A stretch of 60,387 bases of DNA, the filler included, from Squatina squatina (Eukaryota): NCBI GenBank assembly GCA_031763465.1. It is 4 parts of 4 records of this genome, joined end to end, with 100 filler letters (N's around TTAATTAATTAA, not from the genome) between each part and the next. Parts side by side here need not be neighbours in the genome. Positions count along the whole stretch, not along the records: positions 1 to 17,395 come from JARFOE010000013.1; 3 more parts are not named here. One strand, 5' to 3'. Made by a program: the position numbers and the translations under genes. Under the pieces are notes generated by a model, which saw only the letters and a program-made list of their open reading frames with translations, was not told where the DNA came from and did not search any database. Positions within the stretch are counted from its first letter, which is position 1. The number at the start of each line of letters is the position of its first letter. Below are positions 1 through 60,387 of this stretch, in pieces.

Positions 1-1489
1 TTGCTTGATTTTAATTGTAAAATATTTGTAAAATTTTTTACAATCACTACTCTTGGTTTCCTATTATTTTGGCAACTTCAGCATTTATTGGAGCTTTACT
101 TTTAGTCTCCGGTCATTTGACAGCACTTCAGCAAATAGCACCTGAAAGTCAAAACATCCAAAGGCATCATATCCTAAAAAGATTCCAACAAACTTGTTGT
201 GCACGACATGCCTTTTATAAACCTGCGTTGGCTTGGAATCATATTTCCTCATAATAATTCTGAATTGCTTCCTCTATAAACAGACTCCAATGTTTTGCTT
301 GCAATTGATGTCAAGCTAACAGCTCTATAATTTTGCAGATCATGCTTCTGACCTTTTTAAGAATTGGAACACGATATTTTTCCAATTGTCTGGTACTGCC
401 CCTGTATTCAATGAGCTGAAGGTTATAAGTTCCCCTCTTCCTACTCCCATCTCTACAAGCTGCTTTTATATTGGATTTGTTTTAATTCAGATTCCAGAAG
501 ACTGGTATCTTGTGAGCTGGCTTTCAAAGCTTATGTTAATAAATCAAGCGGCTCATAGAATCCACCACCAATACCAGGTTCAACAGTGTAAACTCTAGGA
601 GTCAACTCGTGGGCATCGGTTTTTCCAGATTAATTAATCCAGATTAAAATAAGGACAATATAAAAGCATCTCTGGATACATTTCATCTGGTCCTGCTGCT
701 TCCTATTAACAAACTCAATGAAAACATTTTTAAAAAATGTCCATAAATTTAAATGCATCTCCTACCCATACAATTAACAAAGGAATGCCTGCGCTCAAAA
801 ACATTTCACATTTCTGCCATTTTTTCTTGTCCCACACGTCTCTCCCGTTTGATACTTCATAATCTTATTTCAGTTGCTTCTTTCTTTCCAATTTTCTCCC
901 AATACAGAATTAACTTTTTTTTTTAAAAGCAGTNNNNNNNNNNNNNNNNNNNNNNNNNNNNNNNNNNNNNNNNNNNNNNNNNNNNNNNNNNNNNNNNNNN
1001 NNNNNNNNNNNNNNNNNNNNNNNNNNNNNNNNNACAACCAATACAACACAATGGAAATAAAAATATTAACATACACATACCAATTACACAATACTTTATA
1101 CTATATACTTTAAAAAAAACTAAATCTGCATTGCACCAGACATCAGCAACAGACAAGTTAATTTAAATACAAAATGCAAAAAAAACTAAATTACACATTT
1201 TGACAGGTTCACTCAATCACAACAAAACACACCCTACTAATGGAATGCCCCAAGCAATACATTAAAAAAAATTAAAAGCAAATTATTTTAACTGTGCTTT
1301 CTTCTTTTACCTGAATTTGGTTTAAGTTTCTGTATTATTGTGTTAAAGTCGCTCCTCAGAAGTTGAGGATCTTTATATCTATATATTAGGCTACAGAGAT
1401 CACTTCTTAAACAGACAGGGGTAAGACCAAAGAGACAAGTCAGTGCTGCAAAGTTAGTCAGCCTGATGGAAGGGGGAGGGGCAGCCGCA

Positions 1490-2190
1490 ACCAAACCTGA
1501 TAAACCGTCGCGGCGTGCGTACGTGACGTCTTGCAGCCTCCTCCGCGCTCGACCGACAAGCGAGGCAGCCAATCGGCGCGAGTAATGGCGCCCTGGCGCC
1601 GGATTCCCGTCCAATCGACGTCAAGACGTCGCGCCAATAGCTTCAGGGCAGGACTTCCGGTAACAAGTTGCGTTGACACGAAAGGCGCCACCCTAAATAA
1701 ATGATGAGGGAATTTCTTTTTTTCTCTTTACCCAACCGAACCCCCCCCTCCCTTTTCTTTTCCCTCAGTGCGGAATTTAAATGTATATTTTAACGTAGTT
1801 TTATCGTATGAAAGTCGACTTACGTGTTGCTGACTGGAAATCTTGCTACGGTAATTTTTATTTTTGCCCCCACCCTAACTTTATTTCAATTTCTCTCCTC
1901 CCTTTCGTCTGATTAATGGTTTTCAGGCTTGAATTCAATCTGTGCGACTGCTAAAGATCCTCGCCTCAACCTAATGTGATGACGCAGGACGTGATTGCCA
2001 CGACCTCGGACCAATTGCTTGGTGCGTCAGGGTTTGGTGACGCCGGATTGTGATGTCGCGCGGCCAGTTGCGTCGAGAGGTTTGTGGCTGAGCAGCCGGG
2101 GAGGTGGGACTTCACGGTGAAGCCGCAAATTAGGTTATCCATCAAACTGACATCCAAACCAACCCCCTTCCCACCCTATATAAGGGAGAT
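1490..2190. promoter_or_regulatory. CpG-island-type promoter with two motif clusters (gene unidentified)
   Basis: CpG-dense tracts at ~1500-1690 and ~1960-2130 in a CpG-poor background. CRE-like TGACGTC 1524-1530 and GACGTCA 1617-1623; CCAAT at 1569, 1611, 1634 and 2011; ETS-like ACTTCCGG 1653-1660. Confidence 0.7.
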
Positions 2191-2228
2191 TCAATCTTGT
2201 CAGCTAGTATTACTTAAAGAATTTTCTG

Positions 2229-2343
2229 GTTTCAGGTTGATGATCTATCGTCAGAACGGTTCTGACGAAGGGTCATCGAGCTGAAACGTTAACTATGTTT
2301 CCAGCTCCACATTTGCTGCCTGACCTGAGTATTGCCAGCATTT
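2229..2343 (+). mobile_element. Penelope-like element 3' end/pseudo-LTR fragment with a 5' inverted segment
   Basis: Homologous to the tail of the GIY-YIG-bearing copy at 38826-39400 (ctgacgaagggtc...gaaacgtt...gctgcctgacctg). 2229-2257 is an inverted copy of 2259-2287. Confidence 0.75.
2259..2293 (+). ncRNA. Putative minimal type I hammerhead ribozyme in a Penelope pseudo-LTR
   Basis: GTT-CTGACGA (2262-2268)-short helix II-GAAAC (2283-2287)-GT-T-AAC. Both catalytic boxes, a palindromic ACGT helix III and a GTT/AAC helix I are present. Confidence 0.55.
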
Positions 2344-2443
2344 NNNNNNNNNNNNNNNNNNNNNNNNNNNNNNNNNNNNNNNNNNNNNNNNNNNNNNNNN
2401 NNNNNNNNNNNNNNNNNNNNNNNNNNNNNNNNNNNNNNNNNNN

Positions 2444-3184
2444 TGATAGAGGAAACATAAGGAGATTGGGACTGCTGGTGAAAGGGGGGGTGTGATTGAG
2501 GTTGCTGGTATCGCTCATTAATTATTTCATCATGTAGAGCCTGGGCAGAATGGGGCTGTCTACGTTGTAGCCTCCCTTCCTCTTCCTCCATTTCCTCTTG
2601 CACTTCCTCCTCCTCCACTCCCTCCTCATTTTCTTCATGCTCCTCAGCTTCTCACCTGATAGGTGGTGGCAAGGGCTGTTCCCTCATAATGGCTGGGTTG
2701 TGCAGCATGCAGCATACTAATACAAATCTTGATACCCACTCAGCTAAGTACTACAGGGTTCCTCCAGAGCGGTCCAGGCAGTGGAAGCATTGTTTGGGGA
2801 TGCCAATGTTGTGCTCTATAATGATCCTTGTGGCAGCATGGCTCTCATTGTAGGCCTGCAGTGCACTTGTGCATGGGTTCCAGACCAGTGTCATAAACCA
2901 TGTCATCAGTGGATAACCCTTGTCTCCCAGTAGCCAGCCTCTGAATTGCCGTAGTGGGTCAAAATACAGTTGGCACAGAGGATTGCCACAGAATGAACAA
3001 ATTGTGACTACTGACAGGATAACAGGCATTGACCTGCATGGTGCACTACCTGTGGTCGCACACCAGCTGCACATTGAGGGAGTGGAATTTCTTTCGGTTC
3101 AGGAAAATGGCAGAGTTGACACAAGGCGCACACAAAGCAATATGTGTGTGCAGTCAATGGCACCCATGCAAACCCTCGTGCTCA
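2444..3184 (-). mobile_element. PIF/Harbinger transposase remnant, C-terminal half (HARBI1/DDE_Tnp_4-like), disrupted
   Basis: Minus-strand translation [14 protein letters not shown]...YNESHAATRIIIEHNIG...CLDRSGGTL, then CCMLHN and an acidic tail, with stops and frameshifts. Confidence 0.9.
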
Positions 3185-3284
3185 NNNNNNNNNNNNNNNN
3201 NNNNNNNNNNNNNNNNNNNNNNNNNNNNNNNNNNNNNNNNNNNNNNNNNNNNNNNNNNNNNNNNNNNNNNNNNNNNNNNNNNNN

Positions 3285-4145
3285 CCTCCAGGCAGTGGAT
3301 GTGTTGCTTGAGGATACCGATGGTGTGCTCTATAATGTTCCTTGTGGCAGCGTGACTCCCACTGTAAGCCTGCTGTGCAAGTTGCATGGGTTCCGGACCA
3401 GAGTCATGAGCCACGTCATAAGTGGATAACCTTTGTCACCAAGTAGCCAGCCTTTGACTTGCCATGGCGGGTCAAATACAGATAGCACAGAGGACAGCCG
3501 CTGAATGAATCACGACTACAGCCAGGATAATCGGTATTGACCTGTATGATGTGCTACCTGCGGCCACCCACTAGCTGCACATTGAGGGAGTGGAATCACT
3601 TGCAGTTTAGGAAAATGGCCGAGTTCACATGAGGCACATGCAAGGCAATGTGCATGCAGTCAGTGGAACTCTGCACCATGATAAAGCTTACAATCCATGC
3701 AAACCATCATGCTTGCTGTGCCTGCTTGTCTCTAGAGAGAGAGAATGAGATAAACCTGACCTTCCTTCTGCAGTAGTGTACTGCGAACTGTGGATTGTTC
3801 TCCAGCAGCAGCCTGGAAGGAGCCAGATGCGTAAAAGTTAAGAACCAAAGTCACCTTGACAGCCACGGGCAATGCATTCCTTGCTCTGCTTTGAGGTTGC
3901 AGTTGTGGCTCCAGCGATTTCAGTCGTAACTTCTTTTGTGAAGTGAAGACGTTTCAAGCATTGGTCCTGAAGTTTAGGTAAGAGAATTGTTCCCTAAAGT
4001 CTCTCTGCAGATGTGGCCTCCTGCTGAGAGCCCTTCTTCCCCTCTTTCTCCTCCCTGTTCTAGCAGCTTGTCCTGCTCTGCAAAGCCTCTCTTCATTCTC
4101 CCAGTTTTGCTCAGTTCCAAGAGGAAGGCCTATCAAGCAACCCAT
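3285..4145 (-). mobile_element. PIF/Harbinger transposase remnant, N-terminal and central part (second, diverged copy)
   Basis: Starts MGCLIGLPLG...RRALSRRPHLQRDFREQFSYLNF at 4145, continues through degenerate NFYASGSFQAAAG, and reaches [10 protein letters not shown] and HAATRNIIEHTIGILKQ. Confidence 0.9.
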
Positions 4146-5177
4146 GTCTGAGAGCAACTTGTTACAGCACAAGCTTTTGAATGAACAAAAACGTATTTCA
4201 GCCCCAATCAGACCACTCACTCCCTGTACAATATTGCAGCTTTAGACAAGTATAGAAAAGTTCCAAAAATTGCACCAAGCTAGCACTTTGTAGGAACNNN
4301 NNNNNNNNNNNNNNNNNNNNNNNNNNNNNNNNNNNNNNNNNNNNNNNNNNNNNNNNNNNNNNNNNNNNNNNNNNNNNNNNNNNNNNNNNNNNNNNNNAAA
4401 TGTTAAATATCCTTATAAATGAACCAATTGCATTGTCTAAGCTTAGAAAGGTAGAGGTGAAAAAGAATGATATTTGCAGCAAGCTGTTGCTGGGTTGCTT
4501 TGCTGTTTGTCAAACATTTGAGAAGGTAATTAAAATATCTTCAAGCCCCTGTCCATGATGTCGGAGGTCACCTTGTCATAATGTCTGCAGTAATACGTTT
4601 CCATTTTAGTTCCTCTGATTTAATTCCCAAAACAGCCATTGTGCCTCCCACCCCTCCTCCTCCAGCAGTAAGTTGGCAGATGTCCCAGGCAGGTGCAAGT
4701 AAAGAAACAGCCGTCTCAGCGCATTGCAGGCAAATTCCTATGATGATGTTGTTCATCCATATTGGGAGTTTTCTGAATGAGCTAAATTCTCAGAACAACC
4801 AGGAATAGACCTAGCCTTGGATGCCTGGAACCTTTGGTTAATCTCTCACTGCTGCAGAGATTGAATCTACTGCTGTGTTAACTATTTATGATGATGTTCT
4901 TCCATGGTTCCTTTTCATAAGATGGATCACGGACAAGAAAAGGCCATTGGGTCCGCCGAACTCCATCCCAACTAAGCATCCAACAGTCCTTTTGAGTACC
5001 TTATAGTGTTCACCACCCTATTCTCTTACTTGGCAAGTTATTCCAGATATTTATCAGCCTTTGCATGAAGGAGTTCTTTTCGTATCTGTTCTAAATTTAT
5101 TTTTCAACTTGTGCCTTATTTTATAATAATATTCAGGGTTGCAGACAGCTCCAGCAGAGAACTGACACAGGCACGAT

Positions 5178-5680
5178 AGGGCCAATTTTAACCCAGATGA
5201 CCAAACAGTTCAAATGGCTGCAGCGACTTACCCATTCCGCATCCAGCTGCCTTCCTATGGGTTGTAATTTTAACCTGCTCTCTTTTGAGCAGGTGAGCGG
5301 GACATGCGATAGAAGGTAGCGGGGTCCTTCTTTAAATATGCAGATCAGGCTCTGATTATATCATCTGGGCCTGATTGCAATTTTAACCCAAGGTCTGCTC
5401 GGGGGAAGCTGTTGTGGCTTCTCCATTAGGCCAACTTGCCAGCAAGTTGATCCAGGGCCAGAAGAGGTCTAGAAAGCCCTTGGGCCTGCTCCACCACCCC
5501 CCACCTGCACCACCCCCCGCACCCCCCGCACCCCAGTTTAGGCAGCAGACTGACAGGGCTCATGCAGATGAGGCCCAGGAACTAAAATCTCCTGGGCCTT
5601 GTGCAGTGGAGGGCTGGACGGTTTCCTGTACACCTCAGACCACTACCCGCACGAATCTCGCCGGGAGTTAAAATTCGGGC
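5178..5680. mobile_element. Non-autonomous TIR element (MITE-like)
   Basis: Ends gggccaattttaac and gttaaaattcgggc are imperfect inverted repeats. The interior is GC-rich with no recognisable protein. Confidence 0.45.
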
Positions 5681-6374
5681 TGATGTGTTTAATGGCCTCT
5701 TTCTGAGCTGTAAACAATGAGTAAGGTCGTTCGGCCCATCCCAGCTCCTTCATTCACAAAACCTACATTTCCTCCATCACAGTTTCTCAAATGATTTTTA
5801 AATGGTGTTTAATCTCAAATGGTTATTGAGGCAGAGACTGCTGCCAACGAACCAGAAGTAGTTGCGCCTGTGCAGTTCCAATGTTTCTTTTTGCTTCTCG
5901 TTGCCAGACTTCCCAAAATGAGGAATGAAGATTTAGAGAATTCTGTTAGAACTGCTAATTTTAAATAAAATTCGAACTGTGAGTTTTTAAAAAAAAGTTG
6001 TTGTTTGTTGTTCAAGACAGCGAATCTTAAACTGGAAACGTCACCAGTAACATTAACCCAACAGAGTAACCTTAATGAAACTTTATTAGTGATGTGCTTC
6101 GGCACTTCTCAGATCCTCTGTCTGTTGTGGTGAATGTTATTTTAAAAATTTGGGACCTGACAGTTATGCGCAGAATGCTACTGCGCAGCTTCCGATAGCT
6201 TCTAGTTCGTGGCAGGNNNNNNNNNNGGAGTGACTCTGAATATTATTTAGAAGTGAATTCAATAAGTATTTGAAAAGGAGCAAAATAAAAGGTCAGGGGG
6301 TAAAGGGAGAAAAATAGGTTCAGCCCAGCACTGGTGATGTGAACTGAGTGGTCCTTCTGCGCTGTAACATCTAC

Positions 6375-6531
6375 GATGTTACGCACATGTTCAAAAAAGA
6401 GGAGAGGGATAAACCCAGCAATTAGAGGCTAGTCAATGGTGCAGAAACGTTTAGAGACAATAATCCGGGAAAAAATTAGTTGGCATTTGGAAAATTATGG
6501 GCTAATAAATGAAAGTCAGCAAAGATTTGTT
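6375..6531 (+). mobile_element. CR1-type LINE reverse transcriptase fragment
   Basis: FKK..RDKPSN*RLV and LETIIREKISWHLENYGLINESQQRFV match the start of the CR1 RT domain. Confidence 0.75.
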
Positions 6532-6631
6532 NNNNNNNNNNNNNNNNNNNNNNNNNNNNNNNNNNNNNNNNNNNNNNNNNNNNNNNNNNNNNNNNNNNNN
6601 NNNNNNNNNNNNNNNNNNNNNNNNNNNNNNN

Positions 6632-7325
6632 ACAGTCCTATTTGGCCTTGAGCTGAGCTGATTACCCATATCCTCTCCATCACCAAGACAACCTACTTCC
6701 ACCTCCATAACATTGCCTGTCTCCGCCCCTGCTTCAGCCCATCTGCTGTTGAAACCCTCATCCATGCTTTTGTTACCGTCAGACATGACTATTTCAATGC
6801 TTCTCTGGCCAGCCTCCCATCTTCCACCCTCCATAAACTTGAGCTCATCCGAAGCTCTGCTGCCCGTATCCTAACTTACGCTGAGCCCCATTCACCAATC
6901 ACCCCTGTGCTTGTTAACCAACATTGGCTCCCAATCCCTGAAGGCCTCCATTTTAAAATTCTCATCCTCATGTTCAAATGCCTCCATGGCCTCGCTCCTC
7001 CTCATCCCTATAACCTCCTCCAGTCCTACAACACACCAAGAGCTCGACATTCCTGCAACTGTGACCTCTTATCCATCCACTTCCTTCACCCCACCATTGA
7101 CAGCCATGCCTTCAACTGTCCAGGCCTAAGCTCTGCAACTCCCTCGCTCTGCCACTTCATCTCTCAAACCATCTTTAAGATCTACCTCTGGCCAAGCACT
7201 TGGTCACCTATCCTAAAGTTCTTTCTTTGGCTCATTGTTAATTTTTCTTTGATTATGCTCCTGTGAAGTGCCTTGGGATGTTTTACTATGTTAAAGTGCT
7301 ATATAAATGTGCATTGTTTTTGTTG
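6632..7325 (+). mobile_element. L2 LINE 3' end (ORF2 C-terminus plus tail)
   Basis: YFHLHNIACLRP...ETLIHAFVT...PITPVLVNQHWLPI...FKILILMFKCLHGLAP, followed by the tail gtgaagtgccttgggatg...gctatataaatg. Confidence 0.9.
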
Positions 7326-7763
7326 TTGGGAGTGACCTACTTGACCAGGTTTGATCTTGTTTGATGGAAATGAAGGAGTGAGGAATGAGTCAGGCCATGA
7401 AATTACAGATTGCTGTGATCTACGATTCTGCTGATGCCAATGCTTGTATGTAAAGAATGGGCACTTGGGTGAAATATCAGTGAATTGTCGGCACCTGAGG
7501 AAGGGGCAAGCGTAATACCAGCAAGAGCCTTTAGAATGAAAGGAAAGCAAATTGAAAACAAATTTTAAAATCCTTATTATAGACACTGAAAAAGTTCTGT
7601 AATGATAAAGCATCCAAGAACAATCTCCACATAAACCAATAAAACCTCAACCTACCTAGTCCACTTCTAAACAGTCATACCTGTGTCACATTTCATCAAA
7701 ACGTTGTCTCTCCCTTGGTCTGTATATGTGTTAACAACCTTTATTAGGACTAGAATCTCTAAG

Positions 7764-8005
7764 TCCATCAATATGACTCCCAACTCATTCAATAAGAGTG
7801 TTCAGTTCTATCAGCCAGGGCCTAGAACTCTATCAACTGGGATCTCCAGTTCCATCAACCAGAAACACCAGCTCAATCAACCAGAAACACCAGCTCAATC
7901 AACCAGAAACACCAGCTTAATTAATCAGAAACACCAGCTCAATCAACCAGAAACACCAGCTCAATCAACCAGGACATCCAGGTCCATGAACTAGGGTCTC
8001 CAGCT
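7764..8005. repeat. 22-bp minisatellite (TCAATCAACCAGAAACACCAGC)
   Basis: About five near-identical units at 7851-7972, flanked by degenerate units in the same register. Confidence 0.85.
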
Positions 8006-8421
8006 TCCTCAGTAAGACCTCAGATACAAGTTTTAGGAGCCCTGTTGGTGAACAATTCCTTCAGTTAGCTTCAGCTCCATACAAATTAGAGTTCCTGTGG
8101 TCCGAGCTTGTCCATGCAACACAAATAGTGAACACTCCAAAGCAGAACAAGAACAGTAAACCTACAAAGCCAGCATAATGATTACCAGTACGTTGATCCT
8201 CTTGATTAGGAACAGTTCAGGGATATTTTAAAGAAGGAAAATAAAACAAGCAAAAACAGACAAAGAATGGACAACAGGCTTAGATCTGAAGGATTTCAGA
8301 CCAGTGCAATTGATCTTATTTTGTTCCCTCCTAATCCCATGAGTGCACAATGACGGTAATGGTTTTGGATTTATACTTTTCATCCCCTTTACCAGAAATC
8401 AGTTAGTCCTAAGATACAGAC

Positions 8422-8595
8422 CCAGTGTAGCTAAGACATGGCGAAGTTCAGCCCCCATTACTGTGCCATTTCCTTCCTTATCGAACACTCTCAGACCCTC
8501 AACGAAGTCCTCAAATGTGCCCTGGTCCTTAGCTTTGCAGATATGTTGATGCATCGGCAGAAAGGTGTCAAAGTCCAACATCTTTATATTCATCT
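8422..8595 (-). CDS. MYL3: Internal exon of a myosin essential light chain (MYL3-like, cardiac/slow type)
   Basis: 174-nt exon with ttttccag acceptor and GTCTGT donor. Encodes (E)[57 protein letters not shown](G). The family is secure; MYL3 over MYL4 rests on KEGNG/LPM and on neighbouring KLHL18 and SETD2 exons. Confidence 0.85.
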
Positions 8596-8884
8596 CTGGA
8601 AAATAAAGGAAATTAAATTTATTTTATTAAAAAAATTTTTAATCACAGTATATAACTAGGTGCAACAGAGCATCACGAATCCCATGAATTTCTACATTTG
8701 CACTTAGACAATCACTGTTGAAGTACCGTAAGTTCACTTAAAACATTACAAAGTGACAATGTTGNNNNNNNNNNNNNNNNNNNNNNNNNNNNNNNNNNNN
8801 NNNNNNNNNNNNNNNNNNNNNNNNNNNNNNNNNNNNNNNNNNNNNNNNNNNNNNNNNNNNNNNNATCGCAATTTCAGGGCCATA

Positions 8885-9313
8885 GTACCTTTCATGACCT
8901 CAGGATGTCCCAAAGCGCTTTATAGCTAAGTAAGTAGTTTTCTTGAAGTGTAGTCGCCGTTCTAATGGAGGAAACGTGGCAGCCGATTTGCACACAGCAA
9001 AGTCCCACAAACAGCAATGTGATAAGACCATTGGTTCAAGTGACTTTGGTTTGGTTGATATTGGCCAGTACACAGGGGAGAACTTCCCTGCTCTTCTTTG
9101 AAATAGTGCCATGGGATCTTTTACTTCCACCTGAGAGGTCAGACGGGGCCTCAGTTTAAAGTCTCAACTGAAAGATGGCACCTCTGACAATGTAGCACTC
9201 GTTCAGCACTGCACTGGAGTGTTAGCTTAGATTATGTGCTCGAATCTCTGAAGTGGGACTTGAACTCAGACCCTTCTGACGCAGAGGCAAGACTGCTCCC
9301 ACTGAACCATGAC
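8885..9313 (-). mobile_element. DeuSINE (SacSINE1/AmnSINE1-related), near full length
   Basis: The reverse complement shows a tRNA-like head, the Deu-domain core (gaggccccgtctgacctctcaggtggaagtaaaagatccc) and an L2-like tail. Homologous to 12000-12450. Confidence 0.8.
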
Positions 9314-11160
9314 TATAGAAATCTCTTTTCCTGCCTAAGCGTATGATCTGTCAAGAAAAATCTTGACAGATCGCAAGTGCCGGATGGCACTGGGCATGCG
9401 CAGTGCAGCCCCAGATTCAGCACTTGGGCGTTCCCCCTGGATACATGGGAAAATCGTACCCACCCGGGGGGGGGGGAAATTTCAGCCCCAATATTAAAAA
9501 AGCAAGGAATGAGAAATGGCCACTGAAGCTTCCTTCCAAATGTCATCCGCTCTGATCTGGACTCTACCCAAATCCTACTTTTTCTCCTTAAGAAAGGTTC
9601 TGTAAAACTTCTCCCAGCCCCAGAGGTAAGTCAAGCAAAACTCCAGAATGCCTCCTACATTATTCATCCCAGACAAGTTCCCACCTTTGACATGACATTT
9701 CCATGCTCTCAGCAGCAACAACAAAAACTTGCATTTATATAGCAACTTTAACGTAGTAAAAACGACTCAAGGCGCTTCACAGGAGTGTAATAAAACAAAA
9801 TATGACACCGATCCATGTGTTCCAAGCGATATTTAGTCACCTCTGTCTGTGCTTTTCCTTTTAGCCATAAATCTCAATTCCTAATTCGATATCCATCCAA
9901 ATCTTTTATTGAAGTTGTTAATCGACATGGCAATAACTGCTTTATCTGAGTCTATTCCATTTACTTGTTGATCTGTGGAGGTAAAAAAAACCTTCTAATC
10001 TTCATGTTTCATTTAGTGCTTGTCAATTTTGGATCCTGTCCTCTTGTTTTGTGCTCAGAGACCCAGTTAATTAATTTACTTGCATTTACATTCTTCTCAG
10101 ACACCAAAATAACTGGGATCATGATCCATCATCGTCCGTCTATTCTCTAAAANNNNNNNNNNAACTAGTTCAGTTCGGTGAGTCTCTCCTTACAACTTAG
10201 AGCACTGAATTCTGGAATCATCCTGTCTCTGAACCCTCTCCAATGCAGAAATGTCTTTTTGAAGGCTAATGTGTTCAAAACTGTCCAAGATATTCAGAAC
10301 ATTGCGTTCTATTATGCAGGTCCTGGTATATCTTATAGGTTGAAAAACACACTTCAAATGGTTGAACTAGCCAGCGCTGCAACGGTTAATGCCTCACAAC
10401 AGGACTGAGCCAGAGATCTTAACTGTGTTAAGTTTCTTTCAACTTAATGTGATGTCACACCAAAGTCATCCAAAGATAGCTGGAATCATCAAAATGTTGG
10501 CACAAAATGCCCCTCCTCTCTGCTTCCCCTCCCTTGGTGTCTGTGACATGCCTGATGAAAGCTGTTTAAATAGCTTGTTCCATATCCTCAATCCAATTCT
10601 GGACTTTCCCTTGGGAGGCACCTGGCATTTGTCCTCTCAAAGGCATCGAGATTGACGACAACAGTGGTTACTCCCCCACCCCCACAGTAAGTGACCTNNN
10701 NNNNNNNNNNNNNNNNNNNNNNNNNNNNNNNNNNNNNNNNNNNNNNNNNNNNNNNNNNNNNNNNNNNNNNNNNNNNNNNNNNNNNNNNNNNNNNNNNGTT
10801 CATGACTCGGATCGTCATCTTGGAGTACTGAGTCAAACAGGTAAACTGCGCAATGTGCTGAAACTTTGTTGTGGGCCTGGGGGTGGAGGAGAGGGACAAT
10901 CAGACCAGCCAGATTCCTTTAAGGGGCATTTGCTGAGAGTTGCATCTTGGACAATCCTTGCCAAATTTCAGACAGAGAATGGGTTATTTGCAGCAGGAGG
11001 CTCACTTCTGACTCCTCATCTCCAGCTGAAGAAAAAAAAAATTTTGTCGCCGATAATTCTGCTCTATTAACGAGGAGCACAAATAAATGACAACATGAAA
11101 CATTCCTTAAAGGAGCTGGACTAGTCTAGACCTTTTGAACATCCCCGAGTTAACACAGAC

Positions 11161-11297
11161 CAGCAGAATTGAGTCCTCCCACTGCGTAGATCAAGCCAGC
11201 GATGGAGGTGCAGCATCTTGGCCGTGTCTTGAAAGATGGCAGGTGAGGGCGGCGCTCGGGCATCAGGTGATAGTCCTTTGCCTCGTCAACGAGGTCC
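11161..11297 (-). CDS. KLHL18: Internal exon of kelch-like protein 18 (end of BACK region to first kelch repeat)
   Basis: 137-nt exon with ttttgttttacag acceptor and GT donor. Encodes (R)[45 protein letters not shown]. Not represented in the ORF track. Confidence 0.92.
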
Positions 11298-11779
11298 CTG
11301 TAAAACAAAATGGCACAGTCCTGAGATTCACAGACCAGCAGCTCTCCTACTTCANNNNNNNNNNNNNNNNNNNNNNNNNNNNNNNNNNNNNNNNNNNNNN
11401 NNNNNNNNNNNNNNNNNNNNNNNNNNNNNNNNNNNNNNNNNNNNNNNNNNNNNNTCCCCTTGTGCTACTGTCAGGGATTAGTTAGAAGTACTGTTCCAGT
11501 CTACTTTGTCAACTGGTTTACTATATCTGTAAGATCATCTCTTTCCTTTTCAGCCCCCTTTCCAGGGTGAAGTACCCAGGGGATCAACTTTAACCTGGAG
11601 CAGGTTTTGGGCAGGCAGGGAAGGGGGGCAGGGCGCTGACAAGGGAGACGGACCTACGTCGGGCTATTTAAGTAAAATAAAGAAGTGAACCTGACCGCGG
11701 AAATGCGGAGTGGGTTCAGGTTACCATGTGTGAAGTGCACCCGGTTCAGGATTTTAATGCACTTTCTTTCTGCCTGCAG

Positions 11780-11960
11780 TTGGGGTGCAACCTGAGAACC
11801 TGATGGCGCTGATACTGGCGAAATCCATAGCGGAGTGCGAGGGCATGGAGCTGGCGGGCATGTATGCACATTGTGGGAATTCCTACAGCGTGACTGGAGT
11901 GAAGGAGATCCAGGCCGTGGCACACAACACCACCACCGCCACACTGGAATTTGTGGAGAA
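11780..11960 (+). CDS. Internal exon of a D-serine dehydratase / D-threo-3-hydroxyaspartate dehydratase-like fold-type III PLP enzyme
   Basis: 181-nt exon with ctttctttctgcctgcag acceptor and GTACGA donor. Encodes GVQPENLMALILAKSIAECEGMELAGMYAHCGNSYSVTGVKEIQAVAHNTTTATLEFVE(K). The GxYAHCGNxY motif is typical of vertebrate DSD. Confidence 0.8.
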
Positions 11961-11999
11961 GTACGAGGAAAGCAGCAAAGAATGTAACAATCCAGGTTG

Positions 12000-12450
12000 T
12001 CAGCCATGGCTCAGTGGCAGCGCTCTTACCTGTCAGACAAAAGGTTGTGGGTTCAGGCCTTGTACACAAAAATGCTACTGAGACTTGAGCACAAAATGTA
12101 GGCTGACACTCCAGTGCAGTACTGAGGGAGTGCTGCACTGTTGGAGGTGTCATCTTTCTGATGAGTCGTCTGCCCTCTCAGGTGGACGTAAAAGATCCCA
12201 TGGCACTATTTTGAAGAAGAGCAGGGGAGTTATTTCCGGTGTCCGGGTCAATATTTATCAATCAACATCACAAAAATAGATTATTTGATCATTATCACAT
12301 TGCTGCTTGTGGGAGCTTGGTTTGTGTAAATTGGCTGACATGTTTCCAACATTACAACAGTAACTACACTAAGCACTTCCTTGGCTGTAAAGTGCTTTGG
12401 GACATTCGGTGGTCATGGAAGGCACTATAGAAATGCAAGTCTTTCTTTCT
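12000..12450 (+). mobile_element. DeuSINE (SacSINE1-like), near full length
   Basis: A-box tggctcagtgg, B-box-like ggttca, Deu core, and tail ending ggcactatagaaatgcaagtctttctttc. Confidence 0.85.
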
Positions 12451-13439
12451 TTAGATGGTCCAGAATCCTCTGTGTAGAAAAATTGTAAATATTATTGGCC
12501 TACACAGAAGTGGTTTATTGTAATCCAAAACAGTGCTCATGTGCAGGTACCGAGAAGTAGATAATGCATGTAAAATAAGCAGATATGGACAATATATTTT
12601 GCAACTGTTACTGTGAACCAAGCTTCATATTAATTATGCTGTGGTGAAAAAAAATTACACTGAAGGGATAGCGCCAGATTCTCTGGTGGGTAACCCCAAC
12701 ATCAGTCTTTGGAACTCTTTCCAAACTCTCTAGTTCTGCATGAGTTTACTCAGTTTCTGATGCATCTTTCTGTTCACGTAGCATACTAATCTGACCTTCC
12801 TTGGCTTGACAAATTTTTATCCTGGACATTGTGGAAACTTCTTTCACCTGTTGAGAGTTGTTTTGCAGGGAGGTCGTAGCATTGATCGGACCAGTTGTTC
12901 CCCAGGATTGCTTGCGGATTAGGGGTGACCTTGAGTTGAAATTAGTTACATCTTGGCCACTGATGGAACTTCATTGCCCGTGAAGTAGCCCTTTCCTTTT
13001 TTTTGATCCATTGCTTTTGATCAGTACATCTTAGTTAGAGTTTGTTTGTTATAGATCATTGCCTGAATATCAAGATGCTCAATTGTAATTATTGCAACTG
13101 GGGTCTGCTTATTGTGGCTGAAACTCCAGAATGGTAAGTATTATCTGGGGCTGCTGAAGGAGACCTCAAAACATTCCAAAGTGCTTTATAATCAATTAAG
13201 TACTTTTCAAGTGTTGTCACTNNNNNNNNNNNNNNNNNNNNNNNNNNNNNNNNNNNNNNNNNNNNNNNNNNNNNNNNNNNNNNNNNNNNNNNNNNNNNNN
13301 NNNNNNNNNNNNNNNNNNNNNGGGTTGGATTTCCAGGGCCACAAGTGTCCCACCAGTTGTAGTTTGGACAGTCTCGCATCGACAGCTTCTGTTTATTGTC
13401 TGTCTCACCCCTACTCTTGTGTAAAAATTGGGTCAGTTA

Positions 13440-13590
13440 CATAGGCACTGGCGGGCTTCCAGCACTTAGCTTAAGTGACTGTTCTTTCATGTGCAAGCCT
13501 GGGCGATGAGTGCCAGTGGGCTATTCGACCTCATGGCGAATCACAATCGAGTTCCGGTCCTGCTCTCACCCGATGTTCACAAGCACAGAG
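13440..13590 (-). mobile_element. AmnSINE2-like SINE fragment
   Basis: The reverse complement (catcgggtgagagcaggacc...gtcgaatagccc...cacatgaaagaa) resembles the AmnSINE2 body as I recall it. Not database-checked. Confidence 0.5.
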
Positions 13591-14334
13591 AGAGTCACGA
13601 ACATCAGCAATGGGGGTGGGGGGTAGACTTGAAGGGGTTGAAAAGAGTTAAAGATATTGTCTGTCGGAGCTTTTTAAATGCAATCCAGTTATATCTTCCT
13701 TCATTAACCCCTATCCCATAGGACAGAGCTCCAACTCTGCACTACTTTATGAAAAAGGCTTCAGGTAATAACACAGCTTTTGAATTCAACTCCGTCAAAC
13801 AGCAGGGAGGTGGGGCTGTTGGGGAAGGTATTGAGGGATGATGAAGGCCTGTGAATGTATAAGAGGCCCGTAGCAGCACTGCTGGATAATGGCTGCTTCC
13901 AAAACGTAAATTGTTAAGTGTTAACAATCTCTCGTGACACTTCCCCTTCACCCCTTGTCTCACCCCTGCCCCCAGGGACCTTATGTGCAATCTTTTTATA
14001 ACTGCATGCAGATACTACAACCTTTAATTACTTTCTGCCTCTGATGTCTAACAAGGATCAGGTTACAGGCTTCAAGCAGGAGGAACGTTGTTGACCCAGT
14101 ACTGCTATTATCTTCCTTTGTCTGCCTNNNNNNNNNNNNNNNNNNNNNNNNNNNNNNNNNNNNNNNNNNNNNNNNNNNNNNNNNNNNNNNNNNNNNNNNN
14201 NNNNNNNNNNNNNNNNNNNNNNNNNNNCACTTTTAGGAAAGGAGAAAACAAAACATTCAAACTGTTAGTACATTTCCAATATCATCTGTCTTGTGCAATA
14301 CGGCACGTGGTAGTAGATTAACCATAAATGAGAG

Positions 14335-14560
14335 TGATTCCAAGGTCTTGGCCAACATTTATTCCCCATCCAACATCACCAAAACAGATTTAGCTGGTTA
14401 ATCACCTCATTTGCTGATTGCGAGTGTGTGCTGTGCACCAATTGGCTGGCTCATTTTCCTACTTCTGACTGCACTTCACAAAAGTAATTCAGTGGCTGTG
14501 AAGTGCTTTGGGACATCCTGCAGGCCTTTGGAACAGCATATTTGCAAGTTCTTTCTTTAT
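14335..14560 (+). mobile_element. DeuSINE 3' fragment
   Basis: Homologous to 12240-12450 (caacatcaccaaaacagatt...gtgaagtgctttgggacatcctg). Confidence 0.7.
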
Positions 14561-15191
14561 AGGATCTTTTTAGTATCTTTACCTCAGTTGCTTACACAGT
14601 CGCCCATTGTCATTCTTTCCCATCCTCAATCTTCCCTCCCCCCTTGACAAACCCAAGCATGGTGTCAACTATTCTATAATGCTTGATTTATCTCATCTTA
14701 TCTCCTAGTCTTATGAACCCTGGTGTTGTTTAGCACTGTGGGCCTAGGTTTCCTCATTTTTAAAAAACTATTCATTTAAAGAAAAAGCTTAGGCTAATGT
14801 GAGACACAAAAGCTCCCTTTGAGAGAAAAAAGGGCAGTTTAAGTGTTGTGAGTCTAATCTCTTTTTATTGCTCTCCAGTATTGGCCTCTTTACTGCTGCA
14901 AATCCCCCTGCCCCCTCCTCCCCAGGGGGAGGATCTGGGCCTGTAGCACACACACACCTCTGGACATCAGTGGCCTGCTTTGATGTCCGGGACTAACTAT
15001 TGTTAAGCAGGAAGCATCCATCTGTCACTTCAGAAGTCAGACACGAAACCCCGGGGGTGGGGGTGAGACTTGAATAGTTTACGAGAGGCCGCAGTAAAAT
15101 GCTGTTTGCCCAATGATCAGGAGAGAGAAGTGTGAGGAGCAGGGAAATGCGCAGGTAACCATACCCACAGCAGGTCTGCAGGGAGCGTAAC

Positions 15192-15470
15192 AACATAAGA
15201 ATTAGGAGCAGAAATAGGCCATATGGCCACTTGAGCCTGCTCCGCCATTCAATAAGGTCATGGCTAATCTTTGATCACAACTCCAATTTCCCGCTCGATC
15301 TCCATATCCCTTAATTTCCTGAGAGTCCAAAAATCTATCTTTCTCAGCTTGGATTTATACTCAACGATTCAGCATCCACCAACCCTTTGGGTACAGAATT
15401 CCAAAGATTCGCAACCCTCTGAGTGACGAAATTCCTCCACATCTCAGTCTTATCCTGAGACTATGCCCCC
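15192..15470 (-). mobile_element. CR1 LINE 3' end
   Basis: acataagaattaggagcag...ggccat is the reversed CR1 tail. The reverse strand reads GHSLRIR...RRNFVTQRVANLWNSVP. Confidence 0.8.
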
Positions 15471-16323
15471 NNNNNNNNNNNNNNNNNNNNNNNNNNNNNN
15501 NNNNNNNNNNNNNNNNNNNNNNNNNNNNNNNNNNNNNNNNNNNNNNNNNNNNNNNNNNNNNNNNNNNNNNAATACAGGGAAGAGTGTGCAGAGAGAAAAG
15601 GCAAGAGACAATAAGGAAGAAAGTAAGTAGAAAAATGGAGAGTGAAAATAAAACACAGGAGAGCACACACAAACAGAAAACAGGCAGTGTGCAGATAGAA
15701 AACATAAGCGCGCAGAGTTGCAGTGATATAAGAGGGAGAGTGCATGAGCAAAATTGTTTCCTTTTACAGTCGTGCACAATGTGGGTGTTTTGGAATAAAG
15801 TTTAATGAAACTAACAGCAACCCTTTGTACAGTTCATAGTGTGAGAATATTCTTTAATATCACCTTTCAAGTTACAGCCTCTTAATGTCCTTAATCTGTA
15901 CCCTGTAGCTAATGCAGTGCTGTAGTTGACTGCTTTTTCAGTAGTCAAACTAGTTCCCTTCCCCGACCTTCTGCTTTAAACAGTGCTCACCCCATCCCTC
16001 CCTCTCCTTCCAAGAACCACTGCACACATCACAGGAGCATGACTTTAACCATAAATGATTAAAAACAAGAATGGTGAAGTTCTTTTTTTAAAAAAAAGAC
16101 TCCAAGCGGATTTCAAACAATGTATTTTTTTTACTTTTAAAAATACACGACATTCATCCCTGCAAATATCCAGCTCCTAGCACCAAGTGAAATCTCTGCA
16201 AGTTGTAAAATTACAAACGCACANNNNNNNNNNNNNNNNNNNNNNNNNNNNNNNNNNNNNNNNNNNNNNNNNNNNNNNNNNNNNNNNNNNNNNNNNNNNN
16301 NNNNNNNNNNNNNNNNNNNNNNN

Positions 16324-16640
16324 CTAAAGGCATCGGCCTCCTCACCGAGTACGACTCTGCAACACTTGAGTGCCCTCGCTACCTCTCCCGAGCGACCAGT
16401 CTTTGTGCCTGAGCCAAGCCGGTGAGCAGCAGCAGGAGGAGAAAGGTGGGCTTGATCCTACCCTGGACCAAACCTACACCCTCTCATTCCAGCATGGGCA
16501 CTGAATAGCAATTGGGAGCAGGCACCATGGCGGACTTTCCCCTCTCCCTGGGGAGATGCTGAGGGCAACTGCAGCACCTCACCCACTTCGCCACTGGGGA
16601 TTGGCTAACTCAGCACAGGATCGAGAACCTAGGACCGTCC
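16324..16640 (-). mobile_element. AmnSINE2-like SINE, degenerate
   Basis: The reverse complement begins ggtcctaggttctcgatcctgtgctgagttagcc, a tRNA-like head followed by an AmnSINE2-like body. From memory, not database-checked. Confidence 0.5.
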
Positions 16641-16758
16641 AATATGGCTTTTGGTGAGATATGACTGAACTCGTATCATAATCCGAATCTCAGGATCCCT
16701 TTCTCACCAACACACACGCGCTCACATGCATACGCACATGCTGTACACCCGCACATAC

Positions 16759-16827
16759 CTGGCGGTAAGAGTTGGGTGTCCCGTCTCCACTTCCATCTTG
16801 TCCATGTAGCTCAGTGAGCATGGGGTC
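16759..16827 (-). CDS. SETD2: Candidate 69-nt in-frame cassette exon of SETD2 (DPMLTELHGQDGSGDGTPNSYRQ)
   Basis: Strong pyrimidine tract ttgtttgtttcttgttacttttag and donor CAG|GTATGT. Phase 0/0 matches the upstream SETD2 exon on the same contig, and there is no stop codon. Confidence 0.6.
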
Positions 16828-17159
16828 CTAAAAGTAACAAGAAACAAACAATAAGACATCTGCTCCAGCTTCCTTTAGCTGACAGATGTCACACGGTCTT
16901 TAGGATATAACAATCAGGTAACACTGGCGGATAAGAAATGCAGTGCAGACGGGTAAAGGGCGCAGAGCAGACAGGTAGTAATATGCCAGTGGGTAAGGGT
17001 GCAGAGCGGACGGGCAAGGGACGCATCAGCGTGTGAAAGACACAGTGCCAGAGTAACAGATGCGCCTCCGCTGAGTGAGAGATATGAAATCATTTTGTTT
17101 TGCACTGAAATCTCGAGAGTCATTAACGCCCTTCCCGGTTCAGCAGCAAGAAACGTCAC

Positions 17160-17271
17160 CTTGGCTGGATTTTCATCGTACGTGGGGGTCCCGAGGTCCA
17201 TTTCAGCTTCGTGACCTACGCTCATGTCGTCACTGCCTCCGTCCCACAACGGTGGGTCCCACTGCGTTTGC
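17160..17271 (-). CDS. SETD2: Internal exon of H3K36 methyltransferase SETD2 (end of WW domain and linker)
   Basis: 112-nt exon with ttccttcag acceptor and AAG|GTGACG donor. Encodes (R)QTQWDPPLWDGGSDDMSVGHEAEMDLGTPTYDENPAK. Confidence 0.95.
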
Positions 17272-17395
17272 CTGAAGGAATACACATGAACGAGTGAGGC
17301 AGGATTTTAGAGTGTCAAGCAAAACAGGTAGAGCACAGCAAGTAATCAGGAGATGGTCCAGGGCTCTGGGGCCGACACCAGCCCATTGTACTCAG

Positions 17396-17495
17396 NNNNN
17401 NNNNNNNNNNNNNNNNNNNNNNNNNNNNNNNNNNNNNNNTTAATTAATTAANNNNNNNNNNNNNNNNNNNNNNNNNNNNNNNNNNNNNNNNNNNN
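17396..17495. other. Artificial scaffold-joining linker
   Basis: N44-TTAATTAATTAA (17440-17451)-N44, with stops in all six frames. Confidence 0.95.
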
Positions 17496-17870
17496 GCGGC
17501 TCCTCGTCTGAATAAGTCCACCATTGCCTTGCCTGGCACGCTGACTGGCATGCCAGGCTGGTGGCCCGGTCGCCGGGGTCCCCGGTGGCCCAGGGTAGTG
17601 CATTCAGGATAGCCGACGGCCCTCTCCTTTAAGGGAGGCCCGGCTGTCCTGCTGACGTCAGCGCTCTGTGCGCTGACATCAGTGTGCAACGCGCTGATGC
17701 GGCGTTTCAGACACCAGTGACGTGGCGTTGAAGCTACGCCACTGGCGTCTGATCCCGGCCGCCCTAGGAGCATCCGGGACCACGCTGCGCCCCGCAGGCG
17801 CCCCGGAGCAGCGAATTCTGGTAAGGCTGGGGTGCGTTTCGAATGTGGCGCCAGGCAATTTCGGCCCCTA
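17496..17870. mobile_element. CpG-rich TIR element end (probably a Harbinger-type non-autonomous element)
   Basis: GC/CpG-rich block ending abruptly at gcaatttcggcccc-ta. Similar termini occur at ~9490, ~29450, ~35180 and ~57280. Confidence 0.5.
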
Positions 17871-18049
17871 TATGTTTTATTTCTTGTAACATGCTTGCAT
17901 ATAACACACATGTGCCGTTTAGATTCCTTTCACTAAACAAAATGTGTTTTATGCAAAAATGATAGAACTACTACTTGAAAATCTGTGATCACTGTTCTGC
18001 TAAAATGTGTATTCCTATTGAACAGATTTTCTTATGTGCCTCCCTGTAG

Positions 18050-18100
18050 GATTCAGAAAGAACTCGCAGAGATTACGCTGGATCCTCCTCCAAACTGCAG
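18050..18100 (+). CDS. Exon of a UBE2E-family ubiquitin-conjugating enzyme (start of UBC domain)
   Basis: 51-nt exon with ccctgtag acceptor and CAG|GTAAGA donor. Encodes (R)IQKELAEITLDPPPNC(S). Paralogue not resolvable. Confidence 0.93.
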
Positions 18101-20483
18101 GTAAGAACAGTTGGATGCATTGTTTATTGTGATGTGGGAAATATTGATCAGGTTTTATAGAAAATACGTGCTTTTCCTGGATTGTTTCCACTAGGACATT
18201 TTCCTTCTTTGCCTACAATATGCAAGACTATGAGGTATTAGATGAGCTGTTAAAGATAAGGAAGATTGAAGCTGTTGTATGATTGCCGTTATCAAATTGT
18301 GTAATTTACACATGTTTTCATTAAATGATTGATGCTGATCAAAATATAAGTTGTGAATAATGNNNNNNNNNNNNNNNNNNNNNNNNNNNNNNNNNNNNNN
18401 NNNNNNNNNNNNNNNNNNNNNNNNNNNNNNNNNNNNNNNNNNNNNNNNNNNNNNNNNNNNNNNNNNNNNNNNNNNNNNNNNNNNNNNNNNNNNNNNNNNN
18501 NNNNNNNNNNNNNNNNNNNNNNNNNNNNNNNNNNNNNNNNNNNNNNNNNNNNNNNNNNNNNNNNNNNNNNNNNNNNNNNNNNNNNNNNNNNNNNNNNNNN
18601 NNNNNNNNNNNNNNNNNNNNNNNNNNNNNNNNNNNNNNNNNNNNNNNNNNNNNNNNNNNNNNNNNNNNNNNNNNNNNNNNNNNNNNNNNNNNNNNNNNNN
18701 NNNNNNNNNNNNNNNNNNNNNNNNNNNNNNNNNNNNNNNNNNNNNNNNNNNNNNNNNNNNNNNNNNNNNNNNNNNNNNNNNNNNNNNNNNNNNNNNNNNN
18801 NNNNNNNNNNNNNNNNNNNNNNNNNNNNNNNNNNNNNNNNNNNNNNNNNNNNNNNNNNNNNNNNNNNNNNNNNNNNNNNNNNNNNNNNNNNNNNNNNNNN
18901 NNNNNNNNNNNNNNNNNNNNNNNNNNNNNNNNNNNNNNNNNNNNNNNNNNNNNNNNNNNNNNNNNNNNNNNNNNNNNNNNNNNNNNNNNNNNNNNNNNNN
19001 NNNNNNNNNNNNNNNNNNNNNNNNNNNNNNNNNNNNNNNNNNNNNNNNNNNNNNNNNNNNNNNNNNNNNNNNNNNNNNNNNNNNNNNNNNNNNNNNNNNN
19101 NNNNNNNNNNNNNNNNNNNNNNNNNNNNNNNNNNNNNNNNNNNNNNNNNNNNNNNNNNNNNNNNNNNNNNNNNNNNNNNNNNNNNNNNNNNNNNNNNNNN
19201 NNNNNNNNNNNNNNNNNNNNNNNNNNNNNNNNNNNNNNNNNNNNNNNNNNNNNNNNNNNNNNNNNNNNNNNNNNNNNNNNNNNNNTTTTACATTTTGTAT
19301 TCATGGTTTGGATTCACAATTTATTGAAAAGAGTAGAATATATTTCTTGATAAATTTCTTCTAGTAATTCAATACAAGATCAGTTGCGAGAGTGACGATT
19401 AAATGATTTACAACTGCCCGAGGTTGTGATTATTACAGCTTTGAAATCACTTCCACATGTTCAGTTTTTGTAATCTGAATTATGCGTACTGCACTTTTAT
19501 TCTTTTTTTTCCTGCTGGTGGCAGATGTCATAGCAGATATTGACAGCCTGTGCATTTCAGGGAGTTATTGCAAGTTGATCATTTTGACATGATCTATTGA
19601 GTGATAACCTACAGTTAATTACCAGGAAATGGCTGTCGTTGTATGTTCAGTATTAAGCCAGAAAACAGTTTTGTTGGGTGTACAGTCAGTTTTTATTAAT
19701 CAAGGTTTTGGACCTTGAAAATGATTAATATTAACCGCTTTGATTATCATAATATATGAATCAGTGGAGCGAGAGTGTAGCGTTCTTGGTGGTAGCTGAA
19801 CAGGATGGATTTGGTCTTGTTAATGTTAAGCGGGAGAAGTTCTGGTTTATCCACAATTTGATGTTGAATAAGCAGTTGGACAGTATAGAAATAGTCATGG
19901 TATCAAGGGTGTGGTGAATTAAAATAATTTTTGAACTTGTTTTTATGGTTATTTGTAATCTAAAATTGAATGAAAAGAAATAACTATCAAGTTTTAAAAT
20001 TGCAGCAGTTCTGCCGCAGCTGAGTCGTGATCATAAGTGATAATTCAGATTTTTCAAGGAAATGTCTTAAAGTCTGCACTTACACTACATAAATAGACCC
20101 TAAATTATGTAATCAAACTATGAAGCATTGACACTTAATGAAATAAGGGAACATCTGTAAATGCTCATACTGTATCATTGCATGTTGCTTCTTCCTGCCA
20201 AAAAAATCATTTGCATGTATTTACAACCAAATAGTTCTGATACTATTTTTCATTTGTGTCCATCCCTGGTGACCATGTAACATAATCAACTTATTTTTCT
20301 TAAAACTAATAATGATCAATACAGTTATATTTAGAAACTGTAGGCTGTTAGCATGTCTTTAAAAGATAAATGAAACAAAATCANNNNNNNNNNNNNNNNN
20401 NNNNNNNNNNNNNNNNNNNNNNNNNNNNNNNNNNNNNNNNNNNNNNNNNNNNNNNNNNNNNNNNNNNNNNNNNNNNNNNNNNN

Positions 20484-21087
20484 GGACGACATTCAGTCTT
20501 GGGCTGACAAATGGCTAGTAACATTCGCACCACACAAGTGCCATGTAATAAATATTTCCAACAAGAGAGCATCTCTCCACCACCCCTTGACATTCAGCGG
20601 CATTACCATTGCCAAATCACCCACCATCAACAGCCTAGACGGTCAACATTGAGCAGAAAATTAACTGGGCCAGCCACATAAATACTGTGGCTATAAAAGC
20701 AGGTGAGAGGCTGGGTATGCTGCAGTAAGTGTCTCACTTCCTGATTTACTAAAACCGTTCCACCATCTATAAAGCACAAGTCAGGAGTGTATGGAATACT
20801 TGCCTAGATGAGTGTCGCTCCAACAACACTCAAGAAGCTCAACATCATTTAGGACAAGCAGCCCACTTTTTTGGCACCCCATCCACCACATTAAACATTC
20901 ACTCCCTGCACCACCAGTGCACCACGGCTGCAGTGTGTACCATTTACAAAATGCACTGCATCAACTCACCTCGGCTTCTTCAGCAGCACCTCTCAAACCC
21001 AGAACCTCTACCACCTAGGAGGAGGAGGGCAGTAGGTGCATGGGAACGCCATTACGTGCAAGTTCCCCTTCAAGTTACACAACATCC
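20484..21087 (+). mobile_element. CR1-group LINE ORF2 3' fragment
   Basis: DDIQSWADKWLVTFAPHKC, HINTVAIKAGERLGML and STIYKAQVRS, degenerate. Confidence 0.8.
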
Positions 21088-22759
21088 NNNNNNNNNNNNN
21101 NNNNNNNNNNNNNNNNNNNNNNNNNNNNNNNNNNNNNNNNNNNNNNNNNNNNNNNNNNNNNNNNNNNNNNNNNNNNNNNNNNNNNNNATCCTGACCCCTG
21201 GGAAAGCACATTCACTAAGTGCAACGACAGCCCATCCCCTATTCCTAGCTTTATTTCCTTTTTTAAAAGAAATCCTTGTGTAAAAATGTCCTTTTGTTCC
21301 CTGATGACTTGAAACGATTTGAGACTTTGTTGTTTTTACAATGAGTAGGTTTGAATCTCTACAATGCGAAGAATGTTCAACTCGTACAAGTAGAGAGCTT
21401 TATTGTTACATAGCTTTGTATAAGTGTGTCTCCTTTCATGTGGTCCTTGAACCATAATAGATTATATCTAATTTCTTCATATAGGTAGTGCTTAGAACTG
21501 AGTTTTTTGTACTGAAGTCAATCATGTCAGGTGCATGCTACCAGGTTAAAGCTTTGTAATAAGCTTGAATTAACAATCATTGTGCATTATGATGATGACT
21601 GTCCTTTTCACCAGCCTGGAGTTTTTTTTCCCAAAAAGGCTGTTGAACAACACACAAGATTTGTGTATTTTGCAGAATATCTACTTTTAAATGCTTGTGA
21701 ATTTTGAGGTACCTGCAACTCCTGACTGTGGAACAGTTTGATGTACACTTGTATTATTGAAGCACTCAATAAAACAGCACTATGGCTGAACTATAGTTTA
21801 CATTTTCTTCACGTGCCCTTTACTTAAATGTCAACCTTTTTAATCGTGTAACATGATCACACAAAATAACAGGAGAGAAAAAAATGAAATGATGCGTTTC
21901 AAAATGTTAGGAGGGAATATGGTGTGGAACTTCTTCTACGNNNNNNNNNNNNNNNNNNNNNNNNNNNNNNNNNNNNNNNNNNNNNNNNNNNNNNNNNNNN
22001 NNNNNNNNNNNNNNNNNNNNNNNNNNNNNNNNNNNNNNNNTTATTATTAGTTGCATCTAATTTACTAGCCCCTGCACATGGAAGTTGTCTATTTTCTTCC
22101 TTTTATCTGCATTCAAAAGGTGTGGCAGAATAGTTGCAATTACTAAAGAGTTCTGAGTGTGGTGTGAGTACTGAAAATGAAACAGACAACTGTAATATCC
22201 TGTGGTGAAAAAACACATTGCTCATCATCTATCAACAATCGGGTTTGGTCCTTTCCAATCTATTTAGATCATGGTTTCAAATAGATAGAAGCATTTTCGA
22301 GCGTCGTAATTTGACTCCTGCTGTTTGACTCATGCACAGACCCTGTAGTGGGAGGTGGTGAACACATCTGATGCCTGCCTAAATCTGCCCTTTAATTACC
22401 GGTGCAAACATGATCAATTCTGACTCTGGGTACTGGCCGAGTGAACCCACGTCTTGAGTTGGTTTAAAGCCAAGATCAATTTGGAGACAGTCAAATGCAA
22501 CCACTCTGCACATTTGTGGCTGCCTGAATTCCATTCTGCAGAGCAAAAGCACGAAACACAAATAAACAGGTATATATGTCATTGTGCACTCAGTGACTGA
22601 TCACAGAATCCCAACCGCATGCAAAGAAAAAATATAAATGCAGCTGCAAAGCTGTCCAACAGTGTAAACAGAGCAGCTCCACTCCTCAGTAACATGGATC
22701 ATACCAACCCGCATAAATCAGGTGTGAGATCGGCACGCCTATCCTCCCACTGCACAAAC

Positions 22760-23540
22760 TTAACAAACTGAACAAATAAAATTCAATGTAGAGCAAAACA
22801 ACAGACAGACTGTAAGACAAACCGGCAGACAAGACAGACAGAGTGATTGACAGACTGAAGGAGGAAAAAAAAGATAGACACACAAACTTAGACAGGAATA
22901 AAGACTGACAGAGACTGATGGATAGGATGAAAGAGACAGAAAAGAAAGACAAAAAGAGACAGACACATTTGAAAGAGACAGGCAGGGTGGTTGAAAGGCA
23001 GAGATACTGAAAGAGACAGACAGACTAAGGTACAGAGAGAGAGCTAGAGGGCTGGTGTGCAGAGAGACATTCGAAGACTGAGAGAAGCTGAGACAAACAT
23101 TGGGAAGGAAAGAGAATCTGAAAGAGAGAAACACAAAGACAGACACATGTACACACAGAAAAAGAAACATACAGGCATAAAAAAGGATTAAGCAAGACTG
23201 AAACACACACACACAGGCAGATACAGAGACTTAAAAAAGACAGAAACCCAGACAGACAGAGACTGAAAGAGGCATAGACAATGAAAGAGAGATCGACTGA
23301 GAGAGGCTCACACAAAGTGAGATAGAGAAAATTACTCCGAAACCGTGTGAGAAGCACACACTTGAACAGACAGAATGAAACGCATTGAAATGGACACAGA
23401 CAGAGAGACTGATAAGAGGCACTGTTACACAGAAGGGCACACAATGATAGAAAGACATACACAGTCACAGAGGTATGCACAGAATGAGAGCTACACACAT
23501 AGATAGAGACAGATACATATAGAGAGGCATCGACACAAAT
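22760..23540. repeat. Degenerate (GA/CA)-rich low-complexity tract
   Basis: Long run of AGAC/AGAG/ACAC motifs, which produces spurious Ser/Leu/Cys-rich ORFs. Confidence 0.85.
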
Positions 23541-23544
23541 ATTT

Positions 23545-24016
23545 GCAATTGTATAGCGTCTTTAATGTGGGAGAAAATATCCCAAGGGGCTTCACCGAGG
23601 AAGAAATGGACACTGAGCCAAATAAGGAGCTATTAGGAGGGATGACCAAAGGCTTTGTTAAATGTGGGTTATCAAGAGACTCTTAAATGAGGAAAGATGG
23701 AGAGATAGAGGAGTTTAGGGAGACAATTAAAATACATGGAACCGAGGTAGCTGAACTCAGGACCACAAATGGTGGAGCCAAGGCAGTTGGGGGATGCACA
23801 AGAGACTGGGGTCAGAAGTGCAGAGAATTTGGGGTGGGGGAAGCAGGTTGTGGAGACAGTTACATAGATAGAAAAGGTAAGGCCATGGGCAATTTAAACA
23901 TGATGAGAATTTTACATTTGAGGCATTGGGGGACAGGGAGTCTGTGTAGGTCAGCAAGGATGGGGTGATCAGCAGGTAAGGCAGAACATGGGTACCTGAG
24001 TTTTGGATGAATTGAA
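23545..24016 (-). mobile_element. L2 LINE 3' end
   Basis: The reverse strand reads PILADLHRLPVPQCLKCKILIMFKL, followed by an L2 tail. Confidence 0.8.
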
Positions 24017-25199
24017 NNNNNNNNNNNNNNNNNNNNNNNNNNNNNNNNNNNNNNNNNNNNNNNNNNNNNNNNNNNNNNNNNNNNNNNNNNNNNNNNNNNN
24101 NNNNNNNNNNNNNNNNTATTATGATACACAACTCAATGATCAAAACTCAAAATAATTCATCACCAGACAATCACTATTCAATTATAAAATATAGCTAATC
24201 TCCCCTGTCAAAATTCCATTTTTAAAGCACATCGGTGTGATTAAGGAGCCACATGGTTTCTATATATCAGAAGATAAAAGTAAAACTGTTCCATTCATAC
24301 AAAATGTATTAGGCTATTTATGATGCAGCCCAATGATATGATTATTTATTCATAATTCTTCCATCAACACAGCTGAACGTTTTCTCGCCGGGGGTTGTTA
24401 CTGAAAACTGGTTGTAATGTCAGCTTTCAGGATTCATAAAAGAAATTTAAAACAGACAGTGATAAAAAGTAAAAAGGTAAATACATTAAATAGGTTAAAA
24501 AAACATTAAGGTTCAGTCTAGAGATAATTAATTTGCCAATTCCAAAGATTGCCTTCTCATTAGTGACACTTGGCTGCTTGTGTGACCGAGGTAAGGGCTT
24601 CATTTTTCACTGTAAATTGTAATTACGTGTACCTGTTGCTTTTCACAGCCTATGCTCCAACCAACAGCTTATTATAATTTTTGTTATTTCAAAGACAGCA
24701 CTTCAAACATCAGATTTTTGCATTTTATTTATTCGACTTTTTTACTTTTATTTTCTGATTCCTTTTTGAAAAACATTTTCCTCTATTTGTGGAGATAATG
24801 GCACACAGCCATTTTCAATCTCTTTTTTGATTTACCCACAATTCCCTCATCAATGTGGATACTGAACCAGTGAGGCAAATATTGTCACTATACACGACAA
24901 AATAAGTCTGAAAACAGTAAGATTATGTCAATTCAATTTTTGAGGGAAGAAAATCACTGACGTTTTCACCTCTATATCTCTCTCATGATATTAAAAGAGT
25001 ACCCTCATTAAAGTTCACAAAAAATGTGTCTTAGCTTGGTAATTTCCAAGTCAAACAATAATTGAAATTTACCAGCATTGTTTATTTTAGTTTTTATTCN
25101 NNNNNNNNNNNNNNNNNNNNNNNNNNNNNNNNNNNNNNNNNNNNNNNNNNNNNNNNNNNNNNNNNNNNNNNNNNNNNNNNNNNNNNNNNNNNNNNNNNN

Positions 25200-25905
25200 A
25201 CAACAACTGGCTGTTCACCCTCCCCCTCCAGAATGCCCTGCAGCTGCTCTGAGACATCCTAGACCCTTGCACCAAGGAGGCAACATACCATCCTGGAGTC
25301 TCGTTTGTGGCCGCAAGAACGCCTGTCTGTTCCCCTTACAATTGAATCCCCTATCACTATATCCCTCCCACTCTTTTTCCTCCCCTCCTGTGATGTTGGC
25401 CCACCTGCATTTATTGACCATCCCTAGTTGCCCTGATGTAGTGGTGGTGGGCCTTCTCCTTGGCCTGCTGCACCTCTGGTGCTAATGGTGCTCCTGCCAT
25501 GGTGTCAGGTAGGGAACTCCTGTACTTTGACACTGCAACGATGAAGGAATGGTTATCTACATCCAAATCAGGATGGTGTGCGACTTGGCAGGGAACTTGG
25601 TGATGGTGGCATTCCATAAACTTGGTTTGTATTCCCTTGAGCTAAGGAGGTCGAGGGTGTGATCCATTTGAGCTGTTTAAAATGAAAAAAGTGATTTGGC
25701 ACGGTCGATGCAGGGAAGCTATTTCCTCTGGTAGAGCAATCCAGAAGAAGGAGGTATAATCTTAACATTAGAGGCGAGGCCATTGAGGAGTGAAATCAGG
25801 AAGCACTTCTTCACACAAGGGATAGAAGAAATCTAGAATTGTCTCTCCCAAAAGGCTGTGGATACTGAGGGACAATTGGAGCTTTCAAGACTGAGATCAA
25901 CAGAT
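25200..25905. mobile_element. Adjacent LINE 3' fragments in opposite orientations
   Basis: ~25420-25615 is the reverse complement of the family at 20484-21087. 25660-25905 is a CR1 ORF2 C-terminus on + (RKHFFTQGIEEI). Confidence 0.65.
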
Positions 25906-26409
25906 AATTGCCTTTGCGCTATTGGAGATGGACATGTCACATTGATGCAGTTTTGAGGTGGGACTGTTACTATACCCAATAGGCTCTTGATGGAGCCATT
26001 GGAACTCTCATCTTGCAGTCACATTATTTTGATATTGTCTAAAATAAATGGGTTAATTTAGCAGTAACATTATTTCAATCTAGGCTTGCGTGTCCGAGAT
26101 AAGAAGGTATTCCATTCCTCAGCACTAATGTCCTTCACCTTGATGAGCACAAATTTAAAAAAATACTTTATTCCCAATGCTTTCTGTATCTGTCTCAGGA
26201 TTCAGTGGATGAAAGTGGTTGTAAAGTTTGTGAGTGGTATGAGTGCATAGCTAGAGAGTAAGGGAAGAGAACCAGCCTTTTTCTCTCTTCCTCTCTCTGA
26301 CATAACCATTTTTTCTCTCTCTCTACTTTACCTATTCTGACAAAAAAGAGATGTCCATTTATACAGTGCTCTATTATTTCACATTAAAATGCAACAGGGG
26401 TGAAGTCAA

Positions 26410-26585
26410 TGGAACATAGGAACAGGAGTAGGCCATTTAGCCCCTCAAACCTGTTCCATCATTCAATGAGACTGTGATTGATCTACGACCTAACTCCATA
26501 TACCCGCCTTTGGCCCATATCGCTTAATACCTTTGGATAACAAAAAGCTATCAATCTCCAATTTAAATTGCCATTTGCAGGAGAG
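26410..26585 (-). mobile_element. CR1 LINE 3' tail
   Basis: gaacataggaacaggagtaggccatttagccc...; the reverse strand reads FKLEIDSFLLSKGIKRYG. Confidence 0.75.
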
Positions 26586-27014
26586 NNNNNNNNNNNNNNN
26601 NNNNNNNNNNNNNNNNNNNNNNNNNNNNNNNNNNNNNNNNNNNNNNNNNNNNNNNNNNNNNNNNNNNNNNNNNNNNNNNNNNNNNTGATTTTGACCCAGC
26701 GTCAATGAAGGAGTGGCAATTTATGTCCAAGTCAGGATTGGGTGTGGCTTGAAGGGAAACTTGATGATGGTGTTCCCATGCACCTGTTGCCCTTGTCCTT
26801 CTACCTGGTGGAGATTATGGGTTTGAGAGGTGCTGCCAAAGAATATTTGCTGCACGCTATTTGTCTCTCTACTTAGTCACTTCTTCAAAACAAAATTCTA
26901 AAATTTGTGAAACATCAGTTGCCTTTAGCAAATCCATGTGTTTCCTTGATTAACCTATGCATTTATAAGTGCTCATGGTAATACAAAAGTGGTGCAAACA
27001 TACAATGAAAGTAA

Positions 27015-27390
27015 ACATCTTAAAGCACTTCATATGCAATTAATTATTTTTCAGTGCAGTAATAGTTGTTATGTAGGAGCTATGTAGGCAAACACCGCAG
27101 CCAGCAAGAACCCACAACCATCAATAAGATGAATGAGCAGTTAAGCTGTTTTTAGCTGGTATTAGCTGACCAGGAATGCAGTCCAGGATACCAGGAAAAC
27201 TTCTTGCTCTTCTAATAATGCTGGGTAACTTTAAAATCCAGAACATACAAGTGGGCCTCAGACTAATGTTTCACTCAAAGGACAGCACCTCAGACAATGT
27301 AGCACCCACTCTGAACGGCATTGCTTCAGCAATGCACTGAAGTATGTTCTTATATGAGTTCAAGCTCCTGGCATGGAGTTAGAACCCAGA
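27015..27390 (-). mobile_element. Old degenerate DeuSINE
   Basis: Colinear similarity to 8885-9313. Confidence 0.6.
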
Positions 27391-28458
27391 GAGGATAAAC
27401 CAGGCTGGTATGGCAAAATCATTGTTAGGCTCCAGTCCAGTCATGCCAGACAATTAAACTCATCCAGGGTACAGTAACTGGTTAATTTGATTCCTGGAAT
27501 TCAGAACTAGATTCCAAGTTTCAGACTACTGGATTAAAAGAAAACAAATTAATAATCTGTATTTATTATCTACTTGCTATTCCAGATAAACTTAACCAAC
27601 CACTTTGGTAAGTGCACATTTTTGGGATGGTGTACACTCAAAGTAATGCAAAAGTTGGCCAATCATACACCCGTGTGGGTGTTAATTTACAATTAAGGTA
27701 AATGCAACACATTATATACATAATAGTAGGGAGGAATATTTTAAACAGTTACAATAAATAAAGAACCACCTAAAAACCCAGATCCATCTTAGTCTGTATG
27801 TCTGTCTTCTCAATTTTAGTAATGTGTCCAAAATAAGCCACATTTAATGTGGTATGGTGAGGCCCAGCAAGGTTCAAATTAACCATTGAACAACTGGTAG
27901 TGAAAAACTAGATTGCAAACATGTGTATGTGTTGCTATGGGCACAGGGCATAAGTAAGCCAGCCTGTCAAGGGCATCAGTTCCATCAGGATTCTAAGTAA
28001 CTGTTTCTTTTCTGGGATTGCTCCTTAGACTTTTAATTTAATATAATGGCCTAAAATTTGCAACCCGATAAAAAAAAATTCCCACCTACCTTCAGGCTTC
28101 CGGGTTTTGGAGACTTTGGGTCCTGGGTCTGCGCACACCTGCATAAAGGGTCATAGATCCCAGGAGCACAGTCAGCTCAGAAGCGTCCCTGGGATCACGT
28201 GGGCCAGGTCCTCCAAATCAGAAAGGAGGATTCCTAATATGCTTATGGAGATTCCCTTTTCGAGCAGAATCCCCATAAGCATATGAGGAATTCCCAAATA
28301 ATTTATACAACTGGAATAAAAATAAATGTTCCCATGTAAAATTTAATTAAATGTCCCTNNNNNNNNNNNNNNNNNNNNNNNNNNNNNNNNNNNNNNNNNN
28401 NNNNNNNNNNNNNNNNNNNNNNNNNNNNNNNNNNNNNNNNNNNNNNNNNNNNNNNNNN

Positions 28459-28600
28459 CCTTCTCGCCCACCCTCTCTGTCTCTCTGAGTCTCTTACAGC
28501 TTCTCTCTCTCCCTCTCTCTCTCTGTCTCTCTTTCCCTCTCTTTCTCTCTCTCTCTCTCTCTGTCCCCCTCTCTGTTCCTTTCTGTGTCTCTGTCTGACT
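28459..28600. repeat. (CT)n-rich microsatellite
   Basis: Direct inspection of the sequence. Confidence 0.9.
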
Positions 28601-31600
28601 GAGACACGCGTTTGACACTGTATTAGTCTAGGCAGCCGCCAGGCCGGCGACAATCACTACCTCGATTACCAGAGAAGCAAAACTAAAACAATCCAACAAA
28701 GAGGTAAGTGCAGTAAAAAGGAGAAAAAAACACAAAGCGAAAAGTATTAAGAATACAAAAGTCAACAACATCTGTCAGGTGGCTTTTTTTTTCCAAAGCC
28801 ATATTTTCCACCACTTTTTCACAGGGAATACGAAGTGTCGACCGTGTCTGGTTTAATATTGTTCCCCTCAGCCACCCAACGGGGAGGCAGCTCCGACTGA
28901 CGGCGCAGTGCAAAGCAGCCGGTGACGGGATATTGCTCGGTGAGTGAGTGTCAGTCAGTGCGTTGCTGCTGTGAGTGTTACACTACATCAGATACACTGT
29001 GACTCACTCCTACTGACATTGTATCCTCACTCTACTTTACTCTTGTCTCTTCAGGTACAAATCTGGTGTCCGGGTGTTTGCTTTTATCCTTATTTTTTTA
29101 ATTGTCTTTTTCTAAAAGTCTTTTGTTGTAATTCTCTATCTNNNNNNNNNNNNNNNNNNNNNNNNNNNNNNNNNNNNNNNNNNNNNNNNNNNNNNNNNNN
29201 NNNNNNNNNNNNNNNNNNNNNNNNNNNNNNNNNNNNNNNNNATCAAGGAAGTGGGAAAGCAATTGCTTACCGAGTAAATTCAAGAGAGCGTCCCTCCAGT
29301 ACCTCCATGCAGCTGTCCGTGCTTGCGACATGCTATGCCTGTAAAATACAAAAACGCTAATGAATTTCGGAGCTCCCGGGCACTTTTAACGCTGGGCGCT
29401 AATCACTGCTGCAGCGTTTTCAGCGTGGCAGTAACCAATTTCTACCCTATATTTCTTGACAATTTTCTCCCCTCCTCTTCTTCCCCTGAAGACATTTGGG
29501 TTAATTTTCAGTTTTGGCATGGGTGGAAAACTGGCGGTTGTGGATCAGGTGCCATTATACTCCCCACCCGATTGTCTCATGGAACTGGGAATTGGAGGAG
29601 GTTCGAGCTCATATATTCTGAGTTGCTAGTCCAGTACCATAATCACTAAGCTACTTCACCTGAACTTTAAAGAATGAGAATTTTAAAGTTCTGGTAGATG
29701 AGTTAACACAGAAAACAGAAAGAAAATGGTTTACAGTCTGAAGCTAAATTCTTCAAATCATTAATGTATTAAGATGATTAGGCTAAAAAGTCCCAGATTC
29801 TATTCCAGCCTTTTCTGTGAGCTGATCTTAATTTAAGTTGGCAGAAAGGAGAAAATTGGCCAGAGTTCCAGTTCCAGATATCAGGCAAGGACAAGATCTG
29901 CTACTGCTGTCGGCCCTTTGTGATTGAATTGCATGCCAACTCACTGTTTATGCTAACACATGAAAAATTGCTACTTGGGTAAGGTATCGGAGGGTACTCA
30001 GCAGACAGAGTTATATCCAAACATGAGTCAAAAACTTTGGAGAGGAAGATAGAAGAAAATTGGCCAAAAAGAAATGTATTTACTACATCCTTCACCCACC
30101 ATCCTTGTGTTTCAGTTTCTGGAGTGAGCTGGACACATCTTTCCTCTTGAGTCCTGTTTTCCCTAATACAGGAGTGGTCTGGGCATTACATTTTCACGAG
30201 CTGCTTAGGTGCACACCATGGAGTGTTGCGAGCCCCATAAATTTTAATTCAGTATTCATTCCTCTTAATATATATCTCTCACAATCTCCCTATTTTAATG
30301 TATACATCCGTGTCTCTATTTCTACCTGTCTTTTTCTCCCAATGTATCTGCCTTTCTCCCTATCTATCTCGCTACCTCAATCTCTTTCTCCCTATCTATC
30401 TCTCTCGCTATTTCTCTATATAGATTTCTTACTGGCTCTGATTTTCTCTGTTCTCATTAACTTTTATTGAGAGGTTAGCGTAACATTCCATATTTAGAAC
30501 TCATATAAAACTAAACTCTGCATCCATTGGAATAATTTCAATTAAACTAAGATCTGCCGATACAAACGTAGGGAGAAATCCAGAATTTTAAAAAAACTAA
30601 CATCAAAAATACAGGAACCTAAATTCGCAAATAATGTTTCAACATTTAATAAACATTTTGTTCAAATCAAAATTAATTGTCTTAAGTTAACTTTTTGCTA
30701 TTGTTTAGATACAAAAACTGATTTCAGTTAGTTCCTCCCTCTCATTAGNNNNNNNNNNNNNNNNNNNNNNNNNNNNNNNNNNNNNNNNNNNNNNNNNNNN
30801 NNNNNNNNNNNNNNNNNNNNNNNNNNNNNNNNNNNNNNNNNNNNNNNNCACTGTCTGGAGCTGGTGTTTATTCAGTAGGGTAAGCACTGTTTTCTGTGTA
30901 ACTTATGGAGTTGGTGTGGTCAAGGTTGGACAATGTAGATTTAAAATCTAAAGTAATCCAATGTAAATTAATATTCTAGAGTCTTACTAGATTGCCTTGG
31001 GAGGAGAAATTTCAGATCTTAATCTTTAGAAGGGGTCACTCGCCTCCCTTTGTGGATTGAATAAATTGCATGAGAAATCATGATGAGAAGATTTGCATAT
31101 GTTGGAATTTTAGAATGAGTAGCATGGTTGGCCTTTTTTATTACATATACTTTCCTACATTTTTGAAGAGCAGTACAGCAGAGTTTTTTCACATAGGTCA
31201 GAATATGCTGTATACCAGATTAATGCTGTTCAGTTTGTGTTGCTTTAAGTTCTTATGATGAAGTGAGAAAAATCCAAATCCAGATGGTGTGATTGTTCCC
31301 AGAAAATCAGTGCATCTTGCCTCCATTGGGTTTCTAGCTCTGTAGCTATCTAGAATTCACAAGAAACAATTGATACATGTGAACACATGTTGAGCACCCC
31401 ACCACCCCCAGGTTAAGTGCTGTCCTGAGTTGTTTAGCACATTGAGTGCACTTGATGTCTCTTTTTCCCTCTTTGGGTTTCTCTCTGTCAGTATCCTTGA
31501 GTACTTCAATAATGCTGTTGTGAATTGTGGCCTGGAAGACTCGTGCCTCCTCCTCCTCTGTCAATTGGAAAGCCTTTGGCCTTTGCTTGGTTCCTTCCTG

Positions 31601-31859
31601 TAATGGGCCGAATGAGAGCTGGGCATAGAATGAATTAGAAGTACTGGTTTATATCTTAGTACCCTGTTCGGCAACATACAATGGTGCTGACTTGCTATGG
31701 CATGGTGCTGTTCCAAAACTTTAAAAGTTGCAATGCTAAACAAAAATTTCTTTACCCTAGGGTGTTCATTTTTATTGATTGCTTGTGAAATATAAGTCTT
31801 TAAGAATTGAGTGATTCCTGTTTATGCAAAATGAAAATAACTGATTATNNNNNNNNNNA

Positions 31860-32132
<273 letters not shown>

Positions 32133-32521
32133 TAACTTGTTGCTGTAATAGTTTAAAATTAGTCCACGCTTGTTCTGAAAGCTGTGATAAGAACCACTTC
32201 TCATTAATGGGTGTTTGAGATGTGATTCATTAGTGCTGAGGTTTTACTAGTGCCAACTTGGCACAGTGTAAGCCAGGGCATGAAATTGGTGATACAGTTG
32301 GACGTTAAAGAGTATAATGTTGCTGTTTATATCCGTCATATGGCCAGCACCCAAGTATAAAGTATCATTAATTTGGGACAGGAGTTTAAACTTTAAGACT
32401 CAACCAGGTAACATTTGTTTAGCCTCATTTCAGATCATGATCGAGCTGTACCATTTTATCTGTAAATACAATGGGGGCCTAATTGGTCTGCTTTAGACCC
32501 ATGGTAGCGGCGCTACCTGGG

Positions 32522-32621
32522 NNNNNNNNNNNNNNNNNNNNNNNNNNNNNNNNNNNNNNNNNNNNTTAATTAATTAANNNNNNNNNNNNNNNNNNNNNNN
32601 NNNNNNNNNNNNNNNNNNNNN
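32522..32621. other. Artificial scaffold-joining linker
   Basis: N44-TTAATTAATTAA (32566-32577)-N44. Confidence 0.95.
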
Positions 32622-33324
32622 GGTGAATAAAATGGGCACCTTCTCCTTCGAAAGAACACAGATGACTGCACACAGTCCTTGCCTGTTGTAACAGTATCTA
32701 TTCTTGAACAATCAGCAGTGGACAGGGAGAATCATTAGTCTGCGCAACAGGCATTTGGGTTGTATCTGAAGCTTTAGAATATTTTAATGAGCTGTTCTGC
32801 TTTTCAAATGATTCACTGTATTCCCAGTCAGTGGACTATACATCCCCCATGATAAAGCTTCAGCCCATCCGATTTCTACCACCTGTGGACATCTAATTCC
32901 CTTTGAACTCACACAAGTCCAAGTATGCCAGTGTCTTCTCATTCAACATTTTTGTTACAGAGGATAGAAGTACCAATTTACTACACTCGAGTGCCTTTCA
33001 GCTCCAAACTGAGTTATTAAGTTTAATTTATAGCAGTTTTAAATAAAAGTACAGCACACAATAACTTGCTACTAAACCCGCAGACCTTAGAAAATACACT
33101 TTTCTCCTTCAACAGTAAAGGGTATGTAGTCCTTTTCACGATAAGTCTATCTCCCATTCCAACACAAACTTTCGATACACTTTCCAAGGATGCTGTCCTC
33201 CTTTCATTCTCTTTCCAACAGTCCCCAGGATAGGGGCTTAAATGTCATATTCAAAGTGAATTATACACAGATGGGAGTCTGGCTGGCTCAGCTAACTTGT
33301 TCAGCTAGTCTGGAGGTCAAGAGC

Positions 33325-33745
33325 AAAAAAGACTTGCAATTAAACAGCGCCTGTCATGACTTCATTATGTCCCGAAGTGCTTTACAGCCAATGAAGTACT
33401 TTTGAAATGTAGTCACTATTGCCATGTAGGGAAGTGCAGCAGCCAATTTGCGCACAGCAAGCTCCCACAAAAAGCAATGAGATAATGACCAGATAATCTG
33501 TTTTTTAGTTGTTGTTTGCGGGATAAATGTTGGCTCGGACAAGGCAAGAACTCCCCTGCTCTCTTTCAATAGTGCCATGGGATCTTTTCAGTCCACCTAT
33601 GTGGGAAGACAGAGCCTCAGTTTAACATCTCATACAAAAAACTCTCTCAGTGCTCCATTGAAGTGTCAGCCGAGATTATGAGCTCAAGTCTCTGGAGTGA
33701 GACTTGAACCCACGACCTCACTCAGGCGAGTTGCGGCTGACACTG
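33325..33745 (-). mobile_element. DeuSINE (SacSINE1-like)
   Basis: Reverse complement of the family at 12000-12450, including head and tail. Confidence 0.85.
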
Positions 33746-36700
33746 TACTTACTGTACTTGGTTAAATGAGTCATTCTAAATGCACAAATATTATACAAAA
33801 TATGAGGCATCGGATAAATTGAGCTGGACTTTGACATTAAGAATCTGCTTGTTAAGAAGATCACTTGTAGCTACAGCGACTGTGAATTTTACTCAGTGAC
33901 GCTAAACTTATCACGATTGTATTTTTAATGAGGCCCGTTTAAGAACATAGTGCTAACATCAGTACAGGGATCGGTGTTTCCCGCTTGCCCCAGATTACCA
34001 GGTCGGTGGGAGAGCCAGCCCCTAGTCCCGGGGTCAGGGAGGGGGACACATTTCCCCCCATTCTCCATACAACGACTAGCTGGATCTCAAATACTTCGCC
34101 TTGTTGCAGATGCACGGAGTCACAGCTATACTGTCCATTTGAAATGTGATGTCTCAGAGACAGGAGTGGTACCGCCAGAGTTCAAATTATTTAACATCCA
34201 TTAACGTCAAATTGGGGATCATTGTCATTAACTGAGGTAGATGTTCAAATATGGAAGAGCCGAGCATCGATCCCATGGCGTTTGACTGGCCCAGGTTTTA
34301 TCCGGTAGTTTATGCGATTTGTGTCCGGGTGTGGAGAGATGGAAGGAGCGCATGTCTTTATTTCGCATCCCGCCCAATTCTTTTTGCAATCTCCAGATAC
34401 GCCGCCTGTAATTTGAGGCTCATGTATTGCAGAAAATCTGTGGCAGCATTTGGGCTTCTAGTGCTCGCTGGCGAACATGAATGTTGTAAATTAATATTTA
34501 TTCGCCGTGCAAATGTCTTGCACTGTGTTAAAGGTATGCCAAAGTTTCCCTTTTTTGATCGTCCAGATCCAATCCTTTTTTTTGCTGGGCAGATGGGTTT
34601 AAATCCCAAGGCTCCCTCACTCCTGGCCCGCCTGCCACAGTCTTATTTATGTGGGCAGAATGTGATTTTTGCCTTTATAAATCTCTGAAACAAAAGCAGA
34701 AATGCCCCTTTAATAGCCGTAGCAGGTGAAATCAGCGGGGCCGAGCGGTTAAATGCCTTTTTTATTACCATCACTAACGAGTGCCCAGTTCATTTGAAGA
34801 GTTATGTGAGTGAGACGAAAGAAAGAGTAAGCACATGTGCCGTTTTACCATTATCTTAAACCCAGTGAGAGTTTCCCTTTTAGGTTATCTACCTGAAACA
34901 AAACTGGACGTTGATATATGATGTCTCAAGTGAGGCGTCCCGCCGTGCCTTTCAGTATCTCTTACTGGGGGTTNNNNNNNNNNNNNNNNNNNNNNNNNNN
35001 NNNNNNNNNNNNNNNNNNNNNNNNNNNNNNNNNNNNNNNNNNNNNNNNNNNNNNNNNNNNNNNNNNNNNNNNNAAACATTTGCGAATTTTGCAGCTCTAT
35101 GACACTATCAATGCCGGGTGCTGTTTGGGCGCTAATCAGTGCTGCAGCGTTTCAAACGTGGCGATAGCCAATTTTGGCCCCTTGGTAGCTGCTTAGACTG
35201 AGAGTAGCCCAGCAAACCAAAGTTATACTGCCCTCTGGCCAGGCAAACTGAACTTTGCTTGTATGCATACAACAAACTCCACTTAACTGGCATGTGATTG
35301 CCAAAGGATTTTACTGTTGACAAAGAGACTACATGACAATCAGAACCTTATTAGCGTTAGAAAGTTTAATAATTAATTCAGCCATTGGACTCCTGAGAAC
35401 GTGTTAAACCTCACACCAGTTGTGATTATACTATACAGCCAATGCAAAGCTGAAATGGTGTGAATTGATTGAGTTGCTTCAAATTACATTGCACTGTGTG
35501 CATTGATTGTGAAGTTAAAATCGCTTTGCAGCAGCACAGTGGCCTATTACTGACCCATTAGATACAAGAGTCCTACACTATTATCCTATATTGCATGCAT
35601 AATTTTTTTAAGAGACTTCAAAAATACTGAAAGCATATTTTGCAGGCACAATAGTAAATTGGCCTAGCAGATGTAACAAGCTCTCAAAGCGGCAGATCTG
35701 TATCTGTAAGTGCATACAGAATTTTTGTTCTATTGAAGCATAATGAAATGGTTTAAAAGTTCGTTAAACTCAATACATCACTGTCTGGTTTGTTTTTTGG
35801 TTATTATATTGAAAGAGTAACCTTTATCCTTTTTTTCCACAGAAACTGTGCGGTCAATTTGATACAAAGGGGGAAACGCCGCATGAATCTTTTATCCCTT
35901 TCTGTCCCTTCACAGTAAAGCCCTTTGACTGTTTAACTAGACAGCGAAACACACAATCACTTTCAGCGACAGAATGCATTTCATTGATCTACCACACTGC
36001 TACTTCTCTCTGTCTATAATAGCTCTCTCAAAGGCTTCTTCCACATATCTTGAAGGTAACATTTCACTTCAAAAAAAGAGAGCAGCAGGTGTCTGCGGTC
36101 CGGATTTAATACCATCTGCCACCGAAAATCTAGGAACAGAGAGGATTCCAGGACTGTTAAGAAATGATCATCATCAGTTACAAAGAGAGATCTTCCATTG
36201 AAAGCTTATTACATCTGGCAGGGTAGTTTGCTATTGTCCTTGTGAAATATATTTTACTCATTAAAATCTTATCATTTGTAACCTTTTGCACAGCAACCGT
36301 GCCTTTTGTCAGTATTGTTTTTGGTCTCTGGGGTATACCTCGTCGGTATTAGTGAGTCTCAGACTGGTGACTCGAGTTGAATGTGCAATACAAATCAATT
36401 CTGCGTCTTTAACTACTTAACAGTGTCTTTAAAAAGAGAAATACAGAATTGAGACTGACAGTTTCCTTTAAAACCACAAAAGCTTTATTAAAAATAACAG
36501 CAAAAGTCAGCAGAAACCAAAGTCTTTCAGATGCAAAAGACGAGCACCTGAAAAGAGGAAGCGACACTGCCTTTCACATAACTCAAACCACACAGTGGTG
36601 AAAAGCATATAAACTCAATGGGATTTAGAGATAACCCATTGTCATCACCCATTCTCACCTGATCCAGGTGATGGGACAAACNNNNNNNNNNNNNNNNNNN

Positions 36701-37779
36701 NNNNNNNNNNNNNNNNNNNNNNNNNNNNNNNNNNNNNNNNNNNNNNNNNNNNNNNNNNNNNNNNNNNNNNNNNNNNNNNNNAACCAAGCCTTATAAACAA
36801 TGTGCATGGTGTTGCAATTATTTTTATGTACATATTAATATAGTAAGCTTCTTGACCATGCTATTTGTAAACGTTCCTCTGTAGCACTCTTGGGCAGGTC
36901 TTAAACTTTGTAATCCTGAAAGGAAACTAATATTGGTTCCCAAAGATAGTAAAAGCTGGGATAGGGTCAGACTGTAAATACATTGTATTTTTATGGCCCA
37001 ATTAAATAATTTAGCACCCCAAAAGCAAGGTGTACTTTTCAATTGAGAATAATTAGCTTCCAGATTTTCATTGTTTTATGTTCTGTATATAATATAGGCA
37101 CTCTCACATCTCCTGGCCCAGTCTCTCAGACATTGGTGAATCCCACAGGGTGTTTTAGTGTCCTCGGATATTTGCCAAATCATTTTTAGTTTTGCTTCTC
37201 CCTGCCCTATTTGCATCTCACTCGCATAACCCGAATCTTCAACTTGACTTTTTCTTCTGCCCCATAACATTCCTTATGTTTCCTTGGCACTTCATCCAGT
37301 TTTCTTCCCTCCCCACTTCTGCTCCATCTGTGCTTGAAACCTTTGGGAGAGAGCTACTGTTGATGGGTACCATGGTCAATTACATCTCCAATGAACAAGT
37401 ACCTAATCTTACGGGAGCTGAACCCATTGGTACCACTCTGACAAGCTGCAAATTAGCAGTTAGAAATTCCAGCATCACTGCACTGCCACTTCGGAACCTG
37501 ATGGATGTCTTCACTGTACATCTATGTCTGAGATGGCAACAATAAGCCAACCTCCTGATACATGACAATGGTCAAAAAACCCTTATCTTTGTATTTTTTT
37601 TTCTCTCAACACAATGCACAATATCCAACTACAACTTAAACATTTGCAATGAGATGTGACCACCATAGCTGTCAGTTCTTCCTTTAATCTACCCTTCTGC
37701 TTCATTGATGGCATTCACTCAAATTTTGATTCTGTAATCTACAGTTAACTTCTTCTCACTGAAATCCAGATTTCACCCA

Positions 37780-37886
37780 ACTCATAGGATTACATAGGAT
37801 ATATGGCACAGAAACAGGCCATTTAACCCAAGTCCACGCAGCCCTTTATGCTCCATTCGAGCCTCCTCCCGTCTTTCCTCATCTCA
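37780..37886 (-). mobile_element. CR1-type LINE/SINE 3' tail
   Basis: cataggattacataggat tandem terminus followed by ggcacagaaacaggccatt. Confidence 0.6.
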
Positions 37887-38825
37887 NNNNNNNNNNNNNN
37901 NNNNNNNNNNNNNNNNNNNNNNNNNNNNNNNNNNNNNNNNNNNNNNNNNNNNNNNNNNNNNNNNNNNNNNNNNNNNNNNNNNNNNNTTTCTTGATTTTTT
38001 TTATTAATTCGTTTAGAAACACTGAGCAATGAAGTAAACTACTTGAGTGCGTATCATTGTGCCATTTGCATGTGAAAGCACCATGATAAAAATAAACTAT
38101 GGCCCTTTATCCTCTCTCGCTTTTTTGTGGAAGACAATGTGGTAGATTTAAACTTTGGGTGGACACGAGGCAGATGGGGCAGGAGCCTCATTTGCATAAT
38201 TGTGGCGAGCTACGAGCGCTCTTTGGGCACTTACAGGGTTAGGCTCACCAGTTGGAAGGGGGGCGGGAATTTCTGCAAAAACTCCTGCGGAAACACCTGA
38301 ACTGTGGAGCCAAGCAGGAAATATTCTCCTTGGGATGGGGTGCGGGCAAGGAGGGTCCAGCAGGAGAACGGAAGATTTTTGCGGGTGTAGAAATACCATA
38401 AATGCTCTTTTAGGCCCCAGAAAAATCTTTTAAAAAGTAAAGATGTGATTGAACTACATTCTGCCTCTTGGTACCTGCAACCAGTGTTGGTCCGTGATAT
38501 TACAAATAGGCTCCCAGTTGAGACAGGCTGAAACCTGGGCTGTCCTGCTGAAGGCCATGAAGAAAATGGCGGCAGCCATCCCAGGAGCAGAAACAGGTTG
38601 GTAAGTACAGTTCCCACCACTTCAAACGTCCATGTTGAAAACTGGCTATCCATTATAGCGGCCAAAAAGCAACAATCATTCTACATTTGCCATAACGTCA
38701 GTTCCAAAGTTGTCGGTTACAGCGTCTTAGGTGCTCTGTTTATTTTGGGCAATAACAGCTGTGCTTCCTAGTTTGCACCTTGTTAAGATGGGCTGGATGC
38801 AAGAACAAACAAGATGTAAATAACA

Positions 38826-39400
38826 TCTGAGAATGCTGGAAATACTCAGCAGGTGAGGCAGCATCTGTGGAGAGAGAAACAGAGTCAACGTTTCAGGTCA
38901 ACGACCCTTCGTCAGAACTGGAAAATATTAGAATTGTAGCAGGTTTTTAAGCAAGTGCAGGGGCAGGGAAAGGGGGGAGGGGGAGAAAGAACAAAAGGGA
39001 AGGTCTGTGATAGGGTGGAAGGTAGAAAAGATTAAGAGACATTCAGAGATGGTGCAAGACAAAAGGAAGTTGCAATGGGTAAGTTAAATAAAAGAAATAA
39101 AAGAGGTGTCTAGATAGGGTGTAAATGGGGAATGCAATAGACGGTAGAGGGAAACAAAAGCTGAAAATAACTAAATGAATAAAAAAATATATATAGGGCA
39201 GAGGTTATGGTCTGAAATGGATGAACTCGATGTTGAGTCCAGAAGGCTGTAAAGTCCCTAATTGGAAGATGAGGTGCTGTTCCTCGAGCTTACATTGAGC
39301 TTCATTGGAACAGTGTAAGAGGTCAAGGACAGAGAGATCAGAGTGGGAATGAAGCAGAGAATTAAAGTGACAGGCGACTGGAAGCTCGGGGTCACGCTTA
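38826..39400 (-). mobile_element. Penelope-like retroelement 3' part: GIY-YIG endonuclease C-terminus plus pseudo-LTR tail
   Basis: The reverse strand reads KRDPELPVACHFNSLLHSHSDLSVLDLLHCSNEAQCKLEEQHLIFQLGTLQPSGLNIEF, followed by a pyrimidine-rich UTR and a hammerhead motif. Confidence 0.88.
38881..38920 (-). ncRNA. Putative minimal type I hammerhead ribozyme
   Basis: Minus strand: cagtt-CTGACGA-ag-GGTC-gtt-GACC-t-GAAAC-GT-T-gact. Confidence 0.6.
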
Positions 39401-40117
39401 TATAGTGTAAGTTCTTTCTTTTCTTGTTACATATTTGAACAGCATGCAGAAAGTCAATAACTTACCCTGAATATCTGCAATAAACTCTTCTATTTTAAAT
39501 ATATACCTACGTAAATAAGCAGGCTTCTAGATATTAATAGTCCATCACTGGGTAGGTGTATCTACCCTACACCAATCTGCTCATGCCTTTCTTCACTTCT
39601 TAGGTTTATGTATTATTAACTAAGTGTATTCACCACTGAGGGCATATCAGAATTTCATTAAATCAGTGTCATTTATAACAAGGAAATCTGTACTTGCATA
39701 TACATAAGGCAGTTATACAAAGTTTTTGCATGTAAATGGTCTAATTTTCAACACGAAACCCCCAGTTGGATTATATAACAAGTAGTGGTACAGCTCTCCA
39801 GATAGTGCTGTCGTTAGTGCTGAATACATATTTACAGGTGGATTATTCTGCAGATGGTCTGAAAAGACTAAAAGAAAATTACTGGAAAGAAACCCAGAAC
39901 AGGCAATTGCCAAAGGAAGCATCATTGGAATGAAGATATCTTAGGCTGCCAAGGTATTACCACTTCACACTAACTCAAAAGTGAAAGTTTCACTCATGGA
40001 AGTCTGATTAGCATTCTGACTTCTGAATGCAGTATATCAAGTCTGGTAAAAGTACTTCCAATAGTTGCTTTAACACTGTATTACTATGCATAGGCCTACC
40101 TTCGATCAAACGCATAA

Positions 40118-40179
40118 GTGGCTCTTGGACATTACAATGATGTAGTGTAGTCTACATCATCATAATGTCCAAGAGCCAC
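40118..40179. repeat. Near-perfect inverted repeat (28-bp arms, 6-nt loop)
   Basis: gtggctcttggacattacaatgatgtag-tgtagt-ctacatcatcataatgtccaagagccac; 26 of 28 positions are Watson-Crick pairs. Confidence 0.95.
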
Positions 40180-40670
40180 ATAAGCAAAGCCCAGCAGAAG
40201 AGAGGTGACTTCCCAAAAATCCAGTACATTTATAGTGAACTATTGATCTTATGCACTCCATTTGCACCACATTTAAGTATCTCTGCTGTACACATGAAAG
40301 TTGGTGGCATGCTTGGAGTGATAAATTAAATATAAATATAAACAGCTAATCGCTATCCAGATATTGTCAGCTGCTTTAGCAGTTTTCTCATTCTAAGGAC
40401 GCCCAATTCGACTGCCCAGAGTTTCTGGCACTAAGGGACGAATTGGGGTGCGCAAACTTCAGGTCTTTGAAATTTTTTTTAAAAGTCAAGCAATTCGACA
40501 CTTAAAAAAAACCTCAGACAGCTTTAAAAAACGTGCTTATTTCAGCGCTAAAGGGCCTATACTTTGCGCTNNNNNNNNNNNNNNNNNNNNNNNNNNNNNN
40601 NNNNNNNNNNNNNNNNNNNNNNNNNNNNNNNNNNNNNNNNNNNNNNNNNNNNNNNNNNNNNNNNNNNNNN

Positions 40671-40920
40671 GTCTGGAGTCACATATAGGCCAGATACGGA
40701 TGGCAGATTCCCTTTCTGAAAGGACATTAGTGCACCAGATGGTTTTTATGACAATCTGATAGTTTCATCATCACTGACATTAGCATTTTTATTCCAGATT
40801 ATTTAATTAACTGAATTTAAATTCTCCAGCTGCTGTGGTGGGATTTGAACTCACATCGCTGGATCAATAGTCCAAGCCCCTTGAAGTGCAAGTCCTGCAA
40901 CTTAACTACTACGTTACCGA
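40671..40920 (-). mobile_element. tRNA-derived SINE (family not named)
   Basis: The reverse strand has a B-box gagttcaaatccc followed by the body ...actaatgtcctttc...ggaatctgcc...gtgactccagac. Confidence 0.65.
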
Positions 40921-42546
40921 GTTTACTTACCAAAATGGAGGGGAACTTCAATTTCCTTTTAGAAAAATGTTCGCCAATTGGGATTGAGAGACACCTATGA
41001 GAATGAAGTGTGTATTTAATTGCTGACAGAGGCTCGGCAACAATCAGAAGCCAATGGTCTATGGAGCTATTCCATCTCTAGCAAATTCTGGCTGAATTTC
41101 TTGTTTTCATGAGATTGATGATTGTGGAAAGAAATCATTTAGAATTTAGTTCCACGCAGAATGCTTGACAGGTGGGAATATTTACATGATTCCAGAAAAT
41201 CCATTCTGAGAGATACAATGGGAGAAAGCTGGTGAATGCCGAGTAAACTGTGTTCCCTCATGTTAACGATTATCCATCTTACTCAGCTCCACAATTTTGT
41301 CACTCAGAGTAACATGTCCTATTAATATCTATAACAATGTTCCCTACTCTTGGCACAACACAAACAGATTTGATTAACAGACCAAAGTATATTCTGGTGT
41401 GGCTGGAGCTTTCATTATTAACAGCAATGGTTGCTAGATATAATCAAATGTTCACAAAAGGATCTAGCTGAAGAGAAGCTTAAAGACAGCGAATGGATGA
41501 TACAATTATTTGGAATGCATTTAAAGTTATTTTATGGGTGATAAGAAAGGGAGTGGAAAGATGAGACTCTGCAATGAAAAATTTAGAGAAGTAACAAATA
41601 TGCTTCTTGCTCTATTAGGTTAAAATGAACCCAGTTGAAGAGGGCTAAGCAGGAAATGAATTGCTTTATTACTGAAAAGCTGAATTATGTTTCTGACACT
41701 GTTATTGTGACTTGCTTGAGGAGCTCGCACAGGTTACCAGGGCCATGGAGGATATTAATTCACAGTTGGAGCAGTTTTATGATGCATTACATACTTTCGA
41801 AAATTAAGTTTGGAATCTTTGTACAGTCGTAAATCCTCTTGTAAGTTCAAATGAAGAAAAATAATCTTTGGAAAATCTTTTCATGAAAATTATTTTTAGG
41901 GCTATCAGCCACCATATAAAGGTAAGTGAAATATATAATCACTAGTATTGGAGAGTCCTGTTTAGCAGAAGTAACTCAATTCTAAAAACCTTGATCCTAA
42001 TGGCTATACCAGAAAAATGTTTCAACCAAAAAATCCTGAATCTTGATATCCAAATTCTTTAGAATATTTAATTCCTTTGCTGCAAGGAGGGAAACCCAAA
42101 ATGCTTGAGGCAATCCTGCTCTGCTTCCTCTTATTATCTTTTTGGTAGCCTGAATTCAAAATCAGTTTGCTTGTCTTTCTTTACTGGTGGCCTTGCCCCC
42201 CTCTCTATCTCTGTAACCTCTTCCAATCCTCTCTGATCTTTGTGCTCCTCCACTTCTGGCCTCTTTGTGCATCCCTGATTTCCATTGCTGGCTGTGCCTT
42301 CAGCTGCCTGGATCCTAAACTCTGGAGTTCCCTCTCTGATTGATTCTCCTTTTGTCTACCTCTTTGACCAAGCTCTTGGTCATCTGTCCAAATCTTCTGT
42401 GGCTTGGTGTCCAGTTGATAATGTACCTCTTGACCCAAATCTGCCCNNNNNNNNNNNNNNNNNNNNNNNNNNNNNNNNNNNNNNNNNNNNNNNNNNNNNN
42501 NNNNNNNNNNNNNNNNNNNNNNNNNNNNNNNNNNNNNNNNNNNNNN

Positions 42547-42780
42547 ACGGACACGGCCAAGGGCCATGTCAACCATGGTAGAGGAGAATCCTCGGTTGAC
42601 GAAAAAGTCCTTGGCCTCTGTCCTTGGCCTCTTACATTGTTGCAATGGACCGCTTTGCAGAACACCTCTGTTCAGTCCGTAAGCATGACCCTGGCTTCTG
42701 GTCACCTGTCACTTTAATTCTCGGCTTCCTTCCCACTCTGATCTCTCTGTGCTTGACCTCTTACACTTGTCCAATCTCAT
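42547..42780. mobile_element. Rearranged Penelope-like fragment (inverted junction)
   Basis: Minus-strand FFVNRGFSSTMVDMALGRVR is joined to plus-strand DRFAEHLCSVRKHDP...HSDLSVLDLLH. Confidence 0.75.
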
Positions 42781-43519
42781 TCCTTTTAGATTATATAGAT
42801 AGATACATTGTTGCCCTGTTATTCATGCGACTGTGTACATTCCAATCCAGTGCAGTTTTGCACTTGCTGTAATTCTTGATCAGATTTTGAATAATTAACT
42901 ATGTTGGTACATCAAAATATAAGTAATTGCAATGTTAGTGTGTAAAATCCCAGGAAGAATATGCAATTTGGTGAGTGGGACTAGGGATGGTGATTTGTTT
43001 GTGTGTGTAAAATTCTTGAGCATATAATTGAGTATGGATAGTATGGGTAATTTTGAAGTTAATGGTAATAAAAATAGGGAGAGACCTAACATGGGCTGCT
43101 GATTCGCTATCACTCATTTTGCACTTTTGCACAAAGTCAAGATTATGCTTTTTGTGTGTGTTTGTTTACAGATTATTAAGTGTTCATGTTTGTGTGTGTG
43201 ATCACAGATTATTTATTAAGTGTTTTTGTGTGAATAAAGATATTGATTCCTGAAGATGTATTCCTGTATAAGAGACAGCAATAGTGATTAAGGATGCTCA
43301 GTTATGTGAGAATACTTAGCGGTTGTGGATGATTACATTTTGCACAAGAAACCACTTTTCCACTGAGCACATTAATCATTCAGTCCTTCATTGTCATGCA
43401 TCAGGTTGTAACCGTGNNNNNNNNNNNNNNNNNNNNNNNNNNNNNNNNNNNNNNNNNNNNNNNNNNNNNNNNNNNNNNNNNNNNNNNNNNNNNNNNNNNN
43501 NNNNNNNNNNNNNNNNACT

Positions 43520-43667
43520 GGGGGTGTAATTGGTCTGTGTTGATGGACAATGGCGAATTGGCAGCCTGTTTTTCCACCCATTGAATTTTTTTCCATTGAA
43601 GTCAATGGAAAAGTAAATTGAGCGTGGTGTAAAATGAGCTATCGCCAAAGACCAATTTGACCCCCCG
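43520..43667. mobile_element. Short palindromic MITE
   Basis: TIRs gggggtgtaattggtct and agaccaatttgaccccc, with central palindrome ttccattgaagtcaatggaa. Relatives at ~43070-43145 and 54720-54865. Confidence 0.7.
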
Positions 43668-45989
43668 TTATATTTTTTAAAATAAGATACGTACCCAAGA
43701 TTGATAGAAGCTGGACATGGTGAATGGTTTCTAGCTGGTTATGTGGTTGTTCCATGGAGAGACATATGCCCCAAAGGATTGACAGACAGCGATACAGAGT
43801 TGGACCCAGGCACTACTAGTTACCTCTCACTCTGGCACTTTCAAATCCATATCAAAGTCGGCTTGAAGCACTAACTCTCACTGAAATTAATGCTCCAAGA
43901 TATATAGAGCTGTCCTGTAGTATAAATCACTGGAGTGGTTCAGGATGGAAGCAGAAGCCCTGAGTGTTGGATCTCCAGGGGACAGAAAATATGCTAATAA
44001 AACTAAGACATCTCCCAACAGATAGGAGATAAATTCATTAAAAAATACAAATAGGGGANNNNNNNNNNNNNNNNNNNNNNNNNNNNNNNNNNNNNNNNNN
44101 NNNNNNNNNNNNNNNNNNNNNNNNNNNNNNNNNNNNNNNNNNNNNNNNNNNNNNNNNNNNNNNNNNNNNNNNNNNNNNNNNNNNNNNNNNNNNNNNNNNN
44201 NNNNNNNNNNNNNNNNNNNNNNNNNNNNNNNNNNNNNNNNNNNNNNNNNNNNNNNNNNNNNNNNNNNNNNNNNNNNNNNNNNNNNNNNNNNNNNNNNNNN
44301 NNNNNNNNNNNNNNNNNNNNNNNNNNNNNNNNNNNNNNNNNNNNNNNNNNNNNNNNNNNNNNNNNNNNNNNNNNNNNNNNNNNNNNNNNNNNNNNNNNNN
44401 NNNNNNNNNNNNNNNNNNNNNNNNNNNNNNNNNNNNNNNNNNNNNNNNNNNNNNNNNNNNNNNNNNNNNNNNNNNNNNNNNNNNNNNNNNNNNNNNNNNN
44501 NNNNNNNNNNNNNNNNNNNNNNNNNNNNNNNNNNNNNNNNNNNNNNNNNNNNNNNNNNNNNNNNNNNNNNNNNNNNNNNNNNNNNNNNNNNNNNNNNNNN
44601 NNNNNNNNNNNNNNNNNNNNNNNNNNNNNNNNNNNNTATTTACAGTGCCATGAGTCATGAAGCTGGAAATTTAATTTATCCCCATGACAAATTATTAACA
44701 TATACCATTTGTGCAGGACTGACTGAAGTAGGTCCAGAGACTGAGTGGAGAATTGGGAAGGAATTCAATCCGAGCAATTTAATAAATGACAACAGTTGAA
44801 TAACAACAAAAAAATCAAACCATCTTTCTCCCTACGGTTGTGATCAATTTGTACTAGTAAAAGCTGTTATATGCTTGTAATAATGAACTTGTAATATTTC
44901 TGTACACCTGTCAATACTGAACTGTCTATAAATATTTTGTAATATATAGAATGTGTGATTCATTTACAGTAAGTGCTAGTGATGTGACATTTGGTACCGA
45001 TCATCTAAAAATGCTCTCTTTATCCTAAACTGTGTCTTCTTCTTGTTCAATTTTCCAGTTTTACTGCATAATTGTACTTTAAAATTAGGACTTTAAAAAT
45101 ACAGTATAAAGATCACAGGTGTGTAGTCTCTCCCTGCTCAAATGGATAGCTTTGCTCCCATCTCTCTCTTCCTCTGTGACTCATGTTTGAGGATGTAGCA
45201 CTGGATTCATGAGCCTTGGCTTCATACCAATAACTGTCATTAATTGCAAGAAACGCAGACAGAATTAAAGATGCGTCCTAGAATAGTTACCTACCGAGCA
45301 GCCAGCACCAGCCACTTCTATTCCCTGAAACCACCTACACAGGCCAGAATATGTCACGGTGAATGAGTCATTACTCTAACTGCAGTAATTGGCACACACA
45401 TCCATAATGGCATGGCATTCCCTAAAGGAAAAGGAACAGATAGCAGTACTCTCTGTACATAGTATTCCCCTATTTGTATTTTTTAAAATGAGGTTCTTTA
45501 ATTGTTAATGTACATGCTCTTGAATGCGCTTGCGTTAAATTTGCTTGTATGCTAATGGAGGTATTAGCCTATTTAAAATTAAAGGGTTAACAGTTTTATA
45601 AAAATAGCACAAAAGGAACTCCATATTAATATGCAGTGGCCAATTTTAAGACATTGGTGTCAGTGTGTTATATTCTCCAGCACTGCAACAACTTCAAACA
45701 ACTTACATTTATATTGCGCCTTTGATGTAAAGAACAGCCCAAGGCATTTCATAGATCGGCATGAAGGAATGTTAAGACTGAGTTAGGAAGGGGGAATCCA
45801 GGAAAATGATCAACGTCATGAGACGATCTTTACAGNNNNNNNNNNNNNNNNNNNNNNNNNNNNNNNNNNNNNNNNNNNNNNNNNNNNNNNNNNNNNNNNN
45901 NNNNNNNNNNNNNNNNNNNNNNNNNNNNNNNNNNNGCGCGAAATTCGGCGCTTAGCGCTAGAAACGCCCAAAACACGAATTGGGCGCCC

Positions 45990-46570
45990 TGCATCTGAAT
46001 GCATGGCATATTCGTAACAAAATAGATGAATTAATGGCACATATTGAGATAAATGGGTTTGATCTAGAAGCCATTACTGAGACGTGGTTATAGGGTGACT
46101 AAGGTTAGGAACTAATTATTCCAGGTTACGTGACTTTTAGAAAAGATAGGCAAAATGGAAAAGGAATTGGGGTAATCCTGATAATAAAGCATGAGATAAA
46201 GGCAGTCGTGATGAAAGATCTTAGCCTGGAAAACCAGGATGTAGAATCAGTTTAGGTGGAGCTAAAATATTAGAAAGGACAGAAAACACTGATGGGAGTA
46301 GGTTCTAGGCCCCCTAGATTACTGGTGCTGGACAGAGTGTTATTCAAAAAATTAGAGAAGCATGTAACAAGGGAAATGCAATAATCGTAGGGGACTTTAA
46401 TCTTCATATAGACTGGGCAAACCAAATTAGCAAAAGTAGCCTGGAAGACGAGCTCATGGTATGCATTCAAGACAGTGTTCAACAATATGTCAAGGAACCA
46501 GCCAAGGATCAGGCTATTTTAGATCTAGTATTGTATAATGAGACAGGGTTAATTATTAATCTTATAGTAA
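45990..46570 (+). mobile_element. CR1 LINE APE endonuclease fragment
   Basis: LNAWHIRNKIDELMAHIEINGFDLEAITETWL...FRKDRQNGKG...IIVGDFNLHIDW...AILDLVL, with stop codons. Confidence 0.9.
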
Positions 46571-46973
46571 TTATTCNNNNNNNNNNCAAAACTTTTTTTT
46601 TAAAATGGAGGTATGAGGGGCCAGGTGGCTAAGATACATTGGGAAATTAGATTCAAAGGGGGAGAAATTCGTTCGCACCGCGTTTGAATTTTGAAAATTT
46701 AGCGCCAGGCGCAAAGGACTTCTTCTAAATTCCCAGGAAGGAAGGGTGGCGGGGAGAGGGGAGGGCGATAAATCCAACGCTAATGGCCTCAGTGGGGTGC
46801 GAACATCAGAGCGTTACCCAATTTCAGGTGACTTGCATTCAGCAATCTTCCTTCAATCCTTCACACTGGCTCATTTCAGCTCGAAAAGGGAAGGTTCTAT
46901 CAACGTGTAGCTGCTCATTTTCACATGTTCTGAACCTGAAGGAGATCTGAGAGGAACTCCAAGAACCTTTTGC

Positions 46974-47230
46974 TATGGCTGCTGCTAATCCAGCTGTAAG
47001 GGAGAGAGTTTGTTGTTTCAATGATGTAGCATTGGTGGGGGCAGTCGAAAAAAGGAGGGAAGCTCTGTTCCCAGCAAGTGGAAGGAAGCCATTGCCCCAC
47101 ATCTTCAGGGCCACATGGAGGGAAATGGCAGAGGAGGTGTCATTCAATGCAGCCTCACACAGTGCCGTTAGAAATTCAATGACCTCAGTTGGGTGGTCAA
47201 GGTGATTACATGCTTCAACACCTTCTACAT
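46974..47230 (+). mobile_element. Harbinger ORF2 (Myb/SANT-like DNA-binding protein) remnant
   Basis: MAAANPAVRERVCCFNDVALVGAVEKRREALFPASGRKP...WREMAEEVS fits the trihelix/Myb-like pattern (F..., LF, W..iA..vn). Confidence 0.7.
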
Positions 47231-47368
47231 ACCAGCCTCTGAACCTCTGTCTGTGCGCACTGTTCAAACCACCACTCCCCCACCACATCCGGATGTCACA
47301 ACTTACCTACATTCACAGCTATTCAATGATGGCAGGCATATCTCCCAGACGCATAGCTGGATTCTGAC

Positions 47369-47468
47369 NNNNNNNNNNNNNNNNNNNNNNNNNNNNNNNN
47401 NNNNNNNNNNNNTTAATTAATTAANNNNNNNNNNNNNNNNNNNNNNNNNNNNNNNNNNNNNNNNNNNN
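47369..47468. other. Artificial scaffold-joining linker
   Basis: N44-TTAATTAATTAA (47413-47424)-N44. Confidence 0.95.
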
Positions 47469-50400
47469 TAGCATATTCATTGTTTTCATTTATTCTGAAA
47501 TCAGCATACAAGAAATGTCTCTTTAAGAATACTCCACATGGAATCATTCCCCCAGTGTCAGAATTGCAAGGTAAGGGATCTATTGCTGTGTCTCACACAA
47601 AGGAAAGTTTATTATTACTTACTTAGCATGTTAGCAAAGAGCCGAGGGAGGTTAATTGCCACAGCAAGACTGGTTGGAGTTTGCTGCTGATACTTAAGGG
47701 ACGGAAAGAGATCAACTGTACTGATTGGGGTAGAAATTGGTATGCACTGTGAATTCTTTCCAGGTGTAAAATGAGTGCAATGCCTACCAATTTAGTAGTG
47801 GGATGGCCTGCGCAGAATCTACGCAAGCATTGGTCCCACTGCTATATTCGCCGTACCCTTATTTTAGGCATCTGAGGCGGACGCTAAAAACAGGTGTTAT
47901 CCCCATAAAAATGTAAATCAGAGGCCTAACACCTGTTGAAAGACACCATCAAGAAATTAGTTGGCAATGAGCATGGCAGGAATTGGGACTACCTCTCTGA
48001 GGATTCTTTAGCAGCCCCTGCCAACCCCAGGTAATTAAAAAAAAATGTTTCTTTGTTATAATGCCCATCCTGTGGAGCCACGAGGAGCAGGAGTCATGAT
48101 TGGCCCTGACTGTAGCTTGCTCCAATTTTCTCTCCTGACATTAATATCCTCGCTTGGGCCGTCTGCCTGTGGAGGCATAACCAGCACCCGCAACTCGTGC
48201 CGAGTATGCTGAGGAGTTCGGAGGACCAATTTCCATTGATCCTCGGCCCTCTTAATACAGGTGTGCGGAAACAGGCCCAGACTAATTTCTAGGCCAATAT
48301 CTTTATGCACGTCTGGTTTCATGGGTAGACTTGAGTGCGTTAGAATGTTCAGTTTCAGCCTGCATAATATAGACAGCCTGAGGGCCGACACAGCAAGTGC
48401 AGCATACAGGAGATAAAAATATCATGAATTAATGTTGTACATTTCCACGTTAATGTGTTAGAATCAAATTTGAATACATTTTGTATTTTAATGATCCAGA
48501 GTGCAAATAAATCAGGCATGCTTAAGGAGCATTTTGTTTGTGGAAAATGGTTCATGATTCAAATATTAATGGAAATGATATTCCTTCATAATTGAAATGA
48601 GCATAAAAGATATGGTGCATTATTTAAGCTGTTAGTGTTAATGAAGTAGACCCCATTAGCCACAAGTTAATATCTTTCTATAGCCTTGGATTTGAACAGG
48701 CGACATTATTATGAAATATAGTGGTGCGATTAAAAAACTTCACAAAACTAGGGTGGAAACAAATCTCTGCACCCCAAAACGTCCAAAAGGAATGCTACAC
48801 TTTGCAGCTCATTGACAGGCCCTCGGGCTGGAAGTGACATCATTGGTGATGTGGCGTGTCTGTGAATGTAGTATCTTTGCATTTCACACATCGAAAGACA
48901 CAGACCCTGCTGAGCACTGACTATGTAAATGTTGTAAATGTGCGANNNNNNNNNNNNNNNNNNNNNNNNNNNNNNNNNNNNNNNNNNNNNNNNNNNNNNN
49001 NNNNNNNNNNNNNNNNNNNNNNNNNNNNNNNNNNNNNNNNNNNNNCCTGAGTACAAGCTGCCTTATGAGCTCTCCCACGTAACCTGGGAGCAGGATACTG
49101 GCAACCCAAAATCTGCAGGATTTGTGATTCTAAAAAACAACACTCGGAGAGGGCAAGGTGCAAGTGTGCGGAATTGCAATAAAATAGAAATACTCAACTA
49201 GGGAGGAAGCTAATGAGCAACAGAAAATTGATAGAGTAGTGAGAAAAAATTAATTACAAAAATCCATTGTGTAAAGCTGATGAGATGTCACAAGCCAGCA
49301 GCTGATGTGGTGGGAATTTTGAAACTAATTTCACAGTGAGAAAGCCAGATGAGAAGTGGTGGAGTTGTATAATTCAGAAGAGACGGATTAACCTGATTAA
49401 CAATGGCAAAATGATGGGGTCAAATTGAGTTCTCCTTTAAGATTCCTGCATGAAATAAGTTCAAAGTCATTTCAATTGAGTTTCCAGTTTCCAAAACTGT
49501 CCATCATTCAAAAATAGCCGAGCAATCTCACACAGAGAACCCATTAAAGAATAGATGACATGGAACATGAAAATAATACACTTTTGGAGGGAGTTAAGGG
49601 GGGGTGTCTTCTCAGACTAGGATTTAGCTGTGCCATTTTGTTATGTAGGAGGAGTGTAACACTCCATCTAATCTGCGCTGTGTTACTAGGAAAATGTTTC
49701 ATTCATCAGCCTTGGGATGAATTGAATAAAAATGTAAGAAGTAAACAAAATGATACTAGATACTAGTGAGGTTCAAGAGGTAGTACAGAGTGTTAAAAAT
49801 GTTCCCAGCTGTAGCAGGATTATTTTGTGCAAAAAATGTTATAGTTCCCACTGATTTTTCAGTAATTCGTTGCTCATTTGACCATCAGAGAATTGAGAGT
49901 TAAAATCCTTTGGCAGACTTGAACTGGACCTACAGCACACAATAACATATTGCATGGCTGTTGAGCTGACTGAATTGAGCATTTGTCATTATATCCTCTG
50001 TGCCCATAACTACTGTATAAGGAGCCAGCACTCTGCCTCAGGCTATTAAGGAAAACTAATAATCTGCTACCAGTGGGCGGCACGCTACATAAACTACCAT
50101 CCGTTCCATAATTGCATGTTCTGCTCTACTTTGGGCACATGTGGCTGCCACATAATTTTTCTGGATTTTTTTTCTGTTCTTACCCAGAATAAACTATTTG
50201 GATAATTTGTCATCATCAGTGAAAATTTATTCAAGGTCTCCTTCTACTTCTCTTGCTGTGGGACTGTGTGTCTCTTATCCTTGGCTCACATGGTAGCACT
50301 TATCTGGTTAGGGTTAAATAGCCCATATTCCCTCACTGTTAGGCTGCCTCAGATGTATTTCAAAACATATTGGAATCAAACTCATGTCACACATTACAGA

Positions 50401-50576
50401 AACAAATAGAACCATTTTTAAAGTATTGAAACTCAGTAGTTAAATCAATGAGCAGGCATTTGAAGAAAAAAAATGTNNNNNNNNNNNNNNNNNNNNNNNN
50501 NNNNNNNNNNNNNNNNNNNNNNNNNNNNNNNNNNNNNNNNNNNNNNNNNNNNNNNNNNNNNNNNNNNNNNNNNNNN

Positions 50577-51330
50577 GGCAGCAATGTGAGCAGCTGGTGT
50601 TGCATTACCCTCATCACCTTCTTCCTCCTCCTCCTCCTCGGAATCTACCGCAGATGATTTACATTCTGCGCCTTGCTCCTCCTGCAGGTTCAAACCTTGC
50701 TGTGTGCAGTGTTGTACAGAGTGCAGTGCACCACACCATTCTGGACACCCTGTCCCGGCACCTGAAGCACATCTTCAGCATGCCGATGGCTTGTTTGATC
50801 ACATATGATCATATGGCATTCATTGTAGCACTCTTGGGCTTCAGTGGTTGGGTTTCTGATGGGTGTTATCAGCCAAGTTTGAAGTGGGTATCCCTTGTCT
50901 CCTAGAAGCTACCCTTTAAGTGGGGAGCTTGGACTGCCATAAGATGAAAGCATCATGGCAGCTCTCTGGGAATTGTGTGCACACTTGCAGAAATATCTTA
51001 TTGTGATTTCACAACAGCTGCACATTGATGGAGTGGAAGCGCTTGCAAGTGACGAATACTCCTGGTTGATCTGGGGGTACCTGGATTGCCTTAGATTGTG
51101 TGCAGTTGATGATGCCCTGCACCTGTGGGGAGCCAGCCAAATGTACAAATCTGAGTGCCCACTCAGTCTGACTGGCATCATCGCAGGTGAAGTTGACATA
51201 ATTGCCAGCCTTGGAAAAGAACCACTAATCAGCAGTGTTATGCATTTGTGTACAGTTGACTGTATCATGACAGCAGGAAACGTGATGAGATGTAGAAAAT
51301 GACAATGAGTAAGGGCAAGTGGAGCCTTTG
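50577..51330 (-). mobile_element. PIF/Harbinger transposase remnant (third, older copy)
   Basis: Reverse-strand motifs [32 protein letters not shown] and CCTLHN, plus an acidic tail; multiple disablements. Confidence 0.85.
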
Positions 51331-54300
51331 TTCCTCTCCACATAGGTGTTCCCAATCTTTAACGAGGCAGGCCAAAGTGGATTGCAGATATAAGCCTTAA
51401 TTCAGGCCATTTGGGGTTTCAAATTCAATTTACCATTTGTCCCGAGTGATTGGCCAGCATTCCCTTCAGGTGGGCTGCACTGTATAAATGCAACAGATCC
51501 ATTTACTGTACCAGAGCAGAAATGGACAGCTCATGCTGTTGTTTTTCCAAACCAGCTGGGAATCACAGTCCATTGAATCAAGCCCATCCATAAAGTGTTA
51601 TTTGAATTCCCTGCTGGTTTTCAGGATCCTGGTAGATCACAGGATCTGCATCTGACAGTAATTTTATACAATTTGAACTATGGCCTGCTTTGGAAAAATG
51701 CCTTGTAAACAGGGCTAAAGAGTGAGTCTGGATCAATACCTCGGAACTGATTTTGATCTTCCATTAGGTGGGGGTAAATGTCAATAATGGATAAGCACTG
51801 AATCCAAGCTGCTTCAAATTATTTGGAGCAGTTCAAATTCAGCCCAGTTCATTTTTGATGTAGTTTAAGTTGCCTGTCATGCAAGTATAGAANNNNNNNN
51901 NNNNNNNNNNNNNNNNNNNNNNNNNNNNNNNNNNNNNNNNNNNNNNNNNNNNNNNNNNNNNNNNNNNNNNNNNNNNNNNNNNNNNNNNNNNNATTACAAG
52001 ATCAATGCCCGATCCCCTTGTTGCCACAGAGACTATTGAGAAATGAATATGAAGAACACTATAAATAAAAGATTAAAGATGATATGGCTCATAGAGTGTA
52101 AAATATTAAGGGTTGCAGAAGATCTGCTGCCAACTGTTCTGACCAAATTAACCCCCTCAGGGGTTGCACACTGTCCAAAGGGTGAGTCGGTGTTAAAACT
52201 GGAATCGGTTTGAATAATGCTATGGAATATTGATAATTAAAATATTAATGCAGTTATATAACATTCCGTTGTTCACAAGCTGAATGGAGGCATTAAGTTG
52301 TATTTTGATGGATTAATCCCTCTATTGGAGTTAAAGTTAGGGAAATTTTAGACAGATGTGTTAATGCAATTGCTGTTAATATCCCAGAATGCACTTCCAG
52401 CATTTAATTTGAAAATCAACTTATAATATGGCAGTGCCATTTCTTCTGGGCCAACATTCCCACCTGCTTGTCATGTAAATTTTTAAAGGTTCAGCTGTGA
52501 AGGTGCTGAATGGAAAATAGTGCAGCATTTATGCAGCCCTACCTCTCTGCGAGCCTGCGCTCTCAAAACATTTGAATCAACTCCGCCTCGGTCCAACCAT
52601 CTTCAGTTGCTTCATCAATGAACTTNNNNNNNNNNNNNNNNNNNNNNNNNNNNNNNNNNNNNNNNNNNNNNNNNNNNNNNNNNNNNNNNNNNNNNNNNNN
52701 NNNNNNNNNNNNNNNNNNNNNNNNNCTCGAAGGGCCGAATGGCCTACTCCTGCACCTATTTTTCTATGTTTCTATGTTTCTATACTCTATTGCACGACTC
52801 CAGATTAGGTTTCTTCATTCCTGCCTGGCACTTGCCTTGCTTTGATAAAGTCTGAGAAGTATTTAAGGTTCATTTTGAAGCTTGATGAAGGCCATAACAA
52901 TAATACCCCCATGCCATAAACAACTACATGCCATTAAGTACGGATATCTTTTTACGTTTAACCTGCCAGCTAAATTTTGTGCATCCCACATTAGGCTAAC
53001 TGCTAGCACAAGGCCAAAGCTTATTCAACTGAGCTGATCCTGCAAAATTAGCCACAATCAGCCCAGTTGGCTGTGGGCTAGTTTGGGCCAGATACAAAAT
53101 TGGTGCAATGCTCCTTGCTCCAGTGGAAATTTTGTCGCAAAGATAAGGAAATAGAAACTATCTATGATAACTCAGTGCCTTTAGAAGAGATGGGGAAAAA
53201 ATTTGGAGAGAGGACAATCATACATTTTGATATATGGAAAAGGAAACTGCACAGAAGACTATTTGTTCAAGTGGATGAATACATTACTACAAGGGATAGT
53301 ATTCCTTCTGGCAACTTCTGTCACAGCCACCAGGATAGCTTCATGGCCGAGGTGAAAAGCATTGCAAACAATGATGTCACTGTGCTTATTCAGACAACAG
53401 AAGAAGGCTTGATTGTTGGAATGGTGAATAGGTGTTTACAAGCAGGTCTGTGCATATTGAAATTGGCAGGTCATACAGCTCGGCACAGTGTGCTATTGAG
53501 CCTAAGGGTATACACGATTCCTGCATAAGTTAGATTGAGGCATTTCTTGAGAAATGAAGAGGAAGTCAAGGTGAGGAGTGTATCTGGGGAGAGTTATTTT
53601 CATGAAATGATGGCATACAAGGTTCAATTTAGACCACTCGAGTGGAAGCGTTTGCTGAAAAGCTATCTCTTCATTCTCTGACACCTATTAAAACTCTGTA
53701 AAAAACAAAATATTAAAATTGCTGTCATAACTTGATGTACAAGAGCTGTGTGAATTTCCCCAGTGCATTCCTGGCACAGAATAAGTTGATGAATTAGTTG
53801 CACAGAATTCTACTAGGTGGAATAGATATTTACATTTTAATATGGTCATGGCAATATTGTCAAAACTAGGAAATATCAGCCTGTAACATTGAATAGAAAC
53901 AGGGAAGATGATTAATATTGATACAAATGAAACAAAAAAAAGTTTCCTTTAATATTAGTATTTGAATTCACCACAATGTTGACATTTGTCTCCTCAGTTC
54001 TTCCAGGACTGTTTGTTTCTTTTGACATTGTTAGCTCGGGATAGATTTTGCATTAAATAAACCTTAATAAAAATTCAAACTGAAGCCTCAAATGATTGAA
54101 ACTGTGGTTTAATGCATTTTCTAATGAATTTGACTGGAGAGACTATAAACTCTGAATAATTCAAAGCATGATTAAAATGATCAAAGATTGAAGTGAGACT
54201 TGATACACCTTGTTATCTCATTTTATTTACTATTCAGAACTCTTCTAACTATTAGAAGAAAAGAATATCAATTTTCAGGCCTGTCATATCATGCAAGTGT

Positions 54301-54719
54301 TTAAATATTAATGAATGTCAAATTTGTCAACATTTATGTGTACCACATGGTCTGCAATATTTGTGCCCCTTATTAAAAATGTAAAGTTGTCATTGAATTT
54401 CCCAATATGATTCTCCAGTGACTAATTCAACTTGTTTTATTAATAAGTCTGTTCTGATGAGTAATATTAATTTAATATGCCTGCATGTGAGATTAAACCA
54501 TGAATTATTGCTGGTGAATTTGGTGAGCTTTGGCTGCTGTGGCATGAAGTCAAATTTAACCTTTTGCATGTATCTGGCTTAAAAGAGGCTTGTTGTTAAC
54601 AAGATGCCATTTTACAGTTTATTGGAGGTGTTAATCCAGACAGAAGGGTAACTGCAGGTCAGCTCCTGTCATGAGTTAAACTAATAAATTCATTGCAGGC
54701 AGTAGTGCAAAACAGACAA

Positions 54720-54865
54720 TAGTGAATCGGCAGCCTGTGTAGCACTCTAGCCCATTATTTTCCCGTTGACTTGAATGGGAAAGAGAATCAGACGGAGTGC
54801 AAAATGGGCTGCTGATTCGCTATCTGCGGCTTTATGCTACCATCCAAGATGAATTTATTGACCTC
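54720..54865. mobile_element. Short palindromic MITE, same family as 43520-43667
   Basis: gaatcggcagcc...ttcccgttgacttgaatgggaa...gggctgctgattc. Confidence 0.6.
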
Positions 54866-55527
54866 TAGAATTTAATGCAATCTAACAATAACCACAAGAA
54901 GAATGCCTATAGATTGAACTATCTACACTATAGATCGTTAATAATATGAAAATATATTTCATTTCTTTTTACAACCACATCCATAAGAGCTCAGGAGGGA
55001 AATCATACAACATCTTGAAGGATGTGATCACCAGAAGTCATATGTTTAGCATTGCCTCCAATAATGGCAAGACAAAAGAAATTTGCCTTATTAAAACTCT
55101 AAAAGGCCGTCAAAACCAGTCTGATGGGAGAAGGAGGAGGGAGATTGCTGTCAGACTCAAATATAATAAAATGACTATAACTTGGTAAGAAATGCACCTT
55201 ATTGCAATAACAAATGTTTTAAAATTTATATTAAATAATTTACACTTAAAATATTCCTTATTTTGCATTTCCCCTTGTGTTAAAACACTGGACCTGAAAT
55301 AGTAGTTGGAGGCTTCCCGCAGTTGATGCCTCGGACCCGCAAGCAAAATCCGTACTTATCTGATGGCCCCGGACCTTCGAAGAATTGTGTTCCTGCGCCT
55401 ACAGGCGTACGCCTGTGCAAAGGCCCANNNNNNNNNNNNNNNNNNNNNNNNNNNNNNNNNNNNNNNNNNNNNNNNNNNNNNNNNNNNNNNNNNNNNNNNN
55501 NNNNNNNNNNNNNNNNNNNNNNNNNNN

Positions 55528-55770
55528 AATCTGTTTTGGTGGTTTCGGTTGATGGATGAATGCTGGGCAGAACACTGAGAGAACTCTTTTTTTTAAAAAC
55601 ATGGTGCCTTGAGATACTTAATATCCACCAGAACAGGCAGGCTTGGATTAATTTCTTATCTGGAAGATGGCATCTCCAATAGTACCGCACTGCCTCAGTG
55701 CTGCACTGGGAGTGTCAGCCTAGATTCTGTGCCCAAATCTCTGGAGTGAGGCTTGTACCCATGACTTTTT
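55528..55770 (-). mobile_element. DeuSINE fragment
   Basis: Homologous to 8885-9313. Confidence 0.75.
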
Positions 55771-57649
55771 AACTTGTGTATTATTTCATCAGGGCCACAT
55801 GTTAGACAAATGTCATATTAAATGGGTTGGATATGCACTCTGAACTTATGTACAGTTCAGGATTTCCTGGTCTAGAAACACATGACCTCAATTAAACAAT
55901 TAAACAGTTTAGTGGAATGCATATGGATTAAGCTGGCATGTATACTGTATATCATCTCTACTCGTTTTCTTTTGTGGTAGTGTTAAATGAAGTTTAGGAG
56001 TCAGGAAATATTATTCCCTTTGTGGAAGCCGCTGGCTAAGACTGAGGTTGCCTAAATCTCAGACCTCGTTATAAGTGGTCTCAGACACCATCAATGTAGT
56101 GCACTGATTGCAGACCTGGAAGAGAGCATACTTGCAGGCTCATTCAGTCTCATTACTGAGGGTCTAATTACATCCATTATTGATGCTGTTTGTCATTGCA
56201 GGGTTGGAAGTGGGAGAACGAAAGATAGGCAATAGCCTCAGCTGCTTTGAGCCTGACTGATGACCAAACCATGGTACTTAGTGAGATTAAATCTACACTG
56301 CTGAGCATGTCATTTTAACTAGACAAAATGGAGATGATCCCAATTTCCTATCATTTCAGAGGCAACAGGGAACCAATTACAGTCAGACTGTGAGGCGTCA
56401 AAATTCTCACCAGGCCTCATCTCAGGCAGACAGCTGATAAAATGAAATAGAAAAGGCCAAGTAGAGAATTTTGTCTGTGCAAAACCTTAATTTATATTCC
56501 AGCCAGTTGAACAGGCTGTACTTTTTTTTGTATAAAGTAAAAGATTGGAGGCCTTTTTATCATTTGTGTGGGCTACATCAATCCTGTTACACCCACACAT
56601 CCTGTACCATCAAGGGCTGCTTTCACTTATTTCATTTCTCGAGAGAAAGTTCTACGCAAATACTGCCCGATCCCCAAAAGGTACTCAAATTAAGATTTGG
56701 AAAGAGCCACCCATCTTCACATCTCCAATGATCAACCCTGACCTACTGCCCCTTCCACAAAAACAAGCCCCACCGCACACGAGCTCTTGGGGTACAAATT
56801 CACCACGGCCGGCAGGGCAAAGCGCCCAATAGTAAATCAGTCTAGCACTCAGCCCGATTCTCTTTCCCACCGCTTCCGGTGTCTCCTGTGGCATAGTTGA
56901 TAATTTCTACCTGTGCCCCTTTTAGCCAAACAGGCTGTCTTTGAAGGAGTCAATTGACTCGGAATTAGCCACATCAAGGGGAAGAGGAAGAGGGGAGTGG
57001 GGGGAAAAAATAAATGAGATAGGAAAAGAATTTTGTTTGTTGGGCAATAGCCATGAGCCTCGATTTTAACTAAAGCCCTGCCTGGTGGAAACCAGGTGGA
57101 ACAGAGGTGTGGGGCAATTGAAATAGAGTGAGGGTCTTGCCCACTCTTTTTGTGCCCCGATCAGGCCGACTGCAGTTTTAAATTGCAGGTGACAAGGAAA
57201 GGTACCCCAAGCTGTGGGGGGAGATGTGAGCGAGCGGTGGTGGTGAAATCACCGGCATGTCAACAAGAAGCACAGACTTGGGGCCAAATTCACCCTCGCC
57301 TGGCGTGAGCTGCATGGCCGATTGTAGCAGCTCTCTTGCCGACGGCCTCCGGCTGCGATCCGCTCGCTCAGTCCCAATCAGCGATCCTGCTTGCTCTGTG
57401 CGGGTCAGTGCTGCACTGGGAAGCATCCTTACTCTATGCGGTGAAACTGTGCCTAACACTCCAGTGCGGTTGCCAACTGCCTCCGGCCCTTTGAACATGC
57501 GAGGAAGGATTAATGGTTGTGAGGTTATCACTGGAGTTTTTGTACCAGGAAATGTCTCGCACTGCATCACCGTGAAGTGCATTGAAAGCCGGAACAAACG
57601 GTGTCTAAAATGATTAGTAGATAAAGGTCGTATCAAACTGAGATAAAGA

Positions 57650-58017
57650 AATAAAGACTTTCATTTCCATAGCACCTGTCATGTCCCAAAGTGCTTTACA
57701 GCCAATTAAGTCCTTTTTGAAGTGATGTCACTGTTGTAATGTAGAAAACACGGCAGCCAATTTGCACACAGCAAGCTCCCACAAACAGCAATGTGATAAT
57801 GGCCAGGTTTTCTGTTTTAGTGATGTTGATTAAAAGGATATATATTGTCCAGGACATCGGGAAGAACTCCCTTACTCTTCATTTATGAAAATATTACGGT
57901 TGGATCTTTTGCGTCCATCTGAGAGAGCAGACGGGGCCTCAGATCAATGCCCCATCCAAAAGGTGGCAGCACCGACACTCCCAGTGCAGCGCTCCCTCAG
58001 CACCGCACTGGGAGTGG
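57650..58017 (-). mobile_element. DeuSINE (3' two-thirds)
   Basis: Homologous to 8885-9313 and 33325-33745. Confidence 0.85.
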
Positions 58018-58849
58018 NNNNNNNNNNNNNNNNNNNNNNNNNNNNNNNNNNNNNNNNNNNNNNNNNNNNNNNNNNNNNNNNNNNNNNNNNNNNNNNNNNN
58101 NNNNNNNNNNNNNNNNNCAGGGATCTTATAGATCCTACTTAGCACCCGCCTCATTCCAGCACTGATTAAGTGGGAAATACAGGGAATCTCAAAAGGTCAA
58201 ACCTATAATCAGCTACCCTGAGGGCTATGACATAGAAAACTTCTTAATCCAACTGAAGCTTATTTCACGCTTATAACAAGTTGTTGAAGAAGATTTGACG
58301 CAGAGAGAAAAAAATTGTAAACAGACCTAGAGATCAGATACTTTTAGTGGTCCGCGATCATGTATTGTAGTAACACACATTGCTTTTTAAAACTGTTTTC
58401 ATTTAAAACTACAAAAACAATGCTGCCAATTTTCTTTGCATTTCAAATATAATGCAGAAACTGTGCACAATAGATAAAGAGCTCTGTACTTCTGGGACCT
58501 GTACAGGCTGCACTATTAACCCACTGAGTATAGAATTTTATTAACAGCTTTCAAAATATGCATTTGATCTTTCATAAAACCTGTGAGAAATATAAATTGT
58601 AACGACGCTAAAATAATACTGCAGGTTCATAATAATCCCTTCTCAGCCTATTTGCAGAAATGTCACACTCAATAATGAAAATGATAAAATTAATACTTGA
58701 TGGTTATCATTGATGGGATTTTTTAATTCAACATGTTTGCAAACATTAATTTGCTGTATATTGTATGAAAAAAAAATTATTCCAGCAAAGCCCTGATATG
58801 GTTTCAGGGATGTTGGAAACAAAGCAGGATCAATTTAAGATAAGCATAA

Positions 58850-58965
58850 TTCTGATGAAAGGTCATCGACTTGAAGCATTATCTCTATTTGTCTCTCCAC
58901 AGATGCTGACTGACCTGTGGGGTGCTTTCCAGCATTTTCTGTTTTTATTTCCAATTTCCAGCATC
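58850..58965 (+). mobile_element. Penelope 3' tail with a mutated hammerhead motif
   Basis: tCTGATGAaaggtcatcgacttGAAGcatt...ctccacagatgctg; the GAAA box is altered to GAAG. Confidence 0.7.
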
Positions 58966-60387
58966 CGCAGTTTTGGTTTTNNNNNNNNNNNNNNNNNNNN
59001 NNNNNNNNNNNNNNNNNNNNNNNNNNNNNNNNNNNNNNNNNNNNNNNNNNNNNNNNNNNNNNNNNNNNNNNNNNNNNNNNGTATTTATCCACTGCTCACA
59101 CACTGTAAGAGATGAACTGTAAACTACACTTTGCTGTAAATGCCCTCACAAGCTTGTGATCCTTAAAATGTTCTATCGATCTCTGGAACTGATTTCTTGA
59201 GACATTGATTTTTCTTGCTCTCAGTCTATGGACTTACCATCTCAGTGTTTATTCAGACTAGTCTGTCTAAATTGCTTCTAGTGCAGTTGGTGCCAAAGGC
59301 CAATAGAGGCCAAAGTGCATGTGTATCTATCTATAAATCTGTGGTAGGGGTTTTTGTTTCCAAGTATTGTTTGTGAATGCTGTTTGTCTTGGGCTGAAAA
59401 GGATGCCTATTAGTGAACTGATACCAGGGCACAGAAGTAACCTTTCCGTATGCTATTTCACCCTGTAGCAACAACAGACACTATTCTTTCCTTGAATACT
59501 GACGATCTGTATGCCAGAGAAAGAAAAAAAAAATCGAGGCTGCACAATGTAAGCACTTGTTTCTCAGGCGCTGGTGCCTTACTAAAACATCTGTGGCGAT
59601 GGCCTTCGCATCAAAAACAAACAAAACCTATGCAACCTCTTTTCAACACACTGCAGCCTTGTACACTGTTCCACATAACTTTGTTAATCTGGAGGGAATA
59701 GGTGGTGTTTTATTTTGTTCTGTTAGAACACTATTCTTTTCACCCCAGGGACCTGGGTTTGAATTCATTGACGACTGATGGGGATGCGTGTTTATTTTCT
59801 GGCTATAAAAACCTTTTGTAAAATTTGTTTGGACAACTCAGTTCTCTGAGCATCCATTCATGGTATAAAATGGTACAGATTGCCATTTCCTCAAAAGATA
59901 GCTGGTGTGTGAAATTGTCATATTCACATTAATGAGGTTGGAAGTGTTCTTCTGAGGCAAGAGTTGATTGTGTTAAAAGGGCAGAGGAGAATTAACCTAA
60001 TCCTGTGTCTGGAGGCGATTACTGGCAATAATTGCTGGTGGAGCAATACTGAGGTCTGAAGAACTGGCACTATTTAAAGGGCTCTTGAATAATGGGGTAG
60101 TGCAACAAATTTCACAGTCTGTCATCTGTGAGGATCAGCATTTGAACCTAGCTTATACTGATTGGCTGTAAGGATCCTGTGTGAAATATGTCTGGATAGC
60201 TTAAACCCATAGGCCCACAGCACAGAACTGCTCCTAATTGGAATCAAAATTGACCATCTTGTTGGAAAGGATTGTGCAAGATGGTCAATGTGGGAAATGG
60301 ATAACTATTTCATGAGTGCACTGGGGAGTACTTTTCTGAAGTCCGAACAGAGCAAAAAGCTTTACTTAATATCTAACTCTGCTGTAC

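Follow-up and report, generated by a model that had tools for sequence, protein, structure and literature searches.

Cassette exons activated by RBFOX proteins are marked by (U)GCAUG in the intron downstream of them, and neural microexons of the SRRM4 type by their length (at most 27 to 51 nt) together with a UGC just before the acceptor. For the junction in SETD2 considered here the described counterparts are automatic gene models. Those of Scyliorhinus canicula (XP_038664840.1), Heptranchias perlo (XP_067835011.1) and Rhincodon typus (XP_048451680.1) have a 23-residue insert there, and a further R. typus RefSeq model (XP_048451681.1) is without it. Of the turtle Carettochelys insculpta there is a model with an insert at the same junction (X1, XP_074841354.1) and a second (X2, XP_074841355.1), while the coelacanth (XP_064410107.1) and the lungfish Protopterus annectens (model P0192) also have an insert at this point. 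Human and mouse SETD2 likewise have annotated cassette exons, of 168, 124, 135 and 15 nt in the VastDB rows for the gene (PMC5630039 Table S4); none is 54 or 69 nt long. In the human and mouse data examined, nothing corresponds to the exon described below, and 11 further supplementary files of the same study gave no match.

The DNA analysed here, called the window, is a stretch of 60,387 nt from Squatina squatina, made of four parts of the genome joined end to end with filler between them. A sequence-only reading had proposed that it holds an unannotated cassette exon of SETD2, regulated by tissue. The reading to which the present analysis leads, and which we hold to be probable, is that this is an exon shared with sharks, rays, coelacanth, lungfish and turtles, likely present in most mRNAs of this species by virtue of its strong splice sites, likely skipped in a minority of them, and predicted to lengthen a disordered linker by 23 residues. 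Sequence, frame, splice signals, orthology and the skipping models of other species are what it rests on.

An exon between WW and SRI

The features of the locus are collected in Table 1. The upstream exon, read on the minus strand from 17270 to 17160, encodes 37 residues ending in TYDENPAK that match residues 983-1019 of human SETD2 chain 9egz_l (E 1e-13), its last residue being the equivalent of human K2450; more SETD2 exons lie upstream of the 69-nt exon on the same scaffold and strand. The exon itself translates as DPMLTELHGQDGSGDGTPNSYRQ. Everything that had been pointed out in the sequence is there: the stop-free phase-0/0 segment 332 nt beyond the exon ending in TYDENPAK, its donor, and both GCATG elements after it.

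Table 1. Features of the SETD2 locus in the window (positions along the whole stretch; a slash in a motif marks the exon-intron boundary)
Feature	Positions	Strand	Remarks
SETD2 exon, 112 nt	17160..17271	minus	covers the end of the WW domain and the first half of the WW-SRI linker
Phase-0 intron, 332 nt	16828..17159	minus	donor AAG/GTGACG
U-rich 3' splice site	16828..16857	minus	pyrimidines 22/30, of which 19 T
SETD2 exon, 69 nt, 23 residues	16759..16827	minus	phase 0/0, stop-free
5' splice site CAG/GTATGT	16753..16761	minus	matches the U1 consensus at 8/9 positions
GU-rich tract	16699..16758	minus	13 TG in the 60 nt after the donor; both RBFOX motifs inside
GCATG, RBFOX core motif	16737..16741	minus	intron +18; candidate
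TGCATG, full RBFOX motif	16725..16730	minus	intron +29; candidate

The acceptor is free of AG from 16861 down to its own AG, and a CTGAT at 16917 in the 332-nt intron resembles a branch point and may serve as one. Scored against the general U1 donor consensus, the donor of the upstream exon agrees at 5 of 9 positions, as against 8 of 9 for that of the 69-nt exon. When the same filters were applied to 110,092 nt of the window (both strands), 16827-16759 was the sole candidate exon, and the stretch is present as a single copy in this genome assembly. A profile of the orthologous inserts matches it at E 7e-19. The SRI exons that should follow were not found in the assembly with three queries, which shows nothing because the assembly is so fragmented (1.15 million contigs); so the joint of the 69-nt exon to the next one does not come to light in this assembly. 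Taken together with the orthologues, these points mark the segment as a genuine coding exon of SETD2 between the WW and SRI domains.

A side observation concerns the DNA of the exon (16759-16827) and that of the one preceding it (17160-17270), which are weakly alike (a score equalled by 2.6% of 2000 shuffles) and share a G-T-P motif. An old duplication of part of the preceding exon could be behind the likeness.

The same exon in public gene models

A search with the SETD2 region of Arapaima, a query lacking the insert, gave 340 matches, and the insert is absent from the 120 of them listed. A search with the insert-bearing region of Carettochelys returned 16 of 156 candidates, all with the insert, from turtles, coelacanth, lungfish, sharks and rays; among cluster members, Carettochelys X1 is X2 plus 18 residues at the junction and otherwise identical, and of 177 proteins it is the one whose insert matched the window peptide best (E 6e-4). 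The tally in Table 2 also took in members of ten of these clusters, 15 members being listed of clusters of 90, 277 and 116, and its sampling is skewed both ways, the query without insert favouring absence and that with insert favouring presence.

Table 2. SETD2 proteins listed, by presence of the insert
Group	Proteins	With insert	Without	Other
Elasmobranchs (17 species)	54	49	4	1 fragment short of the junction
Turtles	23	14	6	3 with other 3' ends
Coelacanth	2	2
Lungfish	1	1
Ray-finned fish	109	0	108	1 not reaching the junction
Mammals	37	0	34	3 not spanning the junction
Birds	17	0	12	5 not spanning the junction
Caecilians	4	0	4

Among the junction-spanning elasmobranch proteins listed, 49 of 53 thus have the insert. 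It is 23 residues long in the insert-bearing elasmobranch RefSeq models and 18 in turtles, coelacanth and lungfish, where the core D-G...G-T-P-N is shared with the window. The window peptide shares 19-22 of its 23 residues with each of nine proteins from sharks and rays (21-22 of 23 for the three RefSeq models named above), a likeness that also marks the genome as shark-like and comes close to the 33-37 of 37 identical residues of the exon upstream in nine elasmobranch proteins; search, profile and alignment all confirm conservation of the peptide at this SETD2 junction. Pfam has no family for it. That the segment might be a pseudo-exon due to chance, or the remains of a decayed exon not spliced in here, would be in keeping with its residue 22, which is R in the window and S in all 49 elasmobranch inserts, RefSeq models included. 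That view is scarcely credible, however, in the face of 22/23 identity to the inserts of Scyliorhinus and Rhincodon and of a frame and splice sites that are intact.

Since NCBI models under the name SETD2 contain the exon in 17 elasmobranch species, the coelacanth, the lungfish and turtles, the claim that it was unannotated, and with it the claim of novelty, fails: automatic annotation of these animals already includes it. The statement that canonical human SETD2 is without the peptide fits the 34 junction-spanning mammalian proteins listed, all of which lack it. As matters stand, confirmation of an exon already held by automatic annotation is of little consequence. The exon is in no title or abstract found in a literature search; a turtle paper naming SETD2 concerns point changes.

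Inclusion and skipping

Among the elasmobranchs listed, Rhincodon typus and Stegostoma tigrinum alone have skipping models, two out of five in each species; one of the two from S. tigrinum has another piece of 10 residues in place of the insert. In turtles they are more frequent (Table 2). In whale shark, zebra shark and turtles the exon is therefore a cassette exon, and to this extent the proposal that it is one was borne out, through isoforms with and without it in Rhincodon, Stegostoma and turtles, that is, in orthologues. It is on orthologues, too, that statements about inclusion and skipping in Squatina squatina itself are based. In 15 of the 17 elasmobranch species every listed junction-spanning model includes the insert, though the number of gene models does not measure inclusion, and an exon used in few tissues can still appear in most models. 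Newer VastDB releases may cover cartilaginous fish and may already hold tissue values for it.

Should the exon be constitutive in this species, with skipping peculiar to carpet sharks and turtles or mere annotation noise, the strong splice sites would be as expected, as would the lack of any skipping model listed for those 15 species, the coelacanth and the lungfish. We consider this quite improbable, given that two shark species and several turtles do have skipping models, that the exon keeps frame and that the proteins listed from ray-finned fish, mammals and birds do without it. Strong splice sites and models that mostly include the exon fit inclusion by default better than a need for a tissue factor, and argue against a tissue-restricted exon.

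The junction has further optional pieces: 10 residues in two carpet sharks (P0197, P0199, P0203, P0206 and P0207, from Stegostoma and Rhincodon) and, in several turtles, 24 residues that follow the insert (P0180, P0181, P0245 and P0251). Annotated alternative splicing clusters in the SETD2 intron at this point.

RBFOX motifs in the downstream intron

That (U)GCAUG is present in the proximal downstream intron, at the two places given in Table 1, is confirmed; the 332-nt intron upstream has no RBFOX motif. Both motifs occur together in 0.14% of 50-nt windows taken from 77 kb of this genome, as against 11.7% of the sequences made by shuffling the dinucleotides of the local 44 nt, and shuffles of the local 94 nt hold the pair in 4.4%. 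The pair is only partly beyond chance, being rare genome-wide and common for the local GU-rich tract. The exon is like RBFOX-activated cassette exons in being short and frame-keeping and in having a pair of motifs close downstream within a GU-rich tract, and unlike them in its strong splice sites and mostly-included models.

From these motifs the exon had been taken to be a neural or muscle switch, included mainly where RBFOX binds the two downstream GCAUG motifs. The resemblance just described apart, several points speak against this: more than a tenth of the shuffles of the local 44 nt yield the same pair, only including models are listed for 15 of the 17 elasmobranch species, and the donor is stronger than that of the constitutive exon preceding it. 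Moreover RBFOX2 is described as acting also in liver, pancreas and epithelial cells (PMC11874969), so that RBFOX control by itself would not amount to nerve or muscle specificity. We therefore think such a switch unlikely, and restriction of the exon to nerve or muscle is unsupported. What stands of the sequence-only interpretation is a real, conserved, in-frame SETD2 exon that isoforms of related species skip; its unannotated status is what has gone. On the preferred reading of inclusion in most mRNAs, RBFOX or other GU-binding proteins may yet aid inclusion from downstream.

An SRRM4-type neural microexon was considered and rejected, the exon being 69 nt long and the last 20 nt of the intron before it having no TGC.

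Likely consequences for the protein

In an insert-bearing shark protein (P0212) Pfam places WW at 758-787 and SRI at 866-947, with the insert at 818-840. An AlphaFold2 model of it, built from 20 sequences only and with a mean pLDDT of 41.8, has no secondary structure over 777-855, insert included (pLDDT <50), and its first SRI helix begins at 851. As the insert region is unstructured in this model, the 23 residues are predicted to lengthen a flexible, disordered WW-SRI linker.

The junction corresponds to human K2450/A2451. The third nuclear localization signal of human SETD2 was predicted to begin at K2450, and K/R mutation validated it in the fragment 2423-2564; binding to Pol II requires SRI (both PMC7542105). 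The main basic cluster of the signal stays in the next exon, so import should change little with the insert. Conservation within the insert is highest at T-P-N, which is found in all 11 distinct inserts and is, judged by its sequence, a possible proline-directed kinase site. The insert may have a mild effect on the reach of SRI to the Pol II tail, and a similarly mild one on the localization signal beginning at the junction, perhaps via the conserved Thr-Pro site.

History across jawed vertebrates

Genomic DNA of exon-bearing species was looked for in a metagenome scan, in which 122 candidate stretches reduced to three loci, judged by sequence likeness to be of teleost type (L020), mammal type (L021) and invertebrate type (L022). 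With the insert profile, neither the one complete teleost-type intron at the same position (about 1.19 kb) nor the one invertebrate-type intron there (443 nt) held a homologue or candidate exon, and the mammal-type locus is an intronless SETD2 copy without the insert. That copy (L021:1025-1617) has a frameshift near 1459 and is likely a processed pseudogene; the teleost-type setd2 intron begins with GC (AAG/GCGAGA, L020:1135-1140) and is a GC-AG intron. Cluster representatives searched with the exon plus intron read-through gave five matches, one of them shark SETD2 and the other four unrelated repeat-rich proteins, three of which were checked in Pfam; no read-through fragment was among them.

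Placed on the accepted vertebrate tree, an exon held by elasmobranchs, coelacanth, lungfish and turtles would go back to the jawed-vertebrate ancestor, with about four losses. It would have arisen in that ancestor and been lost separately, from the genome or from the models, in ray-finned fish, the caecilian, mammals and birds; for the last three, absence means absence from protein models, and chimaera, skates, frogs, lizards and crocodilians lie outside the sample. Such patchy retention was not found in print and is a minor point.

The boldest reading joins all these strands: an RBFOX-controlled switch exon from the jawed-vertebrate ancestor, an acidic spacer whose conserved Thr-Pro phosphorylation site stands directly before the third localization signal and SRI, tuning the coupling of H3K36me3 in the nerve or muscle tissue of sharks, coelacanth, lungfish and turtles. 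On this view the exon would have disappeared at least four times, from ray-finned fish, amphibians, mammals and birds. We regard this reading as decidedly improbable. Should regulation by tissue be demonstrated, SETD2 would have a splicing switch of long standing next to the domain through which it is tied to elongating RNA polymerase II, and the exon would be a clear example of a single exon lost several times from a conserved chromatin enzyme.

Other features of the window

On the minus strand, 8402-8623 is a myosin essential light chain exon, with MYL6 and MYL3 as best PDB matches (E 1e-30), and 11153-11353 is a kelch-like protein exon with a weak match to KLHL2. The latter we take to be KLHL18, the human neighbour of SETD2 and MYL3, an identity that would fit conserved synteny with these two genes. 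A decayed piece of a DDE_Tnp_4 (Harbinger-type) transposase at 2754-3098 (minus) passed Pfam; similar transposase frames near 3011-3700 and 50693-51358 did not. In another part of the joined stretch, the exon at 31860-32132 (plus) belongs to a ubiquitin-conjugating enzyme (UQ_con, E 7e-14).
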